From Parcubacteria group bacterium LiPW_15 (GTDB taxonomy: Bacteria > Patescibacteriota > Minisyncoccia > UBA6257 > 2-01-FULL-56-20): a stretch of 64,000 nt of DNA. The notes beneath the pieces are model-generated. The model saw only the letters and a program-made list of their open reading frames with translations. It was not told the DNA's origin and ran no database searches. Location: positions 69,139 to 133,138 of the forward strand of contig VMER01000001.1 of the NCBI GenBank assembly GCA_007375645.1, written 5' to 3'. Both the position numbers and the translations under genes were made by a program. This document shows, piece by piece, positions 1 to 64,000 of this stretch. Numbering within the stretch: position 1 is the first letter of the stretch; each line of letters begins with the position of its first letter.

Positions 1-5
1 CGCTT

Positions 6-623
6 GTGCTTTGCGAGGTGATGAATGCGCCTAAAAAGCCGCTTGTTGTGATCCTGGGCGGAGGAAAGGCGGGGGATAAGCTCGGGGTATTGAAGTTTCT
101 ACGGAACCGCGCAGACAAGTTTTTGTTGGGCGGAGCGCCGGCGAATACACTTTCGATGCTTGAGGGCGTAAAGGTGGGCAAGTCTTTGGTCGAAGGAGAC
201 AAAAAGAGGCTTAAGGCGCTCAAGGCGATCCTTGCGTATCGAAACTTAATTTTACCGATAGATTTCAGGAGAAGCGGCAACTCGATATTCGATATCGGTC
301 CGCACACGGAAGAAATATTCGCGGGAGAGATCAAAAAAGCAAAAACCTTGATTTGGAACGGACCAGTCGGTTATTTTGAGGAAGCGGCTTTTGCAAAAGG
401 ATCTTTAGCGATAGCTCGAGCGGTCAAAAAAAACAATAAATTATTTTCCATAGTCGGCGGAGGAGAAACCGTGGCTTTTCTTAAAAAATATAAAATGACC
501 GGTGCGTTTAGTTTTATTTCTACCGGGGGAGGTGCTATGCTTGATTTCCTGGCGGGTAAAAAACTTCCCGGCATAGTTGCTTTAGAAAAAAATGGCAAGA
601 CAAATCGAACGCAGAAAAAATAG
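6..623 (+). CDS. pgk: phosphoglycerate kinase, C-terminal part (5-prime end lies outside the window)
   Basis: PGK motifs ILGGGKAGDK, WNGPVGYFE, GGGET, STGGGAMLDFLAGKKLPG; ORF open to window start. Confidence 0.85.
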   Translation: MLCEVMNAPKKPLVVILGGGKAGDKLGVLKFLRNRADKFLLGGAPANTLSMLEGVKVGKSLVEGDKKRLKALKAILAYRNLILPIDFRRSGNSIFDIGPHTEEIFAGEIKKAKTLIWNGPVGYFEEAAFAKGSLAIARAVKKNNKLFSIVGGGETVAFLKKYKMTGAFSFISTGGGAMLDFLAGKKLPGIVALEKNGKTNRTQKK

Positions 624-1467
624 GCATCTTCCGACAAAACGGACCGCTGTGTTTTATCACGGCAGTTGCAATGATGGCTTCGGCGGAGCTTGGGCGGCTT
701 GGAAAAAATTCGGCAACAAAGCCGACTACGTTGCTATGTATCGCGGTACTCCGGTGCCGGACATAAAAAACAAAGAAGTATATTTTATCGACTACACTTT
801 GCCGAGAAAGGAGACTGAGCGATTTATTGCGCGAAACAGACGCGTCACCTGCATCGACCACCATATTACCGCAAAAGAGACGGTGATGATAACCGAGGCG
901 CCCAGTTTTTCATTGGACCATTCCGGAGCGGTGCTGGCCTGGAATTATTTCCATCCGCGGGAAAGGGTCCCCTTACTTTTAAAATACATCGAAGATCGCG
1001 ATCTTTGGAGATGGAAAATGCCGAAAGCCAAAGCGATACTTTCAGGAACTAATTTTTCAAACGAAGCAGTTTGGACCTTTAAAGGTTTCAGCAAGCTTGT
1101 GGCTGATTTTGAGAAACCGGCCTATCGCGCTCAGTGCATAAAAGACGGCGAGATAGCCAAGAGCGTAAGCGACGGGTTTATCGAAAAGATCGCAAGCCAG
1201 GCGGTGGGCGTGAAGCTCGCGGGGATAAAAGCGCTCGCGGTAAATGCGCCGGAATTTTTCTCAAGCGGAGTCGGAAACTATCTGGTTGAAAAAACTGGAA
1301 TCCCCTTCGTAATTATTTGGCAGGTTGATGGCAAGATGATCAGGGTCTCTCTGCGTTCCGGCGGCAAGGCTAACGTCGCGAAAATCGCGGAAAAATTCGG
1401 CGGGGGAGGGCATGAACGATCTGCCGGATTTAGGATAAAGAATTTTAAAAAAATCCCCTGGAAATGA
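592..1467 (+). CDS. DHH/DHHA1 family phosphoesterase (NrnA-like)
   Basis: HGSCNDGFGG motif I, CIDHH motif, C-terminal GGGGHERSAGF (DHHA1); overlaps pgk end. Confidence 0.7.
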   Translation: MARQIERRKNRHLPTKRTAVFYHGSCNDGFGGAWAAWKKFGNKADYVAMYRGTPVPDIKNKEVYFIDYTLPRKETERFIARNRRVTCIDHHITAKETVMITEAPSFSLDHSGAVLAWNYFHPRERVPLLLKYIEDRDLWRWKMPKAKAILSGTNFSNEAVWTFKGFSKLVADFEKPAYRAQCIKDGEIAKSVSDGFIEKIASQAVGVKLAGIKALAVNAPEFFSSGVGNYLVEKTGIPFVIIWQVDGKMIRVSLRSGGKANVAKIAEKFGGGGHERSAGFRIKNFKKIPWK

Positions 1468-2084
1468 AAAAACTTAAATTTTACGCATATCTTGTTCCCT
1501 CTAAGGAAAAGCAGGGGATAACCGATAGTTGGCCAGAGTGCGAGCGGCATGTGAAAGGAGTGAATGGGGCGAGATACCGCTCCTTTAATTCCCGGGAAGC
1601 GGCTTCCGAATGGTTGCATTCCGGAGCGGAATATGAAAAAAAGCCAGCGCGTGTCAAAGCCAAACTCTCTCCCGGCGTATATTTTGATGCCGGCACCGGA
1701 AGAGGCGAGGGCGTGGAAATAAGCGTAACAGACGAGAAAGGCGTTAATTTGCTGCCCAAGGTTTTGCCGAGAGCAAAACTTAACCGCTTCGGCAAACATT
1801 TGGTGGCGCATGCCGATGCCACAAACAATTACGGCGAACTTTTGGCGTTGAAGTACGCCCTCCGTTACGCGATAAAAGAGGAAGAAAAAAGTATTTTCGG
1901 CGACAGCAAGTTGGTAATAGACCATTGGTCAAAATATCAGATAAAGAGGAAAGAGGTCGCCCCCAAAACAGTTAAGCTCGCGGAGGAGGTGAGCTCTATG
2001 AGAGAAGAGTTCGAGGCGGATGGAGGAGTAATATCGCGCGTGTCCGGCGCGGACAATCCCGCAGATCTAGGGTTTCATAGGTAA
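1464..2084 (+). CDS. rnhA: RNase H type 1 with N-terminal hybrid-binding (HBD) domain
   Basis: N-term FYAY..G..GARYRSFNSREAASEWL (HBD-like); catalytic YFDAGTGRG, NNYGELLAL, GDSKLVIDHWS, ISGADNPADLGFH. Confidence 0.6.
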   Translation: MKKLKFYAYLVPSKEKQGITDSWPECERHVKGVNGARYRSFNSREAASEWLHSGAEYEKKPARVKAKLSPGVYFDAGTGRGEGVEISVTDEKGVNLLPKVLPRAKLNRFGKHLVAHADATNNYGELLALKYALRYAIKEEEKSIFGDSKLVIDHWSKYQIKRKEVAPKTVKLAEEVSSMREEFEADGGVISRVSGADNPADLGFHR

Positions 2085-2093
2085 CGAAAAGCC

Positions 2094-2119
2094 CCGCCTG
2101 CCTGCCGGCAGGCAGGCGG
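2094..2119. terminator. perfect 26-nt palindromic hairpin ccgcctgcctgccggcaggcaggcgg between convergent rnhA-like gene and rnpB
   Basis: self-complementary; near-identical 20-mer recurs at 50212-50231. Confidence 0.5.
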
Positions 2120-2164
2120 TTTCGCGGCCACCCTTATCTATTTGGAATAATTTTTGAAAATGAA

Positions 2165-2190
2165 AAACCCGGCATTTTAAGCCGGGCCGT
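2165..2190 (-). terminator. intrinsic terminator of RNase P RNA
   Basis: minus strand cccggcttaaaatgccggg followed by TTTTT, directly after rnpB 3-prime end. Confidence 0.55.
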
Positions 2191-2196
2191 TCATAT

Positions 2197-2570
2197 TTTG
2201 TTGTTGGCAATCCGTAAGCCGGATTCTGTCGGGGACGATCATTTCTCTGGGCCATAGATTGCTCTATAGCTCAAGCGGGCACAAATCCGCCAGCTGGCGG
2301 AAGTACGACCCTTGCACCCAGTAAGGATTTTGCCGTTTCACCTCTTTGGTTTCCCAAAAAGCTCGCCAAGCACAAAATAAATTCTATGCTCGGCGCCTTG
2401 ACCCTTTCGAGTTTCGGCGTCTCTGCTCGCACCTCTATCCTTGCGGACGACGGCCGTTAGCCGCTACTTTTTTACCTAGCACACAAAGTGCTGCGGTGGT
2501 GTCCGGACTTTCCTCCCCCTAAGTTGTCTTGCGACGACCGGGAGCGATCGCCTGTATTACCAACTTTAGT
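2197..2570 (-). ncRNA. rnpB: RNase P RNA, bacterial type A
   Basis: minus-strand GGAGGAAAGTCCGGAC (P4 5-prime strand, RC of 2494-2509) and ACAGAATCCGGCTTAC (P4 3-prime strand, RC of 2214-2229); P1 pairing gttggtaat/attgccaac between ends; TGTATAAT extended -10 just upstream. Confidence 0.8.
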
Positions 2571-2623
2571 ATTATACAATAAACCAATAAAAAAGCAAAC
2601 CCCCGCCGAAGCGGGGGATATTG

Positions 2624-3166
2624 CTACTTTTCTGCCAGCTGGGCAGAGATTCTCGGAGGCAGACCGAGGTTTCTTACGGAAACCGAGGTATACCAGTTAC
2701 GCCAGTTAGAGTAATCGTCTTCGATCATCTTTCGGGCGAGGACTTTCTGAAAGTCGCAGTCATAGATCATGTTTTCAAGTTCCGCGTCCTCCGTGTTTTC
2801 CAAAAGATCATACTTTCGGATGTAGGAGCGGAAGGTGGCCATTTGGAATTGGAGACAACCATACGAGTATTGATTGTTGTGGTCCAGGATCTTTATGTGT
2901 TCCCGGCCCTCAGATTCCTTGTGGGCCAGCTTCTGGAGCCAAGAGTCCATGGCGTCGGGGGCGTTTTGGGCGCTTACCTGAGCCGAGGATCGGTCGGACA
3001 CCGCAGACGAAAGCATGGCTACGGGGCTTGTATTGGCAACGGACGCCATGATGGCGCCGGCAGCCAAATTCTTGATTAGCAGTATATTCATGGATTTGCT
3101 TTGCTGAATGGCAGTTAATGGCGAATTGCTCCCAAAGTCCAAAGAAACAAAAAACTCGTCATACAA
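2624..3166 (-). CDS. secreted or membrane-anchored Rpf/transglycosylase-like domain protein (alternative start at 3091)
   Basis: hydrophobic N-terminal segment MNILLIKNLAAGAIMASVA; motif NQYSYGCLQFQMATF resembling Rpf GGLQF..TW; hairpin plus T-tract terminator at 2584-2625. Confidence 0.45.
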   Translation of the reverse strand: MYDEFFVSLDFGSNSPLTAIQQSKSMNILLIKNLAAGAIMASVANTSPVAMLSSAVSDRSSAQVSAQNAPDAMDSWLQKLAHKESEGREHIKILDHNNQYSYGCLQFQMATFRSYIRKYDLLENTEDAELENMIYDCDFQKVLARKMIEDDYSNWRNWYTSVSVRNLGLPPRISAQLAEK

Positions 3167-3308
3167 CGAGTCTTGCCCACTTAACCTGTTATTCAGTTTT
3201 GCTGGGTTAGTTTAGCATGGTGCCGGAAAAAAGTCAAGGTTTCCGGTGCCAAAAACACTGAAAAACCCTTATTTTACAAGGGTTTATAGACCTACTGAAA
3301 CTCGGGTT

Positions 3309-3806
3309 TTAGGACGCTTTTTGATGTTTTGAGGACTCCGGACGAACCCTCTCGGTAACGTCTAATTTTCGTAAAATGTAGAGCGAACCGGACATAATTA
3401 CCGCCGCGACAACCGCAAATTTTATGAGATTTAGGCCCACCAGCGTGCCTATCGCCGCCGCGGCCCAGATCAGGGCGGCGGTAGTAAGTCCTCGGACATG
3501 CTCACCGTTCTTAATGATGATGCCGGCGCCCAGGAATCCGATACCCACGACAATGTTGGATATTACTCTGTCGGGTAGGGTATTTTTTAACTCCTCCACC
3601 GGAAGTTGGGACATAAAAGGAATCATGATGGAAATCATCGTGAAAATTGCCGCTCCGCCGGCCACCATCATGGCGGTACGGATTCCGGCTTCCTTGCCGA
3701 TCACCTCGCGCTCCAAGCCCATAAGAGCTCCAAGCGCCATGGCTATCACCAGCCTCAAAATCAGTTGAGAAAATGTCAGCATGTGTTTATACTCATATAG
3801 TATCAC
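3309..3806 (-). CDS. mgtC: MgtC/SapB family membrane protein
   Basis: LRLVIAMALGALMGLEREVIGKEAGIRTAMMVAGGAAIF typical of MgtC N-terminus; 4-5 TM; start may be Met at 3782. Confidence 0.7.
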   Translation of the reverse strand: MILYEYKHMLTFSQLILRLVIAMALGALMGLEREVIGKEAGIRTAMMVAGGAAIFTMISIMIPFMSQLPVEELKNTLPDRVISNIVVGIGFLGAGIIIKNGEHVRGLTTAALIWAAAAIGTLVGLNLIKFAVVAAVIMSGSLYILRKLDVTERVRPESSKHQKAS

Positions 3807-3815
3807 ATTTTATCA

Positions 3816-5219
3816 ATGAGAACACCGATATCCGAAGTAAAAAACAGCGAAGGAAAGGAACTGGAATTTTCCGGTTGGGTCCATGCCCGACGCGACCACG
3901 GAAAAATTATTTTTATTGACCTAAGAGACCGTTCCGGCCTGGTCCAGGTGGTTTTCACGCCTTCGATTCCCGAAGCTAAAGACTTGCGGTTGGAATATGC
4001 GATTAAAATTACCGGTCTTGTGAAAGCTCGTCCGGCGAGCATGGTTTCCGCCGAGCAGCCTAACGGCGCCTTTGAATTGGAAGCTAAGACTCTGGAAATC
4101 CTGAACGCATCCCTAGCCACCCCAATTTCCGTAGACACCGACGGCATGGAAATAGACGAGGAGGTTCGGATGAAGTACAGATATTTGGATCTTCGCCGAG
4201 AGCGCCTCAAAAATAATCTTTTGGCTCGGAACAAAGTCATTAAATTTGTTCGCGACTTTTTAATCGATAAAAATGAATTTGTGGAGGTGGAAACCCCGAT
4301 ACTTACCAAATCCACTCCGGAAGGAGCGCGGGACTATTTGGTGCCTTCAAGGATCTATCCAGGCAAGTTCTACGCGCTTCCGCAATCTCCCCAGCAGTAT
4401 AAACAACTGTTGATGGTCGCCGGTTTGGAAAAGTATTTTCAGATAGCCAGGTGCTTCAGGGATGAAGACACCCGCGGAGACCGCCAGCCGGAATTTACTC
4501 AATTGGACCTCGAAATGAGTTTCGTAGAGCGGGAAGATGTTATCGCTTTGAACGAAGCGCTGCTTATCGAACTTATAGAAAAACTTTATCCGGAAAAGAA
4601 AATCCAAGAGAAGCCTTTCCCGCGGCTCACCTACAAAGAAGCGACGGAGAAATACGGCATCGATCGGCCGGATTTAAGGACCGACAAAAATGATCCGAAC
4701 TTACTCGCTTTTTGCTGGATAATAGATTTTCCTTTCTTCGAAAAGGTGGATGCTGCGCACTCCGAAGCTTCAGTGAAGGAGTGGACCTTCACACACAATC
4801 CTTTTTCCGCGCCTAAGCCGGAATTTATGGAAGACCTTTTAGCGGAGAAAAATATCGGCGATATTTTAACTACGCAATACGACGTAGTGTTAAATGGCCT
4901 GGAGATCGGCGGCGGAAGCATCAGGAACCATAAGCCCGAGGCACTTAAAGCCGTATTTAAAATAATGGGTTTTGAAGACGCGAGGATCGAATCGAATTTT
5001 GGCCACATGCTTCAAGCGCTTTCTTTCGGCGCTCCGCCGCACGGAGGCATCGCCTGGGGTTTGGACAGGCTTGTTTCGCTTTTACAGAATGAGCCGAATA
5101 TCCGCGAGGTTATCGCTTTTCCGAAGACGGGAGACGGTCGCGATCCGATGATGGACTCACCGTCGACGGTGGATGAGAAGCAGCTAAAAGAGCTCGGTAT
5201 AAAGATAGAAAAGAAATAA
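3816..5219 (+). CDS. aspS: aspartyl-tRNA synthetase, short bacterial form without GAD domain
   Basis: class II motifs FRDEDTRGDRQPEFTQLDLEMSF, GLDRLV; 467 aa. Confidence 0.9.
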   Translation: MRTPISEVKNSEGKELEFSGWVHARRDHGKIIFIDLRDRSGLVQVVFTPSIPEAKDLRLEYAIKITGLVKARPASMVSAEQPNGAFELEAKTLEILNASLATPISVDTDGMEIDEEVRMKYRYLDLRRERLKNNLLARNKVIKFVRDFLIDKNEFVEVETPILTKSTPEGARDYLVPSRIYPGKFYALPQSPQQYKQLLMVAGLEKYFQIARCFRDEDTRGDRQPEFTQLDLEMSFVEREDVIALNEALLIELIEKLYPEKKIQEKPFPRLTYKEATEKYGIDRPDLRTDKNDPNLLAFCWIIDFPFFEKVDAAHSEASVKEWTFTHNPFSAPKPEFMEDLLAEKNIGDILTTQYDVVLNGLEIGGGSIRNHKPEALKAVFKIMGFEDARIESNFGHMLQALSFGAPPHGGIAWGLDRLVSLLQNEPNIREVIAFPKTGDGRDPMMDSPSTVDEKQLKELGIKIEKK

Positions 5220-5224
5220 GCGCC

Positions 5225-5692
5225 ATGGCAGCGAAAAAACAGTTAACCCTCTGTCTCGTCCATCAGCACCCTAAGATACTTTTGGGGATGAAAAAACGCG
5301 GTTTTGGAGCGGGGCGATATAACGGTTTTGGCGGAAAAGTTGAGGAGGGAGAAACCGTGGACGAAGCCGCGAAGCGAGAACTGAAAGAAGAATCAGGTAT
5401 CTCAGTCGATAATTTAGAGAGGGCCGGGATCTTAGATTTTTCCTGGGAGGGTAAAGATGGAATATTAGAGGTCCACATTTTTAAGGCCACAGAATTTAAG
5501 GGTGTCCCCGAAGAAAGCGAGGAAATGGCTCCAGAGTGGTTCGATGTTTCCGATATCCCGTTTGGAACCATGTGGCCGGACGATAAATACTGGATGCCGT
5601 TGTTTCTTGCGGGAAAAAAGTTTTCCGGTAATTTCCATTTCGGCGAAGGAGACGCGATAATCGAATATAATCTAAACGAAATAAATAATTAA
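5225..5692 (+). CDS. NUDIX hydrolase
   Basis: Nudix box GGKVEEGETVDEAAKRELKEESGI. Confidence 0.8.
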   Translation: MAAKKQLTLCLVHQHPKILLGMKKRGFGAGRYNGFGGKVEEGETVDEAAKRELKEESGISVDNLERAGILDFSWEGKDGILEVHIFKATEFKGVPEESEEMAPEWFDVSDIPFGTMWPDDKYWMPLFLAGKKFSGNFHFGEGDAIIEYNLNEINN

Positions 5693-5809
5693 AATTCACC
5701 CTCCACACTTTTTAGATAGGCACTATGTTTTTGGTGGAAATTAAGATAAAGTTATTCAGAAGAAATTTATAAACTATCGTCGATTAATTAAAAAGTTAGG
5801 AGGGTAAAA

Positions 5810-6289
5810 ATGACACACAATAAAGCGGAAAGGACAGTGGTCTTGATAAAACCGGATGCGCTCCAGAGAGCGCTTGTGGGCGAAATTATAAAACGCTTCG
5901 AACAGAAGGGGCTCAAGATCGTTGCCCTGAAGCTCATGGAGCTTGGCGACGCAATTCTCAGCGAACATTACAGCCACCACAAAGAAAAGCCGTTTTTCCC
6001 GAAACTTAAATCATTTATGATGCAGGCTCCGATCGTGGCTATGGTCCTTGAGGGAATTGAGGCTATATCCGTAGTCAGAATGATCGCCGGAAAAACCCAG
6101 GGAAGAGAGGCGGATATGGGAACCATCCGCGGAGATCTTTCCATGTCCACCCAGGCGAACATTGTCCACTCCTCTGATTCAAAAGAAACCGCCGAGGCGG
6201 AAATAAAAAGATTTTTCAAAGAAAATGAGATAATCGATTACGTCCACGGGAACTTTAATTTCGTCTACGCGGAGGAGGAAAGGGAATAG
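5810..6289 (+). CDS. ndk: nucleoside diphosphate kinase
   Basis: RTVVLIKPDA, NIVHSSDS, SD taggaggg upstream. Confidence 0.9.
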   Translation: MTHNKAERTVVLIKPDALQRALVGEIIKRFEQKGLKIVALKLMELGDAILSEHYSHHKEKPFFPKLKSFMMQAPIVAMVLEGIEAISVVRMIAGKTQGREADMGTIRGDLSMSTQANIVHSSDSKETAEAEIKRFFKENEIIDYVHGNFNFVYAEEERE

Positions 6290-6359
6290 GCCTTGTCTGC
6301 GGGAATTTTTTTGTATATAATTTTCGCCGATCATCACAACTCAAAGGAAGGAGGGCAAA

Positions 6360-6641
6360 ATGCCTTTTGTTGCGCAGGAAAAACTTCCCTCTGGCGAAGA
6401 GCTCATCGCGAGAGCGGTGAGCGATCTCGACGATTGTAATGTTCGCGCGGAGGGGCAGTATTCCGTGATCCTGACCCTGAAGGACGGATCCAAATTCCGT
6501 CTCCTTCCCACAAACGACAACTGGGTGCGCCTGGGCAGGGAAAGGGTTTCCCATTTCGTGGAGCGCTCGAACACTCAATACACCTTTTTTGACATGGTTT
6601 TCTTTCCCTCCAACGAGAGAGCCTCCTTCCACCTTCATTAA
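6360..6641 (+). CDS. hypothetical small protein (93 aa)
   Basis: own extended -10 tttttgTATATAAT at about 6316, SD ggaaggaggg 8 nt before ATG, hairpin plus T-tract downstream. Confidence 0.5.
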   Translation: MPFVAQEKLPSGEELIARAVSDLDDCNVRAEGQYSVILTLKDGSKFRLLPTNDNWVRLGRERVSHFVERSNTQYTFFDMVFFPSNERASFHLH

Positions 6642-6698
6642 GAGAGGCAGATGATCCAAGCCCCCATTCCCGCAAGGAACGGGGGATTTTTCTATAAA

Positions 6699-7427
6699 TT
6701 ATTTCTGTTCCGCTTTGGAGAAAGCTTTCACTATCGCGTCCATATCTCCTTCTAGTATTTTCTCAATATTGTGCCATTTCTTTCCGATGCGGTGATCCGT
6801 GATGCGGTCATCCGGGAAGTTATAAGTGCGGATCTTTTCGGAACGGTCTCCGGAACCCACGAGTTCGTGTCTCGAGGCGCCGGCCGCGGCCATTTCTTTT
6901 TGCATTTGTTCGTCCCGCAGTTTGGTGGCTAGAAGGTTTAAGGCTTTTTCGCGGTTCGCGCTCTGCGAACGTTCGGCGCGGGAGAAAACCACAATGCCGC
7001 TAGGTTTATGGAGCATCCGGACTGCAGTTTCAACTTTGTTGACGTTTTGCCCTCCTGGGCCTCCGGCGCGTTGAAAAGTCACCTCCAAGTCTCCCTGGTT
7101 GATATGCACCTCCTTGGCTTCTACTTCTTTTAAAACGATAACCGAGGCGGTAGAGGTGTGAACGCGTCCGCTCTTTTCCGTTTTCGGCACTCTCTGTACC
7201 CGATGCACTCCGGATTCCTGTTTTAATGCGTCATATGCTCCGGCACCGGCAATTTCCGCGACGAAGGATTTATATCCATAGAGCGAGGTTTCGTTGGAGT
7301 CCATTATGTTGAAGGCCCAACCGCGTTTTGCGGCATAGCGCTGATACATTCTGGCGAGATCACCCGCAAAAAGAGAGGCCTCATCGCCTCCGGCTCCAGC
7401 GCGAATTTCTAATATAACCTTATCCAT
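6699..7427 (-). CDS. prfA: class I peptide chain release factor, RF1-type, lacking N-terminal domain 1
   Basis: starts at [13 protein letters not shown] (domain 2); [17 protein letters not shown] (PxT region), GGQ in [26 protein letters not shown]; in-frame stop 3 codons upstream of ATG; no SD. Confidence 0.7.
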
Positions 7428-7472
7428 AGTGAGTTAATTTTAGTCGAAATATATTTTCTGGGCAAACAAAAA

Positions 7473-7498
7473 CCCGGACAGTCCATGGACTGTCCGGG
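7473..7498. terminator. palindromic hairpin cccggacagtccatggactgtccggg plus T-tract; terminator of rpmE
   Basis: perfect 26-nt palindrome; minus strand followed by TTTTTGTTT; copy with one mismatch at 14216-14241. Confidence 0.55.
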
Positions 7499-7508
7499 TT
7501 AGCAACTG

Positions 7509-7757
7509 CTACTTTGCTTTCTTTACGCGAACCTTCTTTGCTTTCGGTTCAGCTGCTTTGGAGCGGCGGGTCTTAAAGCGTTCCAGGCGGCCGGCAACGT
7601 CAAGCATTTTTTCTTCGCCAGTGAAGAATGGGTGACATTTGGAGCAGATTTCCACTTTTATCTCATTCTTGGTGGCGCCGACCGTGAAGGAATTGCCGCA
7701 GGCGCAGAGTACCTTAGCTTTGGGGAAGTATTCGGGATGAATTTCTTTTTTAGCCAT
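7509..7757 (-). CDS. rpmE: 50S ribosomal protein L31
   Basis: [31 protein letters not shown]. Confidence 0.85.
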
Positions 7758-7842
7758 AGTGGAATCAATTATACATAATTTACTTGACCTGGCAAGACTT
7801 TGGGGCATATATTATGAGCGGTTCCCCGAGTGAGGAGGTTCT

Positions 7843-8037
7843 ATGGCCGATTTTCTACTGGTCGATCTGGATCGCGGTGTGGTGGTCGACTTACTTCTGC
7901 CTGCCAACGACATCGAAGCCGCAAAGAGAATGGCTCGGGAAAAGTACGGCGTGCTTCCCAGCCATTTCCATCTCGCCCAACTCGTCCCCGACGACAGCCC
8001 CTCTTCGTTCGACTTCACGAGCGCCAGTCAGTCCTGA
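7843..8037 (+). CDS. hypothetical small protein (64 aa), GC-rich
   Basis: TTGACC-N17-ATATAT promoter at about 7788-7816, SD gaggagg 7 nt before ATG, hairpin ccggcccccaaaggccgg plus T-tract at 8058-8090. Confidence 0.45.
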   Translation: MADFLLVDLDRGVVVDLLLPANDIEAAKRMAREKYGVLPSHFHLAQLVPDDSPSSFDFTSASQS

Positions 8038-8082
8038 TTAAGCGTTCGCTCTTCTCCCCGGCCCCCAAAGGCCGGGTGATTT

Positions 8083-9924
8083 TTATAAAAGCTGCTTTCC
8101 GGCGAATAATTCTTTTGCCGCATTCCAAAACTCAGGGTGATCCTGTTTTTTTAACCAATACCACCACTCTGCGCCCCAGGTGTAAAAGGTGGAGAAACCG
8201 GTTTGGCGGGCGTAAGCGATATTATTTTTGAAATCATCCAGGCTGAAGAAGCTAAGCTGGGTCGGAATATCCACTTCATATATTTGCCTTACCATCCATG
8301 GTTCAAGCCCGAGTTCGCTTATCACAAATTCTTGGTTCGGTTTGCCGACAAGCGCACGGGTTATGTCGCGGCGCAGGGGATACAATTCCGGAGTAATTGG
8401 CCAGGTAATATAGCCGAACAATTTTGTATGAACTTTGCGGTAGAGTGTAGGGCCAAAAATATCCGCGCGTTTTGCGGTGCGATACCAGTCGCCGAATTCT
8501 CCTCCGTCGGTCATATATATTTTCCGTGTCGGATCCAACTCTCGCACCGTGGCTATCTCTTTCTCGATAAGCGCCGCGTTGGAGCCGGGACATTCGCCGA
8601 ACATCAGGAACGGTTCGTTTTCCACCTGCCAGTAAAGAATATTTTTATCTCCGCGATAGCGCTCTACGACTTCTTTTAGATAGGTAATGAGCTCATCATT
8701 CTTTTGCGCGCTTCCGGGATCTATCCAGGACGGGAAATGACATTCCGGCCAGCGAGGAACTTTTTGACCGACCACCAAGACAACGGGCACGCCTGCTTTG
8801 CGGGCTTCATTCATCTGCCAATCCAAATCTTCGAAATCATACTGGTCTTTTTTCGGCTCTATCTCGTCCCAGTAAGCTATCAGGCGTACGGTTTTTGGTT
8901 TTAAGTCGGTCAATATCGCCGTCAGGTTTTCCTGCCAACTTGAGCCGAAGCTTTTGCTCATTTGTTTTGAGAAGGTCACACCCCAGGTTATTTCTTCGGG
9001 ATCGGGAATCGGCTTAGATTCGTAGCTCTTTTGAAGGCCTAGTCCCAAAAGTCCCAAGAGGATCAAAATTGTGGCGATAATTTTGCCGGCAAGAATCCAA
9101 CCGCGGAATTTTTCATTGAGCCATGCCGGTTTAATTTTCGATATGGCAAATGCAATCAGGAATATAAGGACAAAGCGCACTCCGCTTAAGGATTCTACGA
9201 GCGCCGGCTGAGCTTCCAGGGCAATTCCGTAAAAGATCAGGAATGAGCTGGCGCCGGAAAGGGCGCGGTTCAGGAAATAAGAGATGCGATATTTATGGCT
9301 GGTGTCGGCGGAAGAGCTGAATATTCTTCTGCGCAAAGAGGGGATTGCAAGCAGGCAGAGGGCAATAACACCCGTGAAGAACTTCATAGAAACAAAGACA
9401 GTCACAAAGTTCGCGGTGTTGAAGGCCAGCTTTTGAGAGACGTCGGCTAAGCCGATAAAAAGAGAAGCTAAAATAACCCACAGAAATATTTTTTTGAAAT
9501 CTATCTTTTCGGTAAAGAAAAGAAGAAGCCCGCCGGCTACGAGCAGGGCGAAGGCGATCCCTTCGGCGACGTTGAGAGACGAAAAAGAGAAAAAGCCGGA
9601 AATCAAATACGTAGCGATCGGGGCGAAGCCACCAATAATAGCTAAAGTGCTCGAAACCCCTCCTTTCGCAAGCGCCGCGTAATAAGTCGCGAGAGAAACA
9701 AGGAATAGCGCGCCGGCGAGCAACGACAATAAAATCGTCGTCGTAGACGGAACGGCAAACCCGAATGGCGCGAAGAGGAGCCCCACGAAGTTCAAAAGGC
9801 CTATCCAGAAAATGTAGCTTAAGACTTGATCTTTTTTTGGCTTTTGGTCCAAAAGTATCTTGTCTATAACGAGGGATAGTCCCAAGAAGAGCTGGCCTAA
9901 AAGCGCCCAAAATATTCCACTCAT
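8083..9924 (-). CDS. fusion protein: N-terminal DMT/EamA-like 10-TM domain and C-terminal GH-A clan (GH5-like) glycoside hydrolase
   Basis: about 300 aa of hydrophobic helices; C-terminal WQVENEP (acid/base NEP) and ISELGLEPW (nucleophile E) motifs. Confidence 0.6.
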   Translation of the reverse strand: MSGIFWALLGQLFLGLSLVIDKILLDQKPKKDQVLSYIFWIGLLNFVGLLFAPFGFAVPSTTTILLSLLAGALFLVSLATYYAALAKGGVSSTLAIIGGFAPIATYLISGFFSFSSLNVAEGIAFALLVAGGLLLFFTEKIDFKKIFLWVILASLFIGLADVSQKLAFNTANFVTVFVSMKFFTGVIALCLLAIPSLRRRIFSSSADTSHKYRISYFLNRALSGASSFLIFYGIALEAQPALVESLSGVRFVLIFLIAFAISKIKPAWLNEKFRGWILAGKIIATILILLGLLGLGLQKSYESKPIPDPEEITWGVTFSKQMSKSFGSSWQENLTAILTDLKPKTVRLIAYWDEIEPKKDQYDFEDLDWQMNEARKAGVPVVLVVGQKVPRWPECHFPSWIDPGSAQKNDELITYLKEVVERYRGDKNILYWQVENEPFLMFGECPGSNAALIEKEIATVRELDPTRKIYMTDGGEFGDWYRTAKRADIFGPTLYRKVHTKLFGYITWPITPELYPLRRDITRALVGKPNQEFVISELGLEPWMVRQIYEVDIPTQLSFFSLDDFKNNIAYARQTGFSTFYTWGAEWWYWLKKQDHPEFWNAAKELFAGKQLL

Positions 9925-11150
9925 TCCCCTTTAATTATGGATTTATAGATTTCCGCGCTCGGGCGGAGAGTTCTTCTAAGAGTCCTTCTGTCCACCTCTA
10001 CCAATCCGAACTTGGGCCAGAACCCTTTGTCCCATTCGAAGTTGTCCAGAAGAGACCAATGGAAATATCCGCGCACATCCACCCCTTTTTTAATTGCGGA
10101 TTTTACCGCGGTAAGCGATTCGCGGATAAACCAACCGCGATTTGCGTCGTTCATATCCGCCAAGCCGTTTTCGGTTATGTAGATTGGTTTTTCGTGATGG
10201 GCGAACTCTTCCAATATTTTTTCGAGCCCCCTAGGATACAATTCCCAACCCATGTCCGAGATCTTTTCGTTCAAGTTCCGATTCGGGATCAAATTTACCC
10301 GGCTGTGAAAATAATAATTCAATCCGATGAAATCCAGGTCTTTTATAATTCTGTCCAAAAGCCAATTGTTCCAATAGTATTTTGCCTTTGCGGTTAGCCA
10401 GTTATCCCATTTGCTTCCCGCGGATTCGAAATAGGTCGGATCGGTGGAGAAGCCGATGGAGGCACTTTCCGTTTCGGAGCGGATCGCCCGGTGCATTTCC
10501 CGGTGAGCCCGGACAAGATTTTTTAAAACTTTAAAATAAGCGAAAGGATTGTCATTTTGCGGAGGCCAGATTCCGAAAAGATAGGAATTGCGGGCAAATA
10601 TCTCCGGTTCGTTCAGAGTTATCCAGAATTTAACATCGCTTCCGAATTCTTGCGCGAGTTTTCCGGCATAGCGGGCGATATATTTCGAAAAATCTTTGGA
10701 GCGTGCGCCGCCCTCTTCTGCGAGCCAGGCGGGCAGGGTAAAGTGCCAAACGGTGAGGAACGGTTCGAGCTTGCGCTCGCGCATTGCGCTTATCATCGCG
10801 CGATAATGATCCAGCGCTTCAATATCAAATTTTCCTTCCTCCGGTTCGACTCGGGACCACTCTACGGAAAAACGGTAGGCGTTCGTGCCCATCCCTTTGG
10901 CAAGGTCCAAGTCTTCCTCAAATCGATTCCAATAGTCCGCGGCGATTCCAGAAATATAATTCTCCGGATCAAGCGCATCATTTTTTACAAGCGGCCAAGA
11001 GGGAAGCCTCTTGTATTTTTTTGATCCGTGAGCCAAGCGCGACGCATTCAATTTTTCCCACTCCGTCCAATCGTTATGGTTTCCACCTTCAACCTGGTAG
11101 GCGGAAGTGGAAGTGCCGAAATAAAACCCTTTCGGAAACAAATCATCCAT
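9921..11150 (-). CDS. GH1 family beta-glucosidase/beta-galactosidase
   Basis: FPKGFYFGTSTSAYQVEGG, TLNEPEIF, YITENGLAD; 4-nt overlap with upstream fusion gene. Confidence 0.8.
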   Translation of the reverse strand: MDDLFPKGFYFGTSTSAYQVEGGNHNDWTEWEKLNASRLAHGSKKYKRLPSWPLVKNDALDPENYISGIAADYWNRFEEDLDLAKGMGTNAYRFSVEWSRVEPEEGKFDIEALDHYRAMISAMRERKLEPFLTVWHFTLPAWLAEEGGARSKDFSKYIARYAGKLAQEFGSDVKFWITLNEPEIFARNSYLFGIWPPQNDNPFAYFKVLKNLVRAHREMHRAIRSETESASIGFSTDPTYFESAGSKWDNWLTAKAKYYWNNWLLDRIIKDLDFIGLNYYFHSRVNLIPNRNLNEKISDMGWELYPRGLEKILEEFAHHEKPIYITENGLADMNDANRGWFIRESLTAVKSAIKKGVDVRGYFHWSLLDNFEWDKGFWPKFGLVEVDRRTLRRTLRPSAEIYKSIIKGE

Positions 11151-11235
11151 ATATATAGTATAGCGAAACGAAAATCTTTTTTGTCTAAAATTAAAAAGCC
11201 CCGTTTCCGTCGGTTGGCGGAGCGGGGCCCAGTTC

Positions 11236-11454
11236 TCACTGCGAGAGTTTCTCGAGTGGCAGCACGAGATCAAGCTGCTCAACGTAGTGGTTGCTTCCCA
11301 CTACGTTTTCTGTCACCCATCTGTTCGGATCCGTCGGGGCATGCCAGCAAGCCGTGGAAAGATCTCCTACATCTCCCGGATCTTCCGGGACGAGGGTGAC
11401 ACGCATGATGTCCGCTCCGTCGGACTTCGTTTCAAAGCCGATTTTTGCTCTCAT
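11236..11454 (-). CDS. hypothetical small protein (72 aa), GC-rich
   Basis: SD ggaaggagaag 5 nt before ATG, TTGCAA-N17-ATATAC promoter on minus strand, compound hairpin plus T-tract downstream; divergent from rRNA promoter. Confidence 0.45.
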   Translation of the reverse strand: MRAKIGFETKSDGADIMRVTLVPEDPGDVGDLSTACWHAPTDPNRWVTENVVGSNHYVEQLDLVLPLEKLSQ

Positions 11455-11565
11455 TCTCTTCTCCTTCCCATGTTCGGAATAGGCCAAAACTTGCTGCTCG
11501 CAGTATATGTCCGGAAAGCCAGCATTTGCAATACTTTCGGAGCTTCCCGGGCCCCCAGATAAGGG

Positions 11566-11593
11566 TTGACAAACGGTCGTGGATATATATACT
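11566..11593 (+). promoter_or_regulatory. putative sigma-70 promoter of 16S rRNA (TTGACA-N16-TATACT)
   Basis: consensus -35 at 11566-11571, -10 at 11588-11593, about 170 nt upstream of 16S. Confidence 0.45.
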
Positions 11594-11766
11594 TATCTTC
11601 ACGTGCGGACATCGGTCCGTCCGTTTGTTTCTTTGACATGCTAATAGGTAAAGGTTCAATAAAAAAGAGAGTTTTTTAGTTGTTCCAATTGTGTTTTAAA
11701 ATTGCCTCAAAATTTATTTTGAGAGCGAATCTGGGAGAAGCCTTCGGGCTACTCTAAGATTTTTAT

Positions 11767-13300
11767 GAGGATTTGATCCTGGTCCAGGATGAACGCTGGC
11801 GGTGTGGATAAGGCATGCAAGTCGAGCGGAACTAATTTTGAAGAAGTTGAGATTACATCAAGGCGACGGATTTATTAGTTTAGCGGCGAACGAGTTAGTA
11901 ACACCCTAGTCACGTACCCCGAAGTCAGAGATAGTCCGCCGAAAGGCGGGGTAATACCTGATATTGTCGCAAGACGAAAGCCGCAAGGCGCTTCGGGATC
12001 GGCTTAGGTCCGATCAGCTAGTTGGTAAGGTAACGGCTTACCAAGGCTATGACCGGTAGGGGAGGTGAGAGCCTGACCCCCAACGACGAGACTGAGACAC
12101 GGCTCGTACTCCTACGGGAGGCAGCAGTCGAGAATATTCGACAATGGGCGAAAGCCTGATCGAGCGACACCGCGTGCAGGATGAAGGCCTTCGGGTCGTA
12201 AACTGCGGTAACAAGACTGCAACTCAAGTGAGCGTCTTGTGAGAAGAGGTGGGTAACTACGTGCCAGCACCAGCGGTAATACGTAGACCTCAAGCGTTAT
12301 CCGGATTTATTGGGCGTAAAGCGCATGTAGGAGGTTTTGTGCGTCCTTGGTTAAAGCCCACCGCTCAACGGTGGAAGTGCCCGGGATACGGCAGAACTAG
12401 AGGGAGTTAGAGGTGAATGGAACCCACGGTGTAGGGGTGAAATCCGTTGATATCGTGGGGAACACCAAAGGCGAAGGCAGTTCACTGGGACTTTCCTGAC
12501 TCTGAGATGCGAAAGCGTGGGGAGCAAAAAGGATTAGATACCCTTGTAGTCCACGCCCTAAACGATGTCTGTTAGCTGTTTCGAGTATCGACCCTCGGGG
12601 TGGCGTAGCTAACGCGTTAAACAGACCGCCTGGGAAGTACGAGCGCAAGCTTAAAACTCAAAGGAATAGACGGGGACTCGCACAAGCGGTGGAACATGAG
12701 GTTTAATTCGACGGTACGCGAGGAACCTTACCAGGGTTTGAAATTCTAGGTGAAAGCCGATGGAAACATTGGCCCTCTCTCAAGGACGCCTAGTTCAGGT
12801 GCTGCATGGTTGTCGTCAGCTCGTGCCGTGAGGCGTTCCCTTAATTGGGGTAACGAGCGCAACCCCTGCCACGTGTTACAAGTGTCACGTGGAACTGCCC
12901 AGCTCCAAGATCGGGATTTTTAATAATCGTGATTTTAGAGCTGGGAGGAAGGAGGGGATGACGTCAAATCCGCATGGCCCTTTGATACCCTGGGCTACAC
13001 TCATGTTACAATGGTCAAGACAGCGGGCTGCCAAGCCGTAAGGCGGAGCCAATCTCTAAAACTTGACCCCAGTTCGGATTGGGGGCTGCAACTCGCCCCC
13101 ATGAAGCCGGAATCGCTAGTAATCGCGGATCAGCAACGCCGCGGTGAATACGTTCTCGAGTCCTGTACTCACCGCCCGTCACGCCAAGGGAGCCGGTAAT
13201 AGGTGAAGTTCGTTTACGCGAATCAGCCTAGGATCGGTGACATGGGCGAAGTCGTAACAAGGCACGCGTAGCGGAAGCTGTGCGTGAATCAATTAAACTA
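11767..13300 (+). rRNA. rrs: 16S ribosomal RNA (not followed by 23S in this window)
   Basis: TTTGATCCTGG..GATGAACGCTGGCGG at 5-prime end, GTGCCAGCACCAGCGGTAATAC, AAACTCAAAGGAATAGACGG, GTCGTAACAAGG near 3-prime end; exact 3-prime terminus uncertain. Confidence 0.9.
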
Positions 13301-13461
13301 CTTAGTCGAACGTGTCTCGCTTCCGATCGTGAATCGATCGCGGCTGGAAGCGAGACATGAATTGCTGAAGTCCCTCCATAGCTTTATGCGAAGGAGGGCA
13401 GCACGATTGGGACAACTAAAAAGCTCTTTTAATAAATAGCTGATAGGTTAGAATGTAAAGA

Positions 13462-13866
13462 ATGGAAGAAATCCAGAAGAACATATTAATAGTGGAAGAC
13501 GACCCGTTCTTTTCCATGATCCTCAAGGGACGCATGGAGAAACAAGGGTTTGCTGTTCGCCAGGCTTTTGATGGCGAAGTGGCTCTTACCATGGCTAGGG
13601 AGCAGGCGCCGGATCTTATAATCCTGGACCTTATCATCCCGAAGCTTTCGGGTTTTGAGTTTCTGGAAACTATTTTTTCCGACCCTCAGCTTAACCGGGT
13701 TCCGGTCGTAGTGGCCAGCAATCTCGGTCAGGAGAGCGACATAGAAAAAGCGAAGAGACTTGGAGTATTGGACTATTACGTTAAAGTCCGGACTTCGGTG
13801 GATGACCTCGTTAAAATATTAACGAATATCGTGAACCAAGGTCCGCAAGCGGCGAACCCACAATAG
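13462..13866 (+). CDS. single-domain response regulator receiver (CheY-like)
   Basis: ILIVEDDPFF, DLIILDLIIP, PVVVASN. Confidence 0.75.
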   Translation: MEEIQKNILIVEDDPFFSMILKGRMEKQGFAVRQAFDGEVALTMAREQAPDLIILDLIIPKLSGFEFLETIFSDPQLNRVPVVVASNLGQESDIEKAKRLGVLDYYVKVRTSVDDLVKILTNIVNQGPQAANPQ

Positions 13867-13895
13867 TTCGACCCTGCTCACCATAAATAAACAAA

Positions 13896-14198
13896 ATGAT
13901 AAGCGAAGAAATTCTTAAAAAAATAAAACCGGGCGCGAAAGTAAAGGTTTTTGAAGGCACCACTCCTTTCGAAGGTTTGGTTTTGGCCAGGAAGCACGGC
14001 AAAGAAACCGGTGCGACTTTTACCGTCCGGGCTAACGTTGCCGGTGTCGGCGTGGAAAAAGTTTTTCCGATAAACGTTCCAACTATCACCAAAATCGAAG
14101 TTTTGAGTTCGCCCAAAAAAGTGCATCGTTCCAAGCTTTACTTTGTCCGCGGTATGGCCGGACACAGAGTCAGGAAGAAGATCGGCGTATCTGTATAA
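13896..14198 (+). CDS. rplS: 50S ribosomal protein L19
   Basis: KVKVFEGTTPFEGLVLARKHGK..TFTVR..GVEKVFPINVPTI..KLYFVRG. Confidence 0.8.
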   Translation: MISEEILKKIKPGAKVKVFEGTTPFEGLVLARKHGKETGATFTVRANVAGVGVEKVFPINVPTITKIEVLSSPKKVHRSKLYFVRGMAGHRVRKKIGVSV

Positions 14199-14215
14199 CT
14201 ATAAAAAAAGAAATG

Positions 14216-14241
14216 CCCGGACAGTCCATGGACTATCCGGG
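14216..14241. terminator. palindromic hairpin cccggacagtccatggactatccggg plus T-tract; copy of the rpmE terminator
   Basis: one mismatch versus 7473-7498; followed by TTTTTCGTT. Confidence 0.55.
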
Positions 14242-14262
14242 TTTTTCGTTCGGAGTTCCCGA

Positions 14263-14409
14263 TCACTTTTTTTTGGGGAAGACGCGGATGGATGCGGCAA
14301 GAGCAATGATTGCGAGAAGAAAGAGGCCTGGGTCCTTCTCTCCGAACGCCGCATAGATGGCAGCGGCGATGCTTCCGTAGATGAAGGCGATGGCGAGCGT
14401 TTTTCTCAT
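14263..14409 (-). CDS. hypothetical 48-aa hydrophobic peptide MRKTLAIAFIYGSIAAAIYAAFGEKDPGLFLLAIIALAASIRVFPKKK
   Basis: my own translation (below ORF-track size cut-off); SD GGAGGTG 4 nt before ATG; two hydrophobic stretches. Confidence 0.35.
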   Translation of the reverse strand: MRKTLAIAFIYGSIAAAIYAAFGEKDPGLFLLAIIALAASIRVFPKKK

Positions 14410-14510
14410 GGCTCACCTCCTACTGCGCTCAGTCTCTCAAATATTTGAAAATTTTGCAATCATAGGTTAATCTCCGGGGAGCGCGCGTAATCGACTTTGG
14501 GAGGTGGAAA

Positions 14511-14723
14511 TTGAAAGAGAAGGACTACGTCTTGGTTTATAAAGCACGCGGCAAAAGGAAGTGGGGTGGGACCTCATTTTCTACACACAGGAATACCGGG
14601 CGGCAGTTCGCCATTCGAAAAGCAGAAAAAATCTGCGAGGAGAAGGGATATCGTCCGAAACTTCTTTTTCTTGCCAGACCCGAACGTCCATTCACAAGGG
14701 TTTATGAGTGGAAGAGGAGATAG
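14511..14723 (+). CDS. hypothetical basic small protein (70 aa, TTG start)
   Basis: SD gggaggtgg 4-5 nt upstream; strong terminator accggggcccgcgcccggt plus T8 at 14730-14755. Confidence 0.4.
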   Translation: MKEKDYVLVYKARGKRKWGGTSFSTHRNTGRQFAIRKAEKICEEKGYRPKLLFLARPERPFTRVYEWKRR

Positions 14724-14843
14724 TTACCGACCGGGGCCCGCGCCCGGTTTTTTTTGTTGAAATTTACAAAATATTCATTTTTTCGCTGTTTTATATCCGG
14801 CATATGCTATACCTTGAGAGAAATGATATAATTTAGGAAAGAG

Positions 14844-15491
14844 ATGAAGCCGCTTGGAAAAGTAAATCTAAAATGGTCTCCGGATTTTGCTTATGCGTTG
14901 GGCCTTTTGGCGACTGACGGAAATTTATCTCTGGATGGTAGGCACATAGATCTAACTTCTAAAGATAATGAACAACTTGGAAATTTTTTACGGTGCCTAA
15001 AAATAGCTAATAAAATTGGCTCTAAATATTCCGGTTCCGGTAGAAAATATTTTCGAGTACAAATTGGAGACATAAATTTTTACAAATTTCTTCTTAATGT
15101 CGGGTTTATGCCGGCCAAATCCAAAATTATATCTAAATTGGATATTCCGGATAAGTACTTCTTTGATTTTCTCCGCGGCCATTTTGATGGTGATGGAACT
15201 TTTTATTCTTATCGAGATGCGCGCTGGAGGAATAGTTTTATGTTTTACACAGTTTTTGTTTCCGCAAGCATGGCTCATCTAAAATGGCTAAGAAATAAGC
15301 TTTTTGATAACTTAGATATAAGCGGACACATTTCTTCCAGCAAAAATAGAAGCGCGCATGAGCTCAGGTATGCCAAGGCGGAATCATTGAAATTATTACC
15401 GAAGCTGTATTATAATCCATTGGTAATTTGTTTATCCCGAAAGAGAAACAAGGTAGAGGGGGTATTGGCTTCACAGGGTAAAAAATTATGA
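14844..15491 (+). CDS. single-chain LAGLIDADG homing endonuclease, free-standing
   Basis: two LAGLIDADG motifs: LAYALGLLATDGNL and FLRGHFDGDGTF; not inside an rRNA or intron. Confidence 0.8.
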   Translation: MKPLGKVNLKWSPDFAYALGLLATDGNLSLDGRHIDLTSKDNEQLGNFLRCLKIANKIGSKYSGSGRKYFRVQIGDINFYKFLLNVGFMPAKSKIISKLDIPDKYFFDFLRGHFDGDGTFYSYRDARWRNSFMFYTVFVSASMAHLKWLRNKLFDNLDISGHISSSKNRSAHELRYAKAESLKLLPKLYYNPLVICLSRKRNKVEGVLASQGKKL

Positions 15492-15492
15492 G

Positions 15493-17040
15493 TTATATGC
15501 GCGGGTGGCGAAACTGGCAGACGCACATCCTTGAGATGGATGCGCCCGCAAGGGCTTGCAGGTTCAACTCCTGTCCCGCGCACAAGTTGTCAAAAGTAGG
15601 GTTTTCAGCCATTTTTGCGATTATCGAAAATGGTTTTTTGTATTGATATTCCTGCACATTCTGGCTTTTGATAGAAAGGTTCCAAAGTAAATTTTGAGCA
15701 ATAATTCTTCTTTGCTCTGGAGAAGATTCCAAATATTGTTTTTCCTTTTTATTGCTTGATAAAAACAGCTCTTTTGTCGGTTCCAAAGTACTTCCGGGTT
15801 GTCGGTAGTCTGCGCCAAGTTGCTTAAGTTGGGATTCTAGTTCGACTCTCTTGTTGCCTAATTCAAGCAGTTTTTGCCTATAGACGGCTTCGGGCGTTAC
15901 TCCGTCGATAAAACTATCAACCAAGCGAGATTGTTTATCCTGAAGCGATATAAGTTGTTTTTCGATAGATTCCTGAATTGGTTCCATAGACTGACCTTGC
16001 CCGGCAAGTTTCTCTTTTGCGGCTTGATACATAACCTCAATAAGATCTTCACTCAATTGAAGTTTTCTGAGAGCCTCGGCAACAAAGGCATCAAGAGTTT
16101 CTGAGCGCATATACTTCTTATGCTCCACACAATTTCCTCTGCCATTTGTGCAGTAGTAATAATCATGTCCCTTTTTATGGGTGGCAGTTAATGCACAACC
16201 ACAATTGGCACAAGAAAATATTCCTCGCAAATGAAAAAACAATCCTTTGGGTCGCGTTGCCCTAAGTCGCCCGATAAAAACATCTGAGGCACGATCAAAT
16301 AACTCTTTGGAAATTAATGGTTCATGTTTGCCAGGATAATACTTTCCATCCTTTACCATCATTCCGTAATAAAATGGGTTCTTTAGAATCTTTTGAATGC
16401 GCGAGCGATGAACTTTGTTACCCCTACCGCTTCTAAGACCCTGTTTATAAAACAAATCAGTTATGTCTTCTAGGCTATAGTTTCCGGTGGCATAAGTTTC
16501 AAACATCTTTTTTACATACGGAGCCAAGATAGGGTCGTGGAATATGGTTTTGTCCGCTTTATTATTCTTATACCCAAATGGAGCCATTTGAGGCCATCCG
16601 CCGGCTTCAAGCTTTGCTTTGTTACCACGCTTAACGTTCTTAGAGAGGTCATCAATATACTTTTGAGCCATACCAAATTCTAAATACATGAGGATAGAGT
16701 TTTCATCATCTCGCCGGTAAGACTGCGCCGGAGTAATAATCTCTAAGTCATTCTGTTTAATAGCCCATATAAGACCGCCACCATCAATAGGATTCCTAGA
16801 GAGACGATCGAGCTTCCAGCAGACAATGCCTCGAATCTTCTTTTTAGTTACATAATCAAGCATCTGCCCAAATATTGGGCGGCCGGGTGCTTTCGCAGAT
16901 TGAGACTCAGTAAATATTTTTTCAATTTCTAATCCTCGGCGAGCGGCAAATTCTTCAAGCTCTTTTACTTGAGCAGGGATAGATAGAATTTGTCGACCCT
17001 CGTCTTCGGTGCTTTTCCGGCAATAGATAATATATTTCAT
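15493..17040 (-). CDS. large serine recombinase (integrase)
   Basis: N-terminal resolvase domain IYCRKSTEDEGRQ..SIPAQ, recombinase domain, Cys cluster CANCGC..C..C, C-terminal coiled coil; 515 aa. Confidence 0.85.
   Translation of the reverse strand: MKYIIYCRKSTEDEGRQILSIPAQVKELEEFAARRGLEIEKIFTESQSAKAPGRPIFGQMLDYVTKKKIRGIVCWKLDRLSRNPIDGGGLIWAIKQNDLEIITPAQSYRRDDENSILMYLEFGMAQKYIDDLSKNVKRGNKAKLEAGGWPQMAPFGYKNNKADKTIFHDPILAPYVKKMFETYATGNYSLEDITDLFYKQGLRSGRGNKVHRSRIQKILKNPFYYGMMVKDGKYYPGKHEPLISKELFDRASDVFIGRLRATRPKGLFFHLRGIFSCANCGCALTATHKKGHDYYYCTNGRGNCVEHKKYMRSETLDAFVAEALRKLQLSEDLIEVMYQAAKEKLAGQGQSMEPIQESIEKQLISLQDKQSRLVDSFIDGVTPEAVYRQKLLELGNKRVELESQLKQLGADYRQPGSTLEPTKELFLSSNKKEKQYLESSPEQRRIIAQNLLWNLSIKSQNVQEYQYKKPFSIIAKMAENPTFDNLCAGQELNLQALAGASISRMCVCQFRHPRI
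15499..15582 (+). tRNA. tRNA-Leu (anticodon GAG), class II with long variable arm
   Basis: hand-folded: acceptor GCGCGGG/CCCGCGC, D-stem GCG/CGC, anticodon stem CATCC/GGATG with loop TTGAGAT, long variable arm, T-arm GCAGG-TTCAACT-CCTGT, discriminator A. Confidence 0.85.
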
Positions 17041-17792
17041 TGTTTTTGTGGTTCGTATCCTTGAATATATGTTTTCTTTGTAACTTGTCCCAGAAACTGG
17101 TGTTCTCGGCTAAACTCTCTGGCGGGTTTTTTAACAGAATAGCGTTCGGCTAAATAATCCGCAAACTTGTTCCGAATAATCAGATCGGCTGGGAAGCCAC
17201 GTGAGATCCTTAAAAGTCTCATAGCATTAAACATAACTTGGTTTTTGGACTTGGTTACATATTTGCTAATGTAATATGCCAACTTTCCAGAACCGTCAGT
17301 TTTTGTCGCATCCACATAACCCTCTCCCCAAATGCCAGCGAGGATTCTCGTTTTACGTTCGTCACCGATGGAAACAGTCCGTCCACCTTGGCGCGTATCA
17401 CCAAGAGACAACGGCACGTTAAAAATAAGACCATGGAAATGTATTCTTCCTCTTGGGGAGAGTTCGGGAACAAAGAGAGATTCCGCTTTAGGATATTTAG
17501 ATCGCAACCGCACCTGGAAGACGCGAAGTGAATCGTTTGCATATGAGGCATCTGAGGCGTCGCCTTTAAAGGTGAGAGTAACCAACAACGGAGTCCCAAA
17601 TTCTGCAAGGCCAGCAAACACGCGCCGCACACATATTTGTCGAGTCCGCCGAGCATTATCGGGTCGCCTAGCTCCGAATAAAACATGCCTTTTTCTGGGA
17701 GAGTATAAATGTATTTTGGGCGGTTCTTTTTCAAACCATGTGATTTCTGTGAGTTTCCCATTATTTCTAAAGATTGTAGGCATATTTAACAA
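17037..17792 (-). CDS. rolling-circle replication initiator, HUH endonuclease (Rep_1/phiX-A-like)
   Basis: motif I LLVTLTF, motif II RIHFHGLIF (HUH), motif III YYISKYVTKSK (Y-x-x-K-Y-x-x-K); 4-nt overlap with recombinase gene. Confidence 0.7.
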   Translation of the reverse strand: MLNMPTIFRNNGKLTEITWFEKEPPKIHLYSPRKRHVLFGARRPDNARRTRQICVRRVFAGLAEFGTPLLVTLTFKGDASDASYANDSLRVFQVRLRSKYPKAESLFVPELSPRGRIHFHGLIFNVPLSLGDTRQGGRTVSIGDERKTRILAGIWGEGYVDATKTDGSGKLAYYISKYVTKSKNQVMFNAMRLLRISRGFPADLIIRNKFADYLAERYSVKKPAREFSREHQFLGQVTKKTYIQGYEPQKQ

Positions 17793-18068
17793 CTATGAGG
17801 GTATATCAAGTCAGGCGAGGGAATCCCTCCCGCCTTCGGCGGTCGGGATTCCCTCGCGGACTCGGAAGGAAGGGGATAGAAGGCCAAAAAAAAGTCAACC
17901 AGGTCATCCAGGTATTCAAGAGCTTGATCACGGGAAAGAACTAGGTTGTAGTCCCGCTTAAAGATTCTGGTTATCTCGACAATTAGTGGTTCGCTATACT
18001 GCGTCATAAAAAAATAGGCTTTTTCGGAAGCCTATTCTTTTGAGCCGTGATTCACTTTCGTTCGCCGG

Positions 18069-18650
18069 TTAAAGTAGCCTATAAACTGACTTACCTCGCC
18101 ATTCTAGAAGCATGAGACCCGGAGCTTCGTCCTGAAATTTATCGTTAATTGCCCGAACAGTGTCTGAGATTGATTTTCTTGCCTTTTCCTTTTCGCCCGC
18201 TTCCTTACCCACGACTTCTTCATAAAGAACATCCCAGCTTATCGGTGTATTTATTTTCTGGCCGAACATAAATTTAAGAAGATACGCTTGGCGACTATCT
18301 GGTTCAATCTTAATTTCCTTCCCGCCGTAAAAGAGAATTGTCTGGTTCACATCGTAACTAACGCCGTAAACCTTTTCGTTTTTAAGCTCTCCCTTTTTGA
18401 ACTTCTCAAACCTGTCTTTGTCGATATCAAACATATACAACACATCTTCCAAAGCACCCTTTTCATTACTAGTCGGAACATCGGCAGTGTCGAAAAGGCC
18501 AATTATGCCCAAGCCCTTAAGTTCGTAAAGTAGGGCTTCCATATTTTTCGAACGACCCTCTAGAATGCTTACATTCTTGCGGTTCGGGAAATGAATCAAA
18601 AAATTATTGATTTTGCCTATCAGCTCTTGCATTTCGCCACTCATGTTCAT
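18069..18650 (-). CDS. hypothetical protein with C-terminal OmpR/PhoB-type winged-helix
   Basis: C-terminal SISDTVRAINDKF..LLEWRGKSVYRL resembles trans_reg_C. Confidence 0.4.
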   Translation of the reverse strand: MNMSGEMQELIGKINNFLIHFPNRKNVSILEGRSKNMEALLYELKGLGIIGLFDTADVPTSNEKGALEDVLYMFDIDKDRFEKFKKGELKNEKVYGVSYDVNQTILFYGGKEIKIEPDSRQAYLLKFMFGQKINTPISWDVLYEEVVGKEAGEKEKARKSISDTVRAINDKFQDEAPGLMLLEWRGKSVYRLL

Positions 18651-18802
18651 GTTGAAAAAATAGCGGATTTATTGGATAATTTCAATACAACTGAATAACG
18701 GCCTAAACCGCTTAGCGATAGGTGGCATGGTCAAAAAACTTTCGAGGGCATCAAGCTCCTAGTCAGAGCACCCTCGAAAGTCATACCCCGAAAGGAGTAT
18801 GG

Positions 18803-19333
18803 GTGTCGCAAGACATCGCTGGCTGGGAGCTTTATGTTTCTGGCCAAATAAAATACTACATGGACGCAAAGTTTATAAAACATTTAATAAAGGGAAAAAT
18901 CGCCGAGATTATTTTTGAGCAAATGTTTCGTGAATCAGGGAAATATACAATTCTTCATTCCGGCTACGAATACACCCTGCCCGAGCTGGCTCAATATCAG
19001 CATCTTACGGAAGTGAAGGCCGTAATAGAAAATATCAAAAATGCGCCGGATTTCGTATTAATATCACAAGACAAAAAGGAAGTTCACTTGGTGGAGGTCA
19101 AATATCGCGACCCTAGAAGGCCGGAAGACTTGAAAGAAATAGTCGGAAAAACCTTAGAGATTTGGAATCCATCTTGGCTGTTTGTTGCATCACCTGACGG
19201 ATTTTTCTTTGAACCCTGCAACACAGTTTTAAGAAATAACGGGAATATTGAACGAATGTATGCAAGGTGGGTTGACCCTAAAATCCAGGAAGAATACCTC
19301 AAGCTGCTCAACCAATTTGAGCTGAAAGGATAG
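18803..19333 (+). CDS. PD-(D/E)xK-fold nuclease-like protein (start uncertain, ORF opens at 18722)
   Basis: APDFVLI ... VHLVEVKYR (D ... ExK); SD aaaggag 5 nt before in-frame GTG at 18803. Confidence 0.45.
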   Translation: MSQDIAGWELYVSGQIKYYMDAKFIKHLIKGKIAEIIFEQMFRESGKYTILHSGYEYTLPELAQYQHLTEVKAVIENIKNAPDFVLISQDKKEVHLVEVKYRDPRRPEDLKEIVGKTLEIWNPSWLFVASPDGFFFEPCNTVLRNNGNIERMYARWVDPKIQEEYLKLLNQFELKG

Positions 19334-19391
19334 CAATATTGTTGTGCTGACTTAATTTGCCTAGTTGAAAAGCGAGGGGTAGTATTTGGTT

Positions 19392-21011
19392 ATGAGAATT
19401 TCGAAAATAAAAATTACAAACTTTAGGTCTATAAAAGAAGCCGAAATATTACCTACGGGTTTTAACGTTTTTGTTGGTCAGAATAATCACGGGAAAACCA
19501 ATTTTTTTGAAGCCATAGACTGGTTTTTTACTGGGCCCAAAAAAGGAGAAGGTTTGGAAAAAATAAGATTTGGAAGATCTGGCGATGCAGAAATAGCAGT
19601 AGAAATAGAATTTACCGAAGCCCTGGATGGTGCCGAGAAAATGAAAAACGAAGGGAATAAAACAAAGATAAAACAAGCTCTCGGTGAGAACGATACAGTT
19701 TCGGTTCGGCGAAGTAGCTTGGATCCGAAAAAGCGTACCATTTCAATTGGAGGAGTAGAGTTAGAAAAAGCACCAACTGGATTCGATAATGCCTTGAATG
19801 ATTTTTTGCCAACCTTTCAATACGTCAGCACACAAATAAATCCACTTGATGTTGCCAAGTATGGCAAAAACACACCCATTGCAAATATGCTGTCCGGTGT
19901 GTTGTCGGCCATTCTCGAAAAAGATCCAACATACGCAGCTTTTAAAGAACAATTCGATAAGCTATTTACTGCTCCGGGGTCTTTAGTTCGCGTTGAATTA
20001 AACGAACTTAGTAAGCAAGTAAAGGTATATCTCGAAAAACAATTTCCAGATTGTCTGGAAGTAGCCTTTGAGGTATCACAACCAGTTTTTGAGGACTTAC
20101 TTAAAAATTTTGAAACCTCAATAGATGATGGGGTTTATACTAGCGCAGATGAAAAAGGAGACGGGATGCAAAGGGCCTTGATGCTTGCAATCATCCAAAC
20201 CTACGCAGATTTTAGGAGAGAAAACGAGGAAACTAGCAAATTCTTTCTTTTCTTTATTGACGAAGGAGAACTCCACTTGCATCCCACCGCGCAGAGAAAA
20301 CTTAAAAATGCCCTGCTAGAACTGTCTCGAGGTGGTGACCAAATCTTTTTAAACACCCATTCGTCAGTTTTGATTTCTGACGAAACCGAGGGGCAAACGA
20401 TATTCAAAGTTGAAAAAATTAAAAGCGAAACGAGCATTGTTCCCGTAAAGGAAGACGAGAAGCGCTACATAGTATATGAACTGCTTGGCGGTAGTCCAGC
20501 GGATCTTCTTTTGCCCAGAAATTTTCTCATAGTTGAAGGTAAAAGTGAATATGAATTTTTATCTCGTGTGATTGCAAGATTTTATGTGGATAAACCTAAG
20601 GTTCAGATTATTTATGCCGAAGGCAACCATGAGAGACAGCGACAAACAATGGAAGGAATAAATAAGGTTTATGTGCCGCTTTTTGCAAATCCGGTATACA
20701 GAGATAAGCTAATTATCCTTTGCGATACCCCAAGCGCAGAGGCGGCAACGAGCTTTGAAACTTTTAAAAGTACATACCCAGCCCTGACTTCAAACGGACA
20801 ACTTATTGTTAACCCTCTGCCCAGCCTGGAGGAATACTATCCATCTCCTTGGAAAAAAACAGATGTCGAGGTTAAAGCTATGGACGCAGACAAAAATGCG
20901 AAACTATTGCTGGCCAGAGAGGTTGGAAGTGGCATAACTCAGGCACAATTTGAAACGGATATGCCAATTGTCTTCCAAGCTCTCCAAGATTGTTGGTCGA
21001 AGGCCTACTAA
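19392..21011 (+). CDS. OLD-family ATP-dependent nuclease (ABC ATPase fused to Toprim)
   Basis: Walker A GQNNHGKTN, Walker B FFLFFIDEGELHLHP, H-loop FLNTHS, C-terminal Toprim-like LIVEGKSEYEF. Confidence 0.7.
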   Translation: MRISKIKITNFRSIKEAEILPTGFNVFVGQNNHGKTNFFEAIDWFFTGPKKGEGLEKIRFGRSGDAEIAVEIEFTEALDGAEKMKNEGNKTKIKQALGENDTVSVRRSSLDPKKRTISIGGVELEKAPTGFDNALNDFLPTFQYVSTQINPLDVAKYGKNTPIANMLSGVLSAILEKDPTYAAFKEQFDKLFTAPGSLVRVELNELSKQVKVYLEKQFPDCLEVAFEVSQPVFEDLLKNFETSIDDGVYTSADEKGDGMQRALMLAIIQTYADFRRENEETSKFFLFFIDEGELHLHPTAQRKLKNALLELSRGGDQIFLNTHSSVLISDETEGQTIFKVEKIKSETSIVPVKEDEKRYIVYELLGGSPADLLLPRNFLIVEGKSEYEFLSRVIARFYVDKPKVQIIYAEGNHERQRQTMEGINKVYVPLFANPVYRDKLIILCDTPSAEAATSFETFKSTYPALTSNGQLIVNPLPSLEEYYPSPWKKTDVEVKAMDADKNAKLLLAREVGSGITQAQFETDMPIVFQALQDCWSKAY

Positions 21012-21027
21012 TCTAAAGTTTCTAATT

Positions 21028-21357
21028 ATGAGAATAAAAGATCTATTTAAATCAACCGGCATTTCGCAATCATTCGGAGGCGTAGCTCCTCGATTGGATA
21101 AAAATAATTGTCGGGTTGAAAATAAGACCAAAAATGAAGACTCGGTGCTACTTCGTTTAAAAAGGATGTCAGACGGAGAGGAGGGAAATGCATATTTGAG
21201 GGTTCAAGAACAATTTTCAAGCATAACCCCGCAATTGCTTGGTTGGGCTTTTAATAGCAATAAAATTATTGGGCTTTCTCTAAACGAGCTGGACGACTTT
21301 GAAACAGGCCTTGAAATAGAAAATTTACAAGGACGACTTCGATTAATTACTGATTAA
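21028..21357 (+). CDS. hypothetical protein
   Basis: ORF only; no SD. Confidence 0.3.
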   Translation: MRIKDLFKSTGISQSFGGVAPRLDKNNCRVENKTKNEDSVLLRLKRMSDGEEGNAYLRVQEQFSSITPQLLGWAFNSNKIIGLSLNELDDFETGLEIENLQGRLRLITD

Positions 21358-21393
21358 AAAGGTTCCAACATCGTTCCATTCCGTGCAAAATAT
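21356..21393. repeat. R1: degenerate copy of tRNA-Leu 3-prime half (aaaaaggttccaacatcgttccattccgtgcaaaatat)
   Basis: about 85% identical to R2 over 40 nt. Confidence 0.55.
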
Positions 21394-21394
21394 T

Positions 21395-21886
21395 ATGATA
21401 CTACTTATTTTAACCTCAATACTCAAAGCAATAATTGCCTGGTTTATTATCACTTATGTCGGGACCAATCTCATTGGTTTTATTGGGAGGGGTCTTTGGG
21501 AAGAAAGATTGGATGTGAATAAATTAGATCTCTCTGATAATCCTATAAAGGATCTTGCAAAGAAAGAAATTAAAAGATGGAACAACTCTGGCGACATAAT
21601 AACCGGGTTATCATTTTTGGCTACAATAGGAATTTGTTATTACTTGTACAGTTATTGGGGAACTCTATTTTTGATTGCCATCATTATAACAATGGCAAGC
21701 AGGGCACCAGATCTTTATTGGGAGGTTCGCGTCCTTCCAAAACAATTAGGCATACCATATCCAGTTCCAAAAGATTTAATTCGGAAAGCAATAAAAGAAG
21801 ATAAAAACAAATCTTTATTTAAAACCCTACTAGGGCTTTCGAGTTTCGCAACGTTCGTAATTCTTTTTATAGCATTCTTTATTTAA
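21395..21886 (+). CDS. hypothetical 4-TM membrane protein bracketed by R1 and R2
   Basis: hydrophobic helices; ATG at 21395 after GTG-extended ORF from 21383. Confidence 0.45.
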   Translation: MILLILTSILKAIIAWFIITYVGTNLIGFIGRGLWEERLDVNKLDLSDNPIKDLAKKEIKRWNNSGDIITGLSFLATIGICYYLYSYWGTLFLIAIIITMASRAPDLYWEVRVLPKQLGIPYPVPKDLIRKAIKEDKNKSLFKTLLGLSSFATFVILFIAFFI

Positions 21887-21916
21887 TAAACTTGGTAGAA
21901 TTGATTAAACTGGCTC

Positions 21917-21955
21917 AAAAAGGTTCCAACATCGTCCCATCCCGCGCACAAAATA
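21917..21955. repeat. R2: attR-like degenerate copy of tRNA-Leu T-arm/acceptor 3-prime half (aaaaaggttccaacatcgtcccatcccgcgcacaaaata)
   Basis: aligns to tRNA 15561-15587; exact cccgcgcacaa. Confidence 0.55.
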
Positions 21956-22110
21956 AAAATACTACCCTCGCGGTAGTGTTTTTGTTTTCGTGTGTTGGAA
22001 GAAGAGGATTTGAACAAGGAGGAGGGGTCGGGAGGAAGCGTGGCGTCCTCCCGTGTCGGAGATTATTCTCGCCCCAAGAAGATTCCGCGTATAAGTTGTA
22101 TAATTAAAAT

Positions 22111-22581
22111 ATGAATAAAAATGGATTTGCTCCGATCGTTGTTGTCCTCTTGGTTGCCGTAGTCTTGGTTGCAGGCGGTATCGTGTATCAAGCCGGCAAA
22201 AATTCAAATCCCTCAAATGATCCAAGCGTGGAATCTGGCGCTCCGTTTATTGCCGTTATTTCGCCAAACGGAGGAGAAAAGTGGGCAGTCGGTGAAACGG
22301 TAAAGATCTCTTGGACAAGCAGTAACGATATAAAATTCGTAAATATCCGATTAAATATCTTAGGAAATCCCGATAGCCAGCACTTCAGCGCCTCCATCGC
22401 CTCCGACATTCCAAACACCGGTAACTATGAGTGGACGGTCAAAAAACTTTACGCCGAGGTTCTTGGCGTCACCGATCTGCCGATATCCGACAAGTATTCG
22501 ATTAGCGTGGAGGCCGCCGGAAATATTCATGATAGCAGTGACTCGACGTTCAGTATCGTTTCTTCGGTAAAATCAACTTAA
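22111..22581 (+). CDS. membrane-anchored or secreted protein with Ig-like beta-rich domain
   Basis: N-terminal TM FAPIVVVLLVAVVLVAGGIV; TTGTATAAT promoter upstream. Confidence 0.5.
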   Translation: MNKNGFAPIVVVLLVAVVLVAGGIVYQAGKNSNPSNDPSVESGAPFIAVISPNGGEKWAVGETVKISWTSSNDIKFVNIRLNILGNPDSQHFSASIASDIPNTGNYEWTVKKLYAEVLGVTDLPISDKYSISVEAAGNIHDSSDSTFSIVSSVKST

Positions 22582-22593
22582 ATTTTATAAAAA

Positions 22594-22941
22594 ATGGACA
22601 ACAAAATGGTTGAGTCAACAATGGTCACGACGGCGTTCGAGCTCGAGAATTATCAAATCGTAAATAATCTGGGAGTCGCGAAGGGGATAGTTGTTCGTTC
22701 CAGGTCCATCTTCGGATCTATTGGTGCAAGCCTACAGACAATAGTTGGCGGCAATATTTCTCTTTTCACAAAGCTTTGCGAAAAAACTCGCGCCGATGCG
22801 TTCGATCTAATGTTGGAGCATGCGGCAGATATGGGTGCTAACGCGGTTATCGGCGCCCGTTACGACGCGACGGAAATCATGGGAGGCGTGACCGAGGTTT
22901 TGGCCTATGGAACCGCGGTTGTGGTAGAACCAAAAAAATAA
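22594..22941 (+). CDS. YbjQ/UPF0145 (DUF74) family protein
   Basis: [22 protein letters not shown]....R..A......[16 protein letters not shown]...[16 protein letters not shown]. Confidence 0.75.
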
Positions 22942-23005
22942 ACGGTCAGACCTGCCAAGTATTAAAATCTTAAGACAAAAAAAGCCGGGCGTTACCCGGC
23001 GCGGC

Positions 23006-23209
23006 CTAGAAGATTTCGATGTGGACTTCTGCTAAGTACCTTTTGGACTTTCTTTTCCCTTCGAGTTTATCGAGTTGTTGCTGAACTTTTTCGAGTTGGT
23101 TTGCGAGATGAATGCCGGAGAAAGAGCCCCGTTTCGGAAGCTTTAGAAAAGCTTTCCAGATCTCGTCCCTTTTCTTCCGCAGTCTCAGGACTCTTTTGCT
23201 TGCGGTCAT
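23006..23209 (-). CDS. hypothetical small basic protein (67 aa), second gene of the operon
   Basis: SD aggag 7 nt before ATG, 9-nt gap to upstream gene; hairpin gccgggcgttacccggc plus T7 downstream. Confidence 0.4.
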   Translation of the reverse strand: MTASKRVLRLRKKRDEIWKAFLKLPKRGSFSGIHLANQLEKVQQQLDKLEGKRKSKRYLAEVHIEIF

Positions 23210-23218
23210 ACTGTTCTC

Positions 23219-23467
23219 CTACGTCGCGAATCTTCCGCTACCATAGTCGTCCTCGGGAGTCGTTAGCGCGCTTCTCGGGACGTCCAGGGGACCGAGCGAA
23301 ACGTTGTCGGGAATACCTTCTCCCGCGAGTTTCGCGGAAGCCCGCACGCCTTGCTCGACCGACTCTCGGATCATCTGTGCGAGTTCGACCTCGCTCATTT
23401 TGAGCCTGATCGGCGGACGATCGGTTCCATCACCGGCGATCACTTCATAACTGCGTTGTTTCAACAC
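23219..23467 (-). CDS. hypothetical small protein (82 aa, GTG start), first gene of a two-gene GC-rich operon
   Basis: SD gaaggggg 6 nt before GTG. Confidence 0.4.
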   Translation of the reverse strand: MLKQRSYEVIAGDGTDRPPIRLKMSEVELAQMIRESVEQGVRASAKLAGEGIPDNVSLGPLDVPRSALTTPEDDYGSGRFAT

Positions 23468-23583
23468 GGCAACCCCCTTCGTCGAACTTATTTCCTTATA
23501 TTCTGATTGCGGTTGTATGTCAAAAATGCCGGGAATCTCAACTCTGCCCAGAGGAATCTCTTTGTTGTGTTATAATAATTAAC

Positions 23584-24645
23584 ATGATGGGCAAAAAGAT
23601 CGCTAGGGTCCTCTCCGGTGTAGTTTTTTTTGTGTATTGGGGTTGGGCGTCCGTTTCTGCCCTCGGATCATTTAGGCGCGGAGATCCGTTCACCTGGGAA
23701 CATTTTGCGACATTGTTGATCCCCGAGATAATACTTGCCCTGATCTTCTTTTATCTCTTATGGCCCGGAAAAGACTCTCCCAACGTTTCAACTAAATTTT
23801 TAAGTGTTTTCAGCATTTTGATCCTCGCTGTTCTTTGGATTGTAGGCCCTCTTCAGTCCTACTTTACTTTGAACCTCGATAACAGAGGGATAAGTTTTTC
23901 AGCATTTCTATATTCTTTCGAGGTCATGCTTTTCGGCGGCCTATTCACTTATGTTGTCCTGCGTTATTTAAGACGAGTAAGGATATTTTTGAAGGATTAC
24001 AGTTCCAATATAGAAGCAATAACCCGTGAGAGGGCGGAGAAGTTTTCCGAGTTTCTTTCCGGTTTTCCGCTGAAGGTTGCGCGAATCGGGTTCCTCTTTG
24101 TTTTCGGAGGTTTTCTGATTTCCGCGCCGCAATTGATCTTTTGGGGTTGGACGACAACCGAGGTCGCCGTTAAAAGCATTTTTATAGGGCTGGCAATAGC
24201 GCCCGTAATGGCTTTGCTTATGTATATTCTCGCACGCCGTTTTTTGAGTGGAGTATTCGAGATACTGTATTCCTTCGGCGACGTTTCACACCCTAAGCTC
24301 GTGCTGTCCATTGAAGGAAAAATATTGATGCTCGGTTCCTGCGTTATGCTCATGGCTATTTCTCTTCTGTTCCCTTTGATTTGGAATTTTGTCGAAGAAA
24401 ACATTAGCTTACAGATGTTTTTGCTGGGCTGCGGGATAACGCTTTTGGAATTGCTATCGATTTTCTATGTTTCGGTTAAGGCCTTTGCCTACGATATTAC
24501 GAATTCTTTGGATGTTCTGAAAAAAGGACTTGAAATTCTTCAAACCGGCGAAAAAAGGTATCGCATAAATATGAGAACCGGAGATGAGCTCGAAGAAGTC
24601 ATCGGTGAGTTCAATAAAATTCCCGGGACGATCGACAAAAGGTAG
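23584..24645 (+). CDS. multi-pass membrane protein ending in a HAMP domain, no output domain
   Basis: about 8 TM helices; C-terminal AYDITNSLDVLKKGLEILQTGEKRYRINMRTGDELEEVIGEFNKI. Confidence 0.5.
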   Translation: MMGKKIARVLSGVVFFVYWGWASVSALGSFRRGDPFTWEHFATLLIPEIILALIFFYLLWPGKDSPNVSTKFLSVFSILILAVLWIVGPLQSYFTLNLDNRGISFSAFLYSFEVMLFGGLFTYVVLRYLRRVRIFLKDYSSNIEAITRERAEKFSEFLSGFPLKVARIGFLFVFGGFLISAPQLIFWGWTTTEVAVKSIFIGLAIAPVMALLMYILARRFLSGVFEILYSFGDVSHPKLVLSIEGKILMLGSCVMLMAISLLFPLIWNFVEENISLQMFLLGCGITLLELLSIFYVSVKAFAYDITNSLDVLKKGLEILQTGEKRYRINMRTGDELEEVIGEFNKIPGTIDKR

Positions 24646-24677
24646 AATGTTTCTCGCGAACGTGTTATGATCGTTTT

Positions 24678-25016
24678 ATGAGTAATCTGGAAGAGGGCGC
24701 AAAAACCGAGCGGGGGGCCGAACACATCCCTTCGCGGGAAGAGATTCTGGGGCAAATCGGAAAGCGGTCCAAGCGAGCGGAATTCCTGCGTGAGTTTAAA
24801 GACGAGGATGGGATAAACTTTTTGGAGGCCCGTGAACCGGGAGAAAAAACCGGCGAGTCTATACTCTACGTATATATACGGGCAGGAAGGTTCGAGAATA
24901 GCCTTTCGAAAACCACAACCCTTCAGAAGGTATTCATCGAGGAGAATGGTGATTGTCGTGGCGGGGAAACTATCGCCGATTACGATAACGCCACAGGTGA
25001 GTGGGTGGAGGAGTAG
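24678..25016 (+). CDS. hypothetical acidic protein
   Basis: ORF only. Confidence 0.3.
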   Translation: MSNLEEGAKTERGAEHIPSREEILGQIGKRSKRAEFLREFKDEDGINFLEAREPGEKTGESILYVYIRAGRFENSLSKTTTLQKVFIEENGDCRGGETIADYDNATGEWVEE

Positions 25017-25153
25017 GCACGGGTTTTGCTACACCCCCACACCCAAGAAATGGCTCTTTCGAATTCATCAGCGGCTTAGAAATTAATATTCAGCAATAAA
25101 GCCACACACAGCCTCGGAATTGTTTTTTTTAGGTGTGGGGGTAAAATTAACTT

Positions 25154-25768
25154 ATGAATAAAAAATTCTCTAAAGGAGAGGCAATTAAGTTCGGTTGGGA
25201 GGGGATGAAGAAAAACTTCTGGCTTTTTGCCGGAGTTATGATCATACTCTTGGTCCTTTCTTCGATTTCGTCATCGGGTAATGCTAATGCGAAAACCTTC
25301 TCGCTTTGGGGGGCTGTCATTACTCTCCTGGTTGCCGTGATCGACACCATAATTCAAATGGGAATCATCCGGGCGACCCTGAAGGTAGTGGACGGAGCGA
25401 AACCGACAATAGACGATATTTTCGCGGAGAGAAAACTTTTCTGGAGGTATCTCGGTTGCACGATACTCTATGGACTCATAGTTTTGGGCGGTTTGATCCT
25501 GCTGGTCGTCCCGGGAATAATCTGGGCGATAAAGTACCAGTTTGCGAGATATCTTATAATTGATAAGAAAATGGGAATAATGGATTCCTTGAGGCGCAGC
25601 GGAGAAATCACCATGGGTCAGAAGGGTCAGCTGTTTCTGTTCTGTCTCCTCATGCTGGGCGTAACTATTTTGGGAGCTTTGGCCTTGGGTATCGGGCTTT
25701 TTGCCGCCATCCCCACAGTTATGATCGCCGGCGCGTTCGTCTATCGAAAGCTTTCCGTAGCCGTTTAA
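25154..25768 (+). CDS. hypothetical membrane protein
   Basis: 4-5 hydrophobic helices. Confidence 0.5.
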   Translation: MNKKFSKGEAIKFGWEGMKKNFWLFAGVMIILLVLSSISSSGNANAKTFSLWGAVITLLVAVIDTIIQMGIIRATLKVVDGAKPTIDDIFAERKLFWRYLGCTILYGLIVLGGLILLVVPGIIWAIKYQFARYLIIDKKMGIMDSLRRSGEITMGQKGQLFLFCLLMLGVTILGALALGIGLFAAIPTVMIAGAFVYRKLSVAV

Positions 25769-25778
25769 GCGGTTTACC

Positions 25779-26459
25779 ATGACTCTGTTTTTGGGAAAAC
25801 TTTTTGCGAGCGATTGGTTTTGGAGTCTCGGAGATATTTTCCTGGGAATAGTTTTGTTTTCGGCGATAGGACTATATGCCTACCGGGAGTCTTCCGACGC
25901 GTCAAACCTCGGTAGGCGTTATGTATTGATCGCCAAACTTATAATCTGGGCTAGGATCTTATATTCCGGGTTCATAACTTGTGCGCAATACCTTGTCTGG
26001 AGCCAAAGCGAAGTAAGCCGTATTTTTTTGACTTTGCCCGCCGACGCGAGATCGCTTCCAATGTACGGATTTTTGGCGCCGATCTTCAAATGGAGCGGAG
26101 GATACTTCACCCTCTATTCCTTTTTGCATTTCTGGCTGCCAACGCTCATTTCGATAGCGATCGGCTATATCTTTCTCGTGTTCTTAAGGTTGCTTCGGAA
26201 GCACAAAGATAGATTCTTTGAAAGCGGGGAGGTGGAACTCGGATGGGTCCTCGCGCTTATCGTCGGATATCCGAATTTTATAATTTTTCTGCCGCTCGTG
26301 TTTTTCCTGATAATTCCGATATCCATCGTGCGTATGGCGGTTTTAAAACAGCATCTTACAACCATCGGATATCCAATGATACTTTCGGCAATATTTGCGG
26401 TTATCTTGGGGACGCAGATAATGGACGTATTGGGCTGGGGCGCGCTTAAGCTATGGTAA
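25779..26459 (+). CDS. hypothetical polytopic membrane protein
   Basis: 6 or more hydrophobic helices. Confidence 0.5.
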   Translation: MTLFLGKLFASDWFWSLGDIFLGIVLFSAIGLYAYRESSDASNLGRRYVLIAKLIIWARILYSGFITCAQYLVWSQSEVSRIFLTLPADARSLPMYGFLAPIFKWSGGYFTLYSFLHFWLPTLISIAIGYIFLVFLRLLRKHKDRFFESGEVELGWVLALIVGYPNFIIFLPLVFFLIIPISIVRMAVLKQHLTTIGYPMILSAIFAVILGTQIMDVLGWGALKLW

Positions 26460-27061
26460 AAAAAGAACTTGTTGTCGGTATTGATGAGGTGGGACGAGGT
26501 TGCCTTGCCGGCCCCGTCGTGGTTTGCGCGGCCCTAACCATGCGCGGAAAGAGATTTTCGAACAAGAACCTCGGAATACTCAAGGATTCTAAAAAGATAC
26601 CGGTGCGTTTGCGGGAGGAATGGTTTTTGCATCTTAAAAAAATCGAAGTAATTTTCGCAATTTCCAGGGTTTCGCCGGCGGTAATAGACAGAGTGAATAT
26701 AAGTCGGGCTGCGAATATCGCCGCCGAACGCGCCTTAAAAAAGCTTCTTCTCTTAGCCGGCCTTCAAGAGGGGGATATAGACGTTTTTTTGGATGGCGGA
26801 CTTTACCTGGGGTCTAAGGAAAAGTCATTATCCCGGGCCGCAACCGTCATAAAAGGGGACGAAAAAATAAAAGTCATAGCCGCGGCCTCGATCGCCGCCA
26901 AGGTTACGAGGGATCGATTTATGGTCAGACTTTCCAAGAAATATCCCGGCTATGGGCTTGAGGTTCACAAAGGCTATGGAACCAAAGCCCATATTCGGGC
27001 GATAAAAAGACAGGGTTTGAGCGATGCCCACCGCCGAAGCTTTACCAAGAAAATAATTTGA
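26453..27061 (+). CDS. rnhB: ribonuclease HII
   Basis: VVGIDEVGRGCLAGPVVVCA, SIAAASIAAK. Confidence 0.85.
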   Translation: MVKKELVVGIDEVGRGCLAGPVVVCAALTMRGKRFSNKNLGILKDSKKIPVRLREEWFLHLKKIEVIFAISRVSPAVIDRVNISRAANIAAERALKKLLLLAGLQEGDIDVFLDGGLYLGSKEKSLSRAATVIKGDEKIKVIAAASIAAKVTRDRFMVRLSKKYPGYGLEVHKGYGTKAHIRAIKRQGLSDAHRRSFTKKII

Positions 27062-27104
27062 CCAAAGCTAAAAAATCCCATATCCTAAAGGAAAGATAAC
27101 TCAC

Positions 27105-27257
27105 ATGGGTGGAGTACCAATAAAACATCATACAAAAGGCAAGGTTGGAAGGCGGCGTTCGCATTTGGCCATGAAGAAGCAGAAGCTTATGGTTTGCAAG
27201 CACTGCGGAGCTCCGAAAATGGCTCATCGCGCCTGCCCTGAGTGCGGCAAAATGTAA
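27105..27257 (+). CDS. rpmF: 50S ribosomal protein L32 (50 aa; not in ORF track)
   Basis: my translation MGGVPIKHHTKGKVGRRRSHLAMKKQKLMVCKHCGAPKMAHRACPECGKM; L32 pattern R(R)SH ... C.HCG..K.AHR.C..CG. Confidence 0.7.
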   Translation: MGGVPIKHHTKGKVGRRRSHLAMKKQKLMVCKHCGAPKMAHRACPECGKM

Positions 27258-27268
27258 CTTTAGCTTAA

Positions 27269-27724
27269 ATGGCTACCCGGCACCTTGTTAGAACCGTTGT
27301 CCTGCAGTCCCTCTACGAATGGGATTTTTATGACCGCAAAAACGATATTACTAAGGTTCTCGAAAGAAATTTAGCCGAGTTTGCTCCGGGCATAGACGAG
27401 CCGGAATTTGCCTGGAAGATACTTAAGGGGATTGCCGAACACATAAAGGACATTGATGCCCGCATAGTTAAGACCGCACCCGAATGGCCGCTTCCGAAGA
27501 TCGCGGTTATTGACCGCAATATTCTGCGTATCGGCCTCTACGAACTTTTATACGCGGATAAAAACGAAGTTCCGCCAAAAGTGGCGATAAACGAGGCAAT
27601 CGAGATGGCCAAGAATTATGGAGGGCCGAACTCCAGCCGGTTCATAAATGGAGTTTTGGGAACAGTTTTCCGCGAGGAATACCCGGAGGAAGCCGCCAAA
27701 AGAGAAGCGCCGAAGAACCAATAA
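27269..27724 (+). CDS. nusB: transcription antitermination factor NusB
   Basis: R...[32 protein letters not shown]...S..FINGVLG. Confidence 0.85.
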
Positions 27725-27726
27725 TA

Positions 27727-28416
27727 ATGAAAGACGTAAGTGTTTTAGAAAAAAATATCGATGTAATTTTCAAAGATAGGGATGTTTTGAATGAGGCTTT
27801 GACCCATCGCTCCTATCTCAACGAAAATCCGAAGTGGCTTTTGCCGCACAACGAGCGGCTGGAGTTTTTGGGCGATGCGGTTTTGGAACTCGCCGTAACC
27901 GAAGCGCTTTATAAAAAATTTCCGTCTTCGCCGGAAGGGGATCTGACGGTTTATCGCGCGGCTCTCGTGAACTATCAAACCTTGGCTTCGGTGGCTTCCG
28001 GTTTCTCGCTCGACGATTTCATTCTAATGTCCCGCGGAGAAAAGATGGATAATTCCAAGGCCAAGGAAGTAATTCTCGCAAATGCCATCGAGGCGCTTAT
28101 CGGCGCGATATATTTGGATCAGGGTTACGAGGCGGCGGAAAGATTTATAAGCGAAAAAGTTCTCGTAAAACTTCCGGACATTTTAAAGAGCAAAAGCTAT
28201 AAGGATCCGAAGAGCGAATTGCAGGAAATAGTCCAGGATAAGTTTAGGGTAACCCCGAGTTATAAGGTTCTTGAAGAATCCGGTCCTGCGCACAAACGGG
28301 AATTCAAAGTCGGTGTTTATTTCAAGGATGAAACTCCGGAGGCTGAAGGCAACGGGACTTCCAAGCAGGAAGCGGAAGCGGAAGCCGCCAAGAACGCATT
28401 AAAGAAATTGCAGTGA
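27727..28416 (+). CDS. rnc: ribonuclease III
   Basis: HRSY..ENPKW..NERLEFLGDAVLELAV; C-terminal dsRBD; 2-nt gap to nusB. Confidence 0.9.
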   Translation: MKDVSVLEKNIDVIFKDRDVLNEALTHRSYLNENPKWLLPHNERLEFLGDAVLELAVTEALYKKFPSSPEGDLTVYRAALVNYQTLASVASGFSLDDFILMSRGEKMDNSKAKEVILANAIEALIGAIYLDQGYEAAERFISEKVLVKLPDILKSKSYKDPKSELQEIVQDKFRVTPSYKVLEESGPAHKREFKVGVYFKDETPEAEGNGTSKQEAEAEAAKNALKKLQ

Positions 28417-28500
28417 GTGGCGGGTGGTCGGTAGTGAGTAGAAAAATGCGAGAATACAAGAATTTACTTACTATAAACTACTTACGACAAACTATTCACA

Positions 28501-30711
28501 ATGCCTCACTTACTAAAGAAATTAGAACTTAACGGATTTAAATCTTTTGCAGCGAAGACTGTTTTGGATTTTCCGGCCGGCATCACGGCCATCGTGGGTC
28601 CGAACGGTTCGGGAAAATCCAACGTCATAGACGCCATCCGCTGGCTTCTGGGGGAGCGGGAGGCGAAATCTCTCCGCGGAGCAAAATCCGAAGACCTTAT
28701 TTTCGCCGGCACCGAAAAGCGGCCCAGGATGGGTCTGGGGCAAGCAAGCCTCTATTTCGAAAATCTTCATCTCATGCGGCCGCGTTCCACATCGGAAGAG
28801 CAGGAGGGCGGTATTTGGAATTCCGGACTCACGGAAGTGACCGTCTCGAGGCAGGTAAGCCGCGACGGGAACAACCAATATTTTTTGAATAAAAGCGAAG
28901 TTCGTCTTAAAGACATCATCGATTTTTTTGCGCAGGCGAGGCTTGGCAGTAAGGGACTTACGGTCATAACCCAAGGCAACAGCGACCTTTTTATCCGTGT
29001 CTCTCCCCGCGAGCGGAGGGAGATGATAGAAGAAATGCTAGGGTTAAGGGAATATCAAATAAAGAAGACCGACGCGGAGCGGCGGCTTAGAAATTCGGAA
29101 ATAAATTTGGAGAAAGTTAACGCCCTGATCGAAGAGATACTGCCGCATCTGCGTTCTTTAAAGCGCCAAACCGGAAAATGGGAAAAGCGGGGGAGTTTGG
29201 AAGAAGAATTGAAGACGCTTGAGAGCGGCTTTTTCGGCTCTAGGCTCAAAGAATTGGAAAAAGACTTGGGGAAAACAGATGAAGAGTTGAAGTCTCGCGC
29301 CGCAACACAGAAGGAGCTGAATCAGGCTATGGAATCGGCGGAAAAGAGGCTGAAAGACCTTGAGAACAATCAGCCCGGGGAGAGGCAGGCGATACAGGAA
29401 ATTAAAGCGAGAACGGCTTCGCTTCTTGAGAAGCGCTCAATGCTCCAAAAAGACTTGGGCCGTTTGGAAGCACAGATTGAAATAACCGCGCAAACGGCGC
29501 CTCAAAATATTGCGGTTCCGCACGAAAAACTTTTGTCTCTTACGAAAAAGATCCGTGAAGAACTGGCCAAGGTAATGGATCAAGACGAGTCCACCTTGAG
29601 GCGCGTCGTCAAGAATCTTCTTTCCGAGATAGAAGATGTTTTCGTCGCCGTGGAGAAAAAAGTTTCGGTGCCGAACCCCAAAGATCACTTTGCCGACAAA
29701 CTCACAAAACTCCAAAAGGAGCTAAAAGATCTGGAGAGTGAAATGATCGCTCTCAAAAACGAAGAAAAACGATTGGAGAGCGGACAGGAAACCTTCTACG
29801 AACATTTTAAAAAAGAGATGCACGCTTCCCGCGAAGCCCGCGAGAAGGCGGAAAAGTGGTCTGCGGATACGAGAGGATTGGAAATAAACAAGGAGCGGCT
29901 CACGATGCGCCTAGAAGAACTTCACCGGCAGATATCCCAGATCGGCAGGCACGCCTCCGAATTTAAGGAATACGCCGGGGCGATCCATCATGAAGCCGAG
30001 CTTTCCGAAATGGAGCATCGGATGTTCAGGTTGCGAGGAGAGCTTGCATCAATCGGCGAAGTAGATGAGGCAATTTTGAAAGAAGCTTCGGAAACCGAGG
30101 AGCGCTATGAATTTTTAGGCAAGGAGTCCAAAGACCTCATGTCCGCCAAGGATGACCTCAAAAAACTCATCAAAGACCTAAATGAAAAAATAAAAAACGA
30201 TTTTCACAAAGCTTTGGTGCATATTAATGAGGAGTTTCAGAAATTCTTTGAACTTATGTTCGACGGAGGCAGAGCCAAACTTATAGTTGTTAAAAAAGAA
30301 AAAAGGATTTTGCCCGTGGAGGGCGAGGAGGGAGAAGCAGGCGAAGCTCAACCGGAAGAGGAAGAAGAGCAAGAAGAGGGAATAGAGGTCAATTTGAGCT
30401 TGCCCAAAAAACGCATTAACTCCTTGGAGATGCTTTCCGGGGGCGAACGAAGTTTGGTGGGTATTGCCGCAATTTTCGCTCTGATTTCAGTTTCTCCGCC
30501 GCCATTTCTGGTTTTGGACGAGATAGACGCCCCGCTCGACGAACGGAATGCCAGAAGGTTCTCGGAAATGCTCAAGGAGTTTTCCAAAGAGACCCAGTTT
30601 ATCGTGGTAACCCACAACCGGGCGACTATGGAGGCGGCCAATGTGCTCTATGGCGTTACTTTGGACGCAGACGGAACTTCGAAGGTGCTGTCGATGAAGT
30701 TGGAAAAGTAA
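28501..30711 (+). CDS. smc: SMC-like chromosome segregation ATPase (short form, 736 aa)
   Basis: N-terminal LELNGFKSF..GPNGSGKSN, coiled coil, C-terminal LSGGERSLVGIA..FLVLDEIDAPLDERN. Confidence 0.75.
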   Translation: MPHLLKKLELNGFKSFAAKTVLDFPAGITAIVGPNGSGKSNVIDAIRWLLGEREAKSLRGAKSEDLIFAGTEKRPRMGLGQASLYFENLHLMRPRSTSEEQEGGIWNSGLTEVTVSRQVSRDGNNQYFLNKSEVRLKDIIDFFAQARLGSKGLTVITQGNSDLFIRVSPRERREMIEEMLGLREYQIKKTDAERRLRNSEINLEKVNALIEEILPHLRSLKRQTGKWEKRGSLEEELKTLESGFFGSRLKELEKDLGKTDEELKSRAATQKELNQAMESAEKRLKDLENNQPGERQAIQEIKARTASLLEKRSMLQKDLGRLEAQIEITAQTAPQNIAVPHEKLLSLTKKIREELAKVMDQDESTLRRVVKNLLSEIEDVFVAVEKKVSVPNPKDHFADKLTKLQKELKDLESEMIALKNEEKRLESGQETFYEHFKKEMHASREAREKAEKWSADTRGLEINKERLTMRLEELHRQISQIGRHASEFKEYAGAIHHEAELSEMEHRMFRLRGELASIGEVDEAILKEASETEERYEFLGKESKDLMSAKDDLKKLIKDLNEKIKNDFHKALVHINEEFQKFFELMFDGGRAKLIVVKKEKRILPVEGEEGEAGEAQPEEEEEQEEGIEVNLSLPKKRINSLEMLSGGERSLVGIAAIFALISVSPPPFLVLDEIDAPLDERNARRFSEMLKEFSKETQFIVVTHNRATMEAANVLYGVTLDADGTSKVLSMKLEK

Positions 30712-30767
30712 TTTATTAAAAAGCCGCGATGGTTAGTCGCGGACCTCTTTCAAGGATTTCGATCGGT

Positions 30768-31076
30768 TCAGGCGGTGAGCAAGGCCAGTTCCTTTTCGAG
30801 GCGCTCCCGTTCGTCGCGCAGCAGGAGTCTCCTTCTAGCGAGAGACTCCTTGGCCATCGGGATGAACAAGTTGAGGTCAAAGCGCGCACTCATCAGTAGG
30901 GCAAAATCGTCCATGACTTCGCCTATGATCGCGTGTTCTTTGGCCATTCTCTCGGCCTCTTTGAGGATCGCGAACTCTTGCGTGATGCCTTCGAGGCAGA
31001 AGTTGATGTTCGCTATTTTCTCCTTGAGAGGGAGCACCTTCCGCTTGAGGCGCCATTCCTTCCATGTTTTGAACAT
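30768..31076 (-). CDS. hypothetical protein (102 aa)
   Basis: SD aaaggag 8 nt before ATG at 31076. Confidence 0.4.
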   Translation of the reverse strand: MFKTWKEWRLKRKVLPLKEKIANINFCLEGITQEFAILKEAERMAKEHAIIGEVMDDFALLMSARFDLNLFIPMAKESLARRRLLLRDERERLEKELALLTA

Positions 31077-31210
31077 CGGCAGGCTCCTTTCTGGCAGGAT
31101 TATATTGCCGGACATGTCGGTATGTCAACCGATATTTCTCGGAACTTATTAGATTTGACGCCGCTCTTGACGTGTATGCTATACTCAAAATACAAAATCA
31201 AAACTAATAA

Positions 31211-31448
31211 AATGGCGAACATAAAAGTGTATTCCGCTCCGTGGTGCGTGTATTGCAAAATGGTCAAGGCGTTTTTGGAAGAGAACAAGATCCAATACAG
31301 GGAAGTCGATATAGAAAAAGATGACAAGGCGAGGGAAGAGATGGTTGCGAAGACCGGCAGTCTTTCTATTCCCGTGACAGACATAGACGGGGAGATCATT
31401 ATCGGTTTCGATAAGCCTGCGATTAAAAAAGCCTTAAACTTGAAATAA
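31211..31448 (+). CDS. glutaredoxin/NrdH-like redoxin (79 aa)
   Basis: KVYSAPWCVYCKMVKAFL (CxxC), cis-Pro IPVT; TGcTATACT extended -10 upstream. Confidence 0.7.
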
Positions 31449-31486
31449 TCAGAGCCCCGGCCCCGCGCCGGGGTTTTCCGATCCCT

Positions 31487-31933
31487 ATGCATATCCGAAT
31501 AAGCAACAAAATAGGATTTACCGCGAAAATTTTCGGTGTGGCCTGGACTCTGAATCTTTTGTGGGAGTTTGCGCAAAAGCCGCTCTATCTTGTCGGTAAT
31601 TTTCCACCTTTTATTTGGGAGTGGATAAGAGCCACGACCTGGGATGCGGCATTCATTGTCGTTCTTTATCTTATGCTCGCGATTTTGCACAACGATTTTT
31701 ATTGGCTAAGGCGAAAAAATATTTGGGACTTAGGTTTTATATTTTTGATCGGCTTCACGGTTATAACTTTTATGGAACAACAAGCGTTAGGAGCGGGCGG
31801 ACTGTTCTATTCTTCGGCCATGCCCATTGTTCCGATCTTAAAAATAGGACTTACGCCGTTTTTGCAATTACCGCTTTTGGCGTTTTTGACTTATTGGTTC
31901 GCGCGTTTCAGTTTCTCAAAATATTTCGAATAA
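31487..31933 (+). CDS. hypothetical membrane protein
   Basis: 4 hydrophobic helices. Confidence 0.45.
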   Translation: MHIRISNKIGFTAKIFGVAWTLNLLWEFAQKPLYLVGNFPPFIWEWIRATTWDAAFIVVLYLMLAILHNDFYWLRRKNIWDLGFIFLIGFTVITFMEQQALGAGGLFYSSAMPIVPILKIGLTPFLQLPLLAFLTYWFARFSFSKYFE

Positions 31934-31942
31934 ACTGTTTTT

Positions 31943-31970
31943 AGTCGTATATCATATATGATATACGACT
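31943..31970 (+). terminator. perfect 28-bp palindrome agtcgtatatcatatatgatatacgact followed by T-rich tract
   Basis: 14-bp arms, no loop; directly after stop of 31487-31933 gene. Confidence 0.5.
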
Positions 31971-32067
31971 ATTTTGCGTTTTAAGATAAAAAAAGAGCCG
32001 CAGGCTTGGCTCGACCTTTCGGTCGAACGGTGCCTTTGGCTCAGTGGCGAACGAGAGACGGTCGATC

Positions 32068-32550
32068 TCAGGGGTTGAGGTCTCCATTCTCGAGCTCGCC
32101 GTCGTAGTCTTCGGGGAAATAGTCGGAGAGGAACCCGTCGGCGCGGGACATCTCGCGCCACTCCTCGGACCTTGCGACCGCCGCCGAGTCGTTCTGGAAA
32201 GCCAGCTTTCTCTCCTCGAGATAGGCTAGCGCTTCCTCCTCCGACTCCGTGAGGAGTACTCCGTGGTCGGGGTGGGTCAGATCGTTGATGAAGAAACCCT
32301 TCTCCACGAGGCGCTGTGTTTCGAAGGGATGTCCGGCGTAGCTGCCGCGCTGGAAGGCCGGAGAGTCTGCGTTCAGGAAGACCTTGGGGCTCGGCTCTCC
32401 GCAGAGAATGTGCTCCGTGTCGATTCTGGAGATGACGAACGGCCCCTCAACTCCCGTGGGTTTGCCGTAGAGTGACGTCACACACCAGAAGCCGCCCCCA
32501 GGTTTCAGGGTGTTGAGAAACTCTGTAGTGGATAAAATGACTCTTGTCAT
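32068..32550 (-). CDS. hypothetical protein (160 aa), GC-rich
   Basis: SD aaggagaaggg before ATG. Confidence 0.45.
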   Translation of the reverse strand: MTRVILSTTEFLNTLKPGGGFWCVTSLYGKPTGVEGPFVISRIDTEHILCGEPSPKVFLNADSPAFQRGSYAGHPFETQRLVEKGFFINDLTHPDHGVLLTESEEEALAYLEERKLAFQNDSAAVARSEEWREMSRADGFLSDYFPEDYDGELENGDLNP

Positions 32551-32593
32551 TACCCTTCTCCTTCTTTCTCAAATCTAGTTACGAGATGGGGGA

Positions 32594-33019
32594 CTAGGGA
32601 GTCGCGAGGCCGAACTTCATCCGCTCCTCGGCGAGGAGAAGATGAGCCTCTCGTTTCGCCTGACGCGTGAGAGGCACCGTCTTATTCGCGACGCAGTAGA
32701 GAATGATAGTGCCCTCGCGGGCGACGACGGCTTCGGTGATGAATACGTCGCCGTCGACATATCCGACGACGTAGGCCTCCTGTACCACTTCACCCCTCGC
32801 ATCGTAGAAGCGCGTGAGGCTTCGTACGCGGGAGGGATGAAGGGGCCAGTCGGCTCTCGAGCGGGTGATGCGGATGAGACCATCCGCGGTTACGCTCCTC
32901 ATCTTAACCACTTCGCCGAAACCTGCCCTCTCGCCCACTTTGTAGACGAGGAGGCAGGAACACACGATCGTTGAGATGGCGAGGACTACCACGAGAAACG
33001 TGGCCAACTTCTTGGGCAT
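32594..33019 (-). CDS. hypothetical N-terminally membrane-anchored protein (141 aa), GC-rich
   Basis: SD ggagaaggagaaaagg before ATG; TM FLVVVLAISTIVCSCLLV. Confidence 0.45.
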   Translation of the reverse strand: MPKKLATFLVVVLAISTIVCSCLLVYKVGERAGFGEVVKMRSVTADGLIRITRSRADWPLHPSRVRSLTRFYDARGEVVQEAYVVGYVDGDVFITEAVVAREGTIILYCVANKTVPLTRQAKREAHLLLAEERMKFGLATP

Positions 33020-33227
33020 TTCCTTTTCTCCTTCTCCGTTTCAGTTCCGGGACAAAGGGGGAAATTCGGTATTGCCCCCATAATTCCGGAACCGAAATAT
33101 GTTCAAAAGTCTGCGGAGATTGTATCATACAAATAACTATTTGTCAAACTAGAATGCCTACGTTTTGCGGAGTCAACTGATTTTTAATTGGTTTGTTCGT
33201 ATGGCTTTTTTAGCTTAAAATTAGGGA

Positions 33228-34187
33228 ATGGAACGAGCCATACGAACCTCAAACAAACAGTTCGCTTACAAGCCGGAAGTAGTTAACAAAAAGAACCTCA
33301 AAAAGAAATCCGGATTTATCGTCACCGGGATGGGCGGTTCGGCTCTTTCCGCCGGACTCTTAAAAAACACGTTCCCGAATTTGGACATAATTGTTCATCG
33401 TAATTACGGACTTCCGAATATCCCACTTAAAGAATTAAAGAACCATCTGTTTATCGCCAGTTCCTATTCGGGTAACACCGAAGAGGTGATAGATTCGCTT
33501 TCGGCGGCAAGAAAGGCGAAGCTTGCCGTGGCAGTGGTCGCGACCGGCGGAAAACTTTTAAAAATAGCGATAGATAATAAATTGCCGTATGTGCAGCTGC
33601 CGGACGAAAATATCCAGCCGCGCATGGCCTTGGGGCTTTCCGCAAAAGCGCTTTTGAAAATTATGGGCAAAGAAGCGGAACTTAAAAAAATATCCGCGCT
33701 TGAGACGCTTGATCCAGGCAAGTTTGAAGCCGCTGGCAGAACTCTCGCCGGGAAACTTTTCGGAAGGATTCCGGTCATTTACGCATCCGACAAAAATGGT
33801 TCTCTGGCCTACACCTGGAAGATAAAATTTAACGAGACCGCAAAGATCCCGGCGTTTTACGATGTGCTCCCGGAATTGAACCATAACGAGATGACCGGTT
33901 TCGGCGGCGAAGGCGAGGCCAGGAAAATTTCCGAAAAATTCTTCTTTTTGTTCCTTAAAGAGAAGAAGGATGATCCGCGCATCAGGCGCAGAATGGAAGT
34001 GCTCGAAGATATTTTGAGAGGTTTAGGTTTTAGCTTTGAGGTTATAGACACTGATGGGAAAAATGACGCGGAGAAAGTATTTTCTTCTCTAATGCTCGCG
34101 GACTGGACCTCTTACTATCTGGCTTATAAGTACGGAGCCGATCCGGAGGCGGTTCCTTTGGTCGAGAAATTTAAAAAGCTTTTGTAA
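33228..34187 (+). CDS. pgi: bifunctional phosphoglucose/phosphomannose isomerase (SIS domain)
   Basis: IVTGMGGSALSAG, ASSYSGNTEE. Confidence 0.7.
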   Translation: MERAIRTSNKQFAYKPEVVNKKNLKKKSGFIVTGMGGSALSAGLLKNTFPNLDIIVHRNYGLPNIPLKELKNHLFIASSYSGNTEEVIDSLSAARKAKLAVAVVATGGKLLKIAIDNKLPYVQLPDENIQPRMALGLSAKALLKIMGKEAELKKISALETLDPGKFEAAGRTLAGKLFGRIPVIYASDKNGSLAYTWKIKFNETAKIPAFYDVLPELNHNEMTGFGGEGEARKISEKFFFLFLKEKKDDPRIRRRMEVLEDILRGLGFSFEVIDTDGKNDAEKVFSSLMLADWTSYYLAYKYGADPEAVPLVEKFKKLL

Positions 34188-34190
34188 AAC

Positions 34191-35036
34191 ATGTATCTCG
34201 TATTTGACATCGGCGGCTCCAAAACCCGCCTCGGAATTTCCGAAGATAAACAAACTCTGTTCGGGGAACCGAAAGTGATAGACACGCCAAAAGTTTTTGA
34301 AGACGGAATAAAGCTCATTAGCCAAACTGTCGGCGAGATGCTTGCCGGAAAAAAGCTTATAGCGGCCGCGGGCGGGGTGGCCGGAGTTTTGGACAAGACG
34401 AAATCCGAACTTGCGCGGGCTCCTCATCTTGAAGGCTGGGCCTGGAAACCGCTTAAGGAAAGCCTGGAAACGGCACTAAACTGCCCCATAAAGCTCGAAA
34501 ACGATTCGGCGGTTGTGGGTTTAGGCGAGGCGCACGAGGGAAAGGGGAAGGGGCAAAGAATAGTGGCTTATCTTACTGTTTCTACCGGTGTCGGCGGGGC
34601 GAGGATAACCAATGGGAAAATTGATGAGACTTCGCTTGGTTTCGAACCGGGACATCAAATAATAGACCCGAATGGTTTAACTTGTCTGGCTTGCGGGGTC
34701 AAAGGACACCTGGAGGCCTACGTCTCCGGCTACCAAATTGGCATAACCTACAAAATGCCGGCGTATGAAATAGCGGATGCGAATGTCTGGGAAGAACTTT
34801 CCAAATACTTGGCGATCGGGGTCAATAATGTCCTGGTCCATTGGTCGCCGGATATTGTGGTCGTGGGCGGCAGCATGATGAAGCAAGTCGGCATTCCGAT
34901 AGAGAGGGTGCGCGCGCATTTGAAAGAAATGCTAAAAATATTTCCGACCATTCCGCCAATAGAGCTCGCGACCTTGGGCGACCTGGGCGGTCTCTACGGC
35001 GGCCTTGCCCTGCATCGAGAAAATACAAATTTATAA
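34191..35036 (+). CDS. glk: ROK-family glucokinase
   Basis: FDIGGSKTR, ENDSAVVGLGE, zinc motif CLACGVKGHLEAYVSG. Confidence 0.8.
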   Translation: MYLVFDIGGSKTRLGISEDKQTLFGEPKVIDTPKVFEDGIKLISQTVGEMLAGKKLIAAAGGVAGVLDKTKSELARAPHLEGWAWKPLKESLETALNCPIKLENDSAVVGLGEAHEGKGKGQRIVAYLTVSTGVGGARITNGKIDETSLGFEPGHQIIDPNGLTCLACGVKGHLEAYVSGYQIGITYKMPAYEIADANVWEELSKYLAIGVNNVLVHWSPDIVVVGGSMMKQVGIPIERVRAHLKEMLKIFPTIPPIELATLGDLGGLYGGLALHRENTNL

Positions 35037-35039
35037 ATT

Positions 35040-35804
35040 ATGTCCGAATACTATAATCCGAATCGCACCAAAAACGTTTTCAATCCCGAGTCAAAAGAAG
35101 CATTCAGAGTCAGCCGTTCGAAAATAGATCTGTTTTTGAACTGTCCTCGCTGTTTTTATTTGGACAGGCGCATGGGCGTGGGCCAGCCGCCGGGATATCC
35201 GTTCTCACTGAACTCCGCGGTAGATAAATTGCTCAAAAAAGAATTTGATTCGCATCGCGCGAAAGGAACCCCGCATCCTTTGATGGAACATTACGGAGTC
35301 GATGCCGTGCCGTTTGTGCATCCCAAAATGGATGAATGGCGCGATTCCTTAAAGCGAGGAATAACCTACACCGATCCGGAGACGAATTTAACCATCACCG
35401 GAGGCGTGGACGATGTTTGGGTGACTCCAAAAGGCGAACTGATAATCGTGGACTATAAAGCTACTTCTAAGACCGGAGAAGTTAATTTGGATGCGGATTG
35501 GCAGATAGGCTACAAACGGCAGATGGAAGTTTATCAATGGCTATTCAGAAAGAACGGATTTGAAGTATCGGATACAGGATATTTTGTTTACTGTAATGGC
35601 GACGCGGACAAAGAAGCTTTTGACGCGAAATTGGAATTCACCATAAAACTGATCCCGTACGAAGGAAATCCGTCTTGGGTGGAGGGAGCTGTGCGTCAGA
35701 TAAAAAAGACTTTAATGAGCGCGGAGTTGCCGCCGCCGGGAGACGATTGTGATTATTGCAAATACAGGAAGGCGGTCTCGGAGGTCCTCGGGCTCGGTAA
35801 ATAA
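35040..35804 (+). CDS. PD-(D/E)xK nuclease with four-Cys cluster (Cas4/RecB-like fold), not in a CRISPR context
   Basis: CPRC near N-terminus, GGVDDVWV..LIIVDYKAT (D ... D-x-K), C-terminal CDYC. Confidence 0.55.
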   Translation: MSEYYNPNRTKNVFNPESKEAFRVSRSKIDLFLNCPRCFYLDRRMGVGQPPGYPFSLNSAVDKLLKKEFDSHRAKGTPHPLMEHYGVDAVPFVHPKMDEWRDSLKRGITYTDPETNLTITGGVDDVWVTPKGELIIVDYKATSKTGEVNLDADWQIGYKRQMEVYQWLFRKNGFEVSDTGYFVYCNGDADKEAFDAKLEFTIKLIPYEGNPSWVEGAVRQIKKTLMSAELPPPGDDCDYCKYRKAVSEVLGLGK

Positions 35805-36139
35805 TGCTAACCATAAGAAGACAAAGGCAACTTCATTGGACCTCGCATGCGCGGAGCAAGATGCTTTTTTATCGCCTGAGTGAGGGAAGGATAAAAAGAG
35901 TTCTGAATGCCCCGGAGCGCATTGAGACGGGCATTGCGCCCGAGACCGTAGCCATGATGCAGACCCAGCGCGGACCCAAGAATTCCCATGAGATATGGGT
36001 AATGGTCGCGGACGATAAGGTTCGGAGAAAGGTTGTAAGCGCTTGGAGATATCCGGGCAAAACCAAACCCGGCGAAAAGCTTCCGGAGGAGATTTTAAAG
36101 GAGTTTCGTTCGGGATTGGCTATAATTAAAGAAAGATGA
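35804..36139 (+). CDS. hypothetical protein (111 aa)
   Basis: start overlaps upstream stop (ATGA). Confidence 0.4.
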   Translation: MLTIRRQRQLHWTSHARSKMLFYRLSEGRIKRVLNAPERIETGIAPETVAMMQTQRGPKNSHEIWVMVADDKVRRKVVSAWRYPGKTKPGEKLPEEILKEFRSGLAIIKER

Positions 36140-36660
36140 GAACTGTATTTGTTGTTATACTTATTGTGATAGCCGCGGGATTTTTATTTGTATACGCGCG
36201 GCCGCAAACTCAAATGGAATTAAAAAGCTTCAGTTTCGATAAAAACGGAGTAATGCCGTCCCGGTTAAGTTGCGATGGAGGGAATTTAAGTCCGCATCTA
36301 ACGATAAGCGGAGTTTCGGCGGCGGCCAAAAGTTTGGCGCTTATTGTTGACGACCCCGATGCGACGCGGGGCGGAACGTTCACGCATTGGATAATTTGGA
36401 ATATTCCGGCCGGCACGACCGATATGCTGGAGGGCCAATATCCGCAGGGAGCGATCCAGGGCAGAAATGATTTCGGCAGTTCAAGCTACGGAGGTCCTTG
36501 TCCGCCAAGCGGCGTTACGCATAGTTACCATTTCAAACTGTATGCGTTGGACGCGCTTCTCTCTTTATCAACCGATTCCACGGTTCAGGACCTGGAGCCG
36601 GAGATAGAAAAACACTTAATCGAAAAAGCCGAACTCGTTGGAACTTATAGCAGACCTTAA
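36136..36660 (+). CDS. YbhB/YbcL-type PEBP family protein
   Basis: LIVDDPDA..GTFTHWIIWNIP, YGGPCPPSGVTHSYHFKLYALD. Confidence 0.75.
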   Translation: MRTVFVVILIVIAAGFLFVYARPQTQMELKSFSFDKNGVMPSRLSCDGGNLSPHLTISGVSAAAKSLALIVDDPDATRGGTFTHWIIWNIPAGTTDMLEGQYPQGAIQGRNDFGSSSYGGPCPPSGVTHSYHFKLYALDALLSLSTDSTVQDLEPEIEKHLIEKAELVGTYSRP

Positions 36661-37014
36661 ATGCGAATATTTATCGGAACAATTTTACTGCGGCTCGGGA
36701 TCGCGTTCGCCCTGCTTTATCCCGCAGTGATGTCGTTCGTGAATCCCGATAAATGGACGGCGCTTCTGCCTCCGGTCCTGACTGCGCTTATAGCCCCCAA
36801 AAATTTGCTGATGATCCTTGCGGGATATAATTTACTTTTTGCAATTTTAATCTTAGTAAAACCGGATCCGGGTTGGGCGATCTGCGGCATTTTGTTTGTA
36901 ACCTTTATCGCGTTGGCTGTTTTAGGCTATCGCGATCTGGATCTGGTATATCAAAATATTTCTGTGGGCCTGGCGACGCTAGCTCTCGGGCTTTTCGGAA
37001 AAACGAGGGGTTGA
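36661..37014 (+). CDS. hypothetical small membrane protein
   Basis: 4 hydrophobic helices. Confidence 0.45.
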   Translation: MRIFIGTILLRLGIAFALLYPAVMSFVNPDKWTALLPPVLTALIAPKNLLMILAGYNLLFAILILVKPDPGWAICGILFVTFIALAVLGYRDLDLVYQNISVGLATLALGLFGKTRG

Positions 37015-37075
37015 TTTCGAATTGATTAAAGGCTAATCTCTGCATAGTATCGGAGTGTCTTTTGGAGGTGGCGTG

Positions 37076-37366
37076 ATGCCGTGGAATGTGAATTTTGAAC
37101 TCAGGGAAGAAGACAAGAAACATCTGGAACGATTTGCGGGTAAGCTCGGACTGGATTGGCGCGGCGTGACCATGATGGGGCTGGCCCTCGCAGAGGTGAT
37201 CCAGGAAAAAGTGGTTGAGCAGAGGCAGGCGATTTGTCTCAAGGGCGAGGCCTACGGACCGCTTGAAGGCATCATGATCCACCCCTGGTCTTCCGAGGAT
37301 GAATCGGCAAAGCCTCTCGCTAAGGTATTGGCCTATCGGCCGAAAACGCAGAAGAGGGCTCCGTGA
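37076..37366 (+). CDS. hypothetical protein (96 aa)
   Basis: SD tggaggtgg 5 nt before ATG. Confidence 0.4.
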   Translation: MPWNVNFELREEDKKHLERFAGKLGLDWRGVTMMGLALAEVIQEKVVEQRQAICLKGEAYGPLEGIMIHPWSSEDESAKPLAKVLAYRPKTQKRAP

Positions 37367-37409
37367 GGGGCCCTTTTTAAAATCGAAAAATTCTGTTAAA
37401 GTTCTACCG

Positions 37410-38405
37410 ATGAAACTTTCCATCGGAATCGTGGGTATGCCGAATGTCGGCAAGTCCACTTTATTCAAAAACTTAACCAAATCCGAAGTTCACATCGCGA
37501 ACTATCCATTTGCGACCATTGATCCGAACGTGGGCGTGGTAACCGTTCCAGACGAACGGCTCGCAACGCTTGCGAATTTAAGTAAATCAAAAAAAATAAT
37601 TCCGGCGGTAGTAGAGTTTTATGATATCGCCGGGCTCGTCAAAGGCGCTTCGCAAGGGGAAGGATTGGGAAATCAATTCTTAACCCACATCCGCGATACT
37701 CAGGCGATAGCCGTGGTTCTTCGTATATTCAAAAATCCGGAAATCATTCACGTGGAAGGGGCGCCCGATCCATTAAGAGATCTGGAGATAATAAACAGCG
37801 AACTCGCGCTCAAAGATCTGGATACCATTGAAAAACGGCTTAAAAAGCTGGAAGGCGAAGCGCGCGCGGGCGACAAGATCGCCATTAAAGCTTTGGAGAC
37901 CATAAATAAGGTAAAAGCCGTTCTTGAGAAAGGGGGATTGGCGCTTGAGTTCAGGGATGAACCGATAGTCAAAGAACTGACCCTTTTAACCGCCAAGCGG
38001 CAGGTTTATTTATTGAACGGCGAGGAATCGGAAATCCCACCGGGACTCTTGGAAAAAATTAAAGAAGTGGGAGCGGATTATGTGGTGGCCGATCTTTCCA
38101 AAGAGGCGGCTGTCCCTCAGCTCATCAAAAAAGCTTACGAGATACTGGACCTTATAAGTTTTCTAACGACCGGAGAAGACGAGACTCGCGCTTGGACCAT
38201 TGTGCGCGGGGAAAAAGCCCCGCAGGCAGCCGGCGCAATTCATACCGATTTTGAAAATAACTTCATTCGCGCAGAAGTGGTTTCTTCCGAGGATCTGATA
38301 AAATGCGGCGGGTGGAACCAGGCCAAACAAAAAGGTTTGGTTCGCCTGGAAGGTAAAGAATACGTTGTTCGTGACGGCGACGTGATGGTGATAAGGCACG
38401 GATAG
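37410..38405 (+). CDS. ychF: ribosome-binding ATPase YchF (Obg-family GTPase)
   Basis: MKLSIGIVGMPNVGKSTLF, DIAGLVKGAS, C-terminal TGS-like domain. Confidence 0.85.
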   Translation: MKLSIGIVGMPNVGKSTLFKNLTKSEVHIANYPFATIDPNVGVVTVPDERLATLANLSKSKKIIPAVVEFYDIAGLVKGASQGEGLGNQFLTHIRDTQAIAVVLRIFKNPEIIHVEGAPDPLRDLEIINSELALKDLDTIEKRLKKLEGEARAGDKIAIKALETINKVKAVLEKGGLALEFRDEPIVKELTLLTAKRQVYLLNGEESEIPPGLLEKIKEVGADYVVADLSKEAAVPQLIKKAYEILDLISFLTTGEDETRAWTIVRGEKAPQAAGAIHTDFENNFIRAEVVSSEDLIKCGGWNQAKQKGLVRLEGKEYVVRDGDVMVIRHG

Positions 38406-38406
38406 A

Positions 38407-38435
38407 TTGACGGAATATCATTTGAGTCTTATAAT
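38407..38435 (+). promoter_or_regulatory. putative sigma-70 promoter TTGACG-N17-TATAAT
   Basis: consensus hexamers about 40 nt before the 38477 gene. Confidence 0.45.
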
Positions 38436-38476
38436 TTTTCCCAGCACTGTAAATCTCTTACCTCAGGAGGAAAAGC

Positions 38477-38710
38477 ATGCCGGAAAAGGTGTGGGCTTAT
38501 TGCAAAGGGTGTGAGAAGAACCGCGATTTCCATTTCGCGTACGATCACGTCTCAAACATCGAAGATGTGGTGAAGCGTGGAGCAACTCCTCGGAAGATGC
38601 GCATCTTCCGCTGCCCTCAGTGTCTTGAGGAGTGCGATGAAGGATCGGTTCCCAAGCCGAAGCTCGAAGCCTTGGATAGGATCAAGGCCCGACAGCTCAG
38701 GGCGACGTAG
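38477..38710 (+). CDS. small zinc-ribbon protein (2x CxxC), GC-rich
   Basis: CKGC..CPQC; SD caggagg 8 nt upstream. Confidence 0.5.
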   Translation: MPEKVWAYCKGCEKNRDFHFAYDHVSNIEDVVKRGATPRKMRIFRCPQCLEECDEGSVPKPKLEALDRIKARQLRAT

Positions 38711-38740
38711 ATCTATCTACCGAAAGGAGCGCCAACGAAC

Positions 38741-38953
38741 GTGACCAATCAGATCCTCGGACATTGCGAGCGATGCCACTGCGACAAGTTCTTCGTCAGG
38801 GCTCAGCAAGCAGACGGGAATCTCGAAGAAGAAACCACCTTGGAGTGCCCGACCTGCGAGGTGAGGTACTTTTCGGATGAGCTTCCTGCGCCGAAAAATA
38901 CTCGTCTCCCCAGAGAACCGACCAAGAAGTTAAAGGAGATGAGGTTTTGCTGA
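38741..38953 (+). CDS. small zinc-ribbon protein (2x CxxC, GTG start), paralog-like
   Basis: CERCHC..CPTC; terminator ggccgcccgaaagggcggcc plus T-tract at 38961-38993. Confidence 0.45.
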   Translation: MTNQILGHCERCHCDKFFVRAQQADGNLEEETTLECPTCEVRYFSDELPAPKNTRLPREPTKKLKEMRFC

Positions 38954-39134
38954 CCGCAACAAGGCCGCCCGAAAGGGCGGCCCAATCTATTTTAATTTCG
39001 TGCGGAGAGCGCGCCTTCTAGGGTTTCATCATCCCGCACCAAACGAGCATTGCGGCCGGGGCTAACCGCCGGGCCGTTCTAAAACAGATGCTCGTTTGGT
39101 GACGGGACAGGTCCGCTTCACCTCAATATTTTAT

Positions 39135-39740
39135 CTAACTTCTTCCTTCTAATGCCCCCTCAAGAGTCTCATCATCTGCGAATTCTATCTCACCGCCCGT
39201 GGGGAGACCACGTCCGAGTCTGGTTATTTTTTTAGAAAAGCCATCCAACTCTTTTCGCAATATTCCCGCGTTCCAATCGCCAACACTTGTCGGGTTAAAG
39301 CCCAGAATTATTTCCTCCGCTTGTCCGCCAAATTCTTTTTGGATAAATGATTTTAAACTTTGGAGCCGAAGTTTTTGAATGTCATCCAATATTCCGGTTT
39401 TGGGTATCACGCCCAGAACCAGATATCGCCCGGAATATTTTTTTGTCTGTTCGATGGAAATCAGATCAGTTTCTTTTTCCACGATCATTATCATTTTTTG
39501 ATTTCTTTCCTTGTCGGCACATACGTCACAAAGGTCTCCGGGATTCTCGTGGATAAAGAAACACCGCGCGCAAACTTTTATATTCTTAAGCTTGTCCAAA
39601 TTATCTGCCAGGTTGGCAACGGATTGTTTTCCTTTGTCTACCAAATGAAAAGCTAATCGGGTGGCTTGCCTCGGTCCGATAGATGGCAGATCGGAAAGCT
39701 CGTCAATGAAGGCTTTTAACGATTGGGGAATTCTTATCAT
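39135..39740 (-). CDS. recR: recombination protein RecR
   Basis: LPSIGPRQATRLAFHL, C..C...C..C zinc finger, Toprim. Confidence 0.85.
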   Translation of the reverse strand: MIRIPQSLKAFIDELSDLPSIGPRQATRLAFHLVDKGKQSVANLADNLDKLKNIKVCARCFFIHENPGDLCDVCADKERNQKMIMIVEKETDLISIEQTKKYSGRYLVLGVIPKTGILDDIQKLRLQSLKSFIQKEFGGQAEEIILGFNPTSVGDWNAGILRKELDGFSKKITRLGRGLPTGGEIEFADDETLEGALEGRS

Positions 39741-39741
39741 A

Positions 39742-41157
39742 TTAGAATATGTCCGGCGGCAGTTCGCGATGAGTGTCTATGCTCTTGAAGGTCGCGAAGT
39801 CCTGGTCAAATCTGAGTTGAAGGCTGCCGATAGGACCGTTCCTGTGTTTGGCCACATGGATGGTCGCGATGCCTTGTTCTTCGGGAAGAACATCCTGGCC
39901 TCCGCGGTCTTTGCGGGATATAAACATAACTACGTCCGCATCTTGCTCGATAGAGCCGGAGTCTCTAAGATCGGAAAGTTTAGGGCCGCCTCCGTAATCA
40001 CGTTTATCTATGTCGCGGGAAAGCTGTGAGAGCGCTAAAACGGGCGTTTTTAGCTCCCTAGCCAAAGCTTTAAGTCCGCGGGAGATCTCAGTTATCTGCT
40101 GGACGGTATTATCCGAATTGGTACGGGGAGTAATAAGCTGGAGATAATCCACCACGATGAGGCCAAGCCCGTGTTCCACTTGAAGTCTTCTTGCCATGGA
40201 ACGCATCTGGAGGATATTCATAGAAGGAGTGTCTTCAATATAGATGTGAGCCTCGGAAAGGCGATCCAGAGAACTTTGGATCATTTGGAACTCCACATCG
40301 TCGCGAATTTTTCCGGTGCGAATTTCCCAAAGCGGAACCTGAGATTCAGCGGAGATTATGCGATCGATAACCTGTTCCCGGGACATTTCAAGCGAAAAGA
40401 AGCCAACCGGTATTTTTGCGACGAGTGCCGCGTGCCGCATGATGTCCAAAGCCATAGAAGTTTTACCGAGAGACGGTCTGGCTCCCAAAATTATAAGATC
40501 CGATTTCTGGAGGCCGGACAAAATATTATCCAGCTTCGGAAAGCCGGTCGGGACTCCGCGCATGCCCTCGCCTCCGGCGTGAAGTTTTTCGATGCGCTCG
40601 TAGGCGCCTTTTAGTTCATCCTTTATATGGACAAAGTTTTTGGTGAGCGAACTTTGAGAAATGTTCAATATTCTCTGTTCAATAGAATCCAAGAGGGATT
40701 CCACATCCTCTCCCGGATCAAAAGCGCTTTCCGTAATTTCCGCCGAAGTTTTAATAAGGTCGCGCAAAACTTTTTTCTCTTTAACGATCTGAGCGTAATG
40801 ATCTGCGTGCGCCGCAGTTGTGACCAGGTTGGTTAGTTCCGCGAGATAGCCTGAGCCGCCCACATCTTTTAATCTTCCCGACTCCTTAAGCGCATTTGCG
40901 ACTGTCGCGATGTCTATCGGCTGATGCTTAATATAGAGCTCAATGATAGCCTTAAATATTTCTTCGTGCGCGGGACTATAAAAATCATGTTCCTCCAATA
41001 CATCCGCAATTTTATGGATCGCGTTCTTGTCTATAAGAATACTCCCCAAAACAGTTTGTTCGGCTTCTATGTTTTGAGGAGGTATTTTGAGCGTCGGTTT
41101 TTTCGTTTGCATATCAGTCACGGACCCAGATGAAGGGTCCTTGGGGGGTATCTTCAA
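39742..41157 (-). CDS. dnaB: replicative DNA helicase DnaB (start possibly Met at 41112)
   Basis: NIEAEQTVLGSIL, GARPSLGKTSMALDI, IVVDYLQLI. Confidence 0.9.
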   Translation of the reverse strand: MKIPPKDPSSGSVTDMQTKKPTLKIPPQNIEAEQTVLGSILIDKNAIHKIADVLEEHDFYSPAHEEIFKAIIELYIKHQPIDIATVANALKESGRLKDVGGSGYLAELTNLVTTAAHADHYAQIVKEKKVLRDLIKTSAEITESAFDPGEDVESLLDSIEQRILNISQSSLTKNFVHIKDELKGAYERIEKLHAGGEGMRGVPTGFPKLDNILSGLQKSDLIILGARPSLGKTSMALDIMRHAALVAKIPVGFFSLEMSREQVIDRIISAESQVPLWEIRTGKIRDDVEFQMIQSSLDRLSEAHIYIEDTPSMNILQMRSMARRLQVEHGLGLIVVDYLQLITPRTNSDNTVQQITEISRGLKALARELKTPVLALSQLSRDIDKRDYGGGPKLSDLRDSGSIEQDADVVMFISRKDRGGQDVLPEEQGIATIHVAKHRNGPIGSLQLRFDQDFATFKSIDTHRELPPDIF

Positions 41158-42481
41158 TTGTGTATCCTAACGCATAAGCTTTATCCCTCAAAGCGTCGGA
41201 CTGGATAAACTGTTTAGAACTTCTGTATTTGTCCCGCTTGCGCGCCAAAAGCCTTATTTTAAAAGGGATCCGCGGGGAGGGAAGATCAATGCCAACGGAG
41301 CCGAAAGCGGCAACCAGAGCCGTTTTAAGGCTTTTCCCGGACTTCTTCGAAAGACCATAAATCTTTGGCGCTACTATATTCATGGTTTCAAAGACGGCAG
41401 CCAGGGCATTTGGAGTATTCAGGTCATCGTCCATGGCTTCTTCGAATTTTGCTTTAAATTCTTCGGCATAGTTTCCGCCATCCTCGCCGCGGGCGAGTTC
41501 CAGCTTCCTTACGAAGGCGCCGATGTCGGAGAGGTTCTTTTTGGCGATGGCGATAAGGTTTTCCGTGTAATCAAGAGGGGAGCGATAGTGATGCATAAAA
41601 ACCATCATTCTAAAAAGTTCCGGCGGATTATCTTTTAAAAACGCATGTATGGTCACGAAATTTCCGAGGCTCTTGCTCATCTTTTGACCGTCCACGGTCA
41701 AAAAACCTGCATGTATCCAATGTTTAACAAAAGGTTTTAATCCGGAAGCGGATTCCTGCTGGGCTATTTCCGCTTCGTGGTGCGGGAATTTTAAATCTAG
41801 AGCGCCTCCATGAATGTCGTATTGAGGTCCGAAGAAATGTTCGGTGATAGCGGTATCTTCAATGTGCCAGCCGGGGCGGCCGAAGCCGAGTTCCGTGTTC
41901 CAACCGGGTTCGTCGGTAGAGGAAAGCTTCCAAAGGGAAAAATCTCCGCGATTTCTTTTTTTGTCGCTTGTGTCTATGCGGGTTACGGCGTCCTCCGCCT
42001 GTTCCACGGTGCGGCGGGAGAGCTTTCCGTATTCCGGAAAAGTCTTGAGATCGAAATAATATCCGTCGTCTTCGATTAGATACGCGTTTCCCTTCGCTAT
42101 CAAAGTTTTGACCTGACTTACGATCTCCGCGATATAATCGGTAGCTTTCGCGTACATGTCTACAGAATCTACTCCAAGCGAGCGCATATTTTCGAGATAC
42201 GCTTTTTCAAACTTTCTGGAAATCAGATTCCAGCCGACACTATCTTCTTTGGCTCTTAAAATTATTTTGTCGTCTATGTCGGTGATATTTTGGAGATACG
42301 TAAGCTTGTAGCCTTGGCTTCGGAGATATCTCGCGAAGATATCAAAAAAAAGAAAGGTTCGGGCGTTGCCGATGTGCGGATAATCGTAAACAGTCGGTCC
42401 GCAGACAAAAAGTTTGAGCGGGCGATTGTCCGATTTCTCCAGCGTTTCCTTCGCGCCGCTTAAGGTGTTGAAAAGCTTCAT
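41114..42481 (-). CDS. cysS: cysteinyl-tRNA synthetase
   Basis: CGPTVYDYPHIGNART (HIGH), KMSKSLGN. Confidence 0.9.
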   Translation of the reverse strand: MKLFNTLSGAKETLEKSDNRPLKLFVCGPTVYDYPHIGNARTFLFFDIFARYLRSQGYKLTYLQNITDIDDKIILRAKEDSVGWNLISRKFEKAYLENMRSLGVDSVDMYAKATDYIAEIVSQVKTLIAKGNAYLIEDDGYYFDLKTFPEYGKLSRRTVEQAEDAVTRIDTSDKKRNRGDFSLWKLSSTDEPGWNTELGFGRPGWHIEDTAITEHFFGPQYDIHGGALDLKFPHHEAEIAQQESASGLKPFVKHWIHAGFLTVDGQKMSKSLGNFVTIHAFLKDNPPELFRMMVFMHHYRSPLDYTENLIAIAKKNLSDIGAFVRKLELARGEDGGNYAEEFKAKFEEAMDDDLNTPNALAAVFETMNIVAPKIYGLSKKSGKSLKTALVAAFGSVGIDLPSPRIPFKIRLLARKRDKYRSSKQFIQSDALRDKAYALGYTIEDTPQGPFIWVRD

Positions 42482-43366
42482 TTATAGTAGCCTCCGATTC
42501 TTGAAATAGTTATACAGCACTATCATTCCGACGACAACCAGGCCGACCACTATTTCAAAGCCGTTTTTCATTTCCCGGAACGGATTGTCTATCACATTCA
42601 TATCTACCAGAGCCACAAACAGCACGAAGGGGAAGGTCATGAACGACATTATCGTGAAAGTTTTCATTGCGTCGTTGATGCGCAAATTCAAAAGCTGATT
42701 ATTGGTATCTTCGTAATCCGTGACCGCGCTGCGATAGTCTTCTATGAGATCCAATATCTTTATATGGTCGCCCAAGAGTGCGTCCATATACGGCCGGTTG
42801 GACTCTTCGTCTCCGAAGAACTTGGCGTTGGATATCAGCGAGCGAATGATCGGGCTTTGATGGCGGGAGATTATTCGATATTCGGAGATGTCGCGCTTAA
42901 GCCGTGAAACGGTCTGAAGAACGGTCCTTTCTTTATTTTTGAAAAGCATGGGCCCTACCGCTTCAACTTTTTCCCGAATATGGCGGAGCTGTCTGTCCTG
43001 ATAGTTTAAAAGCGAAGAGAGTATGCGGTAGGTGAGGTCAAAGGAGCTCGAGAAGGCGGGGAAGTCTTCTTTTACGGATTTAAGAGGTTCCACGTCCTCA
43101 TAGTGGACGGTTACAACCGTATCTTTGGTGATTATGAAGTCTATCTCGCTTCGCGTAGAAGTCTGTTCTTTGGGGTCAAAGACGGGGAAGTAGTAAATAA
43201 GATAAAGATAATTCCCATATACCTCAACTTTTGACCTTGCCGAGGGGTTTTCGAGTTCCTTTACGATAACCTCATGCAGCCGGAATTTTCTTCGAAGGTC
43301 GTCAAGATTTTTCTTAGTCGGTCTTATGAGATCTATCCAGGTAATTTCTCCGAAAGTGCGTTCCAT
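42482..43366 (-). CDS. CorA-like divalent cation transporter (putative)
   Basis: cytoplasmic domain plus two C-terminal TM helices with DMNVIDNPF where CorA has GMN. Confidence 0.5.
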   Translation of the reverse strand: MERTFGEITWIDLIRPTKKNLDDLRRKFRLHEVIVKELENPSARSKVEVYGNYLYLIYYFPVFDPKEQTSTRSEIDFIITKDTVVTVHYEDVEPLKSVKEDFPAFSSSFDLTYRILSSLLNYQDRQLRHIREKVEAVGPMLFKNKERTVLQTVSRLKRDISEYRIISRHQSPIIRSLISNAKFFGDEESNRPYMDALLGDHIKILDLIEDYRSAVTDYEDTNNQLLNLRINDAMKTFTIMSFMTFPFVLFVALVDMNVIDNPFREMKNGFEIVVGLVVVGMIVLYNYFKNRRLL

Positions 43367-43464
43367 TGATATTGATTATAACATTTTAAACACTTCGATA
43401 CTTTTAAAATTCCAAAAATTATAAAAATAGCCCTCGTCTTTTGGGGACGAGGGCAGGGTGCCGG

Positions 43465-43647
43465 TTACTTCGACGCGGGTTCGGCAGTCTCGGTCGCGGT
43501 TGCCGGAGCCTTCGGATCCGAAGCGTTCTTCGCGGGATTGAGCGCGAGCCACGCGGCGAAGCCGAGGACCAGGATTCCGGCCAAAAGACCAAGGACGAGG
43601 TGGGACGAGGCCTTCTTTTTTTCGGTGACGGACTCGAACACAGGCAT
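43465..43647 (-). CDS. hypothetical small membrane protein (60 aa)
   Basis: single TM; AGGAG directly abuts ATG, so spacing is poor. Confidence 0.25.
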   Translation of the reverse strand: MPVFESVTEKKKASSHLVLGLLAGILVLGFAAWLALNPAKNASDPKAPATATETAEPASK

Positions 43648-43716
43648 CTCCTTTTTCCTTCGTTGCGTTTCGTTGCAAAGGGTTAAGGTCGGAGAAGTAG
43701 CGGGGTGGAAATCGTA

Positions 43717-44220
43717 CTACTGCACGTACCAACCACCGTCTGGAGGCGAAGTATCGTTACTCACCGCTTCGTTGGCGAGCCCATACGACTTGAAGACGAT
43801 GGTGACTTTCTCGCCTTCGCGCCGCGGACCGGAAGTCGAGGTTATCGCGCCGACGACATCGGGAAGTCCGAGTATCGGCGGGTCCAGGCGGACCGTAACC
43901 AAGAGAACTCCGGCCCCCATGAGCGTAGCGGCGGAGTGGGTCGAGACAATCACGCCCGTTTGCGGGCCGAGGGACCGAACTTCGAGTCGCGGAACCTCGA
44001 AAACCTTGACCGCCAAGTTCTCATTCCGCCGCGTGTCGCGCGTCTTCCGATCTTCCCTCTGCGCGATGAGCGATGCGGCGAAGATGAAAAACGCAGAAAG
44101 GATCACCATGAACGGGACAATCTTCTTCGTCGGACGACAGAAGAGGACGCGGACGATGGCAACGCACAGCGAGGTGACGCCAAGGAAGGTAAAGATCAGC
44201 GAAATGTTCGAAGGCGACAT
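43717..44220 (-). CDS. hypothetical membrane-anchored protein (167 aa) in a GC-rich patch
   Basis: SD aaggat 5 nt before ATG; two N-terminal TM helices. Confidence 0.4.
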   Translation of the reverse strand: MSPSNISLIFTFLGVTSLCVAIVRVLFCRPTKKIVPFMVILSAFFIFAASLIAQREDRKTRDTRRNENLAVKVFEVPRLEVRSLGPQTGVIVSTHSAATLMGAGVLLVTVRLDPPILGLPDVVGAITSTSGPRREGEKVTIVFKSYGLANEAVSNDTSPPDGGWYVQ

Positions 44221-44537
44221 TTTATCCTTCTTTCTCGCGCAAGACGCGCGCAGATGTTTTCAAGGTTCGTTTAGGAACGCCCACATTATGTCGAATATCT
44301 AAAAAAAGTCAATTAGATTTTCCCGCCGCGTAGAAATCTAGCATCTGAGGGGATTGCCGGAGGTTCCGCGGGTGAGGCGTTTGTATTTTCCCTGTGGAGT
44401 TTTCCCGTATGGCGGGAGTCCTCGGAGTCCGATGAGCCAGGTCTTCGCAGGAATGCGAAGTCATCGGACGAGAGACAGCGAGCAGTTTTCGCCGGGGAAA
44501 CCGAATCGCGGTCCCGCCATACGGGAAAACGTAGCCA

Positions 44538-44574
44538 TTGGCAGTCTTGACACGAGATTGCCAATGACTAGAAT
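44538..44574 (+). promoter_or_regulatory. CIRCE-like operator (TTGGCAGTC-N9-GATTGCCAA) overlapping TTGACA-N16-TAGAAT promoter of hrcA-grpE-dnaK
   Basis: inverted repeat 8/9 with 9-nt spacer, matching CIRCE TTAGCACTC-N9-GAGTGCTAA architecture; -35 lies inside the spacer. Confidence 0.6.
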
Positions 44575-44582
44575 AGGTATAT

Positions 44583-45299
44583 ATGAGAGACCGGAGCGCA
44601 GAAATACTTTTGGCCGCAATAAAGGAGCACATTCATTCCGGAGAACCCATAAGCTCCGGAGATCTTTACGGCCGTTATGATTTTGGCATCAAGCCGGCGA
44701 TGATCCGCATGGAACTTTTGGATCTCACAGATCAGGGTTTTTTGGAGCAGCCCTATCATTCCGCAGGCCGGGTTCCAACCGACCGGGGTTATAAATTCTT
44801 TGCGCAGGAAATGTTAAATGAGGCTCCTGCCGACCCGCACTCCGAAATCTGGGAGACAATGCTTGCGAAGCATAATTGGAATGATTTTTTGGAGAATTTT
44901 TCAAAGACCATGGGTATGGCGGGAGTTTTGGTAGACGAAACTTTGCGCAATATCCATCGCGGAGGATTGAGATATCTCTTTGAGAATCTTGATCCAGCCG
45001 AGGACCAGGGAGAACTCGCGCAAGTCGTCGAAGATTTTGAGGATATCGGTTCGCATCTGCCGAAAGCCATTGATATGTTCGGAGAGGATTTCTGCGAGGT
45101 TCTTGTCGGGAGAAATCCGCTGACCTACAGCGACCGCCTTTCTGTGATGGCGGCGGACTACGATGTGGGCGGTCGAAAAGTATTTTTCTTCGCCATCGGT
45201 CCCAAACGAATGGATTACGAAAAAACCGCTAAAGCTTTGAAAGGTCTCAAAGAGAAAAGCACAAAGAAAAAAGCAATTAAAAAACATGGATCAAAATAA
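44583..45299 (+). CDS. hrcA: heat-inducible transcription repressor HrcA
   Basis: N-terminal wHTH (RSAEILLAAIKEHIHSGEPISSGDL); first gene of grpE-dnaK operon. Confidence 0.8.
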   Translation: MRDRSAEILLAAIKEHIHSGEPISSGDLYGRYDFGIKPAMIRMELLDLTDQGFLEQPYHSAGRVPTDRGYKFFAQEMLNEAPADPHSEIWETMLAKHNWNDFLENFSKTMGMAGVLVDETLRNIHRGGLRYLFENLDPAEDQGELAQVVEDFEDIGSHLPKAIDMFGEDFCEVLVGRNPLTYSDRLSVMAADYDVGGRKVFFFAIGPKRMDYEKTAKALKGLKEKSTKKKAIKKHGSK

Positions 45300-45834
45300 G
45301 CCTAAGGTGGACCCGAAAGATGAGCTCGAAGCCCCATCCGGGGAGATGCTCCTCGAAGAAGTAGACGAAGCAACGGATTTGAAAAAGAAGTTGGAAGACG
45401 TGGAGGCGAGGGCGGCGGAATACCTTGCCGGCTGGCAAAGAGCGAAAGCGGATTTCTCGAACTATAAGAAAGATGAGAGCCGGCGTTTCGAGGAACTCGC
45501 CAAGTACGGTTTCGCGGATCTCATGAGGGAATTCGTAAGCGTTCTGGATAGTTTTGACCTCGCAATAACAGCCCTTGAGAAGAATGGTCCGGTGGAGAAG
45601 GGAGTTTATATGATCCGGTCGCAGATAGAGGACCTTTTGGAAAAACGAGGACTTCAAAAACTCGAAGTGGAAGTCGGTTCGGATTTTGATCCCAGGGTCG
45701 CGGAAGCGGTAGCCGAAACGGAATCGGAAAAAATGCCCGGGAAGATCGTGGAAATAATCGAACCCGGATACAAACTGTTCGAAAAAATAATCAGACCAGC
45801 GCGAGTCATCGTTGGTAAAATAATCAATAAATAA
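45286..45834 (+). CDS. grpE: nucleotide exchange factor GrpE
   Basis: coiled-coil N-terminus, [20 protein letters not shown]; overlaps hrcA by 14 nt. Confidence 0.85.
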
Positions 45835-45836
45835 AT

Positions 45837-47723
45837 ATGGCAAAAATAATCGGTATTGATCTGGGGACTACAAATTCTGCGGTCGCGGTGACCGAGGGAG
45901 GCGAACCGAAGGTATTGGAATCGAGCGAGGGCGTGAGGACCACCCCGTCTATTTCGGCGATGAGCAAGAGCAACGAAAGGCTCGTTGGAATTCTCGCTAA
46001 GCGCCAGGCGATAACCAACCCCAAGAACACTATTTTTTCGGTTAAGCGCCTTATCGGAAGGAAATTCGACGATCCGGAAGTCCAGCGCGATAAAGCCTGG
46101 TTATCCTATGATCTTCGAGCCTCCGCTTCAGGTGGCGTGGAAGTGAAAATGGGAGAGACCTGGTATTCTCCGGAAGAAATTTCCGCCTTCATTTTGGGCA
46201 AGCTTAAAGCTGACGCTGAAGCAAAGCTCGGAGAAAAAATTGAGGAAGCGGTCATAACTGTGCCGGCCTACTTCGACGACTCTCAAAGGCAGGCGACCAA
46301 GAACGCCGGAGAGATTGCGGGACTTAAAGTGAGGAGAATAATTAACGAACCGACCGCGGCCGCACTGGCTTACGGATTGAACAAACAGAAGAGCGAAAAA
46401 ATAGTTGTCTACGATTTTGGCGGAGGAACCTTCGACATTTCCGTTTTGGAAGTCGGGGATGACACCGTGGAAGTAAAATCCACCGGAGGCGACACGCACT
46501 TGGGCGGAGATGATTTTGACAAGCTCATTCAGGAATATCTGGTCGCCGAATACAAGAAACAGGAGGGGATAGATATCTCGAAAGACGCTCTGGCGCTGCA
46601 GCGTTTGAAGGAGGCGGCGGAACGTGCCAAGCATGAACTCTCGACCGCAACGGAAACCGAGATAAACCTTCCGTATATTTCTTCCGACGCGAACGGTCCA
46701 AAGCACTTCCTGATAAAGATGACCCGGGCGAAGCTCGAATCTTTGGTTAAAGATCTTATCGACCATTCCGTTCTGCTCACCAGAGAAACGGTCACTTCGG
46801 CTGCGCCCAAAGGCGCCGGCTTTAAACTTGAAGAAATAAATGAAGTTATTTTGGTCGGAGGTCAGACTCGCATGCCGGCTATCCAAGAAGCGGTCAAAAA
46901 GCTTTTCGGCAAAGATCCTCATCAGGGAATCAATCCGGATGAAGTTGTGGCCATCGGTGCCGCGGTGCAGGCCGGAATTTTACAGGGCGACGTCAAAGAT
47001 ATTTTGCTCTTGGATGTTACCCCCCTGAGCCTTTCTATCGAGACCATGGGAGGTGTCGCAACGGCAATGATCCAAAAGAATACCACCGTGCCGACTTCCA
47101 AATCGCAGATATTCTCGACTGCTGCGGACAATCAGACTTCCGTGGAGGTTCATGTAACCCAAGGAGAACGGCCGATGGCGGCGGATAACAAAACCCTCGC
47201 GCGTTTCATTTTGGACGGCATTCCGCCGTCACCGCGCGGAGTTCCGCAGATCGAAGTAAGTTTTGATATTGATGCGAACGGCATCCTGCACGTGAAAGCC
47301 GTGGATAAGGCGAGCGGTAAGAGCCAGTCGGTAAAAATCGAGGCTTCCACAAATCTCTCGAAAGATGAAATTGAGAAATTCAAACAGGACGCCGCGAAGT
47401 TTGCCGCCGAAGACACGAAGAAGAAGGAGCTTATTGAAGTCAGGAATCAAGCGGAATCTATTTCATATCTTACGGAGAAGTCCTTGAAGGACGCCGGAGA
47501 TAAAATAAGCGAGGATGTTAAAGCGTCGATAACCGAGAAGCTCGAGAACTTGAAAAAGCTTAAAGACAGCGAAGATGTTGAAGCGATCAAATCCGCTTCC
47601 GACGCGCTTTCCTCGGAAATTCAAAAAATAGGCCAATCCGGCTATAATAATAAAGATGGAGGAAACGGAGAAAATCAGCCCGGCCCAGATGCGGGGCAAG
47701 GACCTTCTGAGCCAGCTTCCTAA
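45837..47723 (+). CDS. dnaK: chaperone DnaK (Hsp70)
   Basis: [29 protein letters not shown]. Confidence 0.95.
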
Positions 47724-48678
47724 GGCTCCTTTAATAACCGCGCCGAAGAATCTTGTTAAGTCCATTATCTTGGATGCGGTGATTGTGATCCTCGCGGTAG
47801 TTTCCGGAATTTTTTTCGCTTCGTATTTGGCCGGCCTAAAGACCCTTGTCTGGCCGCTTGTTTCCGTCGGCGTGTTTATGGCCTTTTCGGTTCTGGGCAC
47901 TTTGCTTACCAATGATCTCTGGCATCGATTGTTGGTAATTGTCCTCGCGTCGTTGGGCTTTCTTGTGTCCTTCCTGGGAGCTCCTTTGAATCTCTTGGGC
48001 GCCTCCCTCGCGGTCATGATAATTCTCTTAGTCTGGGGAGAATATTTGAGCCGAGAGGATGCGGCAAATAGCGTGGAGATAAGATTCTTTCGCGTGACCA
48101 AACGGCCCTTAAGTAAAATGCTGACCGCGATCGCGATCGTCGCAATAATCCTTTACGTTCCGACCTGGAACAAGAAAACTATATTTATCTCCCAGTCCAC
48201 GTTTGATTCCATTTACAGTTGGTCCTCAAAGTTCGCGCAAGGATTATATCCGGAATATAAGTTGGATTCGGATCTTGGAACATTCGCGAGAAGCGTGGCC
48301 AAGAGCCAGCTCGAGCGCAACATGAATTTTTCGCTTTTGCCGACCGCCATAAAAGAAAAGACCCTTAACGACCTCGGAGGCCAGATAGTCGGAAATTTAA
48401 GTAAGTTTTTCGGATTTACTTTGGACGCGAAAAACACTTTCGGAGATGCGATCTACGCGTTCATCAATAAGTCCCTCGCGGATCTTAAGGGCAAATTCGG
48501 GGCAACGTTCATAACCGTTTGGGCTATCGCCGTGTTCTTGTTCGTGCGGGGTGTCGCCACGCTTTTCGGATATCTGGTTTCTTTCCTATCGTTCCTCATC
48601 TATCACGCGCTGATCGCATTTCAGGTGATCCGTGTTAGAACGGAGAACAAGCCGCATGAGATAGTGGAATTCTTTTAA
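47689..48678 (+). CDS. hypothetical membrane protein between dnaK and dnaJ (start uncertain, ORF opens at 47656)
   Basis: 6 or more hydrophobic helices; overlaps dnaK 3-prime end. Confidence 0.45.
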
Positions 48679-48711
48679 TCGCAAAACGCGCTATATGTAT
48701 CGGGGAACATA

Positions 48712-49809
48712 ATGAATAAAGACTATTATAAAACTTTAGGAGTTGATAAAAACGCCTCAGCAGAAGAAATAAAAAAAGCCTTTCGAAAACTCGCCCATCA
48801 ACACCATCCGGACAAGGAGCACGGCGATGAGGCGAAGTTCAAGGAAATAAACGAGGCGTATCAGGTTCTAAGCGATAAAAACAAAAGAGAGTATTACGAC
48901 CGTTTCGGCACTGAGCCGGGAGCGGGTTTCGGCCAGGCTGGCGGCAATCCATTCGCCGGATTCGGTTTCGGCGGACAAAATATGGGAGGTTTTGATTTTA
49001 ACGGAGCGGACTTCGGCGACCTAGGTGATATTTTCGAATCTCTTTTCGGCGGAATGGGCGGAGGGCAAAGACAAAAGAGAAAAACTTATCGGCACGGTTC
49101 CGATCTCCAAACTGCTATCGAACTGAATTTGGAAGACGCTTTTTATGGCGCCGTAAAGGAGATAAGGATTAAAACGGCAGTTACGTGCGATGCCTGCAGG
49201 GGCAAGGGCGGAGACCCGGCGGAGGGCATGGCCGCGTGTTCAACCTGTAACGGCCGGGGGGAGGTGAATGAAGAGAGGCGCACCATTTTCGGAAGTTTTT
49301 CTCAGGTGAAAATCTGTCCCGCCTGCCAAGGATATGGAGAGATGCCCAAAAAGATATGCTCGGTCTGTAGGGGTGTCGGCCGAGTTTCGGGCGAAAGAAA
49401 AATATCTTTAGAGATCTTACCTGGAATTTCAGACGGACAGATGGTTCAAGTGAAGGGCGCGGGGGAGGCCGGAGAAAGGGGAAATCCGGCAGGCGAGCTT
49501 TACGTAAAAATAAAAATAAAACCACATCACGTTTTCGAAAGAAGCGGAGATGATCTGGTGATAAAAAAGGAGGTAAAAATTTCGGATATTCTGCTCGGAA
49601 AAGAAATCGAACTTCCAACCATTGAAGGGAAACTCATAAAAACGGAGATAGAACCCGGCACGGATCTGAAATCAAATATTCGCATAAAAGGAGAGGGCAT
49701 GCCCCGTTTCGGTCGGTCCGGCAGGGGAGATATACTTTTGAATCTTATTTTGAAAGCTCCGAAGAAACCCGGAGGAAAGCTGAGGGAGGCGTTGGAGGAT
49801 TTGGATTAA
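48712..49809 (+). CDS. dnaJ: chaperone DnaJ
   Basis: J domain HHPDK, G/F region, four CxxCxGxG repeats. Confidence 0.9.
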
Positions 49810-50162
49810 ATACTTCCCTTGTGCGGAGATTGATCACCACTACCGATCCATCTGGTTTCTTCTAGATTTCCACTTGCGTCATATAGATATTCTTCTATTC
49901 CTTCCGGTTCATCGCCTTCGGGATTCTGCGCTGGTCCATTAGCCCAAATTTTCCTTAGGAGGCGCCCTTCAACATCCCGTTCGTATGTGACTTGTTCGTA
50001 CTGATCGCCGTTCTCATCTTTCCAAACCTCTGTGGCCAGCAATCTTCCTTGGGGCCACCCTAGGTAGCCCTCTGCGTGGGTACCTATTAACTTTCCCTGA
50101 AGGAAAATAGGACGTTCTTCGATCACTATTCTTTCTTTGGTTTTCGGCAGTTTTTCGCTCAT
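49806..50162 (-). CDS. hypothetical protein with MORN/YwqK-like repeats (start uncertain, ORF opens at 50240)
   Basis: repeated G.W..W..G pattern; convergent 4-nt overlap with dnaJ. Confidence 0.35.
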
Positions 50163-50211
50163 TGGTAATTTATTATGGAACGGTGCCTCCACAAAGCGCA
50201 AGCGCTCAAGG

Positions 50212-50231
50212 CCTGCCTGCCGGTAGGCAGG
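50212..50231. repeat. palindrome cctgcctgccggtaggcagg, copy of the 2094-2119 hairpin
   Basis: 19/20 identical to the core of 2098-2117. Confidence 0.5.
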
Positions 50232-50385
50232 GAATCTCACGCGCTCATTTTATTCGCTTCTCACAACCCTCGGTTTTTTGAGTGATTTCTCTCGGAAGTA
50301 CCCGGGATTACGCATCTCTAAGTCGCTATCGCTCCAAGAGCTGCGAGAACTACACTCCGACCCCTTCCACTGTTCGATTCCCTAG

Positions 50386-50420
50386 AAACAAGAAAAACAA
50401 AACACCCGAGAAATTCGGGT
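50386..50420 (-). terminator. intrinsic terminator downstream of tRNA-Lys
   Basis: minus strand acccgaatttctcgggt followed by gttttgtttttcttgttt. Confidence 0.45.
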
Positions 50421-50432
50421 ATTTTGTTTTTG

Positions 50433-50503
50433 TGCCCCCACAAGGAATCGAACCTTGATCAATTGCTTAAAAGGCAACTGCTTTACCACTAAGCTATGGG
50501 GGC
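50433..50503 (-). tRNA. tRNA-Lys (anticodon TTT)
   Basis: RC folds: acceptor GCCCCCA/TGGGGGC, D-arm GCTTAGTGGTAAAGC, anticodon loop CTTTTAA, T-arm AAGGTTCGATTCCTT, discriminator A; CCA not encoded. Confidence 0.8.
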
Positions 50504-50599
50504 CTATTCTTCGCCCAATTATATCGACTTCGAAAGGCGGACAATATCGAGATAAATACTACAACAATCAGGACGTCTAGTAAATACTAAAAAACGGGG

Positions 50600-50944
50600 T
50601 CAGATGACCCCGTACCTCCGTTTGGCTTCGCGTCTCCGCTCGAACTCTTCAAAAGGGACGACCGTTCTTCGCGAGACGAGTGTCGGTTTCTCATCCGGCT
50701 CTCCATCTCGGTTTTTCCCTGCGCTTTCCACTACGGTGCGAATCGCATAGAGATTGAGAGCCACAAGCAATCCAACCCCGATCACGAACGAGACGACACC
50801 GAGTGTGGTAGGAAGACGTTTTGCGGAGTATAGGAGAAAACAAGCGGAAAAGATGAAGACGATAGAAGCTTTTCCGGCGAAAGGCGATCTTCGATATCGG
50901 CGGACGAAGGTCTTCCAGCCCAGTTTTGCACGCGATAGATACAC
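50600..50944 (-). CDS. hypothetical small membrane protein (114 aa)
   Basis: SD ggggaggag 8 nt before ATG; two TM helices. Confidence 0.45.
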   Translation of the reverse strand: MYLSRAKLGWKTFVRRYRRSPFAGKASIVFIFSACFLLYSAKRLPTTLGVVSFVIGVGLLVALNLYAIRTVVESAGKNRDGEPDEKPTLVSRRTVVPFEEFERRREAKRRYGVI

Positions 50945-51030
50945 GTTCTCCTCCCCATATCAATCAGGCTGGGATCATATTGCGTCCGTTCCTCAAACAA
51001 AGCAAGCTTCGGGCCGGGCGGTTCACATTT

Positions 51031-51059
51031 TTGACGAAGCGGCCCGTATTTGTTAATCT
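51031..51059 (+). promoter_or_regulatory. putative sigma-70 promoter TTGACG-N17-TAATCT for secD (leaderless or near-leaderless)
   Basis: -10 ends about 9 nt before ATG at 51068; no SD. Confidence 0.4.
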
Positions 51060-51067
51060 GTTTTTCA

Positions 51068-52315
51068 ATGCGTAAATATTCTGGATTCTTTTTAACACTC
51101 ATTGTTCTGGTCGCTATAGTTTCCGCTTTCTTCGCATATCCGAAGGGATTTGGGGCCAAGAATATACCCTGGAGATTGGGCTTGGATCTGGTCGGCGGAA
51201 GCCATCTGGTCTATGAAGTCGATCTTTCGGGTGTTACCTCCGGCGACAGGGATTCCGTTTTGAACGGTCTAAGAGATGTAATTGAACGCAGAGTTAACCT
51301 TTTCGGCGTCAGCGAGCCGCAGGTGAATATCAGCAAGTCCGGGGAAAAGTCCGAACTCATTGTTGAGCTTGCCGGCATCAAAGACGTAAGCCAGGCGATA
51401 AAGGAAATCGGGACTACTCCGATGTTGGATTTTCGCGAAGTCGAAGGAGAGGGGACCAGCACTCAATTCATCCGGACCAATCTTACCGGCCGTTATATAA
51501 GCGGCGCGGAATTGACGTTTGATCCGAACACCAATGCTCCGCAGGTGTCCATGACCTTCAATGAAGAGGGAGGGAAAATTTTTGAAGAGATGACCGGCGC
51601 GAATGTCGGCAAGACCATTGCTATTTTCCTGGACGACCAACTTATCGAGGCGCCTGTGGTCCAACAGAAGATTTCCGGAGGAAAGGCGCAAATAACAGGC
51701 CGCTTTACCGTTGAATCGGCGAGGCTCTTAGTAGAACGTTTTAACGCCGGAGCTTTGCCCGCGCCGATAAGTCTCGTGAACCAGCAGACCGTGAGCCCCG
51801 CCTTGGGAGGAAACTTCCTGAACAAAGCCATTTTCGCCGGCTTAGTCGGAACGCTTCTCATAATCCTCTTCATGCTCATTTACTACCGCGGCTTGGGATT
51901 TTTCGCGGCTGCCGCGCTCCTTATATACATCGCTATCACCTTGGGTATCTTTAAACTCATCGGCGTAACGATGTCTCTTGCGGGACTTGCCGGTTTCATT
52001 ATTACTATCGGCATGGCTGTGGACGCGAACATCTTGGTCTTCGAACGCATCAAAGAAGAACTCAAGAAGGGCCTGTCTAAAGCCGCCGCGGTGCACGAAG
52101 GCTTCCGCCACGCCTGGCCGTCCATTAAAGACTCCAATACTTCCACTATAATTACGGCGGTCATTCTTTACTTCCTGACCACGAGCTTCGTTAAGGGCTT
52201 TGCGCTTACGCTCTTGATCGGTGTGGCCGTTTCCATGTTCAGCGCCATAACTACCACCAGGCTTCTTCTTCAGGTATTCGTCGAAAACCGCAAACCAAAA
52301 CAGACCAATGCTTAA
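51068..52315 (+). CDS. secD: protein translocase subunit SecD (ORF opens at TTG 51050)
   Basis: LGLDLVGGSHLVYEVD, C-terminal 6-TM domain. Confidence 0.85.
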   Translation: MRKYSGFFLTLIVLVAIVSAFFAYPKGFGAKNIPWRLGLDLVGGSHLVYEVDLSGVTSGDRDSVLNGLRDVIERRVNLFGVSEPQVNISKSGEKSELIVELAGIKDVSQAIKEIGTTPMLDFREVEGEGTSTQFIRTNLTGRYISGAELTFDPNTNAPQVSMTFNEEGGKIFEEMTGANVGKTIAIFLDDQLIEAPVVQQKISGGKAQITGRFTVESARLLVERFNAGALPAPISLVNQQTVSPALGGNFLNKAIFAGLVGTLLIILFMLIYYRGLGFFAAAALLIYIAITLGIFKLIGVTMSLAGLAGFIITIGMAVDANILVFERIKEELKKGLSKAAAVHEGFRHAWPSIKDSNTSTIITAVILYFLTTSFVKGFALTLLIGVAVSMFSAITTTRLLLQVFVENRKPKQTNA

Positions 52316-53207
52316 CGTTAACGTAATCGGCAAAAGAAAAATTTATCTCTCCATCTCCGGCGTTTTGGTGGGAGCGGCCATTTTGGCCATAATCGTTTTT
52401 GGTTTCCGAGAGGGGATCGATTTCACCGGCGGAACGCTTTGGCAGTTCAAGGCGCCGAATGTCGCAATAGAAGATGTTTCCAAATCGTTCGTGGAGGATC
52501 TGAAGATAAATGACGCGAAACTTACATATGACGCTACCGCGGGAATGTTTTTCGCGCGGCTCAAGGACGTGACGGAAGTGGAGCACCAAGATTTTATCAA
52601 AACTCTTTCCGCCAAATATGACGGTTTTGAGGAATTGAGTTTTTCTTCCATCGGGCCCTCGGTTGGCGCGGATCTTCGCCAAAAATCTATTCTGGCGTTA
52701 GCTTTGGTGCTTTTGGGAATCTCGCTTTATATTGCTTTTGCTTTCCGCAAAGTTTATCAACCGATCAGCTCGTTTAAATACGGCATAACTACTCTTATCT
52801 CTTTGCTTCACGATGTGGCGATCCCTGCCGGGCTTTTGGCCATCCTTGGGTATTACGGCACCGTGGAAATCGATACGAACTTTATCGTCGCTCTTTTGGT
52901 GGTCATGGGTTTTTCCGTGCACGACACCATCGTGGTTTTCGATCGTATCCGCGAAAATCTTTTGCTCTATAGGACCAAGAAAGAATTCGGCGAGATAATC
53001 AACGATAGCGTAAACCAAACTTTGGCCCGCTCCATTAACACCTCTCTGACCCTTATCTTGGTGCTTCTGGCGCTCTTGTTCCTCGGCCCCGCGAACCTTC
53101 ACTATTTCGTTCTCACCCTGCTTGTCGGCGTGACCGTAGGTATCTATTCCTCCATCTTCGTGGCTTCGCCTTTGCTTTACGTTTGGCATAAGTTTGCCTC
53201 CAGATAG
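52308..53207 (+). CDS. secF: protein translocase subunit SecF
   Basis: GIDFTGGT, 6 TM, overlaps secD by 8 nt. Confidence 0.85.
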   Translation: MLNVNVIGKRKIYLSISGVLVGAAILAIIVFGFREGIDFTGGTLWQFKAPNVAIEDVSKSFVEDLKINDAKLTYDATAGMFFARLKDVTEVEHQDFIKTLSAKYDGFEELSFSSIGPSVGADLRQKSILALALVLLGISLYIAFAFRKVYQPISSFKYGITTLISLLHDVAIPAGLLAILGYYGTVEIDTNFIVALLVVMGFSVHDTIVVFDRIRENLLLYRTKKEFGEIINDSVNQTLARSINTSLTLILVLLALLFLGPANLHYFVLTLLVGVTVGIYSSIFVASPLLYVWHKFASR

Positions 53208-53285
53208 GACGACGTTTGCTCTTGGGTTTTAAGGGCCTTGACATCCCTAGGTCTAAAAGGTTATAATTCTGCCATAACTAAAAAC

Positions 53286-54311
53286 ATGCAGATATCAAAG
53301 ATTTACACCACCCTAGTCAAGGACCTTTCCGACCGGCAAATTGAAGTAATTGCTGGCCGTTTTGGGCTTAAGAATGGAACTCCGGAGACCCTTGAGGCCA
53401 TCGGAGGGCGTTTTGGCGTTACCCGCGAACGGGTTCGCCAGATAGAAGCTTCCGCATTGTCGCTCATGGCTTCCAAATATGAGACCATTCCGGCTTGTGT
53501 TTCGGCCATGGAAAAAGGCAAGAAATATTTGAAAACTATGGGAGGCGTGGCCAAACAGGAAAACCTGGTCAAGCTTCTTTCTAAGGATATTGAAGGTTTG
53601 ACCGAAAATTATTTGAGCCTCCTTTTGTCCATTTCCGATTCCTTTAACTCTTACAACGAGGATAACGAATTCTGGCCCTTCTACTATTTGGATAAAAATG
53701 GTTTGAAAGACGCGGTGAAGCTCATCGCTTCCTGGGGCAGTGTTTTGAATCAAAAGAAAGGAGAAGTCCTTTCCGGCGGTTACGAAACCAATTTGAAGAA
53801 ATTCTTGAAAGAGAAGAATCTTTCCGCGGAATATCTCGAAAATTGCTTGAGCATTTCGAAAGCCATCCATTCTAATCCTTACGGCGATAAGGGCCTCGTG
53901 GCCTGGCCGGAGATCCGTCCGAAAACTATTCGCGACAGGATATACTTGGCGCTCAAGAAAAAGGGTGAGCCTCAGCATTTTGCGGAAATCGCCAATTTGG
54001 TGAACCAGGCGAAATTCGATAAGAGAATTGCCTTGGCTTCCACCGTTCACAATGAACTTATCAAAGACTCCCGCTTTGTCCTCGTCGGACGCGGTATTTA
54101 TGCTCTCTCCGAACACGGTTTTGAGCCCGGTACCGCCAAAGATGTTATCAAGACCATTCTCGCGAAAGCAGGCCCCCTTAAGTCCAAGGAAATCGTTTCC
54201 GCGGTTCAGGAAAAGCGCTTCTTCAAGTACAACACTATTCTGGTGAATCTTCAGAACAAAGAACTCTTCGAGCGTTTGGGTGACGGCACTTACAAGGTCC
54301 GCGAAGCGTAA
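53286..54311 (+). CDS. protein with N-terminal sigma-70 region-4 HTH followed by about 270 aa of unknown function
   Basis: [23 protein letters not shown] (region 4.2 signature); TTGACA-N17-TATAAT at 53258-53286 places the start at Met 53286, not 53238. Confidence 0.5.
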
Positions 54312-54347
54312 GACTTTTCAAGTTCTATTTGTGCTAAAATTAAGTAG

Positions 54348-55610
54348 ATGAGTTTTAATTTCGTATTCCAAAGTATTTTGGACTTTTTCGCTTTATATTG
54401 GTGGATAATCGTTCCAATAATCTTTTTGCCCCTTTATAGCTCAACCGCGCTCTTTGTAACCCACGAAAAGAGGAAACGCGAGAATAAGTGGGTAATTTTG
54501 GATATTAAAATTTCCAGGGAGACCAAGAAAACCCCGCAGGCGATGGAGCAGATACTCGAAACAATGAACGGCTGGGGGACTTTGCCCTCGAGGAAACCAA
54601 CGGAATGGGCGTCGCTTGAACTTATAAGCATCGGCGGCGAGATCCATTTTATGATCCGCATACTTGAGAAATACAAGAATCTTTTAGAATCCACGTTTTT
54701 CTCCTTTTATCAGGACGTAGACATAAAAGAAGTGGATGATTATATGGATCATGTGCCTTCGAACACGGCCCAGCTTTACGCGCGGGATCTGAATGTCTGG
54801 GGCACGGAACTTATCCTCGGAAAAGAAGGCGCGTACCCGATAAAATCCTATAAAGAGTTTACGAGCGGCGGCGAGGGCAAAGAATTCGACCCGATGTCCG
54901 TGTTCACGGAAATAATGGGCCGGCTTTTGCCGGACGAATTCTTGGGAGTCCAGATGATCCTTATGCCCATAAGCACGAAAAGCGTTCGGGAGAAATACAA
55001 GCCGCTTCTTGAAAAATTGAAGGCAAAGCCCAAGGAGGGCGAGACCTTGGATACCACCACCCTGAAACTGACTTTGGGAACCGACGCGAAAAAAGTAAAA
55101 GTAGTTGAGGAAAATTTGTCCAAGCCTTTTTTCAACACGCTCATCCGAGCGATATATGTTGCGCCCCGATCTTCTTTCCGCGAGAAATACGCGAAGCAGG
55201 GGATAGTGAGCTCCTTCAATCAATACGCGTCTCCGGATCTGAATTCATTCAAGAAAAATTCGCAAACCGAGATCGGCGATGTGCTTCCGAATCCGGACAA
55301 ACTTTTTGCTCTCTTTCCAAAAAGCCGGGATGAAGCCAGGAAGGAGCGGATATTGCACACCTACCGGCATCGGGACGTTCCTCCGGTAAGCGCCATGGGC
55401 AAACTTATAAGCTCGATGTTTTTTCATACAAATAATGCTTCGAGATTTGTGGAACTGTCCACGGAATCTTTGGCCACCGTTTTCCATCTGCCGACCACTG
55501 TGGTTTTGACGGCGCCGTTCATGCAGAGAGTCGAAAGCAGGAAGGTCGGTCCGCCTCAAGGGCTCGCGATATTCGGCGGGAACGAAGATCTGGAAATATT
55601 CGAAACATGA
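54348..55610 (+). CDS. hypothetical protein with N-terminal TM (420 aa)
   Basis: first gene of a three-gene operon with 4-nt overlaps. Confidence 0.45.
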   Translation: MSFNFVFQSILDFFALYWWIIVPIIFLPLYSSTALFVTHEKRKRENKWVILDIKISRETKKTPQAMEQILETMNGWGTLPSRKPTEWASLELISIGGEIHFMIRILEKYKNLLESTFFSFYQDVDIKEVDDYMDHVPSNTAQLYARDLNVWGTELILGKEGAYPIKSYKEFTSGGEGKEFDPMSVFTEIMGRLLPDEFLGVQMILMPISTKSVREKYKPLLEKLKAKPKEGETLDTTTLKLTLGTDAKKVKVVEENLSKPFFNTLIRAIYVAPRSSFREKYAKQGIVSSFNQYASPDLNSFKKNSQTEIGDVLPNPDKLFALFPKSRDEARKERILHTYRHRDVPPVSAMGKLISSMFFHTNNASRFVELSTESLATVFHLPTTVVLTAPFMQRVESRKVGPPQGLAIFGGNEDLEIFET

Positions 55611-56113
55611 ACCTAGATTTTTCAAATCTCACCTTGCCTCAGATATTCGAATACATCCGCATCGGGATAATCATTTTTGATTTTCTGTTGGTCGCGGCGA
55701 CTATTCATATATTCATGAAAGCGATAAAGATAAGGCCTCGGTTCAGGGCCGATATTAACCGGGCGCCGGTCTTAACCATCCGCAAAGAGGAATTGCTCGA
55801 AAAATGGAACGCGATAATGGAAAAATACACCGACGGCAAACCGGACAATCTGAAGATCGCGGTTATCCAGGGCGACGCCATGATCGACGGCATTCTTAAA
55901 AACGCCGGTCTCAAAGGCGAGCATATGGCCGATCGTTTGGATAATATCGAGCCGGGCGAGCTCAAGAGTTTCGAAGACCTTTGGCGTTCGCACAAGATCC
56001 GCAACAACATCGTTCACAACGAAGCCTTCGTGCTTAACAAGCAGATCGCGGAAACGGCTATCAAAGGTTACGAAAAGTTTTTAAAAGAGCTGGGGGTCTT
56101 AACTTCACAATAA
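55607..56113 (+). CDS. hypothetical protein with single N-terminal TM (168 aa)
   Basis: ATGA overlap with upstream gene. Confidence 0.45.
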   Translation: MNLDFSNLTLPQIFEYIRIGIIIFDFLLVAATIHIFMKAIKIRPRFRADINRAPVLTIRKEELLEKWNAIMEKYTDGKPDNLKIAVIQGDAMIDGILKNAGLKGEHMADRLDNIEPGELKSFEDLWRSHKIRNNIVHNEAFVLNKQIAETAIKGYEKFLKELGVLTSQ

Positions 56114-56114
56114 A

Positions 56115-57656
56115 ATGGCAAAAGAAAAAAAAGACGTAGTATTTTTCGCGAAAACGGACTTCCGGGACGCCGACCGAATTTTCGGTATTAAGCGCGCCGA
56201 CCGGAGACAGCATATGTATGTGATAGGAAAGACGGGAACCGGTAAAACCACTTTGCTTCGCAACATGGTCATTCAAGACATCGCGAACGGCGAGGGTCTT
56301 TGCGTGGTGGACCCGCACGGAGAGTTCGTCGAAGATCTTTTGAAAATGATCCCGAAAGACAGATTGGACGATGTGGTCTACTTTAACCCGGGCGACCCCG
56401 ATTTTCATGTCGGCTTTAATCCTTTGGAGATAAGCGACCCGAGGTATAAGCATCTTGTGGCTTCCGGACTGATGGCCATCTTTACCAAGATCTGGGCTGG
56501 CGTTTGGTCGCCTAGAATGGAATATATTTTGAACAACTGCGTCTTGGGCCTTTTGGATACTCCGGGGACAACTCTCTTGGGAATACCGAGGCTTCTGGTG
56601 GACAAGGAATTCAGGCAAAAAGTAGTCGCGAATATTCAGGATCCGGTGGTCAAAGCTTTCTGGTCCACGGAATACGAAGCCTGGAAAGACCAATATCGAA
56701 ACGAGGCCATTGCCCCTATCCAAAACAAAGTAGGACAATTTTTGTCCGTTACTTTGGTCAGGAATATTGTCGGACAGCAAAAGAGCACCGTGGATTTCTT
56801 CGAGATAATGAACAGCGGAAAGATCCTCTTGGTTAACGTGTCTAAGGGCAGGATCGGAGAAGATAACTCCGCGCTTTTGGGCGCGATGGTTATCACCAAG
56901 ATACAGCTCTCCGCGATGGATCGCATCCGTGTTCCCGAAGAAGAGCGCGTGGACTTCTACTTATATGTCGACGAATTTCAAAACTTCGCGACCGATTCTT
57001 TCGCCAATATCCTTTCCGAGGCGCGCAAATACCGTCTTTGTCTTACCATGGCGCATCAATACATCGGCCAGCTGGTGACGGATGTTTCCACAAAAGTTCG
57101 GGATGCTATTTTCGGTAACGTGGGAACCCAAATGATCATGAGAGTCGGTGCGGCTGATGCGGATTTTCTGGCCAAGGAATTGGAGCCGGAATTCGGCGCG
57201 CAGGACATGGTGAATCTTCCGAATCGCAGAATATATCTAAAGCTTATGGTGGACGGCGTGACTTCCCGTTCGTTTTCCGCCGCCACTTTGCCTCCGATAA
57301 AAACTCAATTTGAAGCTGCTGCGGAAGAAGACGTTATTAAAACCTCAAGGAAACGTTATGCCCGGCCTCGTTACGCGGTAGAGGAAGAGATAAGCGAGTG
57401 GAGCGAGGTTATGGGAGGCCCCCGAGGCGGGTCGCCAGCGCCGAGACAGGAAGCTCCTAGGCAAATGATTCCTTCCGAAGAACGAAGAGAAGCCCCGACT
57501 CAAACAATTTCCTTGAAAGAACTTGAAGGCAAAGAAACTTTCCCGTCCAAAGAAAAGGAACGGAAACCGGTTGAACCGTCGGATATTGATTCGGTAAGAA
57601 AAATGATAAGCGATGCAATGTCCGCTCCGAAAGACGAAGACGAAAATGAAAAATAA
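56115..57656 (+). CDS. P-loop ATPase of TraD/TrwB/VirD4-like (type IV coupling protein or HerA-like) family
   Basis: Walker A VIGKTGTGKTTLL, Walker B LYVDEFQNF, acidic C-terminal tail. Confidence 0.45.
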   Translation: MAKEKKDVVFFAKTDFRDADRIFGIKRADRRQHMYVIGKTGTGKTTLLRNMVIQDIANGEGLCVVDPHGEFVEDLLKMIPKDRLDDVVYFNPGDPDFHVGFNPLEISDPRYKHLVASGLMAIFTKIWAGVWSPRMEYILNNCVLGLLDTPGTTLLGIPRLLVDKEFRQKVVANIQDPVVKAFWSTEYEAWKDQYRNEAIAPIQNKVGQFLSVTLVRNIVGQQKSTVDFFEIMNSGKILLVNVSKGRIGEDNSALLGAMVITKIQLSAMDRIRVPEEERVDFYLYVDEFQNFATDSFANILSEARKYRLCLTMAHQYIGQLVTDVSTKVRDAIFGNVGTQMIMRVGAADADFLAKELEPEFGAQDMVNLPNRRIYLKLMVDGVTSRSFSAATLPPIKTQFEAAAEEDVIKTSRKRYARPRYAVEEEISEWSEVMGGPRGGSPAPRQEAPRQMIPSEERREAPTQTISLKELEGKETFPSKEKERKPVEPSDIDSVRKMISDAMSAPKDEDENEK

Positions 57657-58281
57657 GCTCGAGGTAGTTATTCTAACTGCCTTTCCGAAGATATTCGATT
57701 CTTATTTGAACGAGTCGCTTTTTAAGCGCGCTATTGCCAAAAAGATATTGAAATTTAAGATAGTGAACTTGCGTGATTTCGCGACCGGTAAACACAAGAA
57801 AATCGACGATCGGCCGTTCGGCGGGGGACCGGGAATGGTCTTGATGGTAGAGCCGATAACCAAGGCGCTTAAATCGCTAGGCGCGAAAAATAAAACCAGA
57901 ACTATTTTGTTTTCCACCCGGGGTAAAAAGTTAGATGCGGCGATGGCGAAGCGACTTTCCAAATATGACCGGCTTATCCTAATTTCGGGCCGCTACGAGG
58001 GCGTGGACGAACGAGTGGCGGAAGCGTTGGCGGACGAAGAAGTGTCTATCGGAGATTTTGTGCTTTCGGGAGGCGAACTTCCCGCCTTGGTGCTTTCCGA
58101 ATCTGTCGCGCGATTCCTACCCGGATTCTTGGGCAAACTCGAATCGCTCGAGGAACTTAAAGGTTCATATCCCGTTTATACTCGTCCCGAGGAGTTCAAG
58201 CTCGGGAAAAAGAAGCTAAAAGTCCCGCAGGTCCTGCTTTCGGGAGATCATAAAAAGATCGAGGAGTGGAGAAGAAAATAA
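57646..58281 (+). CDS. trmD: tRNA (guanine37-N1)-methyltransferase TrmD
   Basis: VVILTAFPKIF, DDRPFGGGPGMV, SIGDFVLSGGE. Confidence 0.85.
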   Translation: MKNKLEVVILTAFPKIFDSYLNESLFKRAIAKKILKFKIVNLRDFATGKHKKIDDRPFGGGPGMVLMVEPITKALKSLGAKNKTRTILFSTRGKKLDAAMAKRLSKYDRLILISGRYEGVDERVAEALADEEVSIGDFVLSGGELPALVLSESVARFLPGFLGKLESLEELKGSYPVYTRPEEFKLGKKKLKVPQVLLSGDHKKIEEWRRK

Positions 58282-58359
58282 AGGAAGGGTATCATAACGG
58301 CAAAAGAACGATTATATTTATTGTGATGGATAAACACCGAAAAATGATGCCTACCCACA

Positions 58360-59577
58360 ATGATTAGAATCACTAACATCAAAATCGAAAATTTTCGTTC
58401 CTGTATAAGTACCACGATTGCCTTACGCAAGGATTTGACAACTTTGATAGGTATCAACGGAGCTGGGAAGAGCAATATTCTAACCGGCATTCAACTACTG
58501 AGGTCGGCGGTGGCGACAAGTAGAAATAGATTTATTCATAAAGGCATTAGAGAGTCTCTTTCTCAAACTAACATCAGGTTAGATATAGACATCGACAACA
58601 AAAAATATATTCTGAAGGCAAATATCTACTACGATACAGATGAAGAAAATATAGACGAAATTGATTCCGTTGAAATTTTTATCAAAAAAGCAGGCTCTAC
58701 TCGGACTTGGGCCCCAATAAACGGACGCTCGTTAGATCTTATCCAACGATATAAATATCTACATAGAGTCCCGGAGAACTACATTCACTATTACAGTGAT
58801 TTTAATGCCGAGGATAAATTAAACATTAGAATATTGGAATACTTAGCAAGCATAAGTTATTACGGCGCAACTCAATTTTCGGATCCAACACAATCTCCAG
58901 TATCAATAGAGCTCGAAGACTCCAAACCTTCCTTGAGGACATATAGAACGGGGATGCCGCATAATAAATTTATTTTTGATTTATTTATTAGCTGGAAAAA
59001 AAAGAAAAAAGAATTTAATAGATTTATTAATATAGTCAACAAAAATGGAATTGGTTTAATCAGCGATATCAAATTTGCTGAGTTTAACTTACCCAATAGC
59101 ACCTATGGGGTTAAACCAGGGGGGAAGATTAGAAAGGAGGTCAAAAGTAAAAATATTATAATTCCCTCAGTCATTCTTGACGGCTTGTCGTTATCCCCGA
59201 ATCAACTTTCAGAGGGAACATTCAAAACGCTAGCGTTAATATTTTATATACTCAATGATCAAAGCGAACTTCTTTTAATTGAAGAGCCGGAAGTTTGTGT
59301 GCATCACGGTTTACTAAATAGCATAATTGAATTAATTAAAATCCAGTCAAAGCAGAAACAAATAGTTGTCAGCACCCATTCAGACTACGTCTTGGACAAA
59401 ATTAATCCAGAGAACGTTATAATCGTTAGGCGCAATAAAAAGGATGGTACAACTGCCAAGGCGTTGACCAAAACCCTTTCAAAGAACGACTTCGCGGTCT
59501 TGAAGGAATATTTAAACACCTCCGGAAACCTGGGTGAATATTGGAAGGAAGGGGGATTCGAAAATGAGCCAGATTAA
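58360..59577 (+). CDS. ABC-type (AAA_21/OLD-N-like) ATPase, AT-rich
   Basis: IKIENFRS..LIGINGAGKSN (Walker A), LLLIEEPEVCVHH (Walker B/D-loop), VVSTHS (H-loop). Confidence 0.7.
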   Translation: MIRITNIKIENFRSCISTTIALRKDLTTLIGINGAGKSNILTGIQLLRSAVATSRNRFIHKGIRESLSQTNIRLDIDIDNKKYILKANIYYDTDEENIDEIDSVEIFIKKAGSTRTWAPINGRSLDLIQRYKYLHRVPENYIHYYSDFNAEDKLNIRILEYLASISYYGATQFSDPTQSPVSIELEDSKPSLRTYRTGMPHNKFIFDLFISWKKKKKEFNRFINIVNKNGIGLISDIKFAEFNLPNSTYGVKPGGKIRKEVKSKNIIIPSVILDGLSLSPNQLSEGTFKTLALIFYILNDQSELLLIEEPEVCVHHGLLNSIIELIKIQSKQKQIVVSTHSDYVLDKINPENVIIVRRNKKDGTTAKALTKTLSKNDFAVLKEYLNTSGNLGEYWKEGGFENEPD

Positions 59578-60142
59578 GCGCATCGGCATAATTGCCGAAG
59601 ATGAGAGCGATTTTGAATCATCGAAAATTCTTATAAGGCGGTTAACTAAAAAAAAGAATTTAGATTTTAGAAAAAGTCTCGCAAACGGTTGTGGCAGGTT
59701 AAAGAGGAAGGCACCTACTTTTGCGGTTGATTTAAAAAATAGAGGTTGTGATTTGCTAATTCTCATGCATGACTTGGACAAGAATAATCTTGAAAAATTA
59801 AGGACGGAACTTGGAAAATTATTGCGCGGGAATCCTTTTCCAAAATATTTTGTTTGTATTCCAATCGAAGAAATTGAAGCATGGTTTTTAAGTGATCCGG
59901 CTACCATTAAAAAAGTTTTTAAGCTTAAACGCACTCCGAAAGTTGGCGACGAACCAGAGAGTATTGATTCTCCGAAAGAGAAATTAGGAGAATATGTTTA
60001 TTCATGCTCGGGTAATGAAAAAAAATATATTAATACGCACCATAATGCGCAGCTTGCATCGCAAGTCTCGCTAGATTTAATCAGAAAGAAGTGTGGGGCT
60101 TTCAATGAGTTGTGTAATTTTATTCTGACCCAAAAATATTAA
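59564..60142 (+). CDS. small Toprim-like (RloB/DUF4276-like by motif) partner protein, translationally coupled to the ATPase
   Basis: IGIIAEDESDFE (E-x-x-S-D Toprim glutamate motif) and LLILMHDLD (DxD); SD ggaaggaaggggg; 14-nt overlap with ATPase stop. Confidence 0.5.
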   Translation: MSQIKRIGIIAEDESDFESSKILIRRLTKKKNLDFRKSLANGCGRLKRKAPTFAVDLKNRGCDLLILMHDLDKNNLEKLRTELGKLLRGNPFPKYFVCIPIEEIEAWFLSDPATIKKVFKLKRTPKVGDEPESIDSPKEKLGEYVYSCSGNEKKYINTHHNAQLASQVSLDLIRKKCGAFNELCNFILTQKY

Positions 60143-60167
60143 AAACCCGTTTATTTCTTGGAAAAGT

Positions 60168-60196
60168 TTGACATCGCCCGCGCGGATTGATAATCT
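60168..60196 (+). promoter_or_regulatory. putative sigma-70 promoter TTGACA-N17-TAATCT driving the GC-rich island
   Basis: about 35 nt before ATG 60230. Confidence 0.45.
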
Positions 60197-60229
60197 GCGG
60201 CCAGTATCGATTGAAAGGGGAGACAGGCA

Positions 60230-60496
60230 ATGAGCCACAAGAATCCGACCGGTTGTTGGGTGTACAAAGGAAGCTACTCCGTGCTTCTCGCGGACGAGGC
60301 GGGCACCAATCATCTACCGCCAGGAGCGGTGTTGAGCGGTAGGACTGTGCGTGTTCAGGATGGATCGGTCGCTCAGTCGATGGGCGGCATCAACCTCTAT
60401 GCCGAGGGAATCTCTTTCGGCTGGGGCTACAAGGGCCTCAAAGAGATCCGCGATGGCAGAGGCAAGCTCCTCTGGCAGAACAAAGACTATCGCTGA
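60230..60496 (+). CDS. hypothetical protein (88 aa), GC-rich
   Basis: SD aaaggggag. Confidence 0.45.
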   Translation: MSHKNPTGCWVYKGSYSVLLADEAGTNHLPPGAVLSGRTVRVQDGSVAQSMGGINLYAEGISFGWGYKGLKEIRDGRGKLLWQNKDYR

Positions 60497-60537
60497 ACAG
60501 ATTTCTGAATCGGCGGAACAGAGAAGGGAGAAGTTAC

Positions 60538-60765
60538 ATGTCCGAGAAATTCTCTGCGGGAAGCAATGTGCGTCTCTACGAAGGGCCAGCTTTCCACCGG
60601 GTCCGACCCATGGTTTCCCCGCTCGTGCACGGAGAGACGTACGTGGTGGCGGAGACCATGGTGAGTACATGCTCCGGGGGACAGGAGGGACAACTCGTTC
60701 GTGTCCATCTGCCCAACGGCTGTAGGTCCAACTGGATCGAAGCGACCTGGCTCTGCCAGGCTTAG
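60538..60765 (+). CDS. small SH3b-like domain protein (75 aa), GC-rich
   Basis: SNVRLYEGPAFHRVRP..GETYVVAE..W..V.LPNGCRSNWIEATWL resembles bacterial SH3_3; SD gggagaag. Confidence 0.4.
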   Translation: MSEKFSAGSNVRLYEGPAFHRVRPMVSPLVHGETYVVAETMVSTCSGGQEGQLVRVHLPNGCRSNWIEATWLCQA

Positions 60766-60778
60766 ATCAGCTCTCTCA

Positions 60779-60858
60779 GGGCCTTCCGGGAAACCGGACG
60801 GCCTTTTTCATTTCAAAATTATAGCTTTTCATAATATACAAAATAACGGAGAAAATAT
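60779..60858 (+). repeat. DR-A: terminator hairpin ggccttccgggaaaccggacggcc plus T-tract and about 55 nt homologous to DR-B
   Basis: about 70% identity to 62297-62378 over 80 nt. Confidence 0.55.
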
Positions 60859-60859
60859 C

Positions 60860-60888
60860 TTGACGTTCGGCATAAAAAGTGCTACTAT
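60860..60888 (+). promoter_or_regulatory. putative sigma-70 promoter TTGACG-N17-TACTAT
   Basis: precedes 60952 gene. Confidence 0.45.
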
Positions 60889-60951
60889 CCTCGCATTAAG
60901 CAGCACCTTTAAACGGCACCTATGCCATAAAATAGGGGAAAGGAGGAGTCC

Positions 60952-61524
60952 ATGCTTCTCTCGGTTCTCGCCGCGTTGTTCCAAGTGTCCGCTTACGTGG
61001 CATATTTCGCTCAGGTGAGCGCCGGCGGATCAATTCCGAACCCGGCTTCCTGGAGCGTGTGGGCGCTTCTTTCCATCCTGAATGCCCTGACGTTCTGGAG
61101 GGCTTCGAAGGATGCGCTCGCAACAGCGCAGTTCTTCACCGGATCAGTCGCCTGTGTCATGGTTTGGACTTACTCGCTCATGACGGGGAAGTTCGTTCCG
61201 TTGGACACAAAAGCGTGGCTCGTTCTCATCTTCTGCTTCGTGGCTTGTGCGATCTGGTATGTGAAGCGAAGCGCGATTTACGCCAATCTCGTGATTGCCG
61301 GCATCTTCACCGTTTCATCGGTGCCGACTTTCGTGGGCGTGTGGCGAAACAGCCATGTGGAACAGCCGCTTGCGTGGATGTTCTGGACAACCGCATTTGC
61401 GGTTACCACGATCAACGTGCTTCGGCGAACCGATCGAACAAAACCGCGCTGGTGGTTCATCATGGCTATGCCGATCTATGGCCTCGTCTTCCACGGCCTG
61501 ATCGCCATCTGCGCTGCACGATAA
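60952..61524 (+). CDS. hypothetical 6-TM membrane protein, GC-rich
   Basis: SD aaaggaggag. Confidence 0.5.
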   Translation: MLLSVLAALFQVSAYVAYFAQVSAGGSIPNPASWSVWALLSILNALTFWRASKDALATAQFFTGSVACVMVWTYSLMTGKFVPLDTKAWLVLIFCFVACAIWYVKRSAIYANLVIAGIFTVSSVPTFVGVWRNSHVEQPLAWMFWTTAFAVTTINVLRRTDRTKPRWWFIMAMPIYGLVFHGLIAICAAR

Positions 61525-61537
61525 GAAGGGAGGATGT

Positions 61538-61885
61538 ATGTTCACAGCAAAGCGTTATCCGGAGGGAAAGTTCCCTCCCAAACGAGGCTCCAGAAGTATC
61601 TGGCACGTTCATTGCATGACAGGCGCCATCCAGGTCTTGAGGGACCTCGAGTTCCTGAAGGCTCTGGAGGACAATCCGCGTGACAGTGCCAAGATCCTTT
61701 TCGACGACGAATCCGAGGCGCTCGTCTCTCCCGGAGACGAACTTTGGGAGGAGCTCTTGAAGTTCGTCGCGGGGGGTTTCAAAATCGCGGTTTTCCCGTT
61801 CATTTTCAAGGCGAGGTACGTTCCCTGGACGGGCGCCCCGACCGACGCGAAGGAATTCGACGCCATTGAAATCAGGAAATCCTAA
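61538..61885 (+). CDS. hypothetical protein (115 aa), GC-rich
   Basis: SD aagggagga. Confidence 0.45.
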   Translation: MFTAKRYPEGKFPPKRGSRSIWHVHCMTGAIQVLRDLEFLKALEDNPRDSAKILFDDESEALVSPGDELWEELLKFVAGGFKIAVFPFIFKARYVPWTGAPTDAKEFDAIEIRKS

Positions 61886-61911
61886 CCAACCGAACAAGGA
61901 GAGGAGAGTAT

Positions 61912-62271
61912 ATGCCGCTCGTTACCATCCACCACAAGTTCGGTGTCCCTCAGGAGGACATCATCTGGAGCCTGGCCAAGGAATTGCCGGAAATCGTCGC
62001 CGAGGCCCTGAATGTGAAGGGAAAACCCGAGGCGCATCTCGACCCGGGCGATGTGGAGGTTCGGATCTCGAGGCTCGGCGAGCACGACGTGAACACGCGC
62101 GACGTCGAGATCATCGTCACTGCGAACTTCTACCTCGAGCGCATGGCGAACCTCGAGGAACGCGAGGAGATGATCCTGAACGCCGTCCGCGACTTTTTCG
62201 CTGACTACGATTTCAACGTCTCCGGTTACGTCTGGATCGACCTCAAGCTCGCCGCATTCGGCGCGCTGTAA
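61912..62271 (+). CDS. tautomerase-superfamily-like protein (Pro1 after Met), GC-rich
   Basis: MPLVTIHHKFGVPQEDIIWSLAKELPEIVAEAL resembles N-terminal beta-alpha-beta of 4-OT/MIF-like tautomerases; SD aaggagaggagag. Confidence 0.4.
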   Translation: MPLVTIHHKFGVPQEDIIWSLAKELPEIVAEALNVKGKPEAHLDPGDVEVRISRLGEHDVNTRDVEIIVTANFYLERMANLEEREEMILNAVRDFFADYDFNVSGYVWIDLKLAAFGAL

Positions 62272-62296
62272 CAAGACAGACGCAGCAGTTCTTCAT

Positions 62297-62378
62297 GGCC
62301 GTTCGGGAAACCGAGCGGCCTTTTTCTTTTGTAAAATTAGAACTTGTTATACTTTTATACATAATGGCGGCGGAAATA
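62297..62378 (+). repeat. DR-B: terminator hairpin ggccgttcgggaaaccgagcggcc plus T-tract and about 55 nt homologous to DR-A; overlaps comEC promoter region
   Basis: see DR-A. Confidence 0.55.
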
Positions 62379-63749
62379 GTTTTTTCGCTTTTCTCGGGAT
62401 TTATCTTAGGCGTTGTCGCGAGCGGTTCGGGAGTTAACATCTATACCGGCATTGTCGGATTTTTTATCGTAATCGCCGCCAGCTTTTTCTTGAGGCGAAA
62501 TCTTACAAAATACTTCGCCGTAGCTCTAGCCGCGTTTCTTTTGGGCTTCTTTTATTTTGTTTTATATGGGAAATTAGCCAGTGCGAAATATCCTAGTTTT
62601 GGAGTGAAAATCGCTATGGAGGTTATTGTCACGGGAGAAACGAGGATAAGCGGGACAGTTCAGCGGACAAAAGCCAAGCTGCTGCCACCATACGGCGGGG
62701 CGATAGATCTGGTTTCAAACGAAGGAATCCTTTTGGAATATGGCGACAGGATAAAATTTGAAGCCGCGCTTAACCCGGATAAGTATTCCACTCGTCCGGC
62801 GGCGAGAGTATACGCCCCGGAAATTGTTTCCAAAAATAACGGTTCGGGGCTCAAGCAATCGCTTCTGGGACTAAAAACAAATCTGCTCAAATCTCTCAAA
62901 GAAAATCTATCACCGCCCTCGGCCGCGCTCATGGGCGGACTTCTCTTGGGCGATAGGAATAGCTTTTCCGCGGACTTTAAAACCGCGATGAAGGGGAGCG
63001 GGACGACCCACCTGGTCGCGCTTTCGGGGTTCAATATAACGATCCTTGTAAACGCCATAGCGCTGGCCCTTGGCTCATTTTTGTCCCGCAAAATGCGCTT
63101 CGCGCTTTCGATAATGATCATCATCCTTTTTATCGTAATGGTCGGGGCGGAAGCGTCGGTCGTTCGGGCGGGGATTATGGGCGCGCTTCTCTTAATTTCC
63201 CAAGAGAGCGGAAGAATATATTCGCCGAGAAACGCAATAGCTTTTGCCGGATTTGCGATGACCGCTTGGGATCCGAATAACGTTTTCGATATCGGATTTA
63301 TCCTTTCTTTTGTGAGCCTAATGGGAATCGTATATATTCTGCCGGCCGTTAAAAACACATTTTTGCCGGGGAAAAATCCGAAAGGAATCGAGGAAGCGGC
63401 GCTTATGACCGTTTCCGCCCAGGCGGCGGTGTTGCCGATAGCCATAAAAACCTTCGGCGGGTTTTCTTTAACCGCGATAATTTCCAATTCGCTTATCACC
63501 GGTTTTGTTCCATACGCGATGCTTTCCGGATTTTTGGTTGCTGTCGCCGATTTCTTTTCGGCCGCCCTCTCATTTTTCTTCGGTTTTTTCGCCGAGATAG
63601 GTATGAAATATTTTATCTTTATAATCGAATTCTTCTCGCGGGTTCGTCTGCCCTTCGGAGATTTCCTAAACATTCCTTACGCCGCGGCAATTTATTACAT
63701 ATGTCTTATAATTTTTGTATATGCAGGGATTACCAAAGTTAAGCAATAG
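62364..63749 (+). CDS. comEC: ComEC/Rec2 competence channel, membrane domain only (ORF opens at 62295 inside the terminator)
   Basis: many TM helices, HLVALSGFNITIL (ComEC signature); stop at 63747-63749. Confidence 0.8.
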   Translation: MAAEIVFSLFSGFILGVVASGSGVNIYTGIVGFFIVIAASFFLRRNLTKYFAVALAAFLLGFFYFVLYGKLASAKYPSFGVKIAMEVIVTGETRISGTVQRTKAKLLPPYGGAIDLVSNEGILLEYGDRIKFEAALNPDKYSTRPAARVYAPEIVSKNNGSGLKQSLLGLKTNLLKSLKENLSPPSAALMGGLLLGDRNSFSADFKTAMKGSGTTHLVALSGFNITILVNAIALALGSFLSRKMRFALSIMIIILFIVMVGAEASVVRAGIMGALLLISQESGRIYSPRNAIAFAGFAMTAWDPNNVFDIGFILSFVSLMGIVYILPAVKNTFLPGKNPKGIEEAALMTVSAQAAVLPIAIKTFGGFSLTAIISNSLITGFVPYAMLSGFLVAVADFFSAALSFFFGFFAEIGMKYFIFIIEFFSRVRLPFGDFLNIPYAAAIYYICLIIFVYAGITKVKQ

Positions 63750-64000
63750 AACATTCGTTTTTGCCGCGGTCCTGTTGTTAGGACTTTGTTTTTTCGCGCG
63801 GGCAAATCTCAAGGCTTCCGGGCCTGCCACAGGGTTTTATTTTTTGGACGTAGGGCAGGGAGATTCCGAACTTGCGATTGCCGAAAACGGAGCGAAGATT
63901 CTAACCGACGCGGGGCAGGGTTCCCGGGTGGTGGGTGCGCTCGGAAAAATCCTGGGTTCCGCCGACAAATATATAGATCTGGTTTTAATTTCTCATCCGC
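63721..64000 (+). CDS. metallo-beta-lactamase-fold domain ORF (ComEC C-terminal domain homolog), partial, different frame
   Basis: my translation from ATG 63721: MAGLPKLSNRTFVFAAVLLLGLCFFA..GFYFLDVGQGDSELAIAENGAKILTDAG..IDLVLISHP; overlaps comEC by 29 nt in another frame. Confidence 0.5.
   Translation, partial: MQGLPKLSNRTFVFAAVLLLGLCFFARANLKASGPATGFYFLDVGQGDSELAIAENGAKILTDAGQGSRVVGALGKILGSADKYIDLVLISHP

Follow-up and report, generated by a model that had tools for sequence, protein, structure and literature searches.

A release factor 1 consisting of domains 2, 3 and 4 only in Parcubacteria group bacterium LiPW_15 and a clade of its relatives

Our analysis of a 64,000-nucleotide stretch of the LiPW_15 genome, which comes from groundwater (hereafter, the window), identifies a prfA ortholog encoding a 242-aa release factor 1 (RF1) that has domains 2, 3 and 4 only (6699..7427, minus strand; ATG start, TAA stop at 6701-6699). 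We consider it probable that this is the housekeeping prfA, that about 315 nt encoding domain 1 were deleted in place across a large clade of Parcubacteria of the Paceibacteria type, and that the protein would carry out normal termination at UAA and UAG without the L11 and RF3 contacts. Canonical RF1 (PrfA; TIGR00019 / NF001859; T. thermophilus 4V63 and E. coli) shares domains 2, 3 and 4 with the LiPW_15 protein, at 47-48% identity over residues ~107-349, and likewise the PxT and GGQ motifs, the fold (TM 0.86-0.87 to compact RF1) and the place of its gene downstream of rpmE. However, canonical RF1 also carries a helical domain 1 of ~105 aa and a conserved LLP(K/R)DPND linker, and the LiPW_15 protein has neither.

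The initial annotation described an RF1-type ORF that starts at the domain-2 boundary and lacks domain 1, and the profile matches bear this out, as RF1 profiles match the protein only from position ~105 on. The Pfam PCRF profile is matched over positions 101-194 of 194 only, while the RF-1 domain PF00472 is complete (E=8.6e-36, profile positions 3-116 of 116). Matches to the NCBIfam RF1 equivalogs cover positions 105-343 of 347 and 113-352 of 361. The equivalog scores fall below their cut-offs (NF001859, 359.4 against 400; TIGR00019, 343.7 against 423.25) solely because the N-terminal ~105 positions are missing. In total, ~105-112 N-terminal residues are absent, and profile positions 1-104 have no counterpart. 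A chance match is ruled out by the E-value of 1.8e-107 against the RF1 profile, and the profiles of other family members score lower (RF2, 220 bits; PrfH, 83; ArfB, 50). By tblastn, the gene product is 47% identical to E. coli RF1 residues 112-349, and there is no further release-factor-like locus in the 64 kb; residues 107-344 of T. thermophilus RF1 align to it without gaps. In every sequence feature that we tested, the LiPW_15 protein looks like an RF1, bar domain 1 and hence the equivalog score.

The motifs named in the initial annotation are all retained: PKT at residues 81-83, GGQ at residues 125-127 and the C-terminal motif. The PxT 'anticodon' tripeptide P81-K82-T83 (7179..7187, minus strand) is of RF1 type. 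P81 and T83 are invariant in relatives; the residue between them can be K, A, R, E, S or V, and this position is variable in RF1 generally. PKT is also found in human mtRF1a. The catalytic motif G125-G126-Q127 (7047..7055, minus strand) is invariant in 43 of 43 family members. We take G13/E16, Q78, P81-x-T83, H90 and T91 to be the stop-codon contacts (U1, A2 and third base) and G125-G126-Q127 to be the catalytic loop, and all of these residues are invariant in the 43 relatives. The source for the contact and catalytic-loop positions in RF1 is reportedly the 2008 study of Laurberg et al. An AlphaFold2 model of the 242-aa protein (pLDDT 82.7, pTM 0.77) has a complete 2/3/4 fold that opens with a first beta-strand at residues 3-10. 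Only two parts of the model have low confidence: the GGQ loop, and residues 186-191, where the switch loop would be expected. The model superposes on free RF1 1ZBT with a TM of 0.87 (2.2 Å) and on pre-accommodated, ribosome-bound RF1 6ORL with a TM of 0.86. In domains 3 and 4, the LiPW_15 clade differs from canonical RF1 in having ILHKPTG for ITHxPTG, SSR for xCQ and DHRIGKKWH for DHRIGLTLY.

The truncation is not particular to LiPW_15. NCBI, JGI, ENA and Logan assemblies all contain the identical protein, titled 'Peptide chain release factor 1 [Parcubacteria group bacterium LiPW_15]'; the contig that carries it is 481,644 bp long. In a collection of 5.8 billion proteins, the best 120 clusters are 72-100% identical to it, and all are 236-286 aa long, with no full-length protein among them. 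The names on those clusters that have one are Parcubacteria, Liptonbacteria, Wolfebacteria, Jorgensenbacteria, Paceibacterota and Patescibacteria, and their proteins start 2-6 residues ahead of (I/V)I(L/I)E(I/V)RAGAGGDEA. In two long outliers, the N-terminal extensions are unrelated and reflect over-called starts. In a library of 50%-identity representatives (1.84 billion proteins), the next relatives are two further truncated proteins of 242 and 232 aa, at 58-63% identity. Next in this library are ordinary full-length RF1s of 345-367 aa, which are 55% identical or less and align from residue ~105-115. With loci of GTDB species genomes included, the nearest full-length RF1s recovered are at most 56% identical.

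We scanned one genome per GTDB species, which yielded 80 loci, and measured on the DNA, locus by locus, how far the reading frame of domain 2 stays open upstream; three loci cut by a contig end (L017, L021 and L049) were left unscored for the N-terminus. The frame is open for 2-33 codons in L003-L006, L008-L011, L032 and L036, among them Lipton-, Jorgensen- and Nomurabacteria as well as OY970354.1, a closed chromosome of 829 kb. L007 has 82 open codons and yet is truncated, with its first ATG five codons ahead of domain 2, just after a terminator-like hairpin. A Microgenomates genome (L016) has 58 open codons, and 74-82 are found in L013 (Daviesbacteria), L029 (Kaiserbacteria; at a contig edge), L030, L045, L064, L068 and L076. 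Other Patescibacteria (Morani-, Peregrinibacteria and others) and all other phyla have ~98-110 codons and more, and are full length. Alignment to RF1 proteins of the candidate phyla radiation (CPR), as the initial annotation proposed, thus finds the truncation conserved in a large Parcubacteria clade. Independent assemblies, the closed chromosome among them, show the same boundary, which excludes the assembly error at 7428-7508 that the initial annotation had raised; the LiPW_15 gene is not an assembly artefact.

The position of the gene carries the argument for orthology. Immediately upstream of prfA, on the same strand, lies rpmE, which encodes ribosomal protein L31 (7509..7757, minus strand; 82 aa; Pfam Ribosomal_L31, E=9e-26) and ends in TAG (7511-7509). 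On the downstream side are a small ORF of no known kind, ndk and a NUDIX gene. Among 27 Patescibacteria-type loci with an upstream flank (L003-L014, L016, L020, L026, L030-L032, L036, L040, L041, L045, L053, L064, L068, L076 and L086), 14 have rpmE 5' of prfA and in the same orientation. The gaps, taken from where rpmE ends to where the match to domains 2-4 begins, are 69-478 nt, apart from 624 nt in L053. This distance is 69-118 nt in truncated loci (the window, L001, L002, L007, L008, L011 and L036), 254-478 nt where the N-terminus is of intermediate length (L013, L016, L030, L045, L064, L068 and L076), and 327-448 nt in full-length loci (L012, L014, L020, L026, L031 and L041), with L053 at 624 nt. 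The interval in truncated loci is therefore shorter by about one domain-1 coding segment. Since the ancestral rpmE-prfA slot is kept and its spacing has shrunk, the truncated gene is the prfA ortholog, shortened at its original site by loss of domain 1, and its position speaks against an accessory paralog.

The rpmE stop codon and the prfA ATG are exactly 81 nt apart (7428-7508). The initial annotation had given this figure as the distance to the rpmE terminator; the length was right, but the endpoint is the rpmE stop codon and the hairpin lies within the 81 nt. The predicted intrinsic terminator of rpmE (7461..7500, minus strand; hairpin 7500-7471) has a 13-bp stem with 8 GC pairs, a 4-nt loop and a T-run. 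A promoter-like site for prfA follows (7437..7465, minus strand), with a -35 element TTGCCC (7465-7460), a 17-nt spacer and a -10 element TAAAAT (7442-7437), matching the consensus at 9 of 12 positions. The -10 box of this predicted promoter, a consensus match, ends 9 nt ahead of the ATG. The start of rpmE is laid out alike, with TATAAT 10 nt 5' of its ATG, and a -10-like hexamer starting at -12 to -17 is present at 12 of the 46 gene starts in the window. These features suggest that the prfA mRNA is leaderless or nearly so, and a leaderless transcript as predicted would have no space for upstream coding sequence. The lack of a recognisable Shine-Dalgarno (SD) sequence at prfA, noted in the initial annotation, holds, but not as a peculiarity of this gene: it is a genome-wide trait, and only ~6 of the 46 starts in the window have an SD-like motif. 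The 16S rRNA gene lies in the window (11761-13299), and the 3' end of the rRNA reads ...GUGAAUCAAUUAAAC, compared with ...UGGAUCACCUCCUUA in E. coli. The CCUCC anti-SD core is not present in this 3' end, and the missing SD is thus a trait of the organism and not of the gene.

The truncated gene is well conserved. Across 43 family members, 82 positions are invariant. In a comparison with the 89%-identical ortholog from Liptonbacteria (L086), 102 codons are identical, 111 differ only synonymously and 27 differ in the amino acid; we use raw substitution counts in place of dN/dS, as dS is saturated in all pairs but one. In the more distant pairs, where dS is saturated, dN is 0.08-0.33. By these counts, the truncated prfA is under strong purifying selection, and the relaxed constraint that the initial annotation had envisaged for a truncated copy is contradicted. 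Sequence and structural model together indicate that it is a functional gene. RF1 is also needed. Among 72 crude, non-overlapping ORFs of the window, TAA is the stop codon in 40, TAG in 17 and TGA in 15. LiPW_15 uses the standard code, since all three codons serve as stops; RF1 activity is required because TAG stops are in use, including those of rpmE and ndk, and an RF2 must be encoded elsewhere. We infer that the 242-aa protein would release peptides at UAA and UAG, and that the truncated prfA is the only RF1 gene of the genome.

Could domain 1 be hidden? A start further upstream, reached through a non-canonical start codon, programmed frameshifting or readthrough, or masked by an assembly error at 7428-7508, would have a precedent in the protein family, as prfB uses a programmed frameshift. 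We nevertheless regard it as highly improbable. An in-frame TAA lies three codons 5' of the ATG (7434..7436, minus strand), where the initial annotation had placed a stop. The 81-nt spacer is taken up by the rpmE terminator and the predicted promoter, and the N-terminus is identical in the independent JGI, ENA, NCBI and Logan assemblies. Nor does any upstream frame encode anything resembling domain 1. For this search we built a domain-1 HMM from 57 full-length RF1 loci and ran it against stop-to-stop frames of at least 25 codons. With this HMM, all full-length loci gave a domain-1 match (E 1e-12 to 1e-41). In four forms with 58-81 N-terminal residues (L013, L016, L029 and L030), it matched the C-terminal half only (positions ~55-101). 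Across all frames of the 64-kb window it found no match at E<=10, and none at E<=10 within up to 10 kb on each side of prfA in 13 truncated relatives. This result excludes a nearby split gene, a frameshifted exon and an upstream extension, and it agrees with the initial annotation that neither a frameshift nor a nearby split ORF supplies domain 1. Alternatively, domain 1 could be supplied in trans by a small helical protein whose own gene lies outside the window. Domain 1 is an autonomous helical bundle that is flexibly attached (PMC1586002), and our search covered local DNA. However, the separate domain-1 ORF sought here was absent from the window and from the flanks of all 13 relatives, and N-termini of 21-81 residues look like progressive erosion and not like fission. 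We judge a split gene to be quite unlikely.

The gene could instead be a specialised extra paralog, such as a PrfH- or ArfB-like factor for rescue or stress, with a full-length RF1 elsewhere in the genome. Release factor paralogs without domain 1 do exist, PrfH among them (PMC1586002; PMC6514570), and our survey covers 64 kb, whereas the contig spans at least 481 kb. Still, we think a paralog unlikely. The gene occupies the ancestral rpmE-prfA slot, rtcB is not adjacent to it, and it retains PxT in the RF1 form along with the full set of other RF1 decoding residues. Its RF1 profile score is 359 bits, against 83 for PrfH (cut-off 167) and 50 for ArfB (cut-off 100). In addition, the nearest full-length RF1s among the library representatives and the GTDB species loci are at most 56% identical, and the best 120 clusters have no full-length member. 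A decaying pseudogene remnant, which a reduced genome and the scores below the NCBIfam equivalog cut-offs might suggest, is barely credible. The ORF is intact, the 82 positions invariant in 43 relatives include all catalytic and decoding motifs, synonymous differences outnumber amino-acid differences 111 to 27, and TAG stops require RF1. Between the two readings that the initial annotation had offered, a minimal RF1 of the lineage is favoured over a truncated paralog by clade-wide conservation, purifying selection, the rpmE-prfA slot and TAG use.

If the gene is indeed the housekeeping prfA, its product would combine superdomain 2/4, which reads the codon, with domain 3, which carries GGQ. The protein would bind the ribosomal A site at UAA or UAG, where the usual RF1 residues would read the codon. 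The GGQ loop would then swing to the peptidyl-transferase centre, and the peptide would be released as by a normal RF1. Expression would be driven by its own promoter just 5' of the ATG, and the protein would be read from a leaderless mRNA, in a layout that appears common in the genome. Departure of the factor would occur without RF3-driven recycling, either spontaneously or during recycling by RRF and EF-G. RF3-driven recycling would not be usable by this protein because the helical domain that touches the L11 N-terminal domain and RF3 is missing; we infer that LiPW_15 RF1 is independent of RF3. Termination in the clade probably proceeds without the usual L11 and RF3 contacts.

In E. coli, domain 1 touches two partners: domain 3 of RF3 and, at the base of the stalk, the N-terminal domain of L11 (PMC3677378). 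Helix α2 makes the contact with RF3, and helix α3 that with L11 (PMC3677378). The initial annotation was thus right about RF3; the other contact that it named, L7/L12, is L11 instead. According to the account in PMC1586002 of the work of Mora et al. (2003) and Vestergaard et al. (2005), E. coli RF1 without domain 1 retains codon specificity and in vitro release activity and works in vivo. The same account states that this form no longer stimulates nucleotide exchange on RF3. A reviewer's comment printed with that paper (PMC1586002), citing Tate et al. (1984), holds that E. coli RF1 is inactive on ribosomes without L11, and so loss of the L11-contacting domain may need compensation. One could speculate that the clade-specific substitutions in domains 3 and 4 provide it. 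RF3 loss alone cannot explain why domain 1 is dispensable, because many bacteria without RF3 keep the domain. To our knowledge, RF1 is full length in Bacillus, Mycobacterium and Mycoplasma, which have no RF3. A survey of 191 genomes found RF3 missing in 72, these three genera included (PMC1780047), and how termination works without RF3 was left open by its authors, Margus et al. (PMC1780047).

A wider proposal is that the loss of domain 1 is one part of a lineage-wide remodelling of termination in Paceibacteria-type Patescibacteria. These lineages would have no RF3, an RF2 that is likewise reduced, a changed stalk base (L11 and H43-44) and minimal two-module class-I factors that recycle by another route. 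We put this forward tentatively, and with more doubt than conviction. The searches that bear on it concern RF2 and L11. With E. coli RF1 and RF2 as queries, tblastn found no second release factor gene in the window or in 82 loci with flanks of up to 10 kb on each side. A masked RF2 consensus (X at variable positions), used to sample proteins from many phyla, retrieved RF2s from outside Patescibacteria and none that can be attributed to this group. One RF2 match labelled 'Patescibacteria' (P0443) was set aside, as its contig also bears ExbBD, Lnt and SPOR genes and was probably assigned to the wrong bin. Short RF2 calls of 248-260 aa start at a conserved internal Met. In the two of these that were checked (P0346 and P0406), 339 and 513 nt lie uncalled on the upstream side, so the short forms were rejected as truncations: they seem to stem from gene calling across the prfB frameshift region. 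A scan of viral contigs returned phage RF2s in which domain 1 is divergent and still present. Finally, a DNA pattern (-10 box, ATG, short spacer, GGTExxDWA) was run against metagenomes. Among the matches listed, nearly all are AT-rich full-length RF2s, many on marine-metagenome contigs, and none is a convincing truncated RF2. An L11 gene was not found in the window or in the relatives' loci searched.

The N-termini that remain ahead of domain 2 differ by clade, at 0-9, 21-33, 58 and 74-81 residues. In a rough neighbour-joining tree of the domain 2-4 region, built without support values, the fully truncated proteins form one clade, with a 23-residue form (L011) as its sister. A 21-residue form from Nomurabacteria (L036) is nested among forms with 74-81 residues, and the Microgenomates forms (58-77 residues) are placed elsewhere. 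Morani- and Peregrinibacteria have a complete domain 1. This arrangement suggests that domain 1 has been eroded at least two or three times independently within Patescibacteria. The forms with 21-23 residues have in common a short Trp-rich peptide (MDWQEWKK..., MSDQQYDWKQWQ..., MDYFEWKK...).

Several known proteins resemble LiPW_15 RF1 in part. The engineered domain-1 deletions of E. coli RF1 and RF2 (Mora, Zavialov, Ehrenberg and Buckingham, 2003, Mol Microbiol 50:1467), as PMC1586002 reports them, have the same architecture, and LiPW_15 RF1 would function as the RF1 construct does. Unlike LiPW_15 RF1, which is natural, conserved and apparently the sole RF1 of its lineage, these are artificial and carry a growth cost in a host that has RF3, again by the report in PMC1586002. 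PrfH, or RFH (TIGR03072), is a natural class-I homolog that has no domain 1 and has a codon-recognition-like domain and GGQ (PMC1586002; PMC6514570). In their survey of release factor diversity, Burroughs and Aravind list PrfH as the form without the 'GTPase-interacting domain' (PMC6514570). However, PrfH is a sporadic accessory paralog whose 'anticodon' region is altered and which always has rtcB upstream as its partner, whereas LiPW_15 RF1 scores 82.9 bits against the TIGR03072 cut-off of 166.65, has PxT as in RF1, and lies downstream of rpmE with no rtcB. ArfB, ICT1 and C12orf65 comprise only a GGQ domain and a basic tail, and act without domain 1 in a codon-independent manner. LiPW_15 RF1 matches the ArfB profile NF006718 over residues 105-139 only (50.3 bits, cut-off 100), and its codon-reading superdomain is intact. 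As far as we know, domain 1 is kept in every well-studied bacterial RF1, including that of Mycoplasma and those of many RF3-less bacteria. A full-text literature search found no published account of a truncated RF1 in CPR or Patescibacteria; a natural housekeeping RF1 without domain 1 therefore seems to be new, as we found no published description of one.

Our data imply that domain 1 may be dispensable for life in some ribosomal contexts. A large and diverse clade that has no domain 1 in its only detectable RF1, together with partly deleted sister lineages, amounts to a natural experiment on the function of this domain. Lineages with and without domain 1 can be compared for L11, 23S H43/H44, RF2 and RF3 to find what makes it dispensable. 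Should the remodelling proposal be correct, Patescibacteria would provide a natural series for asking what domain 1 does. The 242-aa protein also offers a ready-made minimal RF1 for biochemistry. On the practical side, NCBI records title proteins of this clade 'PCRF domain-containing protein'. Because of such names, and because the genes fail equivalog thresholds, RF1 may be scored as missing in completeness and marker-gene analyses of Patescibacteria.

Shortening of RF1 at the N-terminus takes more than one form among the relatives. In RF1s of Daviesbacteria, Microgenomates, Kaiserbacteria and related genomes (loci L013, L016, L029, L030, L045, L064, L068 and L076), only 58-81 residues precede domain 2. 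A profile HMM of domain 1, built from full-length RF1s, matches the C-terminal half alone (positions ~55-101) in L013, L016, L029 and L030, and in these four loci the profile does not detect the part that carries the RF3-contacting helix α2 in E. coli. In one subclass of shortened RF1s, seen in loci L011 and L036 and in protein P0227, a Trp-rich N-terminal peptide of 21-23 residues (MDWQEWKK..., MSDQQYDWKQWQ..., MDYFEWKK...) replaces domain 1.

RF2 homologs of ~319-375 aa are encoded on large phage-like contigs from IMG/VR (L096-L104 and L110; 40-396 kb, GC 0.26-0.34). Their domains 2-4 share 37-45% identity with bacterial RF2, and their N-terminal domain is very divergent but present. Two RF1s, P0121 (477 aa) and P0122 (481 aa), each of which represents a cluster of the 50%-identity library, contain an internal duplication of ~100-120 residues and rank at the top because both copies score; they are probably misassemblies. 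An RF2 labelled 'Patescibacteria group bacterium' (L085; GCA_035646975.1, contig DASROJ010000039.1) is flanked by ExbB/ExbD, Lnt, SPOR and PrmA genes, a neighbourhood typical of Gram-negative bacteria, and its contig has probably been mis-binned.

Signals at gene starts were scored for 46 genes of the window. At about a quarter of them, a TATAAT-like hexamer begins 12-17 nt 5' of the start codon and no SD is present (examples are the starts at 7427, 7757, 13462, 14844, 22111, 23584, 25154, 33228, 36136, 43366, 44583 and 54348). This pattern suggests that leaderless mRNAs are widespread. An SD-like motif occurs at only ~6 of the 46 starts, and it looks canonical at two, those of ndk (5810) and of an ORF at 60952. 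The 16S rRNA gene (11761-13299, + strand) ends at ~13280-13299 in ...GTGAATCAATTAAAC, whereas its E. coli counterpart ends in ...TGGATCACCTCCTTA; the CCUCC anti-Shine-Dalgarno core is thus absent from this 16S rRNA. No 23S rRNA gene follows it and the next gene encodes a response regulator (13462), so the rRNA genes are unlinked.

Small ORFs overlap on both strands in the 400 nt 3' of prfA (6255-6675), encoding 134 aa (-), 90 aa (-) and 93 aa (+). The 134-aa and 93-aa products were searched against Pfam and neither gave a match, and the strand chosen here varies with the gene caller (locus L001 versus L002).

Elsewhere, ~14800-21100 looks like a mobile-element region. A LAGLIDADG-like ORF at 14844-15491 is followed on the minus strand by genes for a large serine recombinase (15493-17040) and a Rep-like protein (17037-17792); beyond these lie a LOOT RNA (18700-18817) and, at 19386-21011, a gene for an AbiEii/OLD-type AAA ATPase. 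The tRNA-Leu that ARAGORN places at 15499-15583 overlaps the recombinase ORF and has no support from Rfam. The product of an ORF at 56115-57656, adjoined by ORFs at 54348-56113 and 57613-58281, is an ATPase with TrwB/TraG domains that resembles type IV secretion coupling proteins, and a ComEC-type competence protein is encoded at 62295-63749. The class A RNase P RNA (2200-2563, -) scores 120.6 bits, a modest excess over the gathering score of 100.

What the first reader, a model, noticed from the sequence alone, without database searches (positions are those of the whole stretch)
15499..21955. Defence-carrying integrative element inserted at tRNA-Leu(GAG), bounded by degenerate tRNA 3-prime-half repeats
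tRNA-Leu(GAG) at 15499-15582 folds cleanly by hand and is not in the ORF track. On the opposite strand it is followed directly by a large serine recombinase whose last codons overlap the tRNA. After that come an HUH rolling-circle Rep, a wHTH protein, a PD-(D/E)xK nuclease and an OLD-family ATPase-Toprim nuclease. About 6.4 kb to the right, R2 (21917-21955) is a degenerate copy of the tRNA T-arm and acceptor 3-prime half. It contains an exact 11-mer cccgcgcacaa that also occurs at 15575-15585. A more diverged copy, R1, lies at 21356-21393. This is the attL/attR signature of site-specific integration into a tRNA gene. Here the enzyme appears to be a serine rather than a tyrosine recombinase, and the same element also carries a plasmid-type Rep.
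Basis: partly seen in the sequence, partly recalled or inferred. Interest (0 to 1): 0.75.

Follow-up and report, generated by a model that had tools for sequence, protein, structure and literature searches.

The report
Integrative mini-plasmid inserted at tRNA-Leu
A 6.4-kb plasmid-like mobile element carrying phage-defence-type genes has been inserted at the very end of a tRNA-Leu gene by a serine integrase. It belongs to a large, apparently undescribed family in ultra-small (Patescibacteria) bacteria whose integrases target tRNA genes and keep their own recombination site inside the integrase gene.

Summary
tRNA-Leu(GAG) lies at 15499-15583. An 11-mer, CCCGCGCACAA, occurs only at 15575-85 and 21941-51 and bounds a 6,366-bp insert that is compositionally foreign.

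A metagenome contig (L134) is 99.2% identical to the right flank. It joins the tRNA 3' end directly to the terminator and the 22111 gene, so it is an empty site.

The repeat R2 is not a displaced tRNA half. It is the P arm of attP. Its reverse complement encodes the recombinase's native C-terminus (LCAGWDDVGTFL), and it is contiguous with the attL-side sequence in a relative (38/39 bases).

attP therefore lies inside the recombinase gene, and integration swaps the protein's tail for antisense-tRNA codons.

In 60 of 70 related genome loci an antisense tRNA (12 amino-acid types) sits about 1,454 nt after the recombinase start. A T-loop-like GAAC motif lies 5 bp further from the crossover in the P arms than in the tRNAs, which is the known serine-integrase geometry.

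A relative exists as a 4,602-bp circle. Cargo here is an OLD-family ATPase and a PD-(D/E)xK-fold protein. The orphan LOOT RNA is a recurrent part of these elements. R1 is a second att-like site and remains unexplained.

The parts
15499..15583 (+). tRNA-Leu(GAG), intact. Its T-arm and acceptor 3' strand form the B half-site of attB/attL, with GGTTCAAC at 15561-15568.
   Evidence: ARAGORN; Rfam tRNA 48.4 bits
15575..15585 (+). Left copy of the 11-bp core CCCGCGCACAA (acceptor positions 66-72, discriminator A73, three trailer bases). The crossover is inferred to lie within GCAC, 15580-15583.
   Evidence: Only two copies in the window. The intersection of shared cores across 11 elements falls at tRNA positions 71-74.
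15586..15640 (+). P' arm of attL. It is the antisense of the recombinase codons ...KMAENPTFDN and contains a terminator-like hairpin plus T-run at 15607-15635 that could end tRNA transcription.
   Evidence: Contiguous with the R2 P arm in relative L002; terminator scan
15493..17040 (-). Large serine recombinase, 515 aa in the integrated form. Residues after LCAG (486-489) are antisense-tRNA codons. The reconstructed free form is 507 aa and ends ...LCAGWDDVGTFLSQFNQFYQVY.
   Evidence: Pfam PF00239, PF07508, PF13408; PHROG 95 integrase, 5e-87; catalytic Y6, R8, S10 etc. invariant in 59 homologues
17037..17792 (-). HUH rolling-circle Rep. Its stop overlaps the recombinase start.
   Evidence: PF23343, 46.6 bits; PHROG 3419. 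The Rep->recombinase pair is conserved in 19-20 related loci.
17786..18007 (-). 73-aa ORF upstream of Rep, function unknown. It is a candidate regulator or directionality factor (inference only).
   Evidence: Homologues precede Rep in L002-L008 and L020
18069..18650 (-).
   Evidence: No hits
18700..18817 (+). LOOT RNA (Rfam RF03000). It lies in the divergent intergenic hub, 43 nt upstream of the nuclease-like gene. A promoter-like site lies at 18652-18680.
   Evidence: 90.9 bits against a gathering score of 46.4; promoter scan. Also found in 11 related elements.
18860..19333 (+). 157-aa PD-(D/E)xK-fold protein. An alternative GTG start lies at 18803; homologues are 156-160 aa.
   Evidence: 485 homologues at 60-85% identity; invariant D64, E79, K81; model pLDDT 91.5 with fold hits to Hjc, RecU and PA-N
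19386..21011 (+). OLD-family ABC-type ATPase with a probable, sub-threshold Toprim domain.
   Evidence: PADLOC Old 1.5e-59; AAA_15 and AAA_21; OLD-like_TOPRIM E=0.038
20950..21357 (+). 135-aa ORF, unknown function.
   Evidence: ORF list and gene call; no family hits
21356..21404 (+). R1, an internal second att-like site made of a P arm, a core-like segment and a B'-like flank. Its reverse complement reads FCTEWNDVGTFL.
   Evidence: R1-R2 alignment score 58; same arrangement in L009
21395..21886 (+). 163/167-aa hydrophobic (membrane-like) ORF. It is the only gene between R1 and R2.
   Evidence: hydrophobic segments read from the sequence; no homologues in related loci
21917..21972 (+). attR. 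P arm 21917-21940 (GGTTCCAAC at 21922-21930), core 21941-21951, B' arm from 21952.
21961..21990 (+). Hairpin plus T-run: the original terminator of tRNA-Leu, displaced 6.4 kb by the insertion.
   Evidence: Follows the tRNA directly in the empty site L134; terminator scan

Best explanation
Window 15586-21951 is a 6,366-bp integrative, rolling-circle-replicating element, in effect an integrative mini-plasmid. A large serine recombinase inserted it into the 3' end of tRNA-Leu(GAG).

Free form. In the free circular form, attP lies inside the 3' end of the recombinase gene itself. The P' arm encodes ...PTFDN. The core TTGTGCGCGGG encodes LCAG. The P arm encodes WDDVGTFL....

attB. attB consists of the tRNA's T-loop, T-stem and acceptor 3' strand (the B arm) plus about 20 bp of trailer (the B' arm).

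Recognition (inferred). The recombinase reads a GAAC-containing T-loop-like motif, probably with its zinc-ribbon domain. This motif lies 5 bp closer to the crossover in the tRNA than in attP.

Crossover (inferred). Strand exchange occurs within G71-C72-A73-N74. The tRNA is therefore rebuilt with identical bases and stays intact.

Consequences of integration. The tRNA's terminator is moved 6.4 kb away. The recombinase's last 18 codons are replaced by 26 antisense-tRNA codons.

Replication and excision (inferred). After excision the HUH Rep would replicate the circle. Excision presumably needs an unidentified directionality factor.

Cargo. The element carries an OLD-family ATPase with a PD-(D/E)xK-fold protein, probably an anti-phage or anti-plasmid module, together with a LOOT RNA leader.

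What is shown: the insertion, its exact limits, the att arms, the family-wide tRNA targeting, and the existence of circular relatives. What is inferred: which protein domain reads which DNA motif, the exact dinucleotide of exchange, replication by Rep, and the defence function.
For: - Empty site. L134 positions 46-1414 match window 21940-23308 at 99.2% with no gaps. L134 positions 1-57 match the tRNA 3' part at 15529-15585.
- Intact attP in a relative. Window P' + core + P aligns as one continuous stretch with L002, with 38/39 identity across the junction. L002 carries no tRNA.
- Coding content of R2. Its reverse complement reads LCAGWDDVGTFL, against LCAGWDDVRTFL as the tail of P0002.
- Family-wide targeting. 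In 60 of 70 genome loci, an antisense tRNA has its 3' end at a median of 1,454 nt (IQR 1,448-1,461) after the recombinase start. Twelve isotypes are represented. In the window the offset is 1,457 nt.
- Geometry. The core-to-GAAC distance is 5 bp longer in the P arm than in the tRNA in 10 of 11 att pairs with a shared core of at least 6 nt. This matches the serine-integrase rule that the ZD motif in attB is shifted 5 bp toward the centre (PMC3783163).
- Free circle. L175 has a 16-bp terminal repeat. L176, from another sample, is a 100%-identical circular permutation. Together they give a 4,602-bp unit with Rep, recombinase, an intact attP-type tail and LOOT.
- Protein domains.
- Foreign composition.
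Against: - There is no read-level evidence that this copy still excises.
- No directionality factor has been identified.
- The B' and P' half-sites show little dyad symmetry with B and P.
- Two candidate right ends exist, R1 and R2.
- The Rep origin has not been located.
- The tRNA-versus-R2 similarity alone is barely above background.
- L134 differs from the window at 9 of 45 bases in the tRNA body, so it comes from a related strain rather than the same one.
Confidence: 0.9

Rival explanations
1. Classical tRNA island. The element carries a copy of the tRNA 3' half, and R2 and R1 are the displaced, decaying original tRNA fragments, as with tyrosine integrases.
For: R2 aligns with the T-arm and acceptor region and shares an 11-mer with the tRNA.
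Against: - There is no tyrosine recombinase in the insert.
- The R2 sequence TGGGACGATGTTGGAAC is conserved in elements that target tRNA-Gln, -Ser and -Tyr, so it is not derived from tRNA-Leu.
- R2 is contiguous with the recombinase 3' end in L002 and L175.
- Identity with the target can be as short as 4-6 bp in relatives.
Confidence: 0.03
2. The autonomous element ends at R1 and is about 5.8 kb. On this view the 561-bp R1-R2 segment, which holds one membrane-protein gene, is a separate recombinase-less mini-cassette or the stump of an earlier tandem insertion, and R2 is that segment's attR.
For: - R1 is a well-preserved P-arm site. Its reverse complement reads FCTEWNDVGTFL, and G71-C72-A73 are retained.
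- L009 has the same pair of sites about 475 bp apart around one small ORF.
- Tandem arrays occur in L012 and L018, and a second P arm occurs in L059.
Against: - R2, not R1, matches the attP of the closest relative at 38/39 bases.
- The empty site lacks both segments, so they may have arrived together.
- The membrane ORF has no homologue in other loci.
Confidence: 0.3
3. The insert is an immobilised or domesticated remnant that can no longer excise. The host keeps it for its defence genes.
For: No excision product has been observed. The recombinase tail is altered by integration. No directionality factor has been found.
Against: - The recombinase and Rep ORFs are intact, and all catalytic residues are conserved.
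- Both att sites are undecayed.
- Presence or absence is polymorphic between genomes whose flank differs by only 0.8%.
- The altered tail is the normal integrated state in 60 loci.
Confidence: 0.1
4. The insert is an integrated filamentous or other ssDNA phage, because the Rep family (ORF2/G2P) is shared with inoviruses and plectroviruses, and phiRSM-type inoviruses integrate at tRNAs with serine recombinases.
For: Rep hits PF23343 and PHROG 3419.
Against: - No morphogenesis ATPase (pI/Zot) or coat-protein-like genes are present, and there are no PHROG structural hits.
- Relatives carry only Rep, recombinase and variable cargo in 4.6-6.6 kb.
- A scan of the viral contig collection for the P-arm motif returned only chance hits.
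Confidence: 0.04

Closest known systems
Phage-type large serine integrases (Listeria A118/LI, SPbeta SprA/YokA, phiC31, Bxb1)
   Same: The three-domain architecture is the same. The nearest solved structure is the SPbeta integrase (E=3e-8). attP and attB lack long identity. The recognition motif sits 5 bp further out in attP than in attB.
   Different: The target is a tRNA gene rather than a protein-coding gene. attP lies inside the integrase ORF, so integration swaps the protein's C-terminus. The carrier is a 4.6-6.6-kb Rep plasmid-like element rather than a phage. The hosts are Patescibacteria.
tRNA-integrating genomic islands with tyrosine integrases (Islander/TIGER type)
   Same: Insertion is at the 3' end of a tRNA gene, and the tRNA is preserved. 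The integrase gene sits next to the tRNA, and the cargo is accessory or defence genes.
   Different: The enzyme is a serine recombinase, and there is no long duplicated tRNA segment. Mageeney et al. [quoted passage not shown]
pSAM2-type actinomycete integrative elements (AICEs)
   Same: They combine an integrase with a rolling-circle Rep and integrate at a tRNA (my own knowledge). Pfam RepSA gives a faint hit on the related Reps.
   Different: AICEs use a tyrosine integrase with Xis, carry FtsK-like transfer genes, and are 9-24 kb. None of these applies here.
phiRSM-type integrative inoviruses
   Same: They have a rolling-circle Rep and a serine recombinase and integrate at a tRNA (mentioned in PMC7192596; details from my own knowledge).
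   Different: phiRSM uses a small resolvase-like recombinase and is a virus with coat and assembly genes.
SSV1-type archaeal integrases
   Same: attP lies inside the integrase gene, so integration into a tRNA gene changes the integrase ORF (my own knowledge).
   Different: SSV1 uses a tyrosine recombinase, and its gene is split into two non-functional halves. Here only a short C-terminal tail is exchanged and the enzyme core stays intact.
Tycheposons of Prochlorococcus
   Same: They are small tRNA-associated integrative elements with replication genes and defence or niche cargo. Of 937 elements, 27 carry a large serine recombinase.
   Different: Most use tyrosine recombinases together with primase or helicase replication modules. 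They are not reported to have attP inside the ORF or to read the T-loop.

Membership tests
Large serine recombinase (serine integrase) | N-terminal resolvase catalytic domain with the Ser nucleophile and conserved Arg and Asp residues | tested here: met
   PF00239, 84.6 bits. Y6, R8, S10, Q17, R54, D78, R79 and R82 are invariant in 59 homologues.
Large serine recombinase (serine integrase) | Recombinase domain plus a zinc-ribbon domain with a coiled-coil insertion | tested here: met
   PF07508, 60.4 bits, and PF13408, 33.4 bits. The Cys cluster C277, C280, C282, C297 and C304 is invariant. The coiled coil was judged only by reading the sequence.
Large serine recombinase (serine integrase) | attP and attB share only a short core, and the outer recognition motif lies 5 bp closer to the centre in attB | tested here: met
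   The core is 11 bp here and 4-24 bp in relatives. The shift is +5 bp in 10 of 11 pairs. The rule is taken from PMC3783163. It was shown only for the B and P arms, not for B' and P'.
Large serine recombinase (serine integrase) | 2-bp staggered cleavage with a covalent 5'-phosphoserine intermediate, and unidirectionality controlled by a directionality factor | not testable with these tools
   Needs biochemistry.
Integrated site-specific element (attL/attR with a matching empty attB) | A closely related genome with an uninterrupted target, with junctions exactly at the repeat | tested here: met
   L134.
Integrated site-specific element (attL/attR with a matching empty attB) | A circular form with attP | tested here: inconclusive
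   Not available for this copy. An intact attP occurs in L002, and a proven circle or tandem occurs in L175/L176. Both are relatives, at 66% and 49% recombinase identity.
Tyrosine-integrase tRNA island | A tyrosine recombinase gene, and a displaced tRNA fragment as a long direct repeat | tested here: not met
   No Phage_integrase hit. The repeat is a P arm.
HUH rolling-circle Rep replicon | Rep with the HUH motif and catalytic Tyr motif | tested here: met
   PF23343 and PHROG 3419. HFHGLIF and AYYISKYVTK are read from the sequence.
HUH rolling-circle Rep replicon | Double-strand and single-strand origins | not tested
   No origin was identified. LOOT is a structured candidate region but is annotated as an RNA.
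OLD-family nuclease | N-terminal ABC-type ATPase | tested here: met
   PADLOC Old 1.5e-59. AAA_15, 112.5 bits.
OLD-family nuclease | C-terminal Toprim nuclease domain | tested here: inconclusive
   OLD-like_TOPRIM, 15 bits against a cut-off of 23.2, E=0.038. The PADLOC match stops at model position 423 of 578.
PD-(D/E)xK nuclease (ORF 18860-19333) | Restriction-endonuclease-like fold with a D...(D/E)xK motif | tested here: met
   Model pLDDT 91.5. All top fold hits are PD-(D/E)xK enzymes, but weakly (E=8.6e-4, TM 0.36-0.51). D64, E79 and K81 are invariant. Catalysis was not tested.
LOOT RNA (Rfam RF03000) | Score above the curated gathering threshold over the full model | tested here: met
   90.9 bits against 46.4, model positions 1-121.

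The most novel reading that the evidence does not exclude
These elements may represent a large, so far undescribed family of Patescibacteria integrative replicons with three proposed features.
1. The serine integrases have become specialised to read the universal tRNA T-loop and acceptor end. This would allow one enzyme scaffold to retarget among at least 12 tRNA types, with attP embedded in the enzyme's own coding sequence.
2. The elements may also grow by capturing one-gene cassettes bounded by extra att-like sites (R1/R2 here; L009 and L059), an integron-like mode driven by a serine recombinase.
3. The orphan LOOT RNA may be their regulatory leader or their origin of replication.
Probability: 0.45. 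Interest if true: 0.85.

Novelty: new variant of a known kind. Interest (0 to 1): 0.74.

Why it matters
- tRNA genes are the classic targets of tyrosine integrases. Use of them by serine integrases was explicitly called unreported and unproven in 2020 (PMC7192596). Here a whole clade does it: more than 3,600 homologues, and 60 of 70 sampled loci. The att geometry is readable from sequence alone.
- This gives a natural series of closely related serine integrases with different, predictable 40-50-bp targets. That is directly useful for understanding, and for engineering, integrase specificity.
- It identifies a major vehicle of defence genes (OLD, Mrr/McrB-like, GmrSD, Thoeris-TIR, restriction-modification) in the reduced genomes of Patescibacteria, where mobile elements are poorly known.
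- It gives the orphan LOOT RNA a genomic home.

Tried and rejected
- I searched L003-L007 for a direct repeat of the tRNA 3' half at the far end of each element and found nothing above chance. The reason became clear later: the shared cores are only 4-9 bp.
- I tested L001-L007 for terminal overlaps as a sign of circular assembly and found none. L002 is only suggestively a circular permutation, because the p73 homologue is split across the contig ends.
- I scanned the viral contig collection with the 17-nt P-arm motif. It returned 41 hits, none with a recombinase or Rep, so all were chance matches.
- I looked for papers on LOOT and found none with content. The supplement of the paper I expected to describe it (Weinberg et al. 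2017, PMC5737381; the attribution is from memory) is not held.
- I searched the literature for this element family and found nothing.
- I asked whether LOOT is tied to the PD-(D/E)xK gene. It precedes that gene here and in L027, but precedes unrelated genes elsewhere. Homologues of the gene also occur without LOOT, OLD or a recombinase.
- I considered the LAGLIDADG gene (low GC) as part of the island. I rejected this because it is conserved upstream of tRNA-Leu in L149, L154 and L167.
- I first read R1 in the wrong frame as a decayed copy, and corrected this later.

Full report
**1. The observation**

ARAGORN finds tRNA-Leu(gag) at 15499-15583, and Rfam's tRNA model confirms it at 48.4 bits. 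A 515-aa ORF runs on the opposite strand from 17040 to 15493. Its last ~29 codons are the reverse complement of the tRNA. It has the three domains of a large serine recombinase, all above the Pfam cut-offs.

Upstream of it, and overlapping it by 4 nt, lies a 251-aa HUH Rep (PF23343; PHROG 3419). The rest of the segment holds:
- a 73-aa ORF and a 193-aa ORF, neither with a family assignment;
- a 157/176-aa ORF;
- a 541-aa OLD-family ATPase (PADLOC Old, 1.5e-59);
- a 135-aa ORF;
- a 163/167-aa hydrophobic ORF.

The 11-mer CCCGCGCACAA occurs only at 15575 and 21941.

The tRNA-versus-R2 alignment is the best non-self hit in the window, but only narrowly (26 against 24 and 23). It would not have been convincing alone. 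R1 versus R2 is clearly significant (58 over 49 bp).

The segment between the cores is compositionally foreign. Its GC is 0.405, against 0.482 +/- 0.010 elsewhere. Its tetranucleotide distance is 0.304, against 0.119 +/- 0.008.

**2. Proof of insertion and exact limits**

A scan of metagenome contigs for the last 22 nt of this tRNA returned L134. In L134 the tRNA end is followed directly by CAAAATAAAAATACTACCCTCGCGGTAGTGTTTTTG..., then by the 22111 gene (100% over 140 aa) and the YbjQ gene (98%).
- L134 positions 46-1414 equal window 21940-23308 at 99.2%, with no gaps.
- L134 positions 1-57 match window 15529-15585.

The insert is 6,366 bp, counting one core copy.

The sequence shared between attR and a tRNA-Leu gene is only 12 nt. 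That is too short for an assembly chimera at usual k-mer sizes (inference).

In the uninterrupted state the tRNA is followed by its own hairpin-plus-T-run terminator (21961-21990). That terminator now lies 6.4 kb away.

The low-GC LAGLIDADG gene to the left of the tRNA is conserved in that position in L149, L154 and L167 (54-66% identity). It is therefore chromosomal.

**3. What R2 really is**

The source genome is Parcubacteria group bacterium LiPW_15. The recombinase has more than 3,600 homologues at E<=1e-20, almost all from Patescibacteria or metagenomes.

Reading their C-termini showed that most end in translations of antisense tRNA in one conserved frame:
- ...ML(R/P)(D/G)LDSNQD...
- ...RDSNPQLLP

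Here DSN is GAT TCG AAC, the reverse complement of the T-loop. A minority end in a different conserved tail, ...W(D/E)(D/E)V(R/G)TF....

The reverse complement of R2 reads LCAGWDDVGTFL. The closest homologue, P0002 (66% identity, contig L002, no tRNA), ends ...LCAGWDDVRTFL....

I joined the window's attL-side sequence to R2 through the core. The product aligns as one continuous stretch with L002, with 38/39 identity across the junction. That is far above the surrounding similarity.

So R2 is the P arm of attP, and the sequence right of the tRNA (15586 onward) is the P' arm. attP lies inside the recombinase gene.

The free-form protein would be 507 aa and end ...LCAGWDDVGTFLSQFNQFYQVY. Integration replaces its last 18 residues with 26 antisense-tRNA residues.

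The exchanged part begins about 15 residues after the last conserved block (LLWNLS...K.PY). It is therefore probably dispensable for catalysis (inference).

**4. Generality**

A profile search of one genome per species returned at least 591 loci, of which 80 were kept.
- In 60 of the 70 loci whose sequence reaches the gene end, an antisense tRNA has its 3' end 1,330-1,800 nt after the recombinase start. The median is 1,454 nt, with IQR 1,448-1,461.
- The isotypes are Gln 25, Ser 16, Leu 5, Asn 4, Arg 2, Pro 2, and one each of Tyr, Trp, Lys, Asp, Val and Gly.
- The window's offset is 1,457 nt.
- Several of the remaining ten loci have attP-type tails (L044, L051, L054, L059).
- Rep sits directly upstream of the recombinase in 19-20 loci. 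These are essentially the whole closest clade. More distant tRNA-targeting relatives lack this Rep.

**5. Site geometry**

P arms were located in many loci. At the DNA level they read ...TGGGAYGAWGTTGGAACNTTT or ...AAAATCCGAACTTTT. GAAC is essentially invariant, because the Arg/Gly codon is almost always NGA. That points to a constraint on the DNA rather than on the protein.

For each tRNA/P-arm pair I asked which offset maximises the shared core.
- The distance from core to GAAC is 5 bp longer in the P arm than in the tRNA in 10 of 11 pairs with a core of at least 6 nt.
- The same holds in 13 of 17 pairs with a core of at least 5 nt.
- In the window the gap is 9 nt in the tRNA (15566-15574) and 14 nt in R2 (21927-21940).

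The shared cores of the different elements intersect in a 4-bp window, 15-18 nt from GAAC. This corresponds to tRNA positions 71-74, which here is GCAC at 15580-15583. The crossover must lie there, at the very end of the tRNA.

That explains how the tRNA survives without the element carrying a long tRNA copy. Cores can be as short as 4-6 bp, as expected for a serine recombinase and unlike tyrosine-integrase islands.

The B' and P' arms show no obvious mirror symmetry with B and P. This is a weakness of the model.

**6. Free form**

L175 (4,618 bp) has a 16-bp terminal repeat. L176, from another sample, is a 100%-identical circular permutation that bridges L175's ends. The unit is 4,602 bp and is either circular or a head-to-tail tandem.

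It carries Rep, a recombinase 49% identical to the window's with an intact attP-type tail (LAVWYDVGTY), no tRNA, and a LOOT RNA.

L002 (6.6 kb) is probably also a permuted circle, since the p73 homologue is split across its ends, but this is not proven.

Cargo in relatives is often defence-like:
- Mrr_cat, McrB_N and NucS-like genes in L002;
- GmrSD, ThsB-TIR, methylases and HNH in L177.

**7. Cargo here**

The 541-aa protein is an OLD-family ATPase. Its Toprim domain is only sub-threshold.

The ORF before it most likely starts at ATG 18860 and is 157 aa, because its 485 homologues are 156-160 aa long at 60-85% identity. D64, E79 and K81 are invariant. A confident model (pLDDT 91.5) matches only PD-(D/E)xK nucleases, and weakly.

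Homologues of both proteins occur in other elements of the family (L027 and L024). The nuclease family also occurs elsewhere without OLD.

A defence role is inferred from family membership only.

**8. LOOT RNA**

Rfam RF03000 scores 90.9 bits at 18700-18817. It lies just downstream of a promoter-like site (18652-18680) and 43 nt upstream of the nuclease gene.

Besides the window, it is present in 11 of 29 related loci scanned: L004, L010, L019, L020, L021, L027, L033, L037, L051 and L175 (73-91 bits). Nineteen of these loci had not been pre-screened for LOOT motifs; the other ten included six chosen because they carried such motifs.

In the nine loci where I checked the ORF context, it always lies in the intergenic hub between the backbone and cargo operons. 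It sits about 30-70 nt upstream of an ORF on the same strand in most of them, in either orientation relative to Rep, and the downstream genes are unrelated to each other.

I found no published function. It may be a leader or small RNA of the element, or a structured origin. This is unresolved.

**9. R1**

In the recombinase-sense frame R1 reads FCTEWNDVGTFL. It is therefore a second, well-kept P-arm site, with a core-like segment that retains G71-C72-A73 and a B'-like flank. It lies 561 bp inside R2, and only the membrane ORF lies between them.

L009, a tRNA-Gln element, has the same pair of sites about 475 bp apart around one small ORF. L059 has a second P arm 2.2 kb from its attP. L012 and L018 are tandem arrays.

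There are two possibilities. The R1-R2 unit may be a captured one-gene cassette or mini-element. Alternatively, it may be the stump of a tandem partner. Either R1 or R2 could act as attR. The empty site lacks both.

**10. Comparison and novelty**

The enzyme is a member of the large serine recombinases; the nearest solved structure is the SPbeta integrase. The lifestyle resembles pSAM2-type integrative plasmids and phiRSM phages, which also combine a Rep with tRNA integration, but with a different class of recombinase and no transfer or virion genes.

An attP inside the integrase gene recalls SSV1, but there a tyrosine integrase gene is split.

Mageeney et al. [quoted passage not shown] My searches found no description of this family. 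The library is incomplete, so prior description cannot be excluded.

I rate it a new variant of a known kind, with high interest.

Noticed in passing
window 18700-18817; L004 2085-2206, L010 9315-9425, L019 5938-6062, L020 6808-6924, L021 7863-7981, L027 2300-2409, L033 6374-6496, L037 7390-7506, L051 11523-11639, L175 557-675: The orphan Rfam motif LOOT (RF03000) is a recurrent component of these Rep/serine-recombinase elements, including a free 4.6-kb circle. In the loci where I checked the ORF context it lies in the hub between the backbone and cargo operons, usually about 30-70 nt upstream of an ORF on the same strand. The downstream genes are unrelated to each other.
   Followed up: partly
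window 21356-21404 and 21917-21965; L009 ~6094 and ~6568; L059 3709 and 5903: Pairs of att-like (P-arm) sites bracket a single terminal gene. This looks like cassette capture or the stump of a tandem partner. Tandem full copies occur in L012 (382, 2835, 8061) and L018.
   Followed up: partly
window 15607-15635: A terminator-like hairpin plus T-run lies 24 nt after the tRNA, inside the recombinase coding region. It may replace the displaced tRNA terminator, and it limits antisense read-through into the recombinase gene.
   Followed up: no
window 14844-15491; L149, L154, L167: A free-standing LAGLIDADG endonuclease ORF (GC 0.367) ends 8 nt before tRNA-Leu. The same ORF is conserved upstream of tRNA-Leu(GAG) in relatives. 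The 16S rRNA (11761-13299) is complete and has no insertion, and no 23S rRNA follows it.
   Followed up: partly
L134 1-45 vs window 15529-15573: The empty-site contig is 99.2% identical to the window downstream of the core. It differs at 9 of 45 bases in the tRNA body, apparently with compensatory changes in the variable arm (CCCGCAAGGG against GGGGCAACCCC) and changes in the anticodon stem. The att site may therefore be a recombination breakpoint between strains.
   Followed up: no
window ~22003-22020; L132, L135, L154, L158, L160, L168, L170 (45-55 nt after tRNA-Leu): An inverted partial copy of the tRNA-Leu 3' end (for example GCGGGACAGGAGTTGAAC) recurs just after the tRNA terminator in many unrelated contigs. 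In the window it is degenerate (GAGGATTTGAAC). A weak ylbH-leader hit (E=0.5) overlaps it. The meaning is unknown.
   Followed up: no
L167, 30 nt after tRNA-Leu: The P-arm-like sequence GGTTCCAACATCGCCCGCC lies directly downstream of a tRNA-Leu that has no element. It may be a scar of a lost element.
   Followed up: no
window 18860-19333; L178-L181: The 157-aa PD-(D/E)xK-fold protein belongs to an unusually conserved family in Patescibacteria (485 proteins at 60-85% identity). The family is found in varied contexts, for example near a reverse transcriptase and a bAvd gene in L178.
   Followed up: partly
window 2200-2563 (-) and 50432-50503 (-): RNase P RNA (120.6 bits) and tRNA-Lys(ttt) are ordinary housekeeping RNAs elsewhere in the window.
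   Followed up: no

What the first reader, a model, noticed from the sequence alone, without database searches (positions are those of the whole stretch)
18803..21011. OLD-family ATPase-Toprim nuclease with adjacent PD-(D/E)xK nuclease as cargo of the element
The protein at 19392-21011 combines an ABC ATPase head (GQNNHGKTN, FFLFFIDEGELHLHP, FLNTHS) with a C-terminal Toprim-like segment (LIVEGKSEYEF). That is the architecture of P2 Old, class 1 OLD and GajA. It sits 52 nt after a small PD-(D/E)xK-fold protein, and no UvrD-like helicase is present. An OLD-like nuclease paired with a second nuclease on a mobile element in a CPR-like genome is a plausible anti-phage or anti-plasmid module. The Toprim DxD motif is atypical (ILCDTP), so the nuclease may be divergent.
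Basis: partly seen in the sequence, partly recalled or inferred. Interest (0 to 1): 0.6.

Follow-up and report, generated by a model that had tools for sequence, protein, structure and literature searches.

The report
Stand-alone OLD defence gene on integrative element
A small mobile element inserted at a tRNA gene of a Parcubacteria genome carries a single-gene OLD-type ATPase-nuclease, very probably an anti-phage gene, and the small nuclease next to it belongs to the element's own backbone and is not the OLD protein's partner.

Summary
Window 19392-21011 (+) encodes a 539-aa OLD-family protein with an intact ABC ATPase head and a C-terminal Toprim-like domain. Its best matches are the PADLOC Old model (2e-59), Thermus class 1 OLD (profile E 2e-33) and phage P2 Old (27% identity). 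SMC, Rad50 and RecF score far lower. The Toprim is degenerate across the whole clade: the Glu, the +4 acid, the first Asp and the beta4 Glu are kept, but the second Asp of DxD is lost, and Pfam's OLD Toprim model does not match. The upstream 157-aa protein (true start 18860, not 18803) has a PD-(D/E)xK fold with invariant PD...EVK.

The two-nuclease module is not supported. None of 17 loci with OLD-clade homologues carries the small gene. None of about 83 loci with small-gene homologues carries this OLD. The small gene instead recurs with the serine recombinase and rolling-circle Rep backbone. A sister element has the same backbone but different cargo after the small gene. OLD homologues mostly sit beside restriction-modification genes or in prophage accessory loci.

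Verdict: a class 1-like, stand-alone OLD carried as swappable cargo, with a variant Toprim.

In passing: a LOOT RNA (Rfam RF03000) lies 42 nt upstream of the small gene.

The parts
15499..15583 (+). tRNA-Leu(gag), the integration site and left border of the island
   Evidence: Found by ARAGORN and Rfam tRNA. Homologous recombinases abut tRNA-Leu, tRNA-Ser and tRNA-Gln in L013, L088 and L089.
15493..17040 (-). Large serine recombinase, 515 aa. Its 3' end runs antisense through the tRNA gene.
   Evidence: Pfam Resolvase, Recombinase and Zn_ribbon_recom. Homologues lie next to OLD homologues in L013 and L014 and next to small-gene homologues in 7 loci.
17037..17792 (-). Rolling-circle replication initiator-like protein (REP_ORF2-G2P)
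   Evidence: Pfam PF23343, E 4e-12. PHROG 3419, rolling-circle replication initiation. 64% identical homologue in sister element L026.
17786..18007 (-). 73-aa backbone ORF of unknown function. It contains a 20-nt-arm palindrome at 17815-17857.
   Evidence: ORF list. Weak homologue in L089. Inverted repeat I4.
18069..18650 (-). 193-aa backbone ORF of unknown function
   Evidence: No family hit. 29% identical homologue at the same position in L026.
18652..18680 (+). Promoter-like site (TTGAAA, 17 nt spacer, GATAAT) just upstream of LOOT. This is a consensus match only.
   Evidence: The number of such sites in the region is no higher than in shuffled sequence.
18700..18817 (+). LOOT RNA (Rfam RF03000), 42 nt upstream of the small gene
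   Evidence: 90.9 bits against a gathering score of 46.4, covering the full model 1-121. A second copy sits at the same relative position in L026.
18860..19333 (+). 157-aa PD-(D/E)xK-fold protein, a recurrent backbone gene of the element family and not a conserved OLD partner
   Evidence: AF2 mean pLDDT 90.7. All top Foldseek PDB hits are PD-(D/E)xK nucleases such as Hjc, RecU, the SPARDA nuclease and PA-N. E16, E20, D64, E79 and K81 are invariant and P63 is nearly invariant.
19392..20450 (+). OLD protein, N-terminal ABC ATPase with inserted helical region (aa 1 to about 353)
   Evidence: Pfam AAA_15 4e-32 and AAA_21. PADLOC Old 2e-59. Invariant Walker A GxxNxGK, signature-like GDGMQR, Walker B DE, HLHP and H323.
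20514..21011 (+). OLD protein, degenerate Toprim-like domain plus C-terminal helical bundle (aa 375-539)
   Evidence: AF2 beta-alpha topology over aa 378-473. E382 is invariant, residue 386 is E or D, and D445 and E480 are nearly invariant to invariant. The second Asp of DxD is absent in the clade. No PF20469 hit. hhalign matches the first half to PF20469-positive relatives, E 1e-4.
20950..21357 (+). 135-aa ORF overlapping the OLD 3' end (possibly 109 aa from the Met at 21028). Unknown function, not conserved next to other OLDs.
21356..21404 (+). First copy of a 49-nt direct repeat that contains a decayed tRNA-Leu 3'-end-like sequence. Candidate old right border.
   Evidence: Repeat families D1 and D4.
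21383..21886 (+). 167-aa ORF of unknown function, flanked by the two 49-nt repeats
21917..21965 (+). Second copy of the 49-nt repeat. It holds the best tRNA-Leu 3'-end remnant (21921-21951) and is the likely right border of the island.
   Evidence: GC rises to host level after about 22 kb.

Best explanation
The 539-aa protein is a stand-alone OLD-family ATPase-nuclease of the class 1, P2 Old-like kind. It is carried as exchangeable cargo on a composite integrative island of about 6.4 kb at tRNA-Leu. The island's shared backbone is a large serine recombinase, a rolling-circle Rep, small ORFs, a LOOT RNA and a small PD-(D/E)xK protein. That backbone ends at the small gene, and OLD follows it as cargo.

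Inferred mechanism, from work on P2 Old, TsOLD and Vibrio cholerae OLD: the ABC ATPase head binds and hydrolyses ATP and controls the C-terminal Toprim domain. In response to an infecting phage or competing element, the Toprim domain cuts nucleic acid in a metal-dependent way (DNA nicking or degradation, or tRNA cleavage), which stops the invader or the infected cell.

Shown here: family assignment, domain architecture, motif conservation, island context, lack of any conserved partner, and habitual association of the clade with restriction-modification genes and mobile elements.

Inferred only: the defence function, the substrate, and catalytic competence of the variant Toprim.

The adjacent PD-(D/E)xK protein works independently of OLD. 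It is a recurrent gene of this element family and of defence or variable regions in Patescibacteria.
For: Family assignment:
- PADLOC Old model 2e-59, with GajA models around 1e-20. PHROG 4747 at 2e-81.
- In a PDB sequence search with the single protein, TsOLD 6p74 and GajA are the best hits.
- With a family profile, TsOLD scores 1.9e-33, GajA 4e-26, retron-Eco8 OLD 2.5e-19, Rad50/SMC about 1e-9 and RecF 1e-5.
- The best phage hit is P2 Old itself, 27% identity over aa 1-411, E 3e-27.
- Foldseek with the AF2 model (pLDDT 83.8) ranks GajA, TsOLD and retron-Eco8 OLD first, with alignments of about 590-640 columns.

Motifs:
- ATPase motifs are invariant across 32-49 homologues.
- Toprim residues E382, E/D386, D445 and E480 align with the corresponding P2 Old residues.

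Stand-alone status:
- No helicase or reverse transcriptase lies nearby.
- Neighbours of 17 homologue loci show no recurring partner.

Defence and mobility context:
- 9 of 17 homologue loci are adjacent to restriction-modification or McrBC genes (L009, L010, L011, L012, L014, L017, L225, L226, L228).
- One locus lies beside ubiquitin-like E1/E2 (ThiF, Prok-E2) genes and 4.8 kb from an SduA_C-domain gene (L001).
- Five loci have integrases nearby (L013, L014, L018, L226, L227).
- The window has low GC and tRNA-3' remnants at the right border.

Small gene as backbone:
- L026, L088 and L089 share the order recombinase, Rep, then small gene, with different cargo afterwards.
Against: - No experiment exists for any member of this clade.
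- The Toprim is atypical. Pfam PF20469 does not match, although it matches more distant relatives that keep DLD.
- A profile of the C-terminal domain alone finds nothing in the PDB.
- The second Asp of the metal-A site, reported as conserved in all class 1 homologues (PMC7049728), is missing. Nuclease activity may therefore be weak, altered or lost.
- I could not inspect model coordinates, so I could not confirm that the four conserved acids cluster in space.
- The review describes class 1 OLDs as not lying next to other defence genes (PMC10568477), whereas this clade often does.
- No terminator-like site separates the small gene from OLD, so co-transcription and some local cooperation cannot be excluded.
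Confidence: 0.7

Rival explanations
1. Two-nuclease module. OLD and the upstream PD-(D/E)xK protein work together as one defence system. The small nuclease might supply the cleavage activity that the degenerate Toprim has lost, as PtuB does for PtuA or AriB for AriA.
For: - The genes are on the same strand, 58 nt apart, with no terminator-like site between them and a shared promoter-like site upstream.
- They have the same GC content, 0.40.
- The Toprim lacks one metal-A Asp.
- In one other locus, L070, a small-gene homologue is followed directly by a distant AAA_15/AriA-like ABC ATPase.
Against: - The small gene is absent from all 17 loci with OLD-clade homologues, which share the same degenerate Toprim.
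- This OLD is absent from about 83 small-gene loci, of which 34 have at least 1.7 kb downstream.
- The sister element L026 has LOOT and the small gene but other cargo.
- The small gene was not found in IMG/VR, whereas OLD homologues were.
- Upstream neighbours of other OLDs are unrelated to the small protein.
Confidence: 0.08
2. ATPase-driven effector with a non-catalytic Toprim. The clade has lost two-metal nuclease chemistry. The ATPase domain is the effector or sensor, and the Toprim remnant is structural or regulatory, as reported for E. coli YbjD, where the Toprim domain is dispensable.
For: - Loss of the second DxD Asp is clade-wide, while the ATPase motifs are invariant.
- There is no PF20469 match.
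- For YbjD, deleting the Toprim keeps the anti-phage phenotype, while deleting the ATPase abolishes it (PMC13261556).
Against: - E382, E/D386, D445 and E480 remain invariant or nearly so across 30-79% identity, which implies selection on a metal-binding site.
- In TsOLD, mutants of either the metal-A triad or the metal-B triad alone still nick and linearise DNA (PMC7049728).
- Vibrio cholerae OLD, with a variant metal-B triad, is still a nickase and needs conserved TOPRIM acidic residues in vivo (PMC12392090).
Confidence: 0.15
3. Housekeeping role. The protein is an SMC/RecF-like repair or chromosome protein, or a Cran1-like cell-cycle OLD, and not a defence gene.
For: - Weak Pfam and NCBIfam matches of the first ~50-110 residues to SMC_N, RecF and Rad50.
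- An archaeal OLD, Cran1, has a non-defence role (PMC12796447).
Against: - OLD and GajA outrank SMC, Rad50 and RecF by many orders of magnitude.
- The gene lies in a low-GC island next to a recombinase.
- Homologues are scattered across Patescibacteria, Planctomycetota, Omnitrophota, Gammaproteobacteria, Balneolales and predicted viral contigs (IMG/VR), in variable neighbourhoods.
- The genome has its own SMC gene nearby.
Confidence: 0.03

Closest known systems
Phage P2 Old (archetypal class 1 OLD)
   Same: [quoted passage not shown]
- It is the best phage-database hit: 27% identity over aa 1-411, E 3e-27. The PADLOC Old model gives 2e-59.
- The LLVEGKTE motif of P2 Old closely matches LIVEGKSE here.
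- Both are accessory genes on mobile elements.
   Different: - P2 Old has DCD where this protein has DTP.
- P2 Old has an insert of about 80 aa between DxD and beta4, against about 30 aa here.
- This clade has its own conserved C-terminal helical bundle (K504, F520, E521, C534, W535).
- The carrier here is a serine-recombinase/Rep element, not a tailed prophage.
Thermus scotoductus OLD (PDB 6P74, class 1)
   Same: - Best PDB match by sequence and by profile (E 1.9e-33), with the profile alignment running through the Toprim start.
- Foldseek E 5e-20 over 593 columns.
- Stand-alone gene with a compact Toprim that lacks the class 2 helical domain.
   Different: TsOLD has the full set E377/D431/D433 and D381/S478/E480. 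Here the D433 equivalent is Pro447 and varies across the clade, and the S478 equivalent also varies.
Gabija GajA (class 2 OLD)
   Same: ABC ATPase plus Toprim. Top Foldseek hit (8u7i, E 2e-20). The sequence alignment includes the catalytic Glu motif.
   Different: No GajB (UvrD-like) gene lies downstream. PADLOC GajA models score about 40 orders of magnitude worse than Old.
PD-(D/E)xK nucleases of the Hjc / RecU / SPARDA-nuclease kind (for the small protein)
   Same: Alpha-beta-beta-beta-alpha-beta core and an E...PD...E-x-K motif. All top Foldseek PDB hits belong to this fold.
   Different: - TM-scores are low (0.33-0.48) and identity is 10-15%.
- There is no Pfam, NCBIfam or PADLOC family.
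- Its context is mobile elements and defence islands, not a recombination operon.

Membership tests
OLD family (ATPase-Toprim nucleases) | N-terminal ABC-type ATPase with Walker A, Walker B, D-loop and H-loop | tested here: met
   Pfam AAA_15 4e-32 and AAA_21 2e-17. G29, N31, N32, G34, K35, E291 and H323 are invariant and D290 and H297 nearly invariant across 49 sequences, and all of these are invariant within the 32-sequence clade.
OLD family (ATPase-Toprim nucleases) | ATPase closer to OLD/GajA than to SMC/Rad50/RecF | tested here: met
   Profile against PDB: TsOLD 1.9e-33, GajA 4e-26, Rad50/SMC about 1e-9, RecF 1e-5. Foldseek gives the same order.
OLD family (ATPase-Toprim nucleases) | C-terminal Toprim fold | tested here: inconclusive
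   For: AF2 beta-alpha-beta-alpha-beta-alpha-beta topology over aa 378-473. Foldseek alignments to TsOLD and GajA (593 and 632 columns) long enough to include both domains. hhalign of the first half to PF20469-positive relatives, E 1.2e-4, probability 55%. Against: no PF20469 hit and no PDB hit for the C-terminal profile alone. A residue-level superposition was not possible.
OLD family (ATPase-Toprim nucleases) | Toprim catalytic Glu and DxD (metal A) | tested here: not met
   The Glu is present and invariant (E382) and the first Asp is present (D445). The second Asp is absent: D-T-P here, and D-K-P, D-K-Q, D-R-P and others across the clade. Relatives with PF20469 have DLD or DKD.
OLD family (ATPase-Toprim nucleases) | Metal-B ligands (acid at Glu+4, Ser/Thr/Asn, Glu after beta4) | tested here: inconclusive
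   E/D386 and E480 are conserved. The residue at 478 varies (S, H, R, A, N, T). Spatial clustering was not checked.
Class 1 OLD | Single gene with no fixed partner and a variable neighbourhood | tested here: met
   17 homologue loci show no recurring neighbour family.
Class 2 OLD (Gabija GajA) | [quoted passage not shown] | tested here: not met
   The downstream ORFs at 20950-21357 and 21383-21886 have no Pfam hit. No helicase appears in the Pfam table of the identical locus L229.
Class 3 OLD (retron effector) | Adjacent reverse transcriptase and retron ncRNA | tested here: not met
   No RT lies in the island. The NCBIfam retron Eco8 effector model scores 68 bits against a cut-off of 250. The only ncRNA found is LOOT, not a retron msr/msd.
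Class 4 OLD (PARIS AriA/AriB) | ATPase and Toprim (DUF4435) on separate adjacent proteins | tested here: not met
   Both domains are in one 539-aa chain. The PADLOC AriA hit (5e-34) is much weaker than Old. The small neighbour has a PD-(D/E)xK fold, not a Toprim.
PD-(D/E)xK nuclease superfamily (small protein) | Alpha-beta-beta-beta-alpha-beta core with D...(D/E)xK catalytic motif | tested here: met
   AF2 pLDDT 90.7 with matching topology. D64, E79 and K81 are invariant, as are E16 and E20. The top 50 Foldseek hits are almost all PD-(D/E)xK enzymes.
Holliday junction resolvases Hjc/RecU (small protein) | Close structural match and a recombination-gene context | tested here: inconclusive
   The best hit is 2eo0, E 2.6e-4, but with TM only 0.37-0.45. 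The context is mostly mobile or defence genes.
LOOT RNA (Rfam RF03000) | Score above the curated gathering threshold over the full covariance model | tested here: met
   90.9 bits against 46.4, model positions 1-121 of 121. L026 copy scores 82.2 bits.

The most novel reading that the evidence does not exclude
The promoter-like site, LOOT RNA, small PD-(D/E)xK gene and OLD gene may form one transcription unit. In that reading the structured LOOT leader controls or cooperates with the two nucleases. The DxD-less OLD clade would then be a distinct OLD class whose Toprim no longer acts as a classical two-metal DNase, for example an RNA- or tRNA-directed enzyme or a sensor domain.
Probability: 0.07. 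Interest if true: 0.65.

Novelty: new variant of a known kind. Interest (0 to 1): 0.3.

Why it matters
Class 1 (stand-alone) OLD genes are reported as rare, at 0.45% of bacterial genomes (PMC13261556), and are the least understood OLD class. This window gives three leads.

- **A sizeable clade.** About 78 cluster representatives at 50% identity score below E 1e-30. The clade is common in Patescibacteria and moves between phyla. It usually sits beside restriction-modification genes.
- **A natural variant.** The clade lacks one metal-A Asp. This makes it a natural test of how much of the two-metal site an OLD nuclease needs.
- **A mobile-element context.** The window documents a compact integrative element in a CPR genome (serine recombinase, rolling-circle Rep, LOOT RNA, small nuclease) with swappable cargo. 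It also gives a genomic home to the LOOT RNA, which the Rfam 14 paper lists among metagenome-based RNAs.

None of this overturns current views, and the proposed two-nuclease system is not real.

Tried and rejected
- **C-terminal domain alone against the PDB.** A profile of this domain gave no significant hit.
- **BFVD fold search with the OLD model.** It returned only generic ABC ATPases and endonucleases from viruses and was uninformative.
- **Similarity between the small protein and other OLD upstream neighbours.** The upstream neighbours in L001 and L013 are unrelated to it.
- **A tRNA-3' remnant between the 193-aa ORF and the small gene.** This would have placed the small gene outside the element. 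None was found.
- **An empty integration site.** I looked for one through the identical small protein P0121, but the contig is the same organism with the same island.
- **Synteny in L023.** L023 has tRNA-Leu, a 133-aa ORF, the small gene, then MgsA. This first suggested that the small gene is a host gene. I rejected that reading because L026, L088 and L089 place the small gene after the recombinase and Rep, and because its GC matches the island.
- **LOOT in IMG/VR.** A sequence pattern gave 120 hits, and none passed a stricter pattern, so they are chance matches.
- **Literature on LOOT.** Three papers were checked. The discovery paper has no description in its main text, and the other two each give a single passing mention.
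Full report
**1. What is in the sequence**

The window comes from Parcubacteria group bacterium LiPW_15. The two proteins are recorded as LiPW15_91 and LiPW15_92.

A stretch from about 14.5 to 22 kb has a GC content of 0.39-0.43, against 0.47-0.51 in the flanks. Gene by gene, the recombinase, the small gene and the OLD gene are each about 0.40.

The island starts at tRNA-Leu(gag), 15499-15583. In order, it contains:
- a large serine recombinase at 15493-17040 (-), whose 3' end is antisense to the tRNA;
- a REP_ORF2-G2P rolling-circle initiator-like protein at 17037-17792 (-);
- two unknown ORFs of 73 and 193 aa on the minus strand;
- on the plus strand, a 157-aa protein, the 539-aa OLD-like protein, and two unknown ORFs.

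Decayed copies of the tRNA 3' end lie at 21360-21390 and 21921-21951. They sit inside a 49-nt direct repeat (21356-21404 and 21917-21965) that flanks the last ORF. The right border of this composite island is therefore near 21.95 kb.

**2. The OLD-like protein**

Sequence and profile evidence:
- Pfam finds AAA_15 (4e-32) and AAA_21, but no Toprim family.
- The PADLOC Old model matches at 2e-59 over aa 1-411. GajA models score around 1e-20.
- PHROG 4747 matches at 2e-81.
- The best phage-database hit is P2 Old itself, 27% identity, E 3e-27.
- Against PDB sequences, the single protein hits TsOLD (6p74) and GajA first.
- A 49-sequence profile gives TsOLD 1.9e-33, GajA 4e-26, retron-Eco8 OLD 2.5e-19, PtuA about 1e-14, Rad50/SMC about 1e-9 and RecF 1e-5.

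Structural evidence:
- An AF2 model has mean pLDDT 83.8.
- It retrieves GajA, TsOLD and retron-Eco8 OLD with near full-length alignments. SMC and Rad50 heads match only in part.

The Toprim-fold test is taken up in section 3.

**3. The Toprim is real but degenerate**

The model shows beta(378-381), alpha, beta(405-408), alpha, beta(440-444), alpha, beta(471-473), which is a Toprim-like topology.

Conservation in the clade:
- E382 is invariant.
- Residue 386 is always E or D.
- G411, D445 and E480 are invariant or nearly so.

In an alignment with P2 Old, these residues fall on the LLVEGKTE, GKG, DCD and IE motifs of P2 Old.

TsOLD uses E377/D431/D433 for metal A and D381/S478/E480 for metal B, and these residues are said to be conserved in all class 1 homologues (PMC7049728). 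Here the equivalent of D433 is Pro447. Across the clade that position is P, Q, H, V and others, never a conserved acid.

More distant relatives from the exhaustive search keep DLD or DKD and are recognised by Pfam OLD-like_TOPRIM at E 1e-7 to 1e-19. Clade members P0274 and P0277 are not recognised.

Profile-profile comparison aligns only the first half of the domain, E 1.2e-4. The C-terminal profile alone finds nothing in the PDB.

I could not check the three-dimensional clustering of the four acids.

**4. The small protein**

Homologues are about 157 aa long and start at MDAKF, so the gene starts at 18860. E16, E20, D64, E79 and K81 are invariant and P63 is nearly invariant, giving a textbook PD...E-x-K motif.

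The AF2 model (pLDDT 90.7) has the alpha-beta-beta-beta-alpha-beta core. All leading Foldseek hits are PD-(D/E)xK nucleases: Hjc, RecU, the SPARDA nuclease domain, type IIG enzymes and influenza PA-N. TM-scores are low, at 0.33-0.48.

No curated family matches it.

**5. Are the two genes a module?**

Starting from OLD:
- One Planctomycetota locus, eleven other GTDB genome loci, the closest relative (79% identity, L020) and four IMG/VR loci give 17 loci in all.
- None contains the small gene, by tblastn or by profile search.

Starting from the small gene:
- 80 metagenome loci plus three others were examined.
- None contains this OLD. Of these loci, 34 have at least 1.7 kb downstream and 45 have at least 1.7 kb upstream.

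The only near-exception is L070. There a distant AAA_15/AriA-like ABC ATPase, truncated by the contig end, follows a small-gene homologue.

By contrast, the small gene recurs with the element backbone:
- L026 has a recombinase at 46%, Rep at 64%, a homologue of the 193-aa ORF, and then the small gene.
- L089 has tRNA-Gln, recombinase, Rep, a homologue of the 73-aa ORF, and the small gene.
- L088 has tRNA-Ser, recombinase, Rep and the small gene.
- Four more loci have a related recombinase nearby.

What follows the small gene differs between elements:
- a PKD protein and RmuC in L089;
- an Ltp lipoprotein, DUF488 and a cupredoxin in L088;
- two unknown proteins and a methyltransferase in L026.

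Nucleotide homology between L026 and the window stops at the end of the small gene.

The small gene is therefore backbone and OLD is cargo. Other recurrent neighbours of the small gene are GmrSD-HNH (7 loci), MmeI (3), SF1 helicase with DUF559 (3) and NUDIX (4), which indicates variable or defence regions.

**6. Context of the OLD clade**

Neighbours of the 17 homologue loci:
- TdeIII endonuclease with a methylase (L009, L012);
- NgoPII with a C5 methylase (L010, L011);
- two methylases (L014);
- a type III res subunit and an SNF2 helicase (L017);
- McrBC (L225);
- a methylase and a tyrosine integrase (L226);
- terminase on one side and integrase on the other (L227);
- HsdS (L228);
- ubiquitin-like E1/E2 (ThiF, Prok-E2) genes alongside, and an SduA_C-domain gene 4.8 kb away (L001);
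- serine recombinases at tRNA-Leu(gag) or elsewhere (L013, L014, L018).

No helicase of the GajB kind and no reverse transcriptase recurs. This is the pattern expected of a stand-alone defence gene that travels on mobile elements and settles in defence islands.

**7. Mechanism**

Shown here: architecture, motif conservation, mobility and associations.

Inferred from studied relatives: ATP binding and hydrolysis by the ABC head gates a metal-dependent Toprim nuclease.
- P2 Old cleaves the anticodon stems of tRNAs after activation by ATP hydrolysis (PMC12445682).
- TsOLD degrades and nicks DNA.
- Vibrio cholerae OLD is a nickase that needs its Walker motifs and conserved TOPRIM acidic residues in vivo (PMC12392090).
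- In E. coli YbjD the Toprim domain is dispensable (PMC13261556). A non-catalytic Toprim is therefore a live alternative for this DxD-less clade.

**8. Seen in passing**

An Rfam scan found a full-length LOOT RNA (RF03000, 90.9 bits against a threshold of 46.4) at 18700-18817 (+). It lies between the divergent 193-aa ORF and the small gene, 42 nt before the small gene's start codon and just downstream of a promoter-like site.

L026 has a second copy at the same relative position. Sixteen other small-gene loci have none at the gathering threshold, and a sequence pattern found no further copy in any other fetched locus.

The Rfam 14 paper lists LOOT among metagenome-based RNAs (PMC7779021).

The annotated and first-reader 5' extensions of the small ORF overlap this RNA and are spurious.

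**9. Verdict**

The finding is an ordinary kind of thing, a class 1-like OLD defence gene on a mobile element. Two modest points are new: a clade-wide incomplete metal-A site, and a CPR integrative element that places LOOT RNA next to a conserved small nuclease. The proposed two-nuclease system is not supported.

Noticed in passing
window 18700-18817 (+); L026 2075-2192 (+): A full-length LOOT RNA (Rfam RF03000; 90.9 and 82.2 bits against a gathering score of 46.4) lies 42-44 nt upstream of the small PD-(D/E)xK gene on two sister recombinase/Rep elements. It overlaps the annotated 5' extension of the small ORF. It may be a leader of the small gene, an element sRNA or an origin structure.
   Followed up: partly
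window 15493-15583; L013 619-780; L088 177-263; L089 356-427: The 3' end of the serine recombinase ORF runs antisense through the 3' part of the target tRNA gene (Leu, Ser or Gln) in four independent elements. This suggests the attachment site overlaps the recombinase gene end.
   Followed up: partly
L013 about 2261-2400 (-) versus 756-800 (+): An inverted copy of the tRNA-Leu 3' end plus 28 nt of downstream sequence lies on the far side of the serine recombinase gene. The recombinase is therefore bracketed by inverted repeats, which is unexplained.
   Followed up: no
window 21356-21404 and 21917-21965: A 49-nt direct repeat (84% identity) contains tRNA-Leu 3'-end-like remnants and flanks a 167-aa ORF of unknown function. 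It looks like nested or successive integrations at the same tRNA.
   Followed up: partly
window 17815-17857: A near-perfect palindrome (20-nt arms, 90% complementary, 3-nt loop) lies inside the 73-aa ORF, just upstream of the Rep start. It is a candidate rolling-circle origin.
   Followed up: no
window 14844-15491 (+): A LAGLIDADG_3-domain ORF (215 aa) lies immediately upstream of tRNA-Leu. The low-GC stretch already starts here, at about 14.5 kb.
   Followed up: no
L070 557-3249: A GmrSD-HNH gene, a small PD-(D/E)xK homologue and a distant AAA_15/AriA-like ABC ATPase (cut by the contig end) lie in tandem. This is the only other case of an ABC ATPase right after the small gene.
   Followed up: partly
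L009-L012, L014, L017, L225, L226, L228: Homologues of this OLD clade are strikingly often the last gene of, or adjacent to, restriction-modification or McrBC gene sets. In L009-L011 the start codon overlaps the preceding methylase gene, and in L012 it lies 7 nt after the preceding TdeIII endonuclease gene.
   Followed up: partly
L073 7888-7951 (-); L021 1221-2612: Other loci carrying the small gene contain a DUF3800-IX RNA (Rfam RF02968) and a diversity-generating retroelement (RVT_1 plus bAvd).
   Followed up: no
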